This document shows positions 1 to 64,000 of a DNA stretch of 64,000 nt, piece after piece (the first letter of the stretch is position 1; each line of letters starts with the position of its first letter). The stretch comes from Eledone cirrhosa (Eukaryota), in NCBI GenBank assembly GCA_964016885.1, contig OZ024741.1, positions 118,668,001 through 118,732,000 of the forward strand, in the 5' to 3' direction. The notes beneath the pieces are model-generated. The model saw nothing but the letters and a program-made list of their open reading frames with translations, was not told the origin of the DNA and searched no databases. A program made the position numbers and the translations under genes.

Positions 1-100
1 TAGTTCCGGCTCTCTGCTCTCTGAGTTCAAATCCCACCAAGGTCAACTTTGCCTTTCATCCTTTCGAAGTCGATAAAAAAGTACCAGTCTTGTACTAGAG
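1..100 (+). mobile_element. tRNA-derived SINE fragment (main SINE family of the window)
   Basis: B-box-like GAGTTCAAATCCC followed by family core ctttgcctttcatcctttcg..gtcgataaaa..gtaccagt, which recurs more than 25 times in the window. Confidence 0.8.
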
Positions 101-159
101 TCGATTCTTCCTCTATATCTCTTTCTCATTTCCTCTCTGTCATTTCTTCTCTTTCTTTC

Positions 160-282
160 TCTGGAAGAGATCTGCTGTACTCAGACCTGGAGAGGGATGG
201 GTCTCCGCCAGGCTCAAAATGCCCAAGAATTGTCGTATATCAATAGGGCGCCCCTACGACTCTATCAGGAGTTACGAGACCC
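160..282 (+). repeat. Dispersed ~120-bp repeat (copies also ~16785-16895 +, ~55410-55490 -, ~57220-57335 +)
   Basis: Shared cctgg-agag-ggatggg-tctc-cgccagg hairpin, aaaat, and cccctacgact..aggagtta. Confidence 0.65.
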
Positions 283-1839
283 CACCCCCACCCCCACACA
301 TATATATGATTTAGTGTTAAAGAATAAAAACTAATGATACAATAAAACTATATTTTAAAATTTAAGCACCAGAGGGTGTGTGGCCCTAAGCTATAGCTTA
401 TAGGTAAGTCCAGCACTGCACACAACTTCTATCTAGCTATTTGGCAAATTATCCTTGTGAAGTATTGTTTAATACAATAGTGTTTCTACTCGCGGTACCT
501 GTAGAAATTCCATTTTTCTTTTTGAGAGGGTCCTCAAAGTACCCATCTCTAAACCATCAAGCTATCCAAGCCGGGGTTTCATGGTGTATAACTTTTCTAA
601 ATTCTCTTTTGATGTACAAATTTTGCACCCTAGGTCTGAGAACTCAGCCTTCATATTTCGCGTTGAGGAATTGGTTGAGTGTTAATCTCGCTCGGAGCAC
701 GTCGATCGCGATGTCTTTTCTAAATGTCTTATCTACTGTCCTGACTAACTCTCCCTCTACTCTATTTCTTTCTAGTGCTAGTCCTTTGCTAAATCTTATC
801 GATGCTTCACTGATCACCCCTTTCTATGTTCAAAGTTTTAATTATGTCTTTTGTTACACAGTTAATGTTGTTTAGAGCATGACATATGAATTTATTTCGT
901 ACTCCAGAGCTCGATACTCTTGCTTGACATGAGTCCCGAACTCTGCTGGCTTCAGCTAATTGTATTTACAATGTGAACCTCTCAAGGGTTATGGACTCCC
1001 AGCTATGAGTAAAAAGCCTCAATGCCGCGTGCGATCAAAACTAGGGAGTAAACCTTATAATAAATCCGGAGTAGGACCCCTAAAAGAGTCCGCTGTTCCG
1101 CTGAACATATATCCTGTTCTTCATACAGACTAACTGGTACCAAAAGCATCAGTTTGCATTCCTTTGGCCCAGAACAGTAAGACTAAAAGTGAGATTCTGA
1201 TACTTGACGAGTTCTTTATACACACAACCTAAGCTTTCGTCCCAGAGCTGTGGGTCCTAAACTTTTTTTTTTTTTTTACTAACGGCACAGATGATTAAAA
1301 CTTAGACCATAAAGAAATAAAACGGACCATCCAGCTTTGCTTCCCTCGCTACGGTCACCACCCTCACCCCATCCTTACCCACACAAACATCACCACCACA
1401 CCATTCACACACACCACCATTAGCCTCACACCACCACCACCACAACCCTCACCACCATCATTACCCTTACTCCTCACCTCTCTTACCAACATCACTCCCT
1501 TACCAACCTCACCGCCCTCACCACTGCCACATTCCTCACCTTCCTCGCTACCCTCACCTTCCTCGCTACCCTCACCCCCCATAAATACGTACAATAGATA
1601 AAAACCTTGCTGTCGATTGGTGTTGTGAGCAAAGGGGTGTGTAATACACGGTGGGTTGTTGGATTGGATTTCTGTCCGTGACCCAAATGTCTGATGTACT
1701 TATTTTATTGTTCACACGCACGCACCCCCCCCCCCCCACACACACATATTGCACACAAACATACATGTACATGTGCGTGTGTATATAGGTATATATACTT
1801 TTATGCATCTCTGTGTTTGTGCATGTGCAAATATTTATA

Positions 1840-3309
1840 TCTATACATATATATAAAACTGAAATTGTCTGTGTGTGTGTGTCCTAATGTTTGCAAAGTC
1901 TATACAAATCCACATTTCTACTCCGATTGACTTTAAACTTGCATTTATATATTCCTTGCGGCCTAAAGATATTAACTGCAGCTTTTATTTTTCAATTTTC
2001 TGTTGTTAAATGGGGTGTTAGGCGCCGGTTATCGATCTCTCTCTCTTTCTTAGTCAGTCATTTTAGATAGATACATATCTATAATGTCGCGCCCTTATAA
2101 TATCTGTCTGTATGTCTGGTTGTCTGCATTACGACATTATGACAAATATTGTTCTCATTGCTGACGTATTATCTTCGCTATTTTCCGTTCATTGCCAGGG
2201 AACATCTTCACGAACCAAAGTTTCGTCTTCCTGTTTTCCTTCGGTTGCAACGTTTTTCGAAATATTTACTTCTGCGTTCACAGATTGATTTTTTTTAGTT
2301 TCAGAAGATCCCGTTAAGGGTGAAAGCAACGATTCTTTGCTTAAACTTTAATCTGTTATTTTAATATATACATATATATATATCATTATATATTCGTGTA
2401 CAGATATTTTTGCATACACAAAAACAAAATATAAACAAACGTATTTATTTCACGAAAGCACAGACGGCTTTTCGTCATTGTTATTGCCGATATGCCACTC
2501 AAAAAGTCCCACGACTTTTGGCACAAGGTCAACAATTACATAGTCAACGGTTCGGAAATCACATGCATCACTGACGAGTTTACTCCTTACTCTACCAGTT
2601 AGTCTTAATGTACTTTGTCCTGCTTTTAGGTCATGCCTCAAAGGAAAAGATACTCCATTGGCCGAAATACTGCGAAAGCGGAAAGAAAAAGAACAAGGTG
2701 GGCAAACGAATCGTCAGTGGAATCTGCTATTCGACGGTCGCAAGATGCTGAACGTACTGCCACCAGAAAAGCACTTGAAACAGACAACCAACGAACCATT
2801 CGCCGAACCGTGTCAGCTTTGCAATGTCTATCAACAAATCCCAGGGTCAGACCCTAGCTGTTGCTGGTCTTCTTTTGGAAGAGTCATGTTTTTCATACGG
2901 GCAACTATACGTTGGCTGCTCAAGAGTGGGAAGCAAGACAAATCTCTTTGCATATGGCCGACACGGAAGAACAAGGGACATTGTGTACAAGGAGGTGCTA
3001 CAATCATTGGTTAGGTAGACGAGGCAGAATGGGATATACACGATTGGCTGAAGAAGGACGAGACTGTGTTAGTAGTTCGACCAACGGCTGCTATCACACA
3101 AACAGCAGCAAAAACAACAACAAAAAAGAGAGGGAACGCAATTACATGCTTTTGAAAATTCTTAATGGAAAATTATTTGCCTAAGCACAAAATGTAGACA
3201 CCATCCCCAGGCTGAGGTATTCCGTACTTCTCTGTACTGTTTCAGAAAGGAGGGATAAACATGTCAGTCTATGTTTAGAAGCCCGAGCAACGCCGGGCCA
3301 TTCTGGTAG
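1840..3309 (+). mobile_element. Internally deleted Helitron
   Basis: A|TC 5' start; 3' hairpin cccgagcaacgccggg then GTAG|T (CTAG variant); contains RepHel N- and C-terminal remnants. Confidence 0.8.
2633..3018 (+). pseudogene. Helitron RepHel remnant: basic N-terminus (MPQRKRYSIGR...) joined to PIF1 helicase C-terminus
   Basis: AMSINKSQGQTL...CFSYGQLYVGCSRV...VYKEVL matches PIF1 helicase motifs V/VI typical of Helitrons; the Rep domain is absent. Confidence 0.85.
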
Positions 3310-3313
3310 TATC

Positions 3314-3403
<90 letters not shown>

Positions 3404-3626
3404 TACACACACACATATATATATATATATAAAATACATACACATACACACATGTAGGCCTGTATATATTCATATATTCTTTACTTGTAACACTAACACA
3501 TACATACAGAAGTACATATACACAATAACACCTCCCCCACAAACAAAAACAACCAAAAATAAACCAATAAACTGTATCAGGAGAGAGAATGGTAAGGACT
3601 TGGTAGAAATGGTGAACACATAAGTA

Positions 3627-5310
3627 ATGGTGGTTGTTGTTACTGTCATGGTGTTGGTTCTTGTTGCTGATGTTGTGGTGGTAGTTGTTGCTGATGTTGT
3701 GGTGGTAGTTGTTGTTGTAGTGGTAGTTGTTGCTGATGTTGTGGTGGTAGTTGTTGTTGTGGTGGTAGTTGTTGCTGATGTTGTGGTGGTAGTTGTTGTT
3801 GTGGTGGTAGTTGTTGCTGAAGTTGTGGTGGTAGTTGTTGTTGTGGTGGTATTTGTTGCTGGTGTTGTGGTGGTAGTTGTTGTTGTGGTGGTAGTTGTTG
3901 CTGATATTGTGGTGGTAGTTGTTGTTGTGGTGGTAGTTGTTGCTGATGTTGTGGTGGTAGTTGTTGTTGTGGTGGTAGTTGTTGCTGATGTTGTGGTGGT
4001 AGTTGTTGTTGTGGTGGTAGTTGTTGCTGATGTTGTGGTGGTAGTTGTTGCTGGTGTTGTGGTGGTAGTTGTTGTTGTGGTGGTAGTTGTTGCTGATGTT
4101 GTGGTGGTAGTTGGTTTTGTGGTGGTAGTTGTTGCTGGTGTTGTGGTGGTAGTTGTTGTTGTGGTGGTAGTTGTTGCTGATGTTGTGGTGGTAGTTGTTG
4201 CTGGTGTTGTGGTGGTAGTTGTTGTTGTGGTGGTAGTTGTTGCTGAAGTTGTGGTGGTAGTTGGTTTTGTGGTGGTAGTTGTTGCTGATGTTGTGGTGGT
4301 AGTTGTTGTTGTGGTGGTAGTTGTTGTTGTGGTGGTAGTTGTTGCTGAAGTTGTGGTGGTAGTTGGTGTTGTGGTGGTAGTTGTTGCTGGTGTTGTGGTG
4401 GTAGTTGTTGTTGTGGTGATAGTTGTTGCTGATGTTGTGGTGGTAGTTGTTGTTGTGGTGGTAGTTGTTGCTGGTGTTGTGGTGGTAGTTGTTGTTGTGG
4501 TGGTAGTTGTTGCTGATGTTGTGGTGGTAGTTGGTTTTGTGGTGGTAGTTGTTGCTGGTGTTGTGGTGGTAGTTGTTGTTGTGGTGGTAGTTGTTGCTGA
4601 TGTTGTGGTGGTAGTTGTTGCTGGTGTTGTGGTGGTAGTTGTTGTTGTGGTGGTAGTTGTTGTTGTGGTGGTAGTTGGTTTTGTGGTGGTAGTTGTTGCT
4701 GATGTTGTGGTGGTAGTTGTTGTTGTGGTGGTAGTTGTTGTTGTGGTGGTAGTTGTTGCTGATGTTGTGGTGGTAGTTGTTGTTGTGGTGGTAGTTGTTG
4801 CTGATGTTGTGGTGGTAGTTGTTGTTGTGGTGGTATTTGTTGCTGAAGTTGTGGTGGTAGTTGTTGTTGTGGTGGTAGTTGTTGCTGGTGTTGTTGTTAC
4901 TATGATTGTTAGTGCTATTGTTACTGCTGTTGTTGTTGTTACTATTGTTGTTATTACTGTTGTTGTTGTTGTTATTGCTGTTGTTACTGTTGGTGTTACT
5001 GTTATTGTTGTTACTGTTGTTGTTACTGCTGTTGTTACTGTTGTTGTTACTGTGTTGTTACTGTTGTTGGTACTGTTGTTGTTATTGCTGTTGTTGTTAC
5101 TATTGGTGTTACTGTTATTGTTGTTACTGCTGTTGTTGTTACTATGTTTGCTGTTATTACTGTTGTCGCTCTTGTGGTGTTGATTATTTTGGGGGTTCTT
5201 GTGTTTATGGTAGTTGTGGTTGCTGTGCTGGTGGGTATAGTTGTTAGAAGTATTGTACTTGTTGTTATCGTTGTAGTGGTTGTTGTTGTTATTGCTGTTG
5301 CGGTTGTTTC
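3627..5310. repeat. GTT/GTG-based minisatellite (24- and 18-bp units) decaying into a degenerate trinucleotide tract
   Basis: Units gttgctgatgttgtggtggtagtt and gttgttgtggtggtagtt. Confidence 0.9.
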
Positions 5311-5380
5311 TTTACACTCTGTCTTTTGTTGCTTATCAGGAATAGCTTTTTTAATTATATATACATACATAAATTTACAT

Positions 5381-5477
<97 letters not shown>

Positions 5478-5779
5478 ATTATCTATTTGTTTGTTTATTT
5501 ATTTTTATTTATTTATATTTCATATTCATTTGTATATTTGTTTTAGTGGCCTGTTGTTCTCCTCTTTTTGTAGAGAGTGCAATAGAAATAACATCACTGC
5601 GGCTGTCCCCCTGCCCACTTCTGTTTAATAGAAAAACCAATGAAACGAATATCGAATACCTTTTGATCTTTCTCGGATCGATGACAGGACTTATTGAGCT
5701 CTTTCATAGACATAAAACACATACACACATACACCGCACACATGGTTACATGTACATGTATGTCTGTAATACATATATG

Positions 5780-5849
<70 letters not shown>

Positions 5850-6051
5850 CAAGTATGTGTGTGTTAATATGTGTGTATATATATGTATGCATATACACAC
5901 ACACAAATAAACACACACACAACACATAACACACACACACACACACATATATATATATGTGTATACAAAAGACCAAAAGAAATAAAGTAAACGACACAGT
6001 ACAATGGAGAAATATATTATTAGTTTTACGCTTGATAAAGAAGGAAAAGAG

Positions 6052-6087
6052 TCTCAACGTTTCGGGCGCTAGTCCTTCATCAGAAAA
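6052..6087 (-). ncRNA. Minimal type I hammerhead ribozyme (Penelope pLTR-like family, related to 63214-63249)
   Basis: Minus strand tttt-CUGAUGA-A-GGAC-uagc-GCCC-GAAA-CG-UU-gaga; palindromic stem III AACGUU; downstream ~80 bp similar to the 63.2 kb copy. Confidence 0.65.
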
Positions 6088-6291
6088 TAGAATGAGAAAT
6101 TAAAGAAGAAATAGAAAGTTAGAAGAGACTAGGCAGTGGCAGAAACGAAAAAAAATGTTCTTTGAGGAAAAAACAGATCTATTCAAGTTGTCATCTCTTG
6201 GAAAACTGTTGATTAAGCTAATCTTGCTTTAAAAGGCGCTGATCGAACACATCTAGCTGAAATATATATAATGCCATCCTTATCAGTGTGA

Positions 6292-6510
6292 GGGCGGTGG
6301 ATTGGCATAATCGGTAGAGCGTTGGACAACATGCTTTACAGCTTAGAGTTACGGTCCTTTACGTTCTGAGTTCAAATCCCGCCGAGAGTAGCTTTTCCTT
6401 TCATCCTTACGAGGTCGATAAAATGAAGCACCAGTGGTGCACTGGGGTCGATTTAATCGACTTTCCTCTCTCCCCAAATTGCTGGCCCTGTGCCTATAGT
6501 AGAAACAATT
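6292..6510 (+). mobile_element. Full-length tRNA-derived SINE
   Basis: ggcggtggattggc head, B box gttctgagttcaaatccc, tail gctggccctgtgcctatagtagaaacaattat. Confidence 0.85.
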
Positions 6511-6569
6511 ATCAGTATGATGTACCAGCTAGACTCTGGCAGTCTCTGAGATGAAAATCTCCCGTTTGG

Positions 6570-8160
6570 TTTAGGACTGAACTCCCGCTGATGATATGTT
6601 ACGTCAGTCCTAGTTGTGTAATATTTGTAATTTTTTGATATATTTGCTGATGTAACTGTTGTGTAAGTGCTTATGTTCCTACCATGCCATATACTGAAGA
6701 ATGAGTTGATCATTTCTCTCACGAACTTGGACATGTGGTGAGAAACGTTCTCCCTGCTGACAAATTTGTATTCATGGGTGGTTTCAAATCAAGGTGGGAT
6801 CAGATTTTGCGATGTGGCCTGTTTTAGGCCTGTTTTAGGCCTGTTTTAGGAAGTTTAAATAGAAATGGTGTTTCACTTCTCACCTTTTGTACTGAACATA
6901 AACTCATGATAACTAACATCCCCTTTTCAGTAGAGAAATAAGTATAAAACAACATGGTTGCACCCACGGTCTAAGGATTGGCACTTAATTGACTGTATCC
7001 TAGTTAAGAAACGAGATATAAGAGATGTATGTAGTGTGCGTGTCATTAGAGGAGCAGAATGCTAGACTGATCACCGTATGGTCAAGGCTAGGCTCAATCT
7101 ATATATAGCACCAAATGTTAGACACGCTGGAATCTAGGTGTCAAAGAAATTTAATGTATTCATTTCCAAGTCTCCTCCTTTGTGTCCTCCAACACTTTCT
7201 TAGTGCATTGGAATCTCAATGTACCTTGGAATGATATTTAAACAAACGTGTATAAAGCATCATCCAAGTCACTGGGTTTTAAATCAAGATCTAATGACTG
7301 GATCACAGATAACAACACTGCTATACGTCACCTACTCAAGGTGAAACAAGACTTGTGTCAAAAACCTCTCTCACAACAATCAATTTAAATTCTAATCCAC
7401 TCTTTAAGGAACTTAAGAGTAAGGTTCAGAATGTTCTGAGGAGCTCTAAGGAGCAATGGTGGCATGAAAAAGCCAAGCAGGTGTAGAAAGCAGCAGATTG
7501 CAGAGATTTCAAAACATTTTTCTCATTTGTAAAAGACGTTTGTAGTTCACAATCATCTTCAATCGCACCTGTCAGATCTGCTGACTGTCAAACTCTCTTA
7601 ATCGATGTTGTGTCCATTCAAAATCGGTGGGTGAAACACTTCTCAAAGTAGCTCAATTGATCTTCTAATGTGGACTTGTCTGTTATTGAGTCTCTTGGAA
7701 ATCTCCCCGTGATTGATGATATGACATTAGAGCCATCTAGGAATAACACTGAGTTAGCTGTAAAAAAGTTGAACAATAATAAAACTCCTGGAATGAATAG
7801 TATAAATGCGGAGGTTTTGAAGTATTGAGAAAAAGCTGGATTTTTTGCAAATAGTAATAGCTCATTATGGGAGAAGGAGGAAGTGCCGTAAGAGTTGATA
7901 AATGCTGTTTTGGTAACTCTTTAAAGTTCTGGCCCGTATACTTTTTGAACATTTAAATGCCTTTATTGTTCTGAGAGCTGTGTCGGTGTCTCAATGTGGT
8001 TTTTATGAAAAAAGAAGCACTAATGATATTTTTCTCACAATCAGGCAATTGAAAGAAAAATGTGTTGAACAGAACCTCACCCTCTATCAAAGCTTTCGAT
8101 ACCACGAACAGAAATGCTTTGTGGCTGGTTTTGCTCAAATTTGGATATCATCAAAAATAA
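6570..8160 (+). mobile_element. Decayed RTE-clade LINE (APE endonuclease to start of RT)
   Basis: TWLHPRSKDWHLIDCILV (~6950-7010), GAEC*TDHR, and QCGF..KRSTNDIFLTIRQLKEKCVEQN (~7990-8080); many stops and frameshifts. Confidence 0.8.
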
Positions 8161-8165
8161 TGTGT

Positions 8166-8289
<124 letters not shown>

Positions 8290-8494
8290 CGTTTCTGAAT
8301 TTGTTTAGCAAGATTCTTTATCTGAAAACGTGTGTCGAAACCGATATTGTTATACTTTGGGAGGGTCATGTTGCCAATAAGAAACACACGCACCAGTTGC
8401 TTTCACTCCAATTTATTATAAATTAAATTATAAATTTAAAAATTTATAAATTTCCGGTTGGTTGGTTCCACAACCGGACGGTTGTTCATATATT

Positions 8495-8537
8495 GTCAAA
8501 GTTATTTCGTCACACATTCTGTGACCTCTTCAGTGAC
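8495..8537 (-). ncRNA. Minimal type I hammerhead ribozyme in a ~300-bp pLTR-like segment (8290-8580) between TA tracts
   Basis: Minus strand guca-CUGAAGA-G-GUCAC-agaaugu-GUGAC-GAAA-uaac-UU-ugac; AATAAA downstream. Confidence 0.7.
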
Positions 8538-8578
8538 TAGGGATTCTTTTCTTGTTTTGTGCCTCTACTTTGTTCTGT

Positions 8579-8744
<166 letters not shown>

Positions 8745-8982
8745 TATATTATATATAATTGATTATTTGTCTAGTTAATTTCTACAGGCTAAGAGGAAAG
8801 GCTAGATAAATGTTATCTGACTGTTCCTCGCGGAAAATAGTCTGTATCATTTGTCTATTATTTCTTCAAAGTTACATTTTAAGCTTATAGCCCCGTTTAA
8901 ATGATTATTTATCGAGTTGATTTCTACGGACTAGGGTGAAGAAAGACTGGATATATTTTATCTAATAATTCTTCAAACTTGC

Positions 8983-9030
<48 letters not shown>

Positions 9031-9036
<6 letters not shown>

Positions 9037-9565
9037 GGAATAGAATGAAACGAAATGACATTTCTCACTCTTAATACGGCAGTTACTTAAATGTAAGTAT
9101 GTATGTATACATACATACATATATGTATACATACATACATATATGTATGCACACATATATACATACTACTGTACGTCTGTATACATATATGTATGTACGT
9201 ATACATACATACATACTTACATTTAAGTAACTGCCGTACTAAGAGTGAGAAATGAAATTTCGTTTCATTCTATTCCATTTATCGTTTTCGGTGCGCCCAG
9301 CCGACTAAACTCACTCGATATGCAAATTAGGCTGCTCAGCCATTAATATGCATAAGGAAAGTATATACTTTCAGACGTTCAACCATCTGGCAGGAAGGTA
9401 TACGTTGCTGACAATAGCTAATAGGCTTGAAACTAGTACATCGTTCCTGTGTCAGTGTTGAACAAAAAGGTGACGTGGCTGCCTAAACACTGTACGGCGT
9501 AATTCGGGCTGTTTGTTTGTTTACAAAAAGCCGAGCATTATAATAGATGTTCGGTAAACCGATAC
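9031..9565 (+). mobile_element. Retrozyme-like element (same family as 50702-51630) with inverted 5' duplication
   Basis: 9031-~9110 is the reverse complement of ~9200-9282; 9200-9560 matches 50.7-51.6 kb reversed; hammerhead at 9402-9444 with mutated core CUGACAA. Confidence 0.75.
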
Positions 9566-9656
9566 ATGCATGTATATATGTGTGCATGTATGTATATATA
9601 TATATACTACTGTACGTCTGTATACATATATGTATGTATGTATACATACATAGATA

Positions 9657-9793
<137 letters not shown>

Positions 9794-10219
9794 GCGCAGA
9801 CACCCCACACGCACATTTCACAGTACACTTTTGCCATGTCTGTCGGCATCTAAAGTTAAACTCATATCAAAACCTATGCTTATACATGACCGGATATCTT
9901 ATACATACAGAAAATACATCGGGTTTAGATACACGAATATGACTGTATATATAGCAAACTGAAGTCGTTAGAGCACAGGATGGAATGCCTAGCATATATA
10001 TATACATACACAGGAAGTCTTCAATGTTCAGTATGAAATCGACATTATATCTCCGTTAGTTAAGATACATTTCAAAACGATTCCTCGCTAGCTAGCTAGA
10101 TAGATAGATAGAAACGCATTGGATAACGAAAGACGCATTAACTCGGCTTATTTTTCCTTCTGTGCTTACTTTCCCTGCCTCTATCATTTTGAAGTATGTC
10201 TTAAAGAACGTAAATATAA

Positions 10220-10950
10220 TTGTTTCTACTTTTGGCACAAGGCCAGCAATTATCTCAGTGTATTACTGGTACTTTATTTTATCAACCCGGTCAGGATGAA
10301 AGGCAAAGTAAACCTCAGCGGGATTTGAACTCAGACCGTAAGGGGCCGTAACTCTATGCTACAAAGCATGGCGTCCGGCCCTCTACCGATACTGCCAATC
10401 CAAGCCAGTGGGATATCCAGCATGATACAGTGCGTGACAAGGCTGGCCCATTGAATTGGTTTCTGATTCAGGCATAAGGCCAACAATTTCTGGGTGAGGT
10501 GGAAATTCGATTAAATCGACCCTTGTGCATTACTATCGACCCCGTAAGGATGAAAGGTAAAGCTAACCTGGGCAGGATTCGAACTCAGATCAGAAAGGGG
10601 CGTAACCCTATGCCGTAAAGCATGTTGGCCGACACTCTACTGATGCTGCCAATCTACAGCTGACCCATTGAATGAATTAGTACAAATAATTTTCTCCCAC
10701 TTGATTGAACTGGCGCAGCATGTAATAAAGAGTGTTGCACTCTGGGTCATAGGCAAGTAGTTCTAACGTATAAACATTGTTTCTACTTTTGGTACAAGGC
10801 CAGCAATTATCCCAGTGTATTACTGGTACTTTATTTTATCGACCCCTTAAGGATGAAAGGCAAAGTTAACCTCAGTGGGATTTGAACTCAGACCATAAAG
10901 GGCCGTAACTCTTTGCTGCAAAGCATGGCATCAGACCCTCTACCGAAACA
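10220..10950 (-). mobile_element. Cluster of three or more SINE copies
   Basis: Reverse-complement SINE core repeated at ~10220-10400, 10455-10660 and 10778-10950. Confidence 0.85.
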
Positions 10951-11737
10951 TTAATATCATTGTCATTGGGTAAGTGACAGCCGGAGCTTCGACTATCTCC
11001 GAAACCACCCCCACACCACACCACACCACACCACACCACACCACACACGCACCCCCACACACACACACATACGCACATTTATAGATAAGCTTCATTACAT
11101 CTAATGAAGATGCCCCAAATTCATTCAACTCCAGTGAATATTTTAGCCTTGGCCAGGAGAATTTGGTGTCATCAGACGGAGGTGGGTCAGTCGTGATGGA
11201 TAAATCACTGCCCATTTGGTATCATTTGTTGATGAGTCAGCAATGGTGGCCAAATCACTACCCATTTCAGGGGCGGTGGAACTGGGGTGTATTTGTGTGT
11301 GTGTATGTGTTGGAGGCGGGGCTATATTTTCTCCCCAAACTGCCAAAACACACATCTATTTATATATGCGTTACCATTTATGTACACGTTTATCGCATAT
11401 CGAACTTTTCCGACCACTTTAGAGGGCAAAGAGCTAAACTAATCACTACAACTAAATTGTCCAAATTTGCATCCCCCATCCCCCACTCCAATTCAGAAAT
11501 GTTTCCACCATCCCTGTATTTGGTGTCATTTGTTGATGTGTCGGCAGTAGTGCTCATATCACTCCCCATTTTATTCTTCTGACTTAAGGCATATTTCATT
11601 TCTCCTGGTCGGTAACCAACATACTCACATGAATTGATAATCATTTTCATATTACAAACATTTCTCCCTTCATCAATAATTTGCTGTTTATTTATTTTTC
11701 TTCTACGTTATTTCAATTACAAAAGAGGAATAAGGTA

Positions 11738-11795
11738 GGCGGCCAGCCTACATCTCTTGTCTATATATATAGACAAGAGATGTAGGCTGGCCGCC
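11738..11795. repeat. Perfect 58-bp palindrome
   Basis: ggcggccagcctacatctcttgtctatat|atatagacaagagatgtaggctggccgcc; extends imperfectly to 11727-11806. Confidence 0.95.
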
Positions 11796-11809
11796 CACCT
11801 ACTTCCATA

Positions 11810-13870
<2,061 letters not shown>

Positions 13871-14252
13871 ACTACATACACATCCATCTAAATATGCCTA
13901 TTTATATAAATGTACACATACACCCCCTCCTCCACAAACGCGCATGCATACAGGTATATAATGTAAATATTGGGTTAAGATCATATTATTATATTTTTTT
14001 TATCTAAAAAGTATATGTGTGTTCATCTTCGGTAATCGATAAAGACAATAGGATTGGCTCTGTCATTGATTGGTGGTTTTATGTGTCTGATTTCAACCCG
14101 GAAACAACGACTAAATGTAAGGAACATGTTATGTGTGACTTCATTTTGAATGTTGTCGGACTGGGCTTTATAGGCATCGAAATTGCTTGATTCGTGGCTA
14201 TGGCAAATGAAACTTGCCAAATATGTCATGCAGTATAAGAGAGAGAGAGAGA

Positions 14253-14303
<51 letters not shown>

Positions 14304-14646
14304 ATGTAAAGGAAGAATCGATCCCAGTACTAGAATGGTTCTTTATTTATCGACACCGAAAGGCAAAGCTGACCTCGGTGTGCTTTGAACTCAGAGCTCA
14401 CAGAACTAAAAGAAATACTGCAAAGCATGCTTTTCAGTGTATTAATTACCAACTCCACCACTTCACCGGTTTGCGTATCACACTGTATAAATCTACATTC
14501 TATATACGTAACTATTATTCTGATGTTTGACCAAAGATGAAAGGTTTGTGTGTTTTTGTTATAATAGATATAACAAAACATTTACTCTTTTTAAGTTTGA
14601 TGGCTTATACGGCAAACTTCACACACATACTCACACAGACACGTCA

Positions 14647-14667
14647 TCTATATATATAACATTGAGG

Positions 14668-14702
<35 letters not shown>

Positions 14703-15295
14703 TGTGAGTTTGAATCCCTAAAACTCGAGAAGTACCCAACCGATTTTTTTCAAACTTTACATGTGTATTACTTATGTTTCAGGGAGTGTTGTTATGCACA
14801 TACAAAATTCAACTTTTTGATCCCCTAGGGAAAAACTGCCTTTTTTCCAGCTTTTTAGGGTTTTTTTGAGGCGTTACGTCAAACCGATTTCCTTGAAATT
14901 GTAACTATGTATTAATCAGTCTCTTCTCCATACCGTGAGCAAAGAAAATCCAACCTTTTTATAGCCTAGGGCCCGAATTAAGTGAAAAACTTCATTTTTT
15001 CAGCTTTTTAGGGCATTTTTGAGGCGTTACGTCTAGCCGATTTTTCCCGAAATTTCAAGGCATATTATGCACATAAAAAGAATTCATTTTCTTGATCCCC
15101 TAGGGCCCGCATTAGGTGAAAATCTGCATTTTTCCTGCTTCATCGAGGAAAATCTTAAAGATTATCCAGCCACCAGAGTATTCGGTTTATTTTCTTTACA
15201 TATTGTCTAGGCATGCAGTTTTTCCACGATTAGGTCTGTTGGCGGCCCACGTGCCAAAATACCTTATCCCGTGCAACACCGGGTACCACTGCTAG
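14647..15295 (+). mobile_element. Non-autonomous Helitron
   Basis: A|TCTATATATATAA start, internal subrepeats, 3' hairpin cccgtgcaacaccggg then CTAG|T. Confidence 0.85.
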
Positions 15296-15739
15296 TACAT
15301 CATAATATACCTCGTGTATTTGTATATATTTTTATTCTCCGTCTGTAACTCGACATGGCAAAAATGCCGGAGTGGGTTTAAAAAGTGTGAGAGCTGTAGA
15401 AAGTTAGAAAGAAATGAAGGATAAAATTGATAAAATTGATAAATTAGTATTGAGAATGGGAGTGTGTGTATGTATGTGTGTGTGTGCGTGTGAGAGAGGG
15501 GGGGTATAAGATTTAAAAATGAGACCGCGGTGGTGGGGTGGTGTAGGTGGTGGCGGGGGAAAGGTTAGACAGAGAAAGAGATGGAATGTGAAGTGAGATA
15601 GGAAAAAGATGGAGAATGCTGTTAAAAACCAACAAAAATCTTTGTTCTAGCATTTGACTTCTTAAAGTGGCCCATATCGAGCACTAAGGGTTCATTAAAT
15701 TTTGCTAGGGGTGAATAAAAACTTAAGGGTCCCCATGGG

Positions 15740-15829
15740 ATGATGGTGATATCAATGACGAGGATGATGATAGTGACGATGATGATGATGATGACCATGA
15801 TGATAGTGACGATGATGATGATGATGACC

Positions 15830-15867
<38 letters not shown>

Positions 15868-16205
15868 AGTGTTGATGATGATGATGATGACGATGACGAT
15901 GATGATGATGATGACGATGACGATGACGATGACGATGATGATGATGATGACGATGACGATGACGATGATGATGACGATGATGGTGATGATGATGATGATA
16001 GAGGTGGTGGTGGTGGTGGAAATATCGTTATCATAGCATGACAAGAAAAGTGCGAACGCCGATGACGTTATCGGCGCCAACAGCTACGACGACGATGATG
16101 ATAGTGATGATGATGATAATGATGGGGATTGTAATGGTGATAATTGTGATTGTAATGGTGGTGGGTGGTAATGGTGATTGTGATGATGATGATGATGATG
16201 ATGTA
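15740..16205. repeat. (GAT/GAC)n microsatellite
   Basis: Direct inspection. Confidence 0.95.
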
Positions 16206-16399
16206 GCAGGGATTATACAGCAAACTGGATATCGATGACATTCCCACACAGGACAGGAAGAGATCAGTGACATTCACAAGAAAACAAAAAGAAGGAAAGT
16301 TAACATCCTACATTATATCGATTACCAATATCATGTTGCCGCCAAAACCAACAACAATGAACAAAGGAACCAGCATCTTGGTGGGATCCATACTTGTTC

Positions 16400-16960
16400 T
16401 TGTTGAATGCAAGTAACCTCCACTTCACCACAGTGAGCGTTGTCTTGATCCAATCTCAGTTTAAGTACAGGTAATCTTCGTCACACCGTCCACCACCACA
16501 GTGATTTTAATCCTCGATTTAGTTTTAGTTTGAGTAGAGTAGACCCCCCCCCCCTTCCTCCCACATACACACCACAAGCATACCGCCACAGTGAGCGCTG
16601 TCTTTGATCCGATTTTAGTTTTAGTACAAGTAACTCCCACCAACATCCCTGCAGTGAGTTCTATCCTTGATCAGATTTCAGTTTGAATACAAGTAAGCCC
16701 CCACTCCGCCGCACTACCGCACTGAGCTTAGTCCTTGATTAGCTTTAATTTAAATACAGGTAACCCCTACCACAAAAGAAAAAAAATCTGCTGTATTCGA
16801 ACCTGGAGAGGATTGGGCTCAACCAGGTTTTAAAATGTCATAGAAATGTGTATGTCAACACGGCGCCCCTATGACCCCCTCAGGAGTTACGGGAAATGCA
16901 TGTATGCAAAAGCCCACCATCACTACAGTAAATTTAGTCCTTGAACCAGTTTCTATTTGA
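16400..16960. repeat. Degenerate ~65-bp tandem repeat
   Basis: About 6 copies of cacagtgagc..tccttgatc..ttcagttt.agtacaagtaacc. Confidence 0.65.
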
Positions 16961-17094
16961 TCGCGAAATTGTTTCACATCCATTACTTTCTATTTCATCC
17001 ATTACTATTTCACGACTGTGCGTAGTGTACGAACCATACAAAATATAACGTTAAAATCTGCCTACATTCTACACACCGAACGTTGAATAATCAT

Positions 17095-18125
17095 TGATTC
17101 TAATTTTGGCACAAGGTCAGTAATTTGAAGGGAACGGAGGAAAGTCGATTAAATCGACCCCTGTGTGCAACTGGTACTTTATTTTATCGACCCCGTAAGG
17201 ATGAAAGGCAAAGTTAACCTCGACGGGATTTAAACTCAGAACTATATGCCGCAAAGCATATTATTCGATGCTCTACCGATACTGCCAATCTCCTGCCCTG
17301 AAGGTATGAATAATAATAATAATTATTATTTCTACTTTTGGCACAAGGCCAGCAATTATCCCAGTGTAATACTGGTACTTTATTTTATCGACCTCGTAAG
17401 GATGAAAGGCTAAGTTAACCTCGGCGGGAATTGAACTCAGACCATAAAGGGCCGTAACTCTTTGCTGCAAAGCATGACGTCCGACCCTCTACCGATACTG
17501 CCAATCCACCGCCCTAAGGATAATAATAATAATAATTATCATTATTGTCATAATTAAAGGCGGTGGATTGGCAGTATCGGTAGATCGTCAGACACAATGC
17601 TTTGCAGCATAGAATTATGGCCCTTTACGTTCTGAGTTCAAATCCCGCCGAGGATAGCTTTGCCTTTCATCCTTATGGTGTCGATAAAATAAAGCACCAG
17701 TAATACACTGGGGTCGATTTAATCGACTTTCCCTTCCCCCAAAATTACTGGCCTTGTGCCTATACTAGAAATCATTATTATTGTCATCATTTCTAACCTT
17801 GGCAATTATACAAACCTCTGTGCTTGACTGGTCTTTATTTTATCGACCCTGTAAAGATGAAAGGCAAAGCAAACCTCGGCGGGATTTGAACTCAGAACAA
17901 ATATTGTAAAAGTATTTTGCATGATACTCTACCAATTCTTCTAATCCACCACTCTCTTAATGATTTCTACTTTAGGCAAGTAATTTGGTAGGAGGTGGGG
18001 AGTCAATAAATCGAACCAGTATTTGACTGGCACTTTATTTTATCGACCCTAGACGAATGAAAGGCAAAGTTGACCTCCCCGAGTTTTGAAATCAGAACTT
18101 CGAGACCCGGAACAAATACCTTAAG
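17095..18125. mobile_element. Cluster of ~5 SINEs, including a head-to-head pair around the (AAT)n at 17520-17555
   Basis: SINE core on the - strand (17095-17515, 17790-18125) and the + strand (17558-17775). Confidence 0.85.
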
Positions 18126-19204
18126 GCGTTTTTTGACTCTTCAATGGGTGGGAGTTGGGTCCATTGAAAAATATATTTACACGAAAAACGTCCCTGTCAG
18201 TAAAAAGGCTGGGAACCACTGGACTAAAATTTCTCCATCTCTGCCATCATAAAAAGATTTCATGAGAGAAATTATACACAGAAGCTTGGAAATCAGTAGT
18301 TTTAGTGTTTTATGTGTTGTTAACCTACCTGAATACGAATTTGGAGACAAATATAGACATTATTGCTAAAATATTTATTATATTCCAGAAGTGGCATTTT
18401 TATGTTCGCTCGAATTTCATTAATAGGGCAGCCATCTTTTTTTTTTCTCGTTGGTGTCTCCTGAACGAATTTCTTGTAAGCTAATATTTTAGTGTTTAAC
18501 CGAACAACTTCCTGTTTATGTGTCCAATTAAGTATTTGTAACTGCTATAGAACATTAAGGGCTACTGTATTGTCGTAGAATCCACAGGAGAAGCGATAAA
18601 TAAATGTTAAGCAATGGAATGTGACATTCAACGGTGTATTCGTTGGTGATTCAACTGTTCTTCTATGTAAGTTTACTGTTTCCACTAAAGGAAAAAATGG
18701 AAAGGACACTAACTAATGCCGAAAATGTTTTCCTTCTTTTCTTCTTAATTCGATGCTACTGAGTGAAATCTGTGAAACTAAAACAACGACATACGTTATT
18801 TAGTATCGAGTCCAATACCATTTATATTTAGCTAAATTTTATCCAGTGAAAACAGAACACGTTTCTGGATGTCTTCATTGTATATTGCAAAGTCCCCAGT
18901 GGGACTAGCATTATATGGTATGTCGAGATAGTATATACCACAAGTTAAGCAGTGGGGCATAGTCTTGCATTAGAAGGTATCCTAACAGGCGTTCCATTGT
19001 TGTGGTTGTGTGCTATAGTCATTCATCCAAGAATCAATGATCCCTGAATCAATGAATCAATGAGCCCTGATGGAGTCATAAGCGCGCCGTCGTGATATAC
19101 GGCGTGTCTTTGACATTTAAACCTAGAGGAGCCCATCCCTCCTCAGGTCCGAACACAGCTGATTTCGTTCATCCAGAGAATGAAGAAAGTGAGAGGGATA
19201 GAAG

Positions 19205-20065
19205 AATAGACTCCAGTACTGGACCAGTACTTTATTTATCGACCTCGAAATGATTTGAACTCAGAGAACAAGCGAGCCGGAACGAACACATCGAAACCTA
19301 TTAATCCAACTTTCTAACAACTCTGCCAATTCGGCACCTTGAGACCCAGTAGTGATAATTATCAACACTTGAAGGTCGAAAGACATAGTTGAGCCTGGTT
19401 GGATTTGAACTCAAAACTTAAAACATGGAATAAAATTAAAATCGTTCGTACAGAGAATGTTGGTAGGGATTACTTCTCAGCTTATATCTGGGTAAACGTG
19501 AAGGTGCCTGGCCTAATGGTTAGGATACTTTATAAACACTTTATTTCACGTTGCTCCGGTACACTCGATTGAGATGAGTCCCACAGCAGTAGCTGGGGAA
19601 TTAAACCTGCGATAGAGCGACGTCCTGTCCAGGGAGAGTCTTGTACTCTCAGTCGCTTAGCGCCAAGGAAACCAGGGATAAACACCGACCTGATGAACCT
19701 TTGGATTAGAACAGACATTCATTTTTATATCTGGGTAAGACATGTTCTGCTCGGAGCTTCGTCATTATTCATATCCAGACACTAATCATCTTAATCTATT
19801 CGGTTATTTGAAAATTTAAATCAGTCTCATCATTCCGGTGCTTATTAAGCAATTAAGAGTACAATACTTCCTCCTAACGGTATACCAGTTCACCGCAGGG
19901 TTAACCCCCAGCTATTGCTGGTATTCATTTTTAAATGAGTGTACTGTAGCAAAGGGAAATAAAGTGTTTTACTCAAAAACACTCCGCGCCACCTGTTCCA
20001 GGAATCGAACCCACAATATGATGATCGTAAGTCTAACACCTTAACCACTAAGCCACGCACCTCCA
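19205..20065. mobile_element. Older SINE copies of two families
   Basis: Main-family fragments at 19205-19420 (-); second family with tRNA head gaaggtgcctggcctaatggttagg (19501, +) and its reverse ending at ~20063. Confidence 0.6.
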
Positions 20066-20179
20066 CATTTTCAGTACTGAATAAAAAATAATTGTTTGTT
20101 TTTAATTGAAAATACTTAATTTATATCAAATTAAACAATTATTTTATGGGAAATCCTTTGAAAATGTACAAATACGATT

Positions 20180-20248
20180 ACTACTACTATCACAACTGCT
20201 GCTACCACCACTACCACAACCACTACTACTACTACCACCACTACCACA

Positions 20249-20313
<65 letters not shown>

Positions 20314-20413
20314 CACTACTACTACCACCACTACCACAACTACTACTACTACTACTACTACTACTAGTAGTACTACTACCACCACCACCACTACTACTAC
20401 CACCACTACCACA

Positions 20414-20477
<64 letters not shown>

Positions 20478-20485
20478 GTACTACA

Positions 20486-20548
<63 letters not shown>

Positions 20549-20620
20549 GCTGCTGCTACCACCACTACCACAACCACTATTACTACCACAACCACTACTA
20601 CTACTACCACCACTACCACA

Positions 20621-20660
<40 letters not shown>

Positions 20661-20707
20661 GTAATACTACTACCACCACCACTACTACTACTACCACCAC
20701 TACCACA

Positions 20708-20750
<43 letters not shown>

Positions 20751-20764
20751 GTACTACAACCACA

Positions 20765-20812
<48 letters not shown>

Positions 20813-20939
20813 GCTGCTGCTACCACCACTACCACAACCACTACTACTACCACAACTACTACTACTACTACTGCTACTACTGCTACTACTACTACTACTA
20901 CTGCTACTACTACTAGTACTACTACCACAACCACAACCA

Positions 20940-20999
<60 letters not shown>

Positions 21000-21003
21000 C
21001 ACA

Positions 21004-21034
<31 letters not shown>

Positions 21035-21175
21035 ATATCACCACTGCTGTACCACCACTACCACAAACACTACCACAACCACAACAACAACAACAACTAC
21101 TACTACTACTACTGCTACCACCACCACTACTACTACTACTAGAACCACCAGTGGTGGTGGTTGTGGTGGTGGTGT
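20180..21175. repeat. (CTA/CCA)n compound microsatellite
   Basis: Direct inspection. Confidence 0.95.
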
Positions 21176-21372
21176 GTGTGTGTAAAGTATGTTGAAGTCT
21201 GCAAGTAGCGTGGATGTGTGTGTGTGTATGTACGTGATTGTGTGTGTGTGTATATATATATATATATAAAGTATATGTGTGAGACCGTAAGATGCTTGTG
21301 TGTATAAGGTGTAAGACGTTAGTATGTGTGTATGTGTGTGTATATATAAGGTATGTGTGAGTGTAAGATGCT

Positions 21373-21428
<56 letters not shown>

Positions 21429-21891
21429 AAATGTGAGAGCATGCAAGATGTTGTGTGTGTGTGTGTTCGAGTGTAAGGTTGGTGTCTATATGTAAGTGTA
21501 AGAGAGAAAATATCAATTAAGCTAAGAAAAAACAATGGGGGAGGGAGAAAACAATTGATTGACATTCATCTTGTTGTTGTTGTTGTTAGTATTATTGTTT
21601 TTATCATTGTTATTATTAATGTTGTTGTTAGTGTTGGTGCAGTTGTCGTTACTACTGTTATTACTGTTATCATTATTATTATTATTGGTCTAAGCGGACG
21701 TATTTTGCTCGCTCACAGTAAGTCACTTTATTTGCCTGTTTAAATTATTTGTTGTTAAATATTTCTTGTTGTGTAAGGGATATAAACCCTTAGACTTTGC
21801 CCTGTGAAGGGGAAAGTATAATATTTGGGCCTTTTGGCCCAAACATTTGAACTTTTTTTACATGTTAAAAAATTTACGAAGAAAAAAAAAC

Positions 21892-23880
21892 ATGTCTGAG
21901 CCCCCCCGCGATATGTCGGCTGTCGTGCGACAACGACGTAGAAGTTGAGAGGAGCGCTACAGCGAAATTAACACACATTGATAACACAAACACCACCACA
22001 AACAAGGTAAACAAAGACAGCAATGATACCAATGAGAACTCTAATTTAAAAAAAAAAAATGAGAGTAACAGCGACAACGAAAATACAGATAACAAAAAAA
22101 AAAAAAAAAAAAAAAATACAACAACAATATCAACACCACTAACATGAAAACAAATAGCGACAACACCAACAGCAACAATACCAACTGCACCGAGAACAAC
22201 GGTGGCAGCAAAGACAACAATGATAACAGCGACAGTGCTATCAACAACACCAACAAGAACAACGTCAACAACACCCCCAACGAAAACAAGACCACTTTCG
22301 CTGCGGCAGCAGCAAAAAAGAGGCCATGCCTCAACATGGACCTCTCAAACAAAGATGAAAAGTTGGCCCAGGCATGGAAGCTCATCAAGCAAGAGCAAAC
22401 TTGGGCCAACTTAACTGTCCCGGTAGAAGCTATTGAGGCAGTGGAGCGCAAAACGGTGCATTATAGATGCATCACAGCACAAACCTAAAGGGCAGCGTTA
22501 ATCCCACAAGAAGATATCGAAGTCGCGCTGAGGTGCATCAGAGAAGACACCCAGTACATAGAGAGGGGGCAGACAGTACGGCACCATTTCGGTGTTGTTC
22601 AAGTCAGAAGCCCTCGCGATGAAACACGCCATGACTCCTTGCAAAACCAGCAAGGTCATAATGTACCCCTCCCACATGGGAAAAAGAACGGCCCGTCTCC
22701 GCATTCCCAGAATCCCACCAGGACTTGACATGTGGTGGCTTCTGGGATGTGTGATTGTGGAGGGGACGGATACAGTCCCTATAGAAGTGACCAGAACGGC
22801 CAGAGAGGACTGGTCCGGGGTTGACCTGGAGATCCTTCTCCAGATCAGGCCCGAGAATGTGAAGACAATCCCAGACCAGATCCGACTTCAGAATGGGACT
22901 GTCATTCACATTATGACCGAAGGCAAAAGGCCGCAGTGTTTTGTTTGTGGGGAAAAAACCCATTTGCGAGCCTTCTGCCCTCAACTGCTGAAAGAGGCAA
23001 GGGGTCGAAAGGCTCCACTGCTGCCGACGCCGGGGCGAGGACCACAACCAACACCTGCACCGGCAAAACCACCACCAACAACAACACCAATAGAAAAAAC
23101 ACCACCAACATTGACCACACAGGGGGGAAACGAGGAAAGCTGTCAAATTCCCCCCCCCCCAAAAAAATACACACACCAATAAAACCTTAAACATACATAC
23201 AAACACACTTACAGACACAGACCCCTCATCTACCAGTAGTGAAGATGAGAGAAATCCCAAATCCCCCAAAATACAAAAAAAGGAAACACAAAAAGAAGAA
23301 AAAAAACTCAACAAAGCACAAAAGCACCCACAATAAAAAACGCAGACACCACCCACGCAAACATGTCTCCAATATCACCAACATCAACACCACCATCACC
23401 ATCACCAGAATCCCCCAAACGAAAACAACCGAAACAGACGCAAGAACAAATATACACACAAACATCTGAAACCACAGACGCCGCACTCACAACAAACACA
23501 GATACAACCGAAACAACACCACCAAAACCATCACCACCACAGCCACGCAAAGAAATAAAATCACACCAACAAAACATACAAAACTTCGTGCTCGTCAGGA
23601 GGGCCAACAAGGAACTGATGGCCTTCGTAGCACGAAGTGAAAATATACAAAAAGAGGGAGAAATGTTTAAATCGAGCACATTTCGCGTGCCGGAAGATTT
23701 GGTTCTGGTGCGAATGTCGCTCGATATATTCAAAGAAATATGAGACAGCTTTCCTCGGGACGTGGGAACCCCGAACGTAAAACCCACTTCAAGACTTTTA
23801 AAGGGGTTCCCAAAAGAAACTCCACTAACTATGGAGGTCGAACAACCCGACCTTCACAAGAGCCCGGAAGGTAAGTAAAC
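21892..23880 (+). pseudogene. Tx1 ORF1 (gag-like), disrupted
   Basis: Asn-rich N-terminus, TFAAAAAK, zinc knuckle CFVCGEKTHLRAFC, Pro/Thr-rich tail; stop at 22486 and homopolymer frameshifts. Confidence 0.75.
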
Positions 23881-23903
23881 CTTCCTCTTTCTAACCTGCC
23901 AAC

Positions 23904-26900
23904 ATGGCCGTATTAAGAGTAGGATGTTTAAATGTTCGAGGCCTGGGATCGTCCTGGAAACAGGGTCACCTGCTCAACGACCTCAGGTCTATAGAAATGG
24001 ATGTAATTGCAGTCAGCGAGACCAGGATTTCCGACACGCGCGCACTAGCCCCCATTTTCGACGACTATCAGATCTTTGCATCTGTTAGCCAGCCGGGAAT
24101 GGGAGGCGGGGTGGCAGTGCTGTTTAGGAGAGGCCTGGATCTCGAGGTAAGGTCGATCTTCCGGGACCCGGACGGGAAGTTGGTGGTCCTGGACGTGAAC
24201 AATAATGAAGGTGGTGCCTTTAGACTGGTGGCCGTCTATGCTCCTACTGGGGCAGGACGGCCGGACTTCTTTAGACGCCTGGAAGCCTTTCTGGGTACGC
24301 CTCGCCCTTTACTGTTAGCGGGGGACTGGAACGGCATCTTAGACGCACGCTGGGACTGTGTGGGAGTATCCGATAGGAGCGGAGGGTGCAAAAGCCTCAA
24401 GCACCTACTCAGCCTGTTCCAACTATCTGACAGGTACCGACTAGATTTCCCTAATGCGCCAGTGTGGACCTGGGCTAACCGCATAGGGTCATCTAGATCG
24501 TATATAGACAGGATATTCATTAGGAAAATAGACAGAAATAGTGTAAGCTGTCCACGTTTTGAAACGGTCGCCTATTCAGATCACAAGTTTGTGATCTGTA
24601 TGGTCGACCTAGATAAGACGCGTAGGTTAGGACCTGGTTACTGGAAGCTAAACATGCCATTTCCGGCACGTAAGGCTTACAGGGACCAGGTCAACAATTT
24701 AGTTAAGAAAAAGTTGACAGGGGGAGTCGTCAACAATAGATGGTGGGGGGCTCTCAAAAGAGAGATTAGAGTAATGTCGATAGAGTTTAGCAAAGAAGTA
24801 GCATTAGAGAAAAATAGAAAGGAGGGAGAGTTGGTAGATAAGTTAGACGAGGCTATTGGTAGTGGCATTGCAACTGATGTGCTAGCGGCGAGAATGGCAT
24901 TAGACCATTTCTTCAATGCGAAACACGAAGGTTGCATTGTCAGAGCTAAGGCGCGTGCTCTGAGAAACGAGGGAACCAAAGCTGTTCGATGGGCCCGCGT
25001 GGCAGAGGCGCAGCGTCGTAAGAAAACCACGATTCGGTCTTTGACGGACCGAGACGGGCTCGAGCTGAGCGATTCCAAGAGGATGAGTGAGGCCTTTCGC
25101 CAACATTCTGCTCGGTTGTTCGGGGGAAGTGGCGGGTCAGAGATGGTGGCGGACTTCAGTCCCTACCTCGATGGCTTGCCGCAACTCTCGACGGCTGATG
25201 CTGGGCGCTGCGAAAGGCCAATTACTTCAGCCGAGATTCAGGATGCCCTTGTAGGCTGCATAAGGCGCAAGTCACCCGGTTTGGATGGTCTGCCCTACGA
25301 GCTTTACGTAAATATGCCAGCTTGTTCTCCAATCTCCTCGAAGCGCTCTACTGCAACTGGCAGCAAAACGGGAGTATTCCCAGTTCTGTGAGCCGGGGCG
25401 TAGTGACGCTGATAAGGAAAGACGAGAACAAGAGGGACACATTAGACAATTTCAGGCCCATAACTCTGTTAAACACAGAGTTTAAGATTTTGGCCAGGGT
25501 GTTAGCGAAGAGGTTGGCGCTTGTCGTCGGGGATTTGGTTGGGGAGGCGCAAACTTGCGCAATCCCAACCAGGTCCATACACGACAACCTCCACCTAATG
25601 CGATACATCATAGAGAGGGTAGGGTGTAAACCTGGCTTCGGTGGGGCTCTGATCAATTTAGATCAATCGAAAGCATTCGATAGGGTCGACCATCGGTACC
25701 TGGAGGCTGTCCTCAATGCGGCTGGCTTCGGCCCCGTCTTCAGAAGCTGGATCGCTGCAATGCACAGCGGCACCTGCTCGATGGTCAAAATTAATGGCCA
25801 CCTCTCGGAACCGTTTCAGGTATCCCGATCGGTCCGTCAAGGGTGCCCTCTCTCCTCCCTTCTGTACGTATTGACTCTCGAGCCTTTACTGCGGAAGCTG
25901 GAGCTGTTGCAGGGCATCCCGCTCGAACCGGGATGCGGAAAGGCTGTGTCGGCTTATGCGGACGACATCACCGTGATGGTGTCAGACACCTCAGAAATCG
26001 AGGTGGTTGGCAACTTATTGGAGGAATATGAAAGGTTGACGGGAGCAAAACTTAACCCGGAAAAGTCAGTGGGCTTGCAACTCGGCACCTGGAGAGGCAA
26101 GTCCATGCCGTCCAACAGCGTCGTTAGGCGCTAGACGGACGGACCGGTAAAGTTGCTAGGGGTTTAGTTCGGGCCAGATCTCCAGGTGGATAAGAATTGG
26201 GACGAGGTGACGGGCAGGGTAGTCAGTCTCACCCAGAAATGGGCTGGGATGAAGCTATCACTGAACGGTCGGGCGGAGGTGGCGAACGCGTACATCGCGT
26301 CCGTCATCTACTACCGTCTGACTGTCGTCCCTTGCCCCCGTTCGCGCCTCGCCATCTTGGAGCGGCTCCTCTTCAAATTCTTGTGGAGGGGTCAGGTTCC
26401 GCTGGTGAGGCGGTCCATCTGCTGCCAGCACCCTCTACGTGGAGGGCTGGGCATGCCGTGGCTAATGATGCGCAGGCACGCGCTGAGGCTGCGGCATCTC
26501 CAGATATTCTGCCTAAACGGTGAACAGGTGTGGTCGCCGTTTGTCAGACGGGCCTTTCCGCAGCTCGTTTCTTTGACTGAATTGCAGTCCTGGGTCAAGA
26601 AGAGACCGAGTCTGGGTGACTGGCATCTGGAATGTTGCCAGGCACTCACTGCCCTCTACCAGGCGGGCAATGCGGTCAGTGGAACTTCCACTCTCGAGTT
26701 CTATAGAGGATTAGTGGTGGGCAAGTGCGACGACGCACTCGGAGAGGCTCTGGGAGTCAACGAAGTCGAACTAACCAGTCTGTACCGGAGGACTTTCGAG
26801 CCGGGGACGATGGATAATTTCCAAAAATCCCTCGCTTGGCAGTGCTACAGGGGGGCACTGCCGGTTCGAGATAAACTCTACAGGCACGGAAGTGCTGTCA

Positions 26901-27343
26901 GACGGACCTGTCCGAGATGCGCGCAGAGCGACGAAACCGTTCTGCACGCACTTGTCCAGTGTCCGTGCATTACTGACTTGTGGAGTTATGTTGAACAGCT
27001 GTTGTCGCTGTTGTGGAGTTATGTTGAACAGCTGTTGTCGCTGTTGTCGGCCGAGTCCATAGTGAAGATCGACCCGCCGCCTTCTTTTGGCCAGGAAGGG
27101 CAGGAAATTTTCCTCTGTCTGGTGGCAGTAGCGAAAGAGGTATTATGGTGGACGAGGTTGAAAGGACTGAAGACAGACACTTTTCTCTTCGGCCAATCCC
27201 TCATCAACTTTTTCAAGTTTCACTTGGAAAGGAAGGTGAGGGTGGAGAGAGAAGTGCTGCCCCCCAGTACATTTGCTGAAAGGTGGGTGAATGTGGCGAG
27301 AATGGCCCGTGTGAGTCGGCCTACTCTGGTCATGCGGCTGTAG
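23904..27343 (+). pseudogene. Tx1 ORF2: apurinic endonuclease, reverse transcriptase and C-terminal zinc-binding domain
   Basis: LNVRGL, SETR, GDWN, YIDRIF, SDH (APE); KSPGLDGL, FRPITLLN, DQSKAFDRVDH, VRQGCPLS, YADD (RT); CPRC..ETVLHALVQC. Frameshift ~25320, TAG stops at 26132 and 26165, 33-bp duplication ~26978-27045. Confidence 0.95.
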
Positions 27344-27636
27344 GAAGGTAAATTTGAAGAAGAGAGGGGTGCCCTTCCAGGGTGCTCTCGAAGCGTCGGG
27401 TCGTTCAGGACTGGTGGGGTACCTGAGCGAACCCTAGGTGGTCATCCCCCCTATTGGGGAATTTTTTCCTGTTGTAATTTTATTGTTACTTTACTGTTAC
27501 TTTGTTATTGTTACTTTGTTTATTCATATTGTTTACTCGATTTTTCTGTAAAACCCCACTGTCCCAGTCTTTTGTATTGTCCCCTATATGTCGGCCCTGG
27601 TGGCCAATAAATGAAATCATTATTATTATTAATATT

Positions 27637-28420
27637 GTCGGTGTATTGGCAGTATCGGTAGAGGGCCGGACGCCATGCTTTGACGCATAGAGTTACGGCC
27701 CTTGCCATTCTGAGTTCAAAAACCGCCGAGGTTAACTTTGCCTTTCATCCTTACGGGGTCGATAAAATAAAGTACCAGTAATGTACTGGGGTCAATAAAA
27801 TAAAGTACCAGTAATGTACTGGGGTCGATATAATCGACTTCCCCCTCCCCCAAATTGCTGGCCTTGTGCCTATATAAGAAATCATTATTAGATCAGCTTT
27901 GCCTTTGGCAGTATAGGTAGAGGGTCGGACGCCATGCTTTGCAGCAAAGAGTTACGGCCCTTTACGGTCTGAGTTCAAATCCTGCCGAGGTTAACTTTGC
28001 CTTTCATCCTTACGAGGTCGATAAAATAAAGTACCAGTAATGTACTGGGATAATTGCTGGCCTTATGCCTAAAGTAGAAACAATTATTACGGTGGATTGG
28101 CAGTATCGGTAGAGGGTCGGACGCCATGCTTTGACGCATAGAGTTACGGCCCTTTCCATTCTGAGTTCAAATCCGGCCGAGGTTAACTTTGCCTTTCATC
28201 CTTACGGGTTCGATAAAATAAAGTACCAGTAATGTACTGAGTAATTGCTGACCTTGTGCCAAAAGTAGAAACAATTATTGTTAAGTCAGCTTTACCTTTC
28301 ATCCATAAGGGGTCGATAAAATAAAGTACCAGTAATGCACTGAGATCAATTTAATCAACATACCCCCCCCCCCCCCCACTTACAAAATTACTGGCCTTGT
28401 GCCTAACTCTGAAACCATTA
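27637..28420 (+). mobile_element. Tandem array of ~4 SINE copies
   Basis: Head-to-tail SINE copies starting at ~27637, 27905, 28091 and 28285. Confidence 0.88.
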
Positions 28421-29164
28421 TTTCTACAGTTCTGTATTTTATTCTTGAGCCAATATTAATGTTGTCCCAGCTTGAATCTGTCCAAAGTTGACAGATACCT
28501 TACTGTCTTATGGATGGTTGAACCTTAGAATTGAGTTAAGTGGTTACCTCAAGGGAGATCACATGTTCAGTAGTAGCAGTGGAGTGGGTGGGGGTGTTGA
28601 GGAGGAGGGGGAGGAGGTTAATCTAAGAGCTTCAGGTTCGGGAAATCTTTTAAACTGTCACCAGCAGCATCACCATCACCAACTTCACTATCATTATGAT
28701 CACCATTATCATCCCCAGTACCACCACCACCACCACCTACGTCACCACCAGCACAACTACCATTACTACCACCACCACACCACCATCACCACCACCGCCA
28801 TCTCCACTTCTTGGTTGTTTTAATGATAGGGGTTCCACCACCACCACCACCACCATTTTCTCCACCATCACCATCACCATTAACATCATCAGCTTCACTA
28901 TCATCATCATCACCACCACCACCACCACCACCACCACCAACACCACCACCATCACCATCACCACCACCATCATTTCCACCATCATCATCTCAACCATCAC
29001 TATTATCATTATCAAGACCACCGTCACCACCACCAACGTCACCACCACCATTATTACCACCATCATTATCTCCACCACCGGTACCACCACCACCATCCCC
29101 ACTATCGTTACCAGCTTTACTATCATTATCATCAGCATCATCGTCATCGTTATTATCACCACCA

Positions 29165-32100
29165 CCACCACCACCATCCTGAGCACAGCTACCCCCGCCA
29201 CCACCACCATCCTCAGCACAACTACCCCCGCCACCACCACCACCATCCTGAGCACAACTAACCCCACCACCACCACCACCATACTGAGAACAACTACCCC
29301 CGCCACCACCACCACCATCCTGAGCACAACTACCCCCGCCACCACCACCACCATCCTGAGCACAACTACCCCGCCACCACCACCACCATCCTGAGCACAA
29401 CTACCCCGGCCACCACCACCATCATCCTGAGCACAACCATCCCCGCCACCACCACCACCATCCTGAGCACAACTACCCCCACCACAACCACCACCATCCT
29501 GAGCACAACTACCCCCGCCACGACCACCACCACCCTAGCACAACTACCCCCGCCACCACCACCACCATCCTGAGCACAACTACCCCCACCACCACCACCA
29601 TCCTGAGCACAACTACCCCGCCACCACCACCACCATCCTGAGCACAACTACCCCCGCCACCACCACCACCATCCTGAGCACAACTACCCCCGCCACCACC
29701 ACCACCATCCTGAGCACAACTACCCCCGCCACCACCACCACCATCCTGAGCACAACTACCCCGCCACCACCAACACCATCCTGAGCACAACTACCCCGCC
29801 ACCACCACCACCACCATCCTGAGAATAACTACCCCCGCCACCACCACCACCATCCTGAGCAAAACCATCTCCGCCACCACCACAACCATCCTGAGCACAA
29901 CTACCCCAGCCACCACCACCACCTTCCTGAGCACAACTACCCCGCCACCACCACCACCATCCTGAGAACAACTACGCCCGCCACCACCACCACCATCCTG
30001 AGCACAACTACCCCCGCCACCACCACCACCACCATCCTGAGCACAACTACCCCCGCCACCACCACCACCATCCTGAGAACAACTACGCCCGCAACCACCA
30101 CCACCATCCTGAGCACAACTACCCCCGCCACCACCACCACCATCCTGAGCACAACTACACCCGCCACCACCACCACCATCCTGAGCACAACTACCCCGCC
30201 ACCACCACCACCATCCTGAGCATTACTACCCCGTTACCACCACCACCATCCTGAGCTCAACTAACCCCGCCACCACCACCACCATCCTGAGCACAACTAC
30301 CCCCGCCACCACCACCACCACCACCATCCTGAGCACAACTACCCCCGCCACCACCACCACCATCCTGAGCTCAACTAACCCCGCCACCACCACCACCATC
30401 CTGAGCACAACTACCCCGCCACCACCACCACCATCCTGAGCACAACTACCCCGCCACCACCACCACCATCCTGAGCACAACTACCCCGTTACGACCACCA
30501 CCATCCTGAGCTCAACTAACCCCGCCACCACCACCACCATCCTGAGCACAACTACCCCCGCCACCACCACCACCATCCTGAGCACAACTACCCCCGCCAC
30601 CACCACCACCATCCTGAGCACAACTACCCCCGCCACCACCACCACCACCATCCTGAGCACAACCATCTCCGCCGCCACCACCACCATCCTGAGCACAACT
30701 ACCCCCGCCACCACCACCACCACCATCCTGAGCACAACTACCCCGCCACCACCACCACCACCATCCTGAGCTCAACTAACCCCGCCACCACCACCACCAT
30801 CCTGAGCACAACTACCCCGCCACCACCACCACCATCCTGAGCACAACTACCCCGTTACCACCACCACCATCCTGAGCACAACTACCCCCGCCACCACCAC
30901 CACCATCCTGAGCACAACTACGCCCGCCACCACCACCACCATCCTGAGCACAACTACCACCGCCACCACCACTACCATCCTGAGCACAACTACCCCCGCC
31001 ACCACCACTACCATCCTGAGCACAACTACCCCCGCCACCACCACCACCATCCTGAGCACAACTACGCCCGCCACCACCACCATCCTGAGCACAACTACCC
31101 CCGCCACCACCACCACCATCCTGAGCACAACTACCCCCGCCACCACCACCACCATCCTGAGCACAACCATCTCCGCCGCCACCACCACCATCCTGAGCAC
31201 AACTACCCCCGCCACCACCACCACCACCATCCTGAGCACAACTACCCCGCCACCACCACCACCACCATCCTGAGCACAACTGCCCTCGCCACCACCACCA
31301 CCACCACCATCCTGAGCACAACCATCTCCGCCGCCACCGCCACCATCCTGAGCACAACTACCCCCGCCACCACCAACACCATCCTGAGCACAACCATCCC
31401 CGCCACCACCACCACCATCCTGAGCACAACTACCCCCGCCACCACCACCACCATCCTGAGCACAACTACCCCCGCCACCACCACCACCATCCTGAGCACA
31501 ACTACCCCCGCCACCACCACCACCATCCTGAGCACAACTACCACCGCCACCACCACCACCACCACCATCCTGAGCACAACTACCCCGCCACCACCACCAC
31601 CACCATCCTGAGCACAACTGCCCTCGCCACCACCACCACCACCATCCTGAGTACAACTACCCCCGCCACCACCACCACCATCCTGAGCACAACTACCCCC
31701 GCCACCACCACCACCACCACCATCCTGAGCACAACTACCCCGCCACCACCACCACCACCATCCTGAGCACAACTGCCCTCGCCACCACCACCACCACCAT
31801 CCTGAGTACAACTACCCCCGCCACCACCACCACCATCCTGAGCACAACTACCCCCGCCACCACCACCACCAACCTGAGCACAACTACCCCCGCCACCACC
31901 ACCACCATCCTGAGCACAACTACACCCGCCGCCACCACCACCACCATCCTGAGCACAACCATCTACGCCACCACCACCACCATCCTGAGAACAACTACCC
32001 CCGCCACCACCACCACCACCATCCTGAGCACAACTACCCCGCCACCACCACCACCATCCTGAGCACAACTACCCCGCCACCACCACCACCACCACCATCC

Positions 32101-35060
32101 TGAGCACAACCATCTCCGCCACCACCACCACCATCCTGAGAACAACTACCCCCGCAACCACCGCCACCACCACCACCACCATCCTGAGCACAACTATCCC
32201 CGCCACCACCACCACCATCCTGAGCACAACTGCCCCCGCCACCACCACCACCACCATCCTGAGCACAACTACCCCCGCCACCACCACCACCATCATGAGC
32301 ACAACTATCCCCGCCACCACCACCACCACCATCCTGAGCACAACCATCCCCGCCACCACCACCACCATCCTGAGCACAACTACCCCCGCAACCACCACCA
32401 CCACCATCCTGAGCACAACTAACCCCGCCACCACCACCACCATCCTGAGCACAACTACACCCGCCACCACCACCATCATCCTGAGCACAACTACCCCCGC
32501 CACCACCACCACCATCCTGAGCACAACCATCTCCGCCACCACCACCACCATCCTGAGCACAACTATCCCCGCCACCACCACCACCATCCTGAGCACAACC
32601 ATCCCCGCCACCACCACCACCATCCTGAGCACAACTACCCCCGCCGCCACCACCACCATCCTGAGAACAACTACCCCCGCCACCACCACCATCCTGAGCA
32701 CAACTACCCCGCCACCACCACCACCATCCTGAGCACAACTACCCCGCCACCACCACCACCACCATCCTGAGCACAACCATCTCCGCCACCACCACCACCA
32801 TCCTGAGAACAACTACCCCCGCAACCACCACCACCACCATCCTGAGCACAACTATCCCCGCCACCACCACCACTATCCTGAGCACAACTGCCCCCGCCAC
32901 CACCACCACCATCCTGAGCACAACTACCCCCGCCACCACCACCACCATCCTGAGCACAACTATCCCCGCCACCACCACCACCACCATCCTGAGCACAACC
33001 ATCCCCGCCACCACCACCACCATCCTGAGCACAACTGCCCCCGCCACCACCACCACCACCACCCTGAGCACAACTGCCCCCGCCACCACCACCACCACCA
33101 CCCTGAGCACAACTGCCCCCGCCACCACCACCACCACCACCCTGAGCACAACTACCCCCGCCACCACCACCACCATCCTGAGCACAACTACGCCCGCCAC
33201 CACCACCACCATCCTGAGCACAACTACCCCCACCACCACCACCACCACCATCCTGAGCACAACTAACCCCGCCACCACCACCACCACCATCCTGAGCACA
33301 ACTATCCCCGCCACCACCACCACCATCCTGAGCACAACTGCCCCCGCCACCACCACCACCACCATCCTGAGTACAACTACCCCCGCCACCACCACCACCA
33401 CCATCCTGAGCACAACTACCCCCGCCACCACCACCACCATCCTGAGCACAACTACGCCCGCCACCACCACCACCATCCTGAGCACAACTACCCCCACCAC
33501 CACCACCACCACCATCCTGAGCACAACTACCCCCGCCACCACCACCACCACCATCCTGAGCACAACTATCCCCGCCACCACCACCACCATCCTGAGCACA
33601 ACTGCCCCCGCCACCACCACCACCACCATCCTGAGCACAACTACCCCGCCACCACCACCACCACCATCCTGAGCACAACTAACCCGCCACCACCACCACC
33701 ATCCTGAGCACAACTGCCCCCGCCACCACCACCACCACTATCCTGAGTACAACTACCCCCGCCACCACCACCACCCTGAGAACAACAACCCCCGCCACCA
33801 CCACCACCATCCTGAGCACAACTAACCCCGCCACCACCACCACCATACTGAGCACAACTACCTCCGCCACCACCATCCTGAACACAACTACCCCCGCCAC
33901 CACCACCACCACTATTCTGAGCACAACCATCCCCGCCACCCCACCACCATCCTGAGCACAACTACCCCCGCCACGACCCCACGATCCTGAGCACAACTAT
34001 CCCCGCCACGACCCCACCATCCTGAGCACAACTACCCCCGCCACGATCCCACCATCCTGAGCACAACTACCCCTGCCACGACCCCACCATCCTGAGCACA
34101 ACTACCCCGGCCAACACCACCACCATCCTGAGCACAACTAACCCCGCCACGACCCCACCATCCTGAGCACAACTACCCCCGCCACGACCACCACCATCCT
34201 GAGCACAACTACCCCCGCCACGACCACCACCATCCTGAGCACAACTACCCCCGCCACCACCATCCTGAGCACAACTACCCCCGCCACCACCACCACCATC
34301 CTGAGCACAACTACCCCCGCCACCACCACCACCATCCTGAGCACAACTACCCCGGCCACCATCGCCACCATCCTGAGCACAACTACCCCCGCCACGACTC
34401 CACCATCCTGAGCACAACTACCCCCGCCACGACCCCACCATCCTGAGCACAACTACCCCCGCCACGACCCCACCATTCTGAGCACAACTACCCCCGCCAC
34501 CACCACCACCATACTGAGCACAACTACCCCCGCCACCACCACCACCATCCTGAGCACAACTACCCCCGCCACGACCCCACCATCCTGAGCACAACTACCC
34601 CGCCACCACCACCACCATCCTGAGCACAACTACCCCCGCCACCACCACCACCACCATCCTGAGCACAACTACCCCCGCCACCACCACCACCATCCTGAGC
34701 ACAACCATCCCCGCCACCACCACCACCATCCTGAGCACAACTATCCCCGCCACCACCACCACCACCATCCTGAGCACAACTACCCCCGCCACGACCCCAC
34801 CATCCTGAGCACAACTACCCCGCCACCACCACCACCATCCTGAGCACAACTACCCCCGCCACCACCACCACCACCATCCTGAGCACAACTACCCCCGCCA
34901 CCACCACCACCATCCTGAGCACAACCATCCCCGCCACCACCACCACCATCCTGAGCACAACTACCCCCGCCACCACCACCACCATCCTGAGCACAACCAT
35001 CCCCGCCACCAACACCACCATCCTGAGCACAACTATCCCCGCCACCACCACCACCACCAC
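29165..35060. repeat. ~5.9-kb minisatellite, ~36-bp unit (about 160 copies)
   Basis: gccaccaccaccaccatcctgagcacaactaccccc with variable ACC number and C5/C4 run; reads ATTTTILSTTTP (+) or GGGGGGGSCAQD (-). Confidence 0.95.
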
Positions 35061-35347
35061 CTTCACACGCACAACCATCACACTTTCAATTTGATTTGCT
35101 TTTTGTAGTCTTCTGTGAATATTTTATCTTGAATCAATTAATGTCTTAGATAAAACTTCATCGAATTCTTGGATCGAACTCTCAGTTGATCGACTGAAAT
35201 GTTCGCCAGAAATAGCTTCATTTCTTCCTTTGTTTTTTTTTTTTCCGTCTGTTCAAAACGAGAAGGGAGACGTCTATGTTGGTAAAGCTGGCTTCATGCG
35301 TTGTTTCATCTCATAGGGGTTTTTTTATTGATAGGGGCCTCAGTGTC

Positions 35348-35878
35348 GTTGATACAGCTCACATCTATTCAGCTGTATCTCATAGGAGCTTCTTGAATGT
35401 CTTAATGACAGGAGCGACAGTCATATCTTGTAATAGTTGATACAGCTCACATCTATTCAGCTGTATCTCATAGGAGCTTCTTGAATGTCTTAATGACAGG
35501 AGCGACAGTCATATCTTGTAATAGTTGATACAGCTCACATCTATTCAGCTGTATCTCATAGGAGCTTCTTGAATGTCTTAATGACAGGAGCGACAGTCAT
35601 ATCTTGTAATAGTTGATACAGCTCACATCTATTCAGCTGTATCTCATAGGAGCTTCTTGAATGTCTTAATGACAGGAGCGACAGTCATATCTTGTAATAG
35701 TTGATACAGCTCACATCTATTCAGCTGTATCTCATAGGAGCTTCTTGAATGTCTTAATGACAGGAGCGACAGTCATATCTTGTAATAGTTGATACAGCTC
35801 ACATCTATTCAGCTGTATCTCATAGGAGCTTCTTGAATGTCTTAATGACAGGAGCGACAGTCATATCTTGTAATAGTT
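35348..35878. repeat. Six identical 88-bp tandem units within an older diverged ~100-bp repeat array (35270-36235)
   Basis: Units start at 35348, 35436, 35524, 35612, 35700 and 35788. Confidence 0.95.
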
Positions 35879-36093
35879 GTTACAGCTTACACCTATGCAA
35901 GATTATCTGACCTTCTACAATGTTTCATCTCATAAGGTTTCTTGTGTGTTTTATTGATTGAGGCTCCAATTTTGTTGATATAGCTCACATTTATGATGGT
36001 TTAGCTGGCTTCCTGCGAGGTTATATATCATAGGAAGTTTCTGGGGTGTTCTGATGTTAGACGTCCCAACTGTATCACGCACACGCACACACG

Positions 36094-36125
<32 letters not shown>

Positions 36126-36234
36126 TGCAGAATGTACGTTGTTGTACAGCTTACACCTATGCAAGTTTAGCTGGCCTCCTACGAGGTTGTCTTACAGGTG
36201 GTTTTTTTTGTTGTTTTAATGACAGGGGTTCCAC

Positions 36235-37190
36235 CACAACTGCCACGATTTCGACGACGACGACCACCACCACCAATACTACTACCACTACTACCTCCAC
36301 CACTGCTAATACTACCTCCACGCCACCACCACCACCACCACCACCACCACCACCACTACTACTACCACTACTACCTCCACCACTGCTAATACTACCTCCA
36401 CCACCACCACCACTACCACCGCCGCCACCATCACCACCACCACCACCACCACTACCTCCTCCACCACCACTACTACCTCCACCTCCACCCCCACCCCACC
36501 ACCACCAACCACCAGCACCAGCACACCACCACCAGCACCACCACCAGCACCACCACACCACCACTACCATCAACAAGAGCAGCGCCAGCACCACCAACCA
36601 CCACCACCAGCACACCACCACCATCAACAAGAGCAGCACCACCAACCACCACCACCACCACCACCACCACCACCACCACCACCACCACCACCACCACCAC
36701 CACCACCATCAACAAGAGCAGCAGCACCACCACCAACCACCAGCACCACCACACCACCATCACCATCAACAAGAGCAACACCACCAACCACCACCACCAC
36801 CACCACCAACCACCACCACCACCAACACCAGCACCAGCACCACCACACCACCACCACCAGCACCACCAACCACAATCACCATCACAATCAGCTACCAACA
36901 TCACTACCCCCACCTTCTCCACCACTAGCTACCACCTAAAGCACGCCACGTCACCTACCACCCACGCCACCTAACATCCCCACCCTCACGTCACCTAACA
37001 CCGCCACCCCACCACTACCACCCCAAGTCACCTAACATCATCACCCCCATATCACCTACCAGCCTACCCACCCCACGTCACATAAAACCCCCACCCTATA
37101 TCACCTACCACCCCACCCCCACGTCACCTACAACCACCAACACCGCCACTACCACCACTACCACCACTACCACCACCACCACCACCGCCT
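36235..37190. repeat. (CCA)n-rich low-complexity tract
   Basis: Direct inspection. Confidence 0.9.
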
Positions 37191-38167
37191 CCATGCAATG
37201 ATTGGAAACAGTATCTGACTTTCAAAGTACCGAGTGACTGAGATAAATGGATCGTTTTAATTAGTTAGCACCCTTGTAATTAAACATTAGAGCTGAACTA
37301 ATTGCATGTCGCTGACTGCTTTACTATTGAGCATGCGCTTGAAGGCCGGAAAATAATAACTGAGAGAGGACACGTGCCATTAGTGGTCAGGGGGAATTAA
37401 GTTTCCAAGGGTTTTCATGATTGGTCCAAGAAAGTTGTCTTTGGAGATCTTTCCTTTATGGTTATTTTTGTTTGTTTTTTGTTATTTCTATTTTTTCTTT
37501 GCTATTCGATCACATCTAACCCCCACCAGGTCCGTCACCGGGCTTTAGTACTCGGAGGGGTGGGGTGGGGTTTCAGAACATTCCAGGTGGTCACTCTTTC
37601 GCAAGAAAAATACTTCAGAACGTTTGGTGTAATTCTGAATCAGATGGTGTACCATTGAAAAATAACGGGGGTTGAGGTGGGGGGCATTGCCACATAGTGC
37701 TCTCCCTTGACGACGGTTTGACCATCCACCCGCCCACTGTGTTTTGTTTATTGCGTCGTGCAATTCATTTTGTGCCCTTGTGGAAAATAAAGAAATGATT
37801 GAAGGTCGGATATAATGCATCGCGGCCTTTATTCCAAAATCTTTGTTTCCAGTTCAAATCCCGCCGCGGTCCACTTTGCCTTTTATCCTTCCGTGATCGA
37901 TATAATAAAGTACTAGTCAAGTACTGGGTCGATATAATTGACACCCCTGTACCCTCACATTGATTGCACCGTGCCAAAAACAACAAAAAAACAACAAAAA
38001 AACAACAAAAAAAAACAACAAAAAAAACAAAAAAAACAAACTGTGAATATTATTTGAAAATATAGTCACCACAATGGAGATAACTATAAACAATGGTTGA
38101 ATAAATTGGGTAAAGTATCTCTGGAGATGGAAGAATTGGACAAAGAGGCCTCCTGCGAGGGATCTAT

Positions 38168-39063
38168 CTACCGAATCCCAAATGTCTCAACGTTTTGTAA
38201 CCAAATCTTGTTAATATTTCTAGCATCACGCTTAAATCTTCCAAAAGGACGGTCATTAACAGCAAGGGACTCTTTGGCGTAATGGTTAAACGCATTCTCC
38301 TAGGATAAAATAGATGCGTGTTTCGTTTCCACACAGGCACTTTTTCCGATTCAATCTATCTGTCTATCTATTTGTCCGTCTGACTATCTATCTGTCCGTC
38401 CGTCGGTCACTCGACACTTGCACTTTTCTTTCTCTTTTAAATATATGTGTGTATTTTCGCATAAACAGATCTATATGTCTTTGTAAGTCAGTGTATACAC
38501 ATAAAATTCTTACATACATAACACATAAAACACACACACACACATACATGCATACATACACACATAAAAGTGCAGACACGTGATCACGTGAGAAAGAGAT
38601 AGCAGAAGTGACACGCGCTCTCCATTGAAAACTCTACACTCCGATAAGTGTCACTTCATAAGCACACTTATATGAACAATTTTCTATTTGCCCCAAAAAG
38701 GTCATTGAAGCGCTAAACAATGTGACTACAATGTGACTACAACAACAACAACAACAACAATACCACCACCACCACCAATAACACGTACACAACAACACTA
38801 ACATCATCATCTCCAACAACACTTCCACCACCACCAACATTAACAACAACACCACCTCTACCATCACCAACAACAAAACCACCACTACCATCACCACCAC
38901 CACCACTAAAAACAACAACAATAAAAATTTTGTTTCTTGAATAACAATGATTTATGGATATCGTGCTTCATTCTTGTCGCGCTTAAGTTCATGAAAAACA
39001 ATACCCACTTCCCTGGACAGGCCGCTAGGAATCAGATTTGGCACAGAGTCCCCCAACGACTTC
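38168..39063 (-). CDS. Possible two terminal exons of an unknown gene (39063-39009 and 38299-38168)
   Basis: ttattcacag|55 nt|gtgggt then ttttatcctag|129 nt+TAG; phases join as KSLGDSVPNLIPSGLSRE-ENAFNHYAKESLAVNDRPFGRFKRDARNINKIWLQNVETFGIR*; no homology recognised. Confidence 0.2.
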
Positions 39064-39599
39064 CTGTGAATAATTATGCAACCCTTCCCTTTTTCTTTAA
39101 TACCTAAAAACAATAACAAATAATACGACCAGACTGTCGCACAATAACACGCCCAGGCTGTAACACTACTACGCCCTTAGTTAACGATGTGTATGATAGG
39201 AAGAGAGAGAAGCAAGGCACAACACTTCGTTTTGACCAGTCATGGAAATACGCTTTAGAAACTGCGACACTTATGTTTTTCAGTTCTGGTAGTTATTCTA
39301 TCGATTACTTGTTTGTCGAAGCGATATTTTACGGGACAAAACCCAGACCTGCCAACCTCTAAAAACCCAAATGGAGAGTACCATGAAAAAAAAGTGCCCC
39401 AAAACGGGGAGAAATGAGGCAAAATTGGGGGATTTTATATAATGAATGCCATACCCATTTTCACAAAAGAAGACGTCTCTCACACCCCCCAAAGTGGGTG
39501 GGTGATCTCCCTGTCCGACTTGAAGAGTTGACAGATCTGATAAACGCAGATACAAGCGTAAACACACACACACACACACACAGACCCCCCACACACACT

Positions 39600-39762
39600 A
39601 ATATACGACGGGCTTCTGCAATTTCTGCCTATCAAATTCCACCCACAAGGCATTACCGAAGCTGTAGTAGAAGACACCTGTCCAAGGAGCCGCGCTGTTG
39701 GACTGAACCCAAAACCACATGGTTGCGATGCAAACTTCTTAACCACACAGCCATACCTGCAC
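39600..39762 (-). mobile_element. tRNA-derived SINE, further family (related copy at ~61255-61400 +)
   Basis: Ends gacgggcttc; reverse tRNA-like head aaccacacagccatacctgcac. Confidence 0.7.
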
Positions 39763-40489
39763 TGTATGTATATTATTTAAGCAGCTCGGCAATTGAATTG
39801 CTTTCAAATGATCTTTTATTGGCTGTCATTATAACAGTTAATTTCGAGAAGAGGTTACATTTTTACCCTTTCCACTCAGATGGTCTCATTTTATTGACTC
39901 TGTCATGTCTGTCCATGGAAGACGGGAGAGGTAGGGGAGGAGGAAGAGAATAATAATGTGAATGATTGGAGCAAGCATTTGTAAGACAATGGAATGTAGA
40001 TATGTGAAAGACAAGTAGTATAAGTAGTAGGGCTGATGATGATATTAGCTGTGGTTATAGTGGTCACAGATTGAATGACAAGATTTCCTAGGAGCAGTGA
40101 AAATGCCCTGGCCTAAATTGATCTGACTTTTGTAGCTGACCTACCCCAACATTTTTATTAAGGATGTTTTCTTTGGCGGTGGTGACTGATAGATAATGGT
40201 ATCAGATGTGGTAATAGTATTGTTGAAAAAGTGAAAACGAAGAAGACAAAATAATATTCAAGGAATTATTAAATGTAATATTCATTGAAGCATAATACCC
40301 GTCAATTTTGACGGGTATTATGCTATAATAGTTACAATATAATTTTACATAACATCTCTTACCAAAGATGAAAAACAACAACAAAAATTGAAATGTTTAA
40401 ACACATTACAGTATAATGGCGTATATGGATCTATCTACAATGGAATAGAATGGAACTCTGTCGGTGTCGACGATGTCTTCCTGATGATT

Positions 40490-40760
40490 CAATCAATGGA
40501 ATAACCTGCACGTAAACGTGGCTGATCTTTCCGCATTTACCTGTACCCTTAACGTAGTTCTCAGATAGATTCAGCGTGAGGCAGTGTATGACAAGGTTGG
40601 TCACTCGAATTACAGATACATCTGATTTTTCCAACTGAGTGGACGGGGTTAAGGTGAAATAAATTGTTTTGTTTAAGGACAAAATGCGCCACCAGGAATC
40701 AAACTTAGGACCTAACGCTTCTTAAACGAACATTGCAAACACTAAGCCGCGCGCCTTCAG
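40490..40760 (-). mobile_element. tRNA-derived SINE
   Basis: Reverse head cactaagccgcgcgccttc, B box ggaatcaaac, body gtacccttaacgtagttctc. Confidence 0.75.
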
Positions 40761-40787
40761 TATATACATATATATATACATATGTAT

Positions 40788-41513
40788 ATTTATTACTTTA
40801 AATTGAGTCTGGCAAACCATATTGTTATAGTTAGTATTTTTTTCACCCTAGTGAACTTGGTCCTTTACAATTCGAACACATGTATGTTTATAGTTGTGTT
40901 TATCTCTCTTGTATATTCAATTATATTACACGGCCCAGAAAAACTTCTTTCTTGGAGCTATTTAATTGTAAGAGACTATTTTTTGAGTTTCTAACTCAAT
41001 ATCTGATATTGTCGGCTCCGTCTCGTTGAGCTAATTTAAATGTCGTGTAAACCCGGCTGCTATTCTTAGCAGCGTATGTTTATGAGACACGCTAGGTTCT
41101 GAAGTCATATGCGTTATTTCATATTCGCACATTATTTAGTCTTCTGATATACTTAGAAGTGGAAGGATTACTAATTTTTACACCCACCGAAGAGCAGAAA
41201 ATTGGTGATTCCTTCGCTTAATAATTTGCGAAACGGCTACCAAAGCTGTCTGGGTGTTTCAGGCAGTTGCCCAATATAGGTTTGTTCTTATTTTTCTTGA
41301 TTTATTACTTTAAGTTGAATCTGGCAAACCATATTGTTATAGTTAGTATTTGTTTCACCCTAGTGAACTTGGTCCTTTACGATTCGAACACATGTATGTT
41401 TATATTTGTATTTATCTCTCTTGTATATTCAATTATATTACACAGCTCAGAAAAATTTCTTTTTTGGAACTATTTAATTGTAAGAGACTATTTTTTGAGT
41501 TTCTAACTCAGTA

Positions 41514-41521
<8 letters not shown>
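40788..41521 (+). mobile_element. Retrozyme-like element, 512-bp unit (1.4 copies)
   Basis: Direct repeats 40788-41009 and 41300-41521; flanked by TA; internal hammerhead. Confidence 0.8.
41180..41257 (+). ncRNA. Type I hammerhead ribozyme, CCGAAGA core variant
   Basis: Stem I ACACCCA/UGGGUGU, core CCGAAGA, stem II GCAGA/UUUGC, GAAA, stem III ACGGCU/AGCUGU, GUC cleavage triplet ending at 41250. Confidence 0.8.
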
Positions 41522-41863
<342 letters not shown>

Positions 41864-41914
41864 GAATAAGATAAAGCGAAGTAGTTTCAGATGTTCAAGT
41901 CCTTTAATAATAAT

Positions 41915-41988
41915 GCTGTGATATATATTTCAGTGACGACACTGGCCACACTGTTCTGTGTGCGAGTGTCGTGTCATCATCAGACAGC
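41915..41988 (-). ncRNA. Type I hammerhead ribozyme
   Basis: GCUGU-CUGAUGA-long stem II (ACGACACU/AGUGUCGU)-GAAA-UAUAUA-UC-ACAGC. Confidence 0.75.
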
Positions 41989-43217
41989 TTGTTACATAAT
42001 AAGGTTATGTTTCCGAGGCAATCCAAATTGGATCGACATGGGAACGGATGAATTGCGTGTTCTTGGGTTTTTCATCCGCTCCCTTGTGAGTACCAATTCA
42101 CCCCCACCGGCCTGCGCAAGCGCATGTCCGAAGGAAGTTGACCATTCTCCACCGCAGACTTCAACGAAATTTGCTTAGTCAGTTCACCCTGTCATCCAAA
42201 ACAATGGCCCACCAATGCCTGTACCATATTTTACTGCTACCCATCACGGCTGTGGCAGTCAGCCGAGAGCCAGAGGGGATGGGAGAGTGTTAGTTTTTAC
42301 AGGTCATAATACTACCCCTCACTAAGCGTTGACGGTACGATTGACCATCACCTTATTAGGGAAAATAAACTCATTCTAGGTATCATGGTTTTACGTTGGA
42401 AGTTAAGAGTGAGAGTTGGAAATAAAAATTAAAATCCTAAATCAAATATCAGAAATTATAAATTAAACAATTAAGAAATTACCAATTAGAAATTAAAGTA
42501 TTAAAAAAAGAATTAAAAAAATTCTTTTCAGGTGATAATTCGGATTGAGGTGAGTAAAAATATAGACTGAAGTGAGTAAATAATATGGAGAGAGATGTTT
42601 AAGTAATATGTTCTGAGAGGGATTCTAGTGTCACAGTTACTCCATCCACATATTGAACGACAGTGTCGTACATTATAACTACAGGGCTCCAGGCATTAGT
42701 GAATCTGGTACACAGTCCTAATTTCCATCACATGGAACAAAATCAAAGAAAAACAGACATAAAGTACACAAAAGAAAAGAACAGAACCAACAGTGAATAA
42801 ATGCAAAAACACAGAGTACATATATGATCCATATGATTGTCCATCTGTCCATGTATAGATTGAATTGAGGGGGCTTCTGTTCAAGTGCGATTTGGTGCAG
42901 GAAAATAGGGGTTTATCCTATTATTTGTTTCCGCATATTTATCCTACCGAAAGTTACTATTATGTCCGTCCAGTGTAAGGGGTTTCCATCCCCATGGTAG
43001 AGGGAATTTCCGGGGTAGCTTATGGTTGGTTCCTCTCTTCTCCACCATATCGGTTACATCGTAAAGCGCTCAACTATTGGAGCTAAATTATTAGGGTAAA
43101 CATAGTTGCAATTCAATTCAAGCACTCAACGTACTTTTTCCACATAGGAGTGACGGAGTAAATATCGAATAAGGAAAAGCGAAGTAGTTTCAGATGTTCA
43201 AGTCCTTTAATAATAAT

Positions 43218-43291
43218 GCTGTGATATATATTTCAGTGACGACACTGGCCACACTGTTCTGTGTGCGAGTGTCGTGTCATCATCAGACAGC
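43218..43291 (-). ncRNA. Type I hammerhead ribozyme (identical copy)
   Basis: Same sequence as 41915-41988. Confidence 0.75.
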
Positions 43292-43363
43292 TTGTTACAT
43301 AATAAGGTTATGTTTCCGAGGCAATCCAAATTGGATCGAAAACATAACCTTATTATGTAACAA

Positions 43364-43437
43364 GCTGTCTGATGATGACACGACACTCGCACACAGAACA
43401 GTGTGGCCAGTGTCGTCACTGAAATATATATCACAGC
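43364..43437 (+). ncRNA. Type I hammerhead ribozyme (inverted copy)
   Basis: gctgt ctgatga ... gaaa tatata tc acagc. Confidence 0.75.
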
Positions 43438-43563
43438 ATTATTATTAAAGGACTTGAACATCTGAAACTACTTCGCTTTTGCTTATTCGATATTTGCTCC
43501 GTCACTCCTATGTGGAAAAAGTACGTTGAGTGCTTGAATTGAATTGCATCAATATTTACCCTA

Positions 43564-46090
<2,527 letters not shown>

Positions 46091-46091
46091 T

Positions 46092-46563
46092 ATGACTTCG
46101 ACAGAACTAGAACTATTTAATTCGTAAGAAATCATAAAAAGGCCTATATTCTTCTAACGTATTGAGTACCTTTTTTAACTGTGGTCACCTCCCATTATAA
46201 CTAGTGAAACACGTGTAATGAAAATAAACGTCTGTTAAATTGATATATATATATTGGTTGGTGTGGATGCTGGCGTAAACCCTGTTCAGCAATCGGTGCG
46301 ATGCTGTGATTTGAAGATGTAGTTGTGTCAACAGAATGGGTACTGGTATCTATCTACCTGGTATCAACATGGATCGCAGAATATATGTATAAAAAATGGA
46401 GAGTGGAATATCAATTTAACAGACGTTTATTTTCATTACACGTGTTTCACTAGTTATAATGGGAGGTGACCATAGTTAAAAAAAGGTACTCAATACGTTA
46501 GAAGAATATAGGCATATTTATGATTTCTTACGAATTAAATAGTTCTAGTCCTGTCGAAGTCAT
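46092..46563. mobile_element. Foldback element: ~155-bp inverted arms with ~160-bp spacer
   Basis: 46092-46247 is the reverse complement of 46408-46563; flanking (TATG)n/(CATA)n tracts are also inverted. Confidence 0.8.
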
Positions 46564-47501
46564 ACATACATACATACATACATACATACATACATACATA
46601 CATACATACATACACGTGCGGACATGAATATCTCCGTAGGATTTCAACTTTATTTTACTACATCTCATCGTATGTATTTATTTTGAATGTATTACCTGTG
46701 GTGGTGGGTCTGGCCTAATGTGGTATTTCGGTGTTTAATATCAGCTTTGACCCGGGTGTCCTACGCTGTGTGTGTGTGCGTGTGTGTCCGTGTATACATT
46801 TATATGTGTATGGGTGTAGGTGGTTGTATGTGTCTGTATATAAAAAAATATATATATATATATGTATACCGTCTCTGCATATGCATGTGGTGTGTATATG
46901 TGCATATACGTGCTGAACATATTGATGTGTACAATCTTGTGATGTCCCAATGCGGTGACTTAATGGCTCTTGAAGCTATTTTTTATATATCTTCTGTCTT
47001 TTTATATATCTTTTGTATGCGCTCCAACTGTGTCTGCTTGCTTTGGCTAACCCGCCTGCACCTCGCTTGCTAATGCACGTGAATTCCTCTACCTTCCTTC
47101 GATGCACCTCTCTCTGACCATTGGACTCCTGCCCGGGTGTGAACCGGTTTGTGATTACCCCACCGCTCAACTGTGTGAATGCACACCCGTGACTTTCGAG
47201 TGAACTTTTGAGACTGCCCAACCTGGGACGCCTCCATTGCCTTGCAATGGTCAAGTGATACTGGTGACTGTGACACTTAGTGCCTTCGTGGGCCCCTGAT
47301 GTTTTCAAGAAATATATTTTAAAAAAATGGTCAAGTGATACACATAACTGTGACACTTAGTGCCTTCGTGGGCCCCTGATATATTCAAGAGATATATTAT
47401 AAAAAAATATATATCTTATCTCAATTTACTTTATTTCATTTTATTTTATTTTATTTCATTTCATGTTATCTAATTTTATTTATTTACTTATTTAATTCCA
47501 T

Positions 47502-47540
<39 letters not shown>

Positions 47541-48243
47541 CTTATTTATTTATTTATTTATTTATTTAAATTTAATTTTAATTTTAATTTTAATTTTAAT
47601 TTTATTTATTTATTTAATTTTTATTTATTTATTTATTTATTTATTTAATTACATTTAATTACATTTAATTATACATTTAATTATATCTTATATTATATTA
47701 TTTTAATTTAGTCTATGTTATTTGATTTTAGTTTACCTTATTTTATCTTATTTTATGATTATATTATATTATGTTCTATTTTATATAATTTTAATTTTAA
47801 TTTTATATTATTTTATCTCATTCCTTACCCTGTATCACTATTATCTGTATATTTTATATTTTATATGTAAGTTTGTTATGTATTTCTTTATATTTTCTTA
47901 TATATATTATAAGTCTGTTTTTCACCTATTTTTTACCTACTCTTACCTAATCCTATCTATCTTATCTACTCTTGTCTGTTCTCTTATCCATGTGTATGCT
48001 TGTATGTAACTATATGTTGACAGCACCCCGCCCAACTGTGACTGATAGCACCCCTTATTTTTCATTGCTTATTTTTCATTGTTTATTTTATTATCTTATT
48101 TTTATTTTTATTTTTATTTTTATTTTTATTCTTATCTTTATTTTTACTTTTACTTCCTTAATATCCTTTATCGTCTATTATTATTTTTCATTCTTCAATG
48201 TCTTGGATTTGTTATTGCTTGTATGGTATGTAATTAACCTTTA

Positions 48244-48289
48244 TGCTCTGATGAGTCCCACTTATAGTGCGGATGAAACAATGTTAGCA
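48244..48289 (+). ncRNA. Minimal type I hammerhead near the 3' end of a ~1.7-kb non-coding element (46615-48340)
   Basis: UGCU-CUGAUGA-GUCCCACU/AGUGCGGAU-GAAAC-aau-GUU-AGCA. Confidence 0.7.
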
Positions 48290-48336
48290 AGTAAAGATAT
48301 GCATATGCTATAGGCGTTCTTTGTTATTTATTATAT

Positions 48337-48485
<149 letters not shown>

Positions 48486-48498
48486 TTGGTGTTCGTCC

Positions 48499-48602
48499 CG
48501 ATAACTTAATTTAGTTATCGCTCGCACTGATTTTAGGTATCTAGTCTTAAATGCGAAGAAATACCAACGATAACCAGCAGACTACTGATGAAGGACATTC
48601 TT
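48499..48602 (+). ncRNA. Candidate scrambled-order (pseudoknotted) hammerhead ribozyme, copy 1
   Basis: GGUAU-C-UAGUC ... GAAAUACC ... GACUA-CUGAUGA; extra helices UCGCA/UGCGA, CUGAUU/AACCAG, CGAUAACU/AGUUAUCG. Confidence 0.65.
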
Positions 48603-49045
48603 GTTTCTTGGTCTATTTTTATTCATATGTTCATATACGCAACAACGCAGCATGCCATTTTTCATTCACATATATTTTTTCCCTTCGCTGTGGTTCGTAT
48701 TTTTTCTGTCACCTTACTGCTGTCCCCCTTCTCTCTCCTTCACCTCTTGCTTTCCTCCACTCCCGCTGCTGGTCACTCACTCTCGGCGCTGGTCACTCAC
48801 TCTCGGCTGGCCCCTTCCTCACACTTTCACTCACTCACTCTCTGCTACTCCTCCTCTCTCACTTCCTCCCGTCTGACCTGCTTGAATTTCTTTCCTCTCT
48901 CAATCTTCTCGTGGATCGGACGCGTCTATTTCTTCTCGTCATTTTGATTTGTCGGACTTAAGCCCACAAGATTCATTGACTTGCCACTCTTTACGTTGCA
49001 TTACTACCATGTTGTTTGTTTCCTTTCCTCAGTTTTCCTCTATCC

Positions 49046-49149
49046 CGATAACTTAATTGAGTTATCGCTCGCACTGATTTTAGGTTTCTAGTCTTTAATG
49101 CGAAGAAATACCAACGATAATCAGCAGACTACTGATGAAGGACATTCTT
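49046..49149 (+). ncRNA. Candidate scrambled-order hammerhead, copy 2
   Basis: Same motif; perfect CUGAUU/AAUCAG; one stem III mismatch (GGUUU-C). Confidence 0.6.
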
Positions 49150-49371
49150 GTTTCTTGGTCTACTTTCATTCATATGTTCATATTCGCAACAACGCAACAC
49201 GCCATTTTTCATTCATATATATATATATATATACATATACGAACACCAACACGAGCGCTAATTATATAATTATGCAAATTAGTATGTCCAATTCAGAATA
49301 ACACTAAGAGAGAATGGGCATATAAACCCATCAAATGCGTGTCCCCATATGGTTGTTTAGATGATATACAG

Positions 49372-49415
49372 GTCTTCAGATGAGGGTCCAATTAGGTCCG
49401 AAAATCGATTGATGG
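49372..49415 (+). ncRNA. Degenerate hammerhead-like motif
   Basis: CAGAUGA-GGGUCC-aauua-GGUCC-GAAA-AUCGAUU; core U4 mutated and stem I poor. Confidence 0.3.
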
Positions 49416-50337
49416 TGTTTATAGTTTGTTTCCAATTTATAGAGAAATTCGTATTTTCTAGCATGTTTACATGCTTACATATTAAATATGCATATATTTA
49501 TATACAAAAGGTGCAGTTCCGGTTACACACTCTATATACATACAGGTATAACTTTATATAGTCACATACGTGTGTGTGAGAGTGTGAGTTCGTGTGTATA
49601 TGAAAAGTTAGTACATGATTCAACAGTAATAATTTTTCCCACTGTAATTATGTCTATTGTAAAATTGATTTAATTTGTAGTTTTAAAATAGGAAACCATT
49701 TAGCAAACCAACGATTAGACCAGGGTGCTTGCCCTTGTCAGAAAGGGTCACCGATTGGCTCACATGTAACTGTTCATCTATCGGCTCTCCCCTGTTGGGA
49801 TCAATTTGTCTGCATTTCTCCTTCGTATTTTTATACTGTGGGTTGTCATACCTCTTTTAATTTTTTTCATGATTTATTTTGAACTGTTCTTCCTCCACCT
49901 TGCAATTTGTTCTCATAATATTCCTTCATCCCCAGTCCTAGTGGCAATATACAGAAATTAACACCGTCACGATGTTTGGCTTCGAGCGTCGGACAAAATG
50001 TTTTGTGGCATTTGTTCCGGATCTCGGCATTCTGAGTTCAAATCCCATCGAAGTCAACTTTGCCTTTCATTCTTCCGGGGTCGATAAAATAACGTACTAG
50101 TTAAGTACTGTGGGTTGAAATAATGGACTTCCCCTTCCCTCAAATTGCCTGCCTTGAATCAAAGTTAGCAAAAAATAGCTTCATTAGTAGTAGTAGTAGT
50201 AGTAGTTGTTGTTGTTGTTGTTGTTGTAGTAGCTTATATTTCGCTATGATGAGATTTGTTTAAACAAATTAAATATTAACATTATTGCCCAGAGTGTGTA
50301 ACGAAAGAAAGCAGCTACTTAACGAATAAAGCAAACA

Positions 50338-50385
<48 letters not shown>

Positions 50386-50823
50386 AATCATTATTAATCG
50401 TAATAACGAAGACGACGACGGCAGCACATTTATTCCAGTCTTGATGTCAGATTAATTAGAAAAGCGAAACATATCTATAATTATAATAAATATTTTTATT
50501 ACTGCGAACAATTCTCCTAAATTACATATCCCCGGGTATATTATGAAATGCATGGATGCTTGCTTCCTTGCATTGAAAACACACCGATGAAATTATTTAT
50601 TGTTGTTTTTAACATTTTGCTATTAGCCAGTCAGTCGATATACATATATACATACATACCTACCTACAGGCACGCACGCACGCACATGTATGTATGTATG
50701 TATAAATGGAATAGAATAGAATGAAACGAAATTTCATTTCTCACTCTTAGCACGGCACTTACTTAAATGTAAGTATGTATGTATACGTACATACATATAT
50801 GTATACAGACGTACAGTAGCATG

Positions 50824-50889
<66 letters not shown>

Positions 50890-51038
50890 CAAGCACACAT
50901 ATATATATGTACGTATCAGTTTAGCGAACATTTATTATAATGTTCGCTTTGTTCGTTTGTAAACAAACGGACAGCCTGATTTATGCCGTACGGTGTTAAG
51001 GCAACCACGTCACCTTTTTGTTCAACACTGACACAGGA

Positions 51039-51081
51039 ACGATGTACTAGTTTCAAGCTTGTTAGCTATCGTCAGCACCGT
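51039..51081 (-). ncRNA. Minimal type I hammerhead ribozyme
   Basis: ACGGUG-CUGACGA-uAGCU-aaca-AGCUu-GAAA-CUAG-UA-CAUCGU; palindromic stem III ACUAGU. Confidence 0.8.
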
Positions 51082-51322
51082 ATACCCTTCTGCCAGATGG
51101 TTGAACGTTCGAAAGTATATACTTTCCTTATGAAAATTAACGGCTGAGCAGCCTAATTTGCATATCGAGTGAGTTCAGTCGGCCAGGCGCACCGAAAACG
51201 ATAAATGGAATAGAATAGAATGAAACGAAATTTCATTTCTCACTCTTAGTACGGCACTTACTTAAATGTAAGTATGTATGTATACGTACATACATATATG
51301 TATACAGACGTATAGTAGCATG

Positions 51323-51410
<88 letters not shown>

Positions 51411-51563
51411 CAGGCACACATATATATATATATGTACGTATCAGTTTAGCGAACATTTATTATAATGTTCGCTTTGTTCATTTGCAAACAAACGGACAGC
51501 CTGATTTATGCCGTACGGTGTTAAGGCAACCACGTCACCCTTTTGTTCAACACTGACACAGGA

Positions 51564-51606
51564 ACGATGTACTAGTTTCAAGCTTGTTAGCTATCGTCAG
51601 CACCGT
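51564..51606 (-). ncRNA. Minimal type I hammerhead ribozyme (identical tandem copy)
   Basis: Same sequence as 51039-51081. Confidence 0.8.
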
Positions 51607-51742
51607 ATACCCTTCTGCCAGATGGTTGCTAAACTGGTTGCTAAACTGGTCGCTAAACTGATACGTACATATATATATGTGTGCCTGTATGTATATATAT
51701 ATATATATATACACGCACAAACATATACATATATATAATACA

Positions 51743-52471
51743 TCTAAACTATAATAAAGGAAGGTCTGCGGGACTGCGTACGTTTTTTTTTTATCCCGTT
51801 AATAAAATAAGTTGGATTACTTTGAATAAATAATTGTTTCTACGTTAGGCACAAGGCCAGCAATTACCCAGTGTATTACTGGTACTTTATTTTATCGACC
51901 CCGTAAGGATGAAAGGCAAAGTTAACCTCGGCGAGATTTGAACTCAGAATGACAAGGGCCGTAACTCTATGCGTCAAAGCATGGCGTCCGACCCTCTATC
52001 AATACTGCCAAAATAATGAATGAATATTACATAATTTATCTACTAAATTTCGTAAACAAAAATAATTTCATAAAAATAAATAATTTAAAATTAACTTCTT
52101 TTCAAAGTTGCACTTCCAGTATATCGTTACCACCACCACCATCACTTCAACTACCATATATATAGAAAGAGTAAGTTGTGATGTCAACACTTCCGGTGGC
52201 GATCACTTAAATAAACATACTAATTTTCTGTCACTAATTTTCTCCTAATGCAGTTTATATATATAATATCGTCTTTTTTTAATGTATCATCGATTACGTT
52301 ACTGATTACATAAGACAGTGTAACAAAGTCTTCGTTCAATTTCTGTTTATATTGTCAATTACGATTTTATTTGATGTATCATATCTATATGTATATATAC
52401 TTGCGTATAATATCAATATACACACTACACATGCTAGCAGAAAACCACCCGAAGGGTGGTTTTTCTGCTAG
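51743..52471 (+). mobile_element. Non-autonomous Helitron-like element with nested SINE (51835-52010, -)
   Basis: A|TCTAAACTATAATAAAG start; terminal hairpin ctagcagaaaaccaccc-gaa-gggtggtttttctgCTAG|T. Confidence 0.65.
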
Positions 52472-53422
52472 TATACATAATATATATGTGTGTGTATTGT
52501 ATATTTTCTTATGTTTATAGTTTTTTACAGATATACGCTCAAAGTTTTACCGCCATTTTCACATCTATGTCGAAACGATCATCCGAATAATGTTTATAAA
52601 TAACTGGGAAGTCCTCCATTACTAAAGGTTTCGTAATAACACTCGTCAGCGTTTGTGTATTCGTTCCACTGCAGTTTTAAATTGTTATATAACCGAATTA
52701 ATTCCTTTATTCTTTATCTAGATTCGGCCATATTACTGTGGCCATGCTGGAGTAATCTTTAAAAGTTTTAGTCGATGATATCGACCCCAAAGACTTAATT
52801 GTTTTTGCACGTCTCTATTCGCCAAGCTGTTAATTTGAGGTGTATTAACAAACTGTAGTTAATATTATTGTAAACGCAAAGATCCTACCCCATATACACA
52901 AGGCTCAGGGCTATTTCAAACCCCAAAATGATTAAAGGCAGAGTTGAACTTGTTGATATTTAAACCCAGAGGGCTAAGTTCCGGAATAAATACCGCAAGG
53001 CATTTTAATCAGATGTCATATATCGCTTATAAGCAATCAATAAAGCATCATTAAAAATGCTGATAAAATAAAACAAATATTTTAATTAATATATTTCGTA
53101 TATTTTAATTCATTATATTTCAGTATCGCTTGTATGTATATTTTTTCTTTCCTTTCTCGGCCTCCATACATAACCACCACATTCTCATTAAAACTTATTC
53201 AATCGTTCACTCACTCTCTGTCTCTATATGTCTTTCTCTATCTGTCTTTGTGTCTCACTCATCCCTTTATTCTCTTCCACTCACCTCTCTTTGTTTTGTC
53301 TTACTTTTTTCCTCTCTCCCTTCACTCTCTCTTTCACCTCTCATTTTCTCTCTCTCTCTCTCTTACCCCCTTCCCTTACAAAAACACTCTCTCCCATTCT
53401 CGTCCCTATCCGTATCATTATA

Positions 53423-53610
53423 TTGTTTCTACTTTTGGCACAAGGCCAGCAATTACCCCAGTACATTACTGGTACTTTATTTTATCGACCCCGTAAGGAT
53501 GAAAGGCAAAGTTAACCTCAGCGGGATTTGAACTCAGAACGTAAAGGGATATAACTCTATGCTGCAAAGCATGGTGTCTGACACTCTACCGATACTGCCA
53601 ATCCATCGTC
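53423..53610 (-). mobile_element. SINE
   Basis: Full reverse-complement copy of the main family. Confidence 0.85.
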
Positions 53611-53699
53611 CTATCTGTAATATGAGATGAGCAAGTGATATCGGAAAGTAATAGCGACATTGATGAAGCTCAACTTACAACAGCAGTTCATCATAAAAC

Positions 53700-53926
53700 C
53701 ACCATCACCACCACCACCACCAGTACATCAGTACTTCACCACCATCACCACCACCACCATCACCATTACATCAGCACTTCACTCCCCCCCCACTATATCA
53801 GTACTTCACCACCACCACCATCACCACAAGCACCACCACACACACATATATATATATACATATCATCATCACTACCACCGCCACCAAAAACAATTCAAAC
53901 ACACATACATGCACATATTACCACCG

Positions 53927-53993
<67 letters not shown>

Positions 53994-54655
53994 ATACACA
54001 TATTACCACCACTACTACTACTACACATACATACACATAATACCACCACTACTACTACTACTACTACACATACATACACATATTACCACCAATACCACCA
54101 CACATATACACATATTACCACCACTACCACTATGGCATACATATACATATATCACTACTACCACCATACCACCATCCCCACCACCACACACACAAATTAC
54201 CACCATCACCACCACCACACACATATCATTACCACCATCACCATCACCACAACCACCACACATATATCAGTACCACCACCACACACACATAACCACCAGC
54301 ACCACCACCACACACAAACTACCACCAATACCACCACCACACACACAATACTACCATTAACACCACCACCACCCACACATTATCACCATCACCACCACCA
54401 CCACACACATTACCACCATCACCACCACCACCACACATATTACCACCATCACCACCACCACCACCACATATTACCACCATCACCACCACCACACACACAT
54501 TACCACCACCACCACACACATTACCACCATCACCACCATTACCACCACCACACACATATAACCACCATCACCACCACCACCACCACACACACATTACTAC
54601 CACCACCACCACCACCATTAACACCGCCACACACATATTACCACCATCACCAGTA
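53700..54655. repeat. CCA/CTA/CA low-complexity tract
   Basis: Direct inspection. Confidence 0.9.
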
Positions 54656-55121
54656 CTAAGTGTTATGACCTTGGATGTAAACTAAACACCTGATCTGCTG
54701 ATCTGGTTATTTTGCTCATACAGAGATAGAAGACAACTAAAAGGACAAAATGTAGATTTAATCAACAAACGCCTTCTCTATTACATCTGGCTCAAAAGAG
54801 AAGATGAACGGCGCGCTTGATACATTGAAGTAGATGGAGACGTCATAAGACTCGGAGAGTCATAACACCAGACCCATTGAATTTCATGTTATTCTGAGGT
54901 ATAAAGGTAGACGGAGTCACAACATTAGACTCACCAAAGACTGTGTTGTTGTGCAGGAGTTTCGTTGCCTACATCGGTAGCTGACCCCGAGTAGCTCTGG
55001 TGTTGCGGTGGAAGCAGTCGAAACACCTAGAGTTACTTCACCCTTGATGAGACATCGGCTCTTAAATTCGGAGACTCAGTACAGCAGCACCTTCAGCACA
55101 TATCTGTATTTACCAAGCATT

Positions 55122-57180
55122 TGGATTGGCAGTATCAGTAGAGGGTCGGATTCCATGCTTTGCAGCGTAGAGTTACGCCCCTTTACGGTCTGAGTCCAAA
55201 TCCCGCCGAGGTTAACTTTGCCTTTCATCCTTACGGGGTCGATAAAATAAAGTACCAGTAATACACTGAGATAATTGCTGGCCTTGTGCCAAAAATAGAA
55301 ACAATTATTATATTATATTATATTATATTCCTGACTTGTGGAGTTATGTTGAAAAACTGTTGTCATGTGTAGGACGGATCCTGTACTCGACTGAATTCAT
55401 CGGGAAGAACGCCATATTGCTCTCTTTTATAGGCATTTTTAAAACCTGGTGGAGCCCATCTTCTCTCTAGGTCTGAACACAGTCGATTTCTTCTTCTTCT
55501 TCTTCTTCTTCTTCTAGGGAGAGAGGTGCGGGGGGGGGGGGAGAGAAAGAAAAAAGAAAGAGAGAGAGGGAGAGAGAGATTTAGCCCCAATTATAAACTG
55601 TTACTTTTTTTTATCGACCTCGAAAAGATGAAAGACAAAGTTTACCTCGACAGGATTTGAACTCAGAGAACAGAGAGCCAGAATGAATACCACAAAGCAT
55701 TCTCTCCGACCTTGTAATGACTTTGCCAATTCACCGCCTATTTAAGCTACGATATCTTCTCTCAAATTGTCTAGCCCTTGTGCCTATGTTAATAAAAATT
55801 ATGCAGTAAGTTGGTGTTGTAATTTATAGACTTAAGTAGGCACTTAGATTTTGTTCTATTGTTTATGTGGCATATTGATGTCCGGAGCGATAACTGAGAG
55901 GTCATTAACTAGTATCCTGACCTCACTACTGGCATAATGTCGTGGTTGTAATTTGAGAAGGATGAAAGCTAAATATTAAATCTGTCGCCCCACCCACCAA
56001 AACCACCACTATTACCACCACGACCACCACCTGGTCGAACTTCTGAAACTGATGGAGGTTCATATACTAAAGTTAGTCATTATTCTAGTCTTTTACTAAT
56101 TTCAACCATTGGGACTGTAGTTGTGTTTCCGGTTTAGAATAAGTACATCGTATCCCTAAATGTCGTAAGATGCAACTAATAGGACTGGTGTCAAGTAGGG
56201 CATCTGGTTGTAAAACATTGCCGCATCGTAACCTCACAATGAGCAGTTAAACAGGACAATCTGGCTCTTGGGTATCTTTAGCAAGATCCACACTGTTGCA
56301 ATCTTTCAGGACAGATCTCTGGTTGAGTATACCTTTCTCAATCTCAATTCCACCGGCCACGGAGGGCCCTGAAAAATGTTTAGATTGTTGCCTAACTTCC
56401 CCTGATTAAATAATTATTTCTACTTTAGACACAAGGCCAGCAATTTGAAGGGGAGGGGAAAGTCGATTAAATCGACCCCAGTGCATTACTGGTGCTTTAT
56501 TTTATCGATCGACCCCGTAAAGATAAAAGTCAAAGTTAACTTTGGAGGGATTTGAACTCAGAACGTAAAGGGCCGTAACTCTCTGTTGCAAAGCATGGTG
56601 TCCGACGCTCTACCGATTCTGCCAATCCACCGCCCTCCTCTGATTAAATAACGGTTTCTTATATATGCACAAGGCCGGCAATTTTTGAGGAAGGGGAAAG
56701 TCGATTCAATCGACTCCAGTGTGTGACTGGTACTTTATTTTATCGACCCCGTAAAGCTGAAAGGCAAATTTGATCTCGGCGGGATTTGAAAACGGACCGT
56801 AAAGGGCCATGACTCTATATTGCAAAGCATGGTGTCCGACGCTCTACCGGTTCTGCCAATCCACTGCCCTCCTGTGATTAAATAATGACAATAATAATAA
56901 AAATTATTATCGGGCTCGAGACAGATTTTACACTCACCCGTTTCTGCTAATCATCTTTTTAAAATATTTGTGTTGGATTTCCGTTTTCATTAGAGCAACA
57001 TTTCGGTCGCATCAATATATATAAATATAAGTGGCGAATTGGTAGATTCGTTAGAACGTTGGATAGAATATTTTGCGGTATTACTTCCCATTTTCCGCGA
57101 TCTGATTTCAAATCCACCCGAAGACAACTTTGCCTTTCATCCTTTCGAGGTCAATTAATAAAGTCCATCACTGCGGTCGA
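55122..57180. mobile_element. Five SINE copies (55122-55305 +, 55590-55740 -, 56415-56636 -, 56655-56870 -, 57030-57180 +)
   Basis: Main-family core sequence. Confidence 0.8.
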
Positions 57181-57819
57181 TTCTTTCTCTATATCGCTTT
57201 CTTACTTCCTCTTTATCTCCGAGGAAATCGGTTATGTTTAATATCTAGAGAGGGATGGTCTCCGCCAGGTTTAAAATACGCAGCATACATCGTATGTCAT
57301 TACACACCCCTACGACTCCATTAGGAGTTAAGGGTCCATCCGCCCGACCGTCCATCCATCCATCCATCAAGTGGCTGCATCTCAGTTTCGAGAATTGTCA
57401 TCTCTTGTCTTTTCCTCATGGTACGAATACGACTTTAGTCATTCCAAGGACTTATGTTCCTTTCTTCATATACTGCAGCGAAAGAAAGAAAAGGACCATG
57501 CTAACACAACACACGTGAGTGTCGTTTAGAACAAGTGATGCCTTTGTTTGAAGTGAAGAACGCCTTACACTCGACCAATTCCTATCTCTGAACAATAATG
57601 ACAGGTATCCTAAAAGAGCAGGTCAACATCATTGGCAACCATCGAATTGCAGGTTTTACATCAGAGTTTTCCTTCTCCTACAATGATGTCCTAATAAAAA
57701 CTAGGGGTCTCTCACTCCCGGTGGGAAAACTGAGCACTCCAGCACCAAATCGAGTATTTTCATGTCTCTTCGCATATACATACATACATACATAGATACA
57801 TACCTACATACATACATAC

Positions 57820-58032
57820 CAGTGGCGAAGGGGAACCTGGAAAGCAGGGCATGCAGTCCAATCACCATGGCGGAGAGTTGGGCTGTGCAGCCTTACCCCG
57901 CCCCCGCCCGAATTCCCTCTAAATGACCCTCCCGGTCAAAGCCGCATGTAGTGTTATCTAGTGTGTGTGTTATCTTTTTATGTCTACGATTTAGTAAGCA
58001 GCCAAAATTCTGCTTGCTTCAACCGACGCTGT

Positions 58033-58112
<80 letters not shown>

Positions 58113-58238
58113 CTTTTTATGTGTCTACGATTTAGTAAGCAGCCAAAATTCTGCTTGCTTCAACCGACGCAATTGGTCAACTCGAGATTATATGACGCAT
58201 GCACTGAATGCGTTGCATGCACGCACCCTTCGCCCCTG
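57820..58238. mobile_element. hAT-like MITE
   Basis: 13-bp TIRs cagtggcgaaggg / cccttcgcccctg; 8-bp TSD atacatac/atacatat. Confidence 0.75.
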
Positions 58239-58259
58239 ATACATATATACCTACATACA

Positions 58260-59490
58260 TGATGGTTGCAATTCGATTTCGAGTAATGCCATCACTCGAT
58301 ACTTAAGCATGAACATCAAGGACGTGGCTTTTTAACCCTCCTAGGGATTTGCCTATGGCCACCACTGCCATTCATCGCAAAAAAATTTCACATATCAAGC
58401 GATACCTGTGTTTGGAGCTTTTTTAAGTGAGGAAAGGCTTTGCACGGAACCAATCCCACTCTCTGAACATTGAATGCATTTAACCAAAAAGAACTGGTCT
58501 AAATCATTGGATGCAAACGAAGTTGCAGTTTTATATCAGAGTGACCTTCTTCTAGAGAGATGTCTTAATGAAGACTAGGAGTCTCTGGGTCCACACAAAA
58601 AAGCTGCTTTATTGGATGGTCGTTGAGAGAATTTGCATGTCCAACTGACAGAATTTGCATGTCCAACTACCGATGACTTCATCAAGACTGAAATATTTCT
58701 GTTCTGTTACAGATGCAACGGGTAAAGTACTTTTTATCGATTTGGACTTTTTCAAACTGAATAATACATACATACACACATACATACACACACACATACA
58801 CACACACATACATAATACATACACACATACATAATACATACATACATACACACATACATACACATATACACGCACACATACATAATACATACACACATAC
58901 ATAATAGATACATACACACATACATACGTTTTGCATCTAATAACTGCATATATACACATGTACAGATACAAAGGGTATACACATGCACACATACAACTCA
59001 AAACATACGCATCCACACATACAATAACATCCATATCTACACATGCATGCATACATACATATCTACCTAGTTGATGTTGTGTAAGTTCTAATGAGAGAGT
59101 CTTGTAACTATGTTAGAAACCGACTCGCTCTCTATTGGCAAAAAATTGTGAAATTATAAAACCAGAAGAACATACATACATATATATATAAATGATGGCT
59201 GCCCCCTCGATATCAAGTATGGCCATTGCACGATATACCATTATTAATAATTATTAATTAATTCTATCGTGCAATGCCTGTGCGTGAAGATATTTTTTAA
59301 AGTGAGGAAAAACTGTGCACTGAGCCAATCCCACTCTCTGAGCGACAGTAGCTATAACCCGAAAAGAAGAAAAGATCAACATCATCGGTAACTATTGAGC
59401 CGCAGGTTTTATATCGGAGTTATCCCAGTTTCCTGAGTTGCCTTCTCCTAGAAGAATGCCCTGAGAAAGGCTAGGGGTCCTTTACTCCCA
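58260..59490. repeat. Two diverged copies of a ~300-bp interspersed repeat (58260-58590, 59190-59490), probably a SINE
   Basis: Shared aagtgaggaaa..tgcac..ccaatcccactctctga..ttttatatc.gagt..ccttct.ctaga..gctagg. Confidence 0.6.
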
Positions 59491-59540
59491 GTATATATAC
59501 ATATATACATACATACATACATACATAGATACATACATAC

Positions 59541-60628
59541 ATGGGTCTAAAATCCATATTAACATCATATGAGACCCGGATAGTAACACTGAAGCAACAT
59601 CTTCAACAGAGGAAAAAGGTTGGCAACCATCTTGCCCAGGTTTATGAGCATGAACAAAAAAAAATCATTAGAATAGCCATTGATCTGGAGGAGAGATATG
59701 GAATAAAGCCTGATATAAATCTCTCGCCCAGAGAAATCGGAAGATCCTATTCAATGTTCAAACAAGATGAAAAAATTGACCAATTTACAAAAAAGGTTGT
59801 GCATGGATACTTGAGACATAAAACACATACCATAGAGGGGATAAACCACTCAAAAAGCCTGGCATGGAGTTCCGACAGGTTTATGACAACACACTTTGAG
59901 CGATATCTCTCTGCAATACAGGAACAAGAACTCCCTACCAAATATCTGCTGCACAAAAGGGGAGGGCCATCAGCTGACAATAAATGTAGGCTATGTAAAA
60001 CAAAGATCGAGGATGTAAGCCACATTGTTGCCAGCTGCGAAAGAATGTCATCTCGCTACTACCTCCCCATGAGACACGATGGGATAGCTAGAACCATCTG
60101 GAACGCACTTCGGAAAACAAAATTAACAACAAACGAGGAAGAATATATTAAGACAGATGGCACTAAGGAATACTAGTGGAACCTGAAAATAAAAACTGCC
60201 ACCAAATTAAAGCACAACAGGCCTGATATTGTTGTTTGGGACCACACATTGAAAATGTGTTCTGTTGTGGAGATCAGCTGCCCACTTGTGGTAAACGTTG
60301 TCAGAAAAATACAGGAGAAGGAGGACATCTACGGACCATTGATGAGGAGTTTACAAATCCAGTATCCAAGATACACCTTTAGCTTCATGCCCATCATTAT
60401 TGGAGCTACGGGTTATATACCAACCCGCTTGGACCAAAGTATGACTGAACTTGGATTTGCGGACAAAGAGCGCAGCTCCCTAATTCATAGTCTACAAATG
60501 GCTGCGATAGCTGGCACCTTCAAAATTTGCAAAACATTCTTGCGATTCAAGGGATGACAATTTCTTTTCTTTTACAACCTTGCCACCAGGAAGGTGGCCG
60601 GTCAAAAAAATATACTCGAAATAAAGAG
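59541..60628 (+). mobile_element. 5'-truncated R4/Dong-like non-LTR retrotransposon (restriction-like endonuclease)
   Basis: AIQEQ, CRLC..EDVSHIVASC, RHD, HNRPDIVV, VEISCP, KEDIY; one in-frame TAG at 60174; AATAAA; flanked by (TACA)n on both sides. Confidence 0.88.
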
Positions 60629-60869
60629 ATACATACATACATACATACATACATACATTCATTGTATATAAGTATAAGAGCGAGTGTCCATTACGCTGAA
60701 TGGGGATAAATACTCACATAGACATACAGTATAGTTGTACTATTTTCTTTTAAGATTTAAAGACGTTAATTTAAGAAGATATTTCTAGAAGTTATTTTTG
60801 TCTTCAAATGTTATTCTAACTATCTCCATGTCGTTCAATATATTCTTTTATCTGCACACTTGTCTGATT

Positions 60870-61160
<291 letters not shown>

Positions 61161-61569
61161 GTTTATTTATTCAAGTATTCATCTTATCTCTTTATTCGAG
61201 AGAGAGAAACAGACAGCCATTCTTCCAGACTAAAATATTGATGAGGCCGATAGTGGCGTTTTTGAGAAGTTCCTTTCGAAAAGACTTGGTTGCTGGTTCA
61301 ATCGCACTGCACCATGTCTTTTACCAGAGTACCGAGTAGATTAATCAGATCCCTGTGAGTCTAGTTTGCGTGACAGAAACTCAGCGTAAGCCCGTCTTTA
61401 TATATATATATATATATCAAGTAAGTATGTTTTGAAACAGTGAGCAGGTTGGAAATTAGAATAGCTTGTACGTCAATACTCATCTTTTTCCATTTATCTG
61501 AGAGTTCTAAACCCCATTATCAGGCTAAAATTCCTTTAGTCAAAAATACGGTGAAAGCTATTCTAATAC

Positions 61570-61636
<67 letters not shown>

Positions 61637-61999
61637 GTCTTCTCTCTCCTTCTACCTACCTATTTTGTTGCTATCTACTCTACCCCCTCTTTATTTCTCT
61701 CCCTTTCTCCCTCTCACTTTCACTCTCCCTCTCTCTGCTAACCACCTCATTGTTTCCCTCGCCTGTCCCTATAGCAGTCCTTTTCTCACTCACGTTCGCA
61801 GGGGTCAGACGTGTCTTTTTGCTCGTCCGCACAATCTAGAACTTATGTTCAGTAATCGCCATGGACTTCTATTTTCTCTCTTCGAGTTGCTCACACACTC
61901 TTCGGTTTGTTGTTTCCCCTTTCTTTTGCTTTTTTTTCGCTGTTTTTCTCTTTTCTCTTTTCTTCCCTTTTCCCTTCTGTAATGCTATATTTGTTTTCC

Positions 62000-62103
62000 C
62001 AATAACTTACCTAGTTATTGAACGCACTGGTGGTAGATATCTTGTCTTTAATGTGTAGAAATATTTGAGACCCGCAGCAGACAACTGATGAGGAAAACTT
62101 CTC
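62000..62103 (+). ncRNA. Candidate scrambled-order hammerhead, diverged subfamily, in element ~61635-62133
   Basis: AGAUAU-C-UUGUC ... GAAAUAUUU ... GACAA-CUGAUGA, with spacing identical to the 48.5 kb copy and compensatory changes. Confidence 0.65.
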
Positions 62104-62133
62104 CCGTTCCTGTTTTCTTCTTATTTTTAAGCC

Positions 62134-62166
<33 letters not shown>

Positions 62167-62333
62167 GCACACACACACACATACGCGCGCACGCACACAC
62201 ACACACACACACGTGTATATATGTATGTGTATATGTGTAGTTGCTTATGTCACGTAAGTTAGCGGTTCAACAAGAGATCGATAAAATAAAGCACCAGTAA
62301 AGCACTGGAGTAATTGCTGGCCTTGCGCCAAAA

Positions 62334-62392
<59 letters not shown>

Positions 62393-62396
<4 letters not shown>

Positions 62397-62810
62397 GTTC
62401 GGTGCTAGCTCTTCCACTTATGGAAGATCCTGGAAAGGCTGGTACCAAACATCGGCATTGAGACTTGTACCAACCACGAACAGAACGCCACAGTGTAATG
62501 CCAAAGGTCCCACCCTTCTTGTCAAGAATAAAGACCAGATACTGCAATAACCTGAAATTCAAAGGCTCCCACCTCTTTAATAAGCTGTCAAAAAACTGAG
62601 ATATACACTGTGTGCATGTAGAGGTTTTCAAGAATCATTTCGGCAATCTGCATACCTAGATCCTGTATGAACCCACAGCACTAATAAGAGTGGCAGCAAC
62701 GAACTCCATCTTACATCAATGGCCAGCCAGGGAAAGTATAGTGTCAATGGCGGTGACCCAGCATGCCCTCAGCCAGTTGGCTGGAACACGTAAAAGAGTA
62801 AAAGAGAATA
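62393..62810 (+). mobile_element. Decayed CR1/L2-like LINE 3' end
   Basis: TYGRSWKGW/WKILERLVPN, FKGSHLFNKL, VEVFKN, RVAATNSILHQ; short tandem tail taaaagag. Confidence 0.6.
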
Positions 62811-62987
62811 TATATATATTACATAGCATCTACCTCGCACGTCAAACAACCCTAGAAATATACGTATGGTAGGGTCCCACATATGTATACAGTGATACGA
62901 AAGCCCTCGATTAACTAGGGTTATCCATGTAAGTAGTGGACAAAAACTCCCTCTACGAATGTTTAGAATCTAAAAAGTCTTTATACG

Positions 62988-63125
<138 letters not shown>

Positions 63126-63213
63126 AACATGAATGGACCTGTTATTTTTATCTAAATACTTTTTTCCTATTCCAACCCGCCCGTCCCCTCAATCTATCTT
63201 ATTTCTCATTCTT

Positions 63214-63249
63214 TCTTCTGATCATGGACTAGCGTCCGAAACGTTAAGA
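63214..63249 (+). ncRNA. Minimal type I hammerhead, core mutated (CUGAUCA)
   Basis: ucuu-CUGAUCA-U-GGAC-uagc-GUCC-GAAA-CG-UU-aaga; same family as 6052-6087. Confidence 0.6.
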
Positions 63250-63533
63250 CCCTCTTCCTGCTATATTAAGCGTTAACCTAATATATCCCTTCCTATACTG
63301 TACTGAGTGTGTTATTTCTGTTTACCTTTTACACATACACACACATATATATATATATATATATAAATTATTTATCGCTCTACATGGCTGAATACAATAA
63401 ATGTAATCTGAGTTTTTCGAATATTAATAATAATATTCGATTCGTTTGCAATTATGCAAGCAGACTCTTTTTAAGCCATGTCAGTAGAATGACTCCATCA
63501 TTCTTGTTCTTGTGTTGGCATGTAAACCGTATA

Positions 63534-63603
<70 letters not shown>

Positions 63604-63654
63604 TACAAATATTAATAAAATACATGTTTCTGTGATCAATTAAATGTTTAACTC

Positions 63655-63754
<100 letters not shown>

Positions 63755-63829
63755 GTATGTATGTATGTATGTATGTATGTATGTATGTATGTATGTATGT
63801 ATGTATGTATGTATGTATAATATATGTGA

Positions 63830-63878
<49 letters not shown>

Positions 63879-64000
63879 GATATAATATATGTGAGTATAT
63901 GTGTATATATATATATATGTATGTATATATAATATATGTGAGTATATGTATATATATATATATAATGTATGTATATATAATATATGTGAGTATATGTATA

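Follow-up and report, generated by a model that had tools for sequence, protein, structure and literature searches.

A probable six-helix permuted hammerhead in a retrozyme-like repeat of Eledone cirrhosa

Three copies of an RNA motif, at 48.5, 49.0 and 62.0 kb of a 64-kb stretch of Eledone cirrhosa DNA (the window), have a sequence that we read as a hammerhead core in scrambled order, with stem II replaced by a four-way junction. We think it probable that this is a six-helix permuted hammerhead that likely cleaves itself, and that it likely processes a retrozyme-like element which a Penelope-type reverse transcriptase (RT) probably copies into (TA)n. Thousands of such motifs, the 62.0-kb one among them, lie in this 3.0-Gb genome, in at least 12 subfamilies of a non-coding repeat of 500-575 nt. 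No small ribozyme has been studied more closely than the hammerhead, whose three-stem junction is regarded as fixed. If the motif is self-cleaving, it would be a new architecture for this ribozyme; a natural family that keeps the catalytic core with stem II as a junction would test what stem II is for, and its thousands of natural variants would be supplied for structure-function work.

Table 1. Positions in the window of the 62.0-kb motif and its parts, the other two motif copies and the elements that carry them
Feature	Position	Strand	Details
Six-helix permuted hammerhead motif, 62.0-kb copy	61993..62098	+	subfamily B
Helix a, 5' strand	61993..61999	+	pairs with 62092-62098; exit helix to the rest of the element
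Hairpin b	62000..62020	+	62000-62007 with 62013-62020; predicted to stack directly on helix a
Helix c, 5' strand	62022..62026	+	pairs with 62052-62056; displaced stem II partner strand
Helix d, 5' strand	62027..62033	+	pairs with 62071-62077; counterpart of the SGC/CSG stem I-stem II helix
Block S	62036..62046	+	stem III strand 62036-62040, N17 = C62041, stem I strand 62042-62046
Predicted cut, 62.0-kb copy	62041/62042	+	
Conserved U-N-U-A-A linker	62047..62051	+	predicted minor-groove contact; role suggested by PMC11300833
Block G	62052..62065	+	helix c 3' strand, variable base 62057, G12-A13-A14-A15.1 at 62058-62061, stem III 3' strand
Helix d 3' strand to helix a 3' strand	62071..62098	+	also stem I 3' strand 62080-62084, C3-A9 core 62085-62091, helix a 3' strand 62092-62098
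Motif copy 1	48494..48597	+	subfamily A; N17 = C48541
Motif copy 2	49041..49144	+	subfamily A; N17 = C49088
Subfamily B element	61634..62128	+	about 0.9 unit, 5'-truncated, flanked by (TA)n tracts
Subfamily A element	48496..49222	+	1.33 units of 547 nt, two motifs, flanked by (TA)n tracts

The coordinates and spacing given in an earlier note on this DNA are exact: N17 is at 48541 and 62041 in the 48.5- and 62.0-kb copies, and in all three copies GAAA is at +17 and CUGAUGA at +44 from the predicted cleavage base. All five of the helices that it described exist, but it overlooked a sixth, helix a (61993-61999 with 62092-62098), in which the 5' end of the motif and the strand following CUGAUGA come together. 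Helix c is formed by the strand preceding G12 with one that lies 5' of the cleavage site, and hairpin b joins helices a and c. Some details taken from single copies have to be corrected. The 62.0-kb copy has five private substitutions (62031, 62054, 62065, 62066 and 62074) relative to the column majority of 28 relatives, two of which break helix d pairs, and the bulge that had been drawn there is a product of such substitutions. Its G-U pairs, from which the + strand had been argued to be functional, are also private and uninformative on strand; the + strand itself was the correct choice, marked as functional by the core and by G-U pairs fixed in whole subfamilies. The AAUCAG strand assigned to the 48.5-kb copy belongs to the 49.0-kb copy. 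The former is privately changed at 48574, and the latter at 49086, where one stem III pair is broken.

A covariance model built from 36 copies matched the window only at 48488-48603, 49035-49150 and 61989-62103 (107-125 bits; next best 15.5), by construction, since these three copies are among the 36 on which it was trained. GAAA followed by CUGAUGA within 15-30 nt occurs eight times in the window, against 0.35 expected: three of these sites are the motif copies, three are minimal hammerheads in ordinary order at ~42-43 kb, and two have no such structure by eye.

Genome-wide, at least 4,953 copies were counted with a pattern that consists only of the ends of helices a and b (control 0), and this number is a lower bound. 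Exact patterns through the core matched 1,356 and 2,114 times (controls 0 and 1). With the helix c GCG excluded, a pattern returned nothing beyond chance matches and known copies that are truncated or mutated. Because our first samples were selected via the core, we drew a core-independent sample for core statistics: 60 copies from the 100 listed of the 4,953 matches, all on one contig, skipping copies sampled earlier.

The helices are strongly supported by covariation. In the 36 hand-picked copies, 97.2% of cells are paired, compared to 26-48% for slid partners. In the 58 distinct core-independent copies the figures are 95.0% and 25-47%, and 15 of 32 pairs have changed on both sides; in this sample the search pattern fixed helix b and part of a, the model fitted a, b, d and III, and c and stem I were free. 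To limit the effect of relatedness, we clustered 195 copies into 12 clusters of at least three (137 copies), excluding 54 copies in smaller clusters and four that could not be parsed. The 12 subfamily majorities keep 399 of 408 pairs, eight of the nine unpaired cells being in the outer pairs of helices a and c. Fourteen of the 34 pairs have changed on both sides among subfamilies (a 1, b 3, c 1, d 5, stem III 1, stem I 3), including five of the six pairs of helix d. Stems I and III are 97% and 95% paired, with double changes. When copies were clustered by their flanks only, the subfamily pair types came out the same for the 70 of 150 that were in clusters of at least three. Support is weakest for helix c, whose three inner pairs do not vary between subfamilies and whose fifth is often mismatched. 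All 12 subfamilies have C-G at the first pair of helix d and, after a bulge of 0-1 nt, at the two pairs of helix a nearest the core. Single-sequence folding recovers a and b (z -1.6 to -2.6), crossing helices being beyond this method; for intact copies the prediction includes helices a, b, d and III.

In the core-independent sample of 60, non-majority letters make up only 18 of the 658 at the 11 strict core positions (2.7%, about what private mutation gives), compared to 18.5% in helices and 19.9% in joiners, and each strict position is kept in 56-60 copies. N17 is A in 37 copies, C in 22, a gap in one and never G, so the AUC triplet, which had been called invariant and which is UUC in the 49.0-kb copy, is not. 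N7 is U in 36 copies, C in 21 and A in three. The hammerhead consensus leaves N7 and N17 free and excludes G at 17, and the core of the motif varies as this consensus permits. The full set of core residues is present (C3-U4-G5-A6-N7-G8-A9, G12-A13-A14, A15.1-U16.1 and H17), with stems I and III on either side of the cleavage site. Helix d supplies the link between stem I and the stem II arm, a tertiary role suggested by the SGC layout. The selection on structure and catalysis that had been proposed from three copies is thus borne out well beyond them for the structure and the hammerhead core, while catalysis itself is what we infer from these. Private changes hit core, helix and unpaired positions equally (1.3, 1.6 and 1.0% in subfamily A; 3.6, 3.1 and 3.0% in B, non-CpG), and this pattern indicates that selection acted on source RNAs, and that inserted copies decay neutrally.

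The usual stem II could not be found. From 240 GAAA...CUGAUGA sites in the genome we took the 178 in which stems I and III each have at least four of five pairs, a threshold that only five of 144 unrelated sites reach. The cleavage-site offset is -17 in 176 of the 178, and the blocks follow each other in the order S, G, C, as in type-SGC hammerheads. A direct stem II of 4 bp between the strand after A9 and the strand before G12 is possible in none of the 178, even with up to two bases skipped on each side, and at these sites the two strands cannot pair in cis or in trans. Both flanking bases vary freely: in the 60 copies any of the four letters or none follows A9, and U, A or C precedes G12. 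A direct stem II through an internal loop was rejected, since it is possible in subfamily A and not conserved in B. Blocks C and G are thus not joined by stem II, and because this test failed we do not file the motif as a type-SGC member; it would work like a hammerhead with SGC order, yet outside that type.

Blocks S, G and C were defined by Eckert et al. 2023 (PMC10085705), who reported in vitro cleavage of SGC, CSG and one GCS RNA and assumed CUGAnGA and its adjacent paired strands to be inseparable. Its SGC examples come from metatranscriptomes only, and genomes of known organisms gave only a single bacterial GCS candidate. The SGC rows run from stem III through N17, stem I, a short linker and a stem II strand ending in C to GAAA, and on through a bridge strand, stem I, CUGAUGA, an optional U, a stem II strand and a bridge strand. 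The CSG rows, two metagenomic sequences, lead from a stem II strand through the bridge helix to the cleavage block. Our motif shares with type SGC the order cleavage site - GAAA - CUGAUGA, stems of 5 bp, a short U/A linker that leads from stem I into the strand preceding GAAA, a helix that bridges stem I and the stem II arm, and an optional base after A9 followed by G. It differs in that SGC has a direct G10.1-C11.1 stem II, whereas in the motif the partner strand sits 5' of the cleavage site and is joined to A9 by two extra helices. With type CSG it shares the link from stem II strand through the I/II helix and stem III strand to the cleavage site, and a UUAA-type linker before the G block; in CSG, however, the C block comes first and stem II is normal, while the motif adds a G-to-C link and is opened after A9. 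All the SGC and CSG rows that we read have C directly before GAAA, unlike the motif.

These alignments suggest that SGC, CSG and GCS are one circle opened at three different links. The motif would carry all three links, with its opening in a fourth position that separates A9 from the stem II partner strand, and helix a and hairpin b would clamp the opening as a four-way junction of core, a, b and c. The + strand RNA would then cleave itself after N17 (C62041 in the 62.0-kb copy), and its 5' product would remain base-paired over ~20 bp, in helices a, c, d and III, so that re-ligation or circularisation would be favoured. The full version of this proposal, an active hammerhead with a fourth permutation opening, a split stem II and a self-ligating lock that drives a retrozyme family of thousands of copies in an animal genome, is one that we hold tentatively and rate slightly below an even chance.

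Weak or replaced helices II appear to be tolerated in natural hammerheads, given two precedents: a one-pair stem II and a U-U start are active (PMC3088659), and in the PK hammerhead (PDB 8YDC, PMC11300833) a pseudoknot replaces helix II, with an A-rich linker in the minor groove and G10.1-C11.1 kept. The motif resembles the latter in that a different helix, itself stacked on one more, would take the role of helix II, accompanied by an A-rich strand in the minor groove. It differs in that the PK hammerhead keeps G10.1-C11.1 and the circular C-G-S order, and its connectivity is pistol-like, not SGC-like. In the stacking that we modestly prefer, helix c occupies the helix II slot, core, c and d run beside stem I, and a and b form a side arm. 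The UUUAA linker would dock on the first C-G pair of helix d; because three positions of U-N-U-A-A are invariant in 60 of 60 copies and this pair is the same in all 12 subfamilies, we believe that the contact may be like that of the PK hammerhead. The same ribozyme could instead place helix a in the helix II slot, with b and c as side arm and the broken link leading into G12. This would keep a G10.1-C pair under A9-G12, would account for the constant core-proximal pairs of helix a after their 0-1 nt bulge, and would give the residue after A9 the place that it has in the SGC rows (PMC10085705) and in Penelope hammerheads (PMC4209133). We consider this arrangement the less likely of the two, since it is c rather than a that both the linker and helix d tie to the far end of stem I, which is the position of helix II, and since a and b adjoin without an unpaired base, which would favour their stacking on each other.

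Turning to the repeat itself, 28 natural units from cut site to cut site are 500-574 nt long and 67-71% pyrimidine on the + strand, and no conserved ORF or conserved minus-strand core was found in them. The surrounding bodies, which had been said barely to align between the 48.5- and 62.0-kb regions, are homologous (55% identity ignoring gaps, 36% counting them, vs 71-72% in the ribozyme). A viroid-like rod was rejected, with 36-40% of bases paired in two units, and so was a minus-strand ribozyme, with CUGANGA on that strand in one of 28 units. Two small structures were seen in the unit body: a hairpin at alignment columns 401-412 (window ~48955-48966) with a UUAA/UUAU loop and a 4-bp stem that differs between subfamilies, noticed by eye and not predicted by RNAalifold, and a 6-bp stem at columns 218-243 (window ~48800-48812 region), which the prediction gives for 10 of 13 units and which the B group lacks. 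As in animal non-LTR retrozymes, there is one hammerhead in each non-coding tandem unit of a few hundred bases, with <45% G+C and a high copy number. The differences are that known ones have type I hammerheads, whereas the order here is S-G-C, and that this element forms only short arrays, of up to ~2.5 units among those seen, which are scattered in (TA)n. Its units exceed the 150-450 bp given for animal retrozymes in PMC7229834 and fit the 51-972 bp given in a 2026 preprint (10.64898/2026.07.22.740005).

The insertions look like those of Penelope-like elements. We kept 136 of 188 aligned pieces (not at a locus edge, and at least 82% identical to a natural unit), of which 124 end 60-170 nt past the cut site, 95 of these being followed by (TA)3. 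Twenty-six of the 124 cross the upstream cut site seamlessly, three exceed two units, and 99 are under 1.2 units. Next to the 5' end there is often a truncated copy in inverted orientation. Partial tandems, inverted copies and a (TA)n bias are Penelope-like traits (PMC8557442), and with 5' truncation and a hammerhead in the repeat they are shared with these elements as described in PMC8557442 and PMC4209133, as would be expected of a non-autonomous member. In contrast to Penelope-like elements, whose hammerheads are minimal type I, the unit has no RT or GIY-YIG ORF, such as an autonomous element has; no ORF is conserved across the 28 units. The insertion pattern matches both Penelope-like elements and the retrozyme concept. 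Tandem + strand transcripts would be cut to unit length, a circular or re-ligated unit RNA would serve as template, and reverse transcription, primed at UA-rich sites 60-170 nt past the cut site, could pass the site again, the element being mobilised by a Penelope-type enzyme.

No autonomous partner with shared sequence was found in the 188 own-genome loci searched. Elements near the copies carry GIY-YIG domains, and ORFs nearby (RT with a PHD finger, GIY-YIG fragments) were considered as partners and rejected, because they start at variable truncation points or beyond (TA)n; the neighbouring ORFs examined belong to separate insertions. One neighbouring Penelope-like ORF had no match in a Pfam search, and its Atlas look-alikes with recorded taxa are eukaryotic, commonest in animal phyla. 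We also noted a LINE family in which RT is directly followed by a PHD finger (L003:1599-2945, L030:1580-3106, L012:2472-3110 and L065:2482-3051), truncated copies of which lie just downstream of four ribozyme elements, and a near-complete Penelope-like element (L155:2956-6501, - strand) that has an inverted terminal repeat, carries a degenerate hammerhead-like sequence at the 3' end and is inserted beside a subfamily E element; no sequence common to it and the unit was detected.

The element might instead be copied from linear transcripts, either like a SINE or as the terminal repeat of an undiscovered autonomous Penelope-like element, with the ribozyme only trimming and no circle. Template jumping can yield tandems, most pieces are shorter than 1.2 units, and Xenopus retrozymes match Penelope terminal repeats (preprint 10.64898/2026.07.22.740005). 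The 5' ends show no step or pile-up at the cut site (hazard 0.31, 0.21, 0.23 and 0.20 per 50 nt across it), so the genome bears no cleavage footprint, and the hazard rises broadly about 100 nt downstream of the upstream cut site, which fits linear copying, although UA-rich microhomology could explain this rise as well. Against linear copying are the pieces that cross the cut site seamlessly, the three pieces longer than two units, and the fact that no copy is joined to an ORF in the loci examined. On balance we regard it as a serious but less likely route than copying through circular or re-ligated units.

That the source RNAs were catalytic under some condition seems to us very probable. Catalysis might be conditional, depending on a protein, a second copy or a switch of the a/b/c junction, so that the naked monomer is slow or silent. 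The closing pair of stem II is absent, Penelope minimal hammerheads cleave poorly and as dimers (PMC4209133), eight of nine Xenopus retrozyme dimers were uncleaved (preprint 10.64898/2026.07.22.740005), and many copies here read through the cut site. Yet stem III is complete with 5 bp, which removes the usual cause of dimer dependence, the strand preceding G12 could not find the strand after A9 in a second copy any more than in its own, and four of the helices are predicted to form in intact copies, all of which makes dependence of this kind improbable in our view. Even less probable, and in our opinion hardly to be expected, is a non-catalytic fold of hammerhead descent retained only as an RT recognition signal: it would lie suitably just upstream of the priming sites, but variation is confined to N7, N17 (never G) and the joiners, as catalysis would predict and binding would not. 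Pairing by chance in neutrally diverging repeats is already refuted, for although the copies are related and cell counts therefore overstate independent events, the subfamily majorities differ by double changes with only nine unpaired cells, slid controls pair in just 25-47% of cells, and both stems are complete (5/5) in 115 of 240 own sites and in none of 144 unrelated ones.

Hammerhead variants have reportedly been described by Weinberg in 2015 and Lunse in 2016. None of the papers listed in a search of open-access literature and preprint main texts describes this architecture or reports a eukaryotic genome with a non-circular hammerhead. The excerpts of PMC10162972 and PMC6765202 say nothing of this architecture, and those of a 2026 paper (PMC13725137) mention variants with extra helices by citation only. 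For the motif (61950-62115), Rfam returned no hammerhead family at E up to 10, as expected because the order is pseudoknotted, and over the window the matches listed (150 of 301) are only microRNA matches driven by microsatellites. If our reading is correct, whole classes escape hammerhead searches of eukaryotic repeats, and this bears on the apparent lack of hammerheads in some Penelope-like clades; such ribozymes may also occur, overlooked, in clades now described as hammerhead-free, because no standard descriptor or Rfam model detects them.

Two contig sets confirm no more than the presence of the repeat in the reads of one sample, which may be the source of the assembly. Outside this genome, tight patterns gave no matches in viral and metagenome contigs. 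A looser pattern gave 17 matches in prokaryotic genomes and 16 in metagenomes, and a very loose one 122 viral matches from one of 64 parts; none of these has both stems complete, and the best model score among them is 20.4 bits, compared to 77-127 for true copies. The best scorer, on metagenome contig L217 (289-396, - strand), does not keep the helices and is probably a chance match.

The window also holds other hammerheads and repeats. A type I hammerhead-like sequence in ordinary order lies at 48240-48297 on the + strand, 200 nt upstream of the subfamily A element past a (TA)n tract; it consists of CUGAUGA, stem II, GAAAC, a 3-bp stem III and a short stem I, and had no match in an Rfam search. 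At 43227-43450, on both strands (and at 41977-42013 on the - strand), there is an inverted pair of repeat ends with a minimal type I hammerhead whose long stem II and palindromic stem III are typical of Penelope-like termini, and which is the source of an Rfam MIR4371 match. A broken LINE at 23895-27343 (+) has endonuclease, RT and zf-RVT domains spread over three frames, and there is a separate zf-RVT fragment at 59529-60176 (+). Finally, a G+C-rich tandem array at 28000-38000 has an extreme strand skew, with GC skew down to -0.72.
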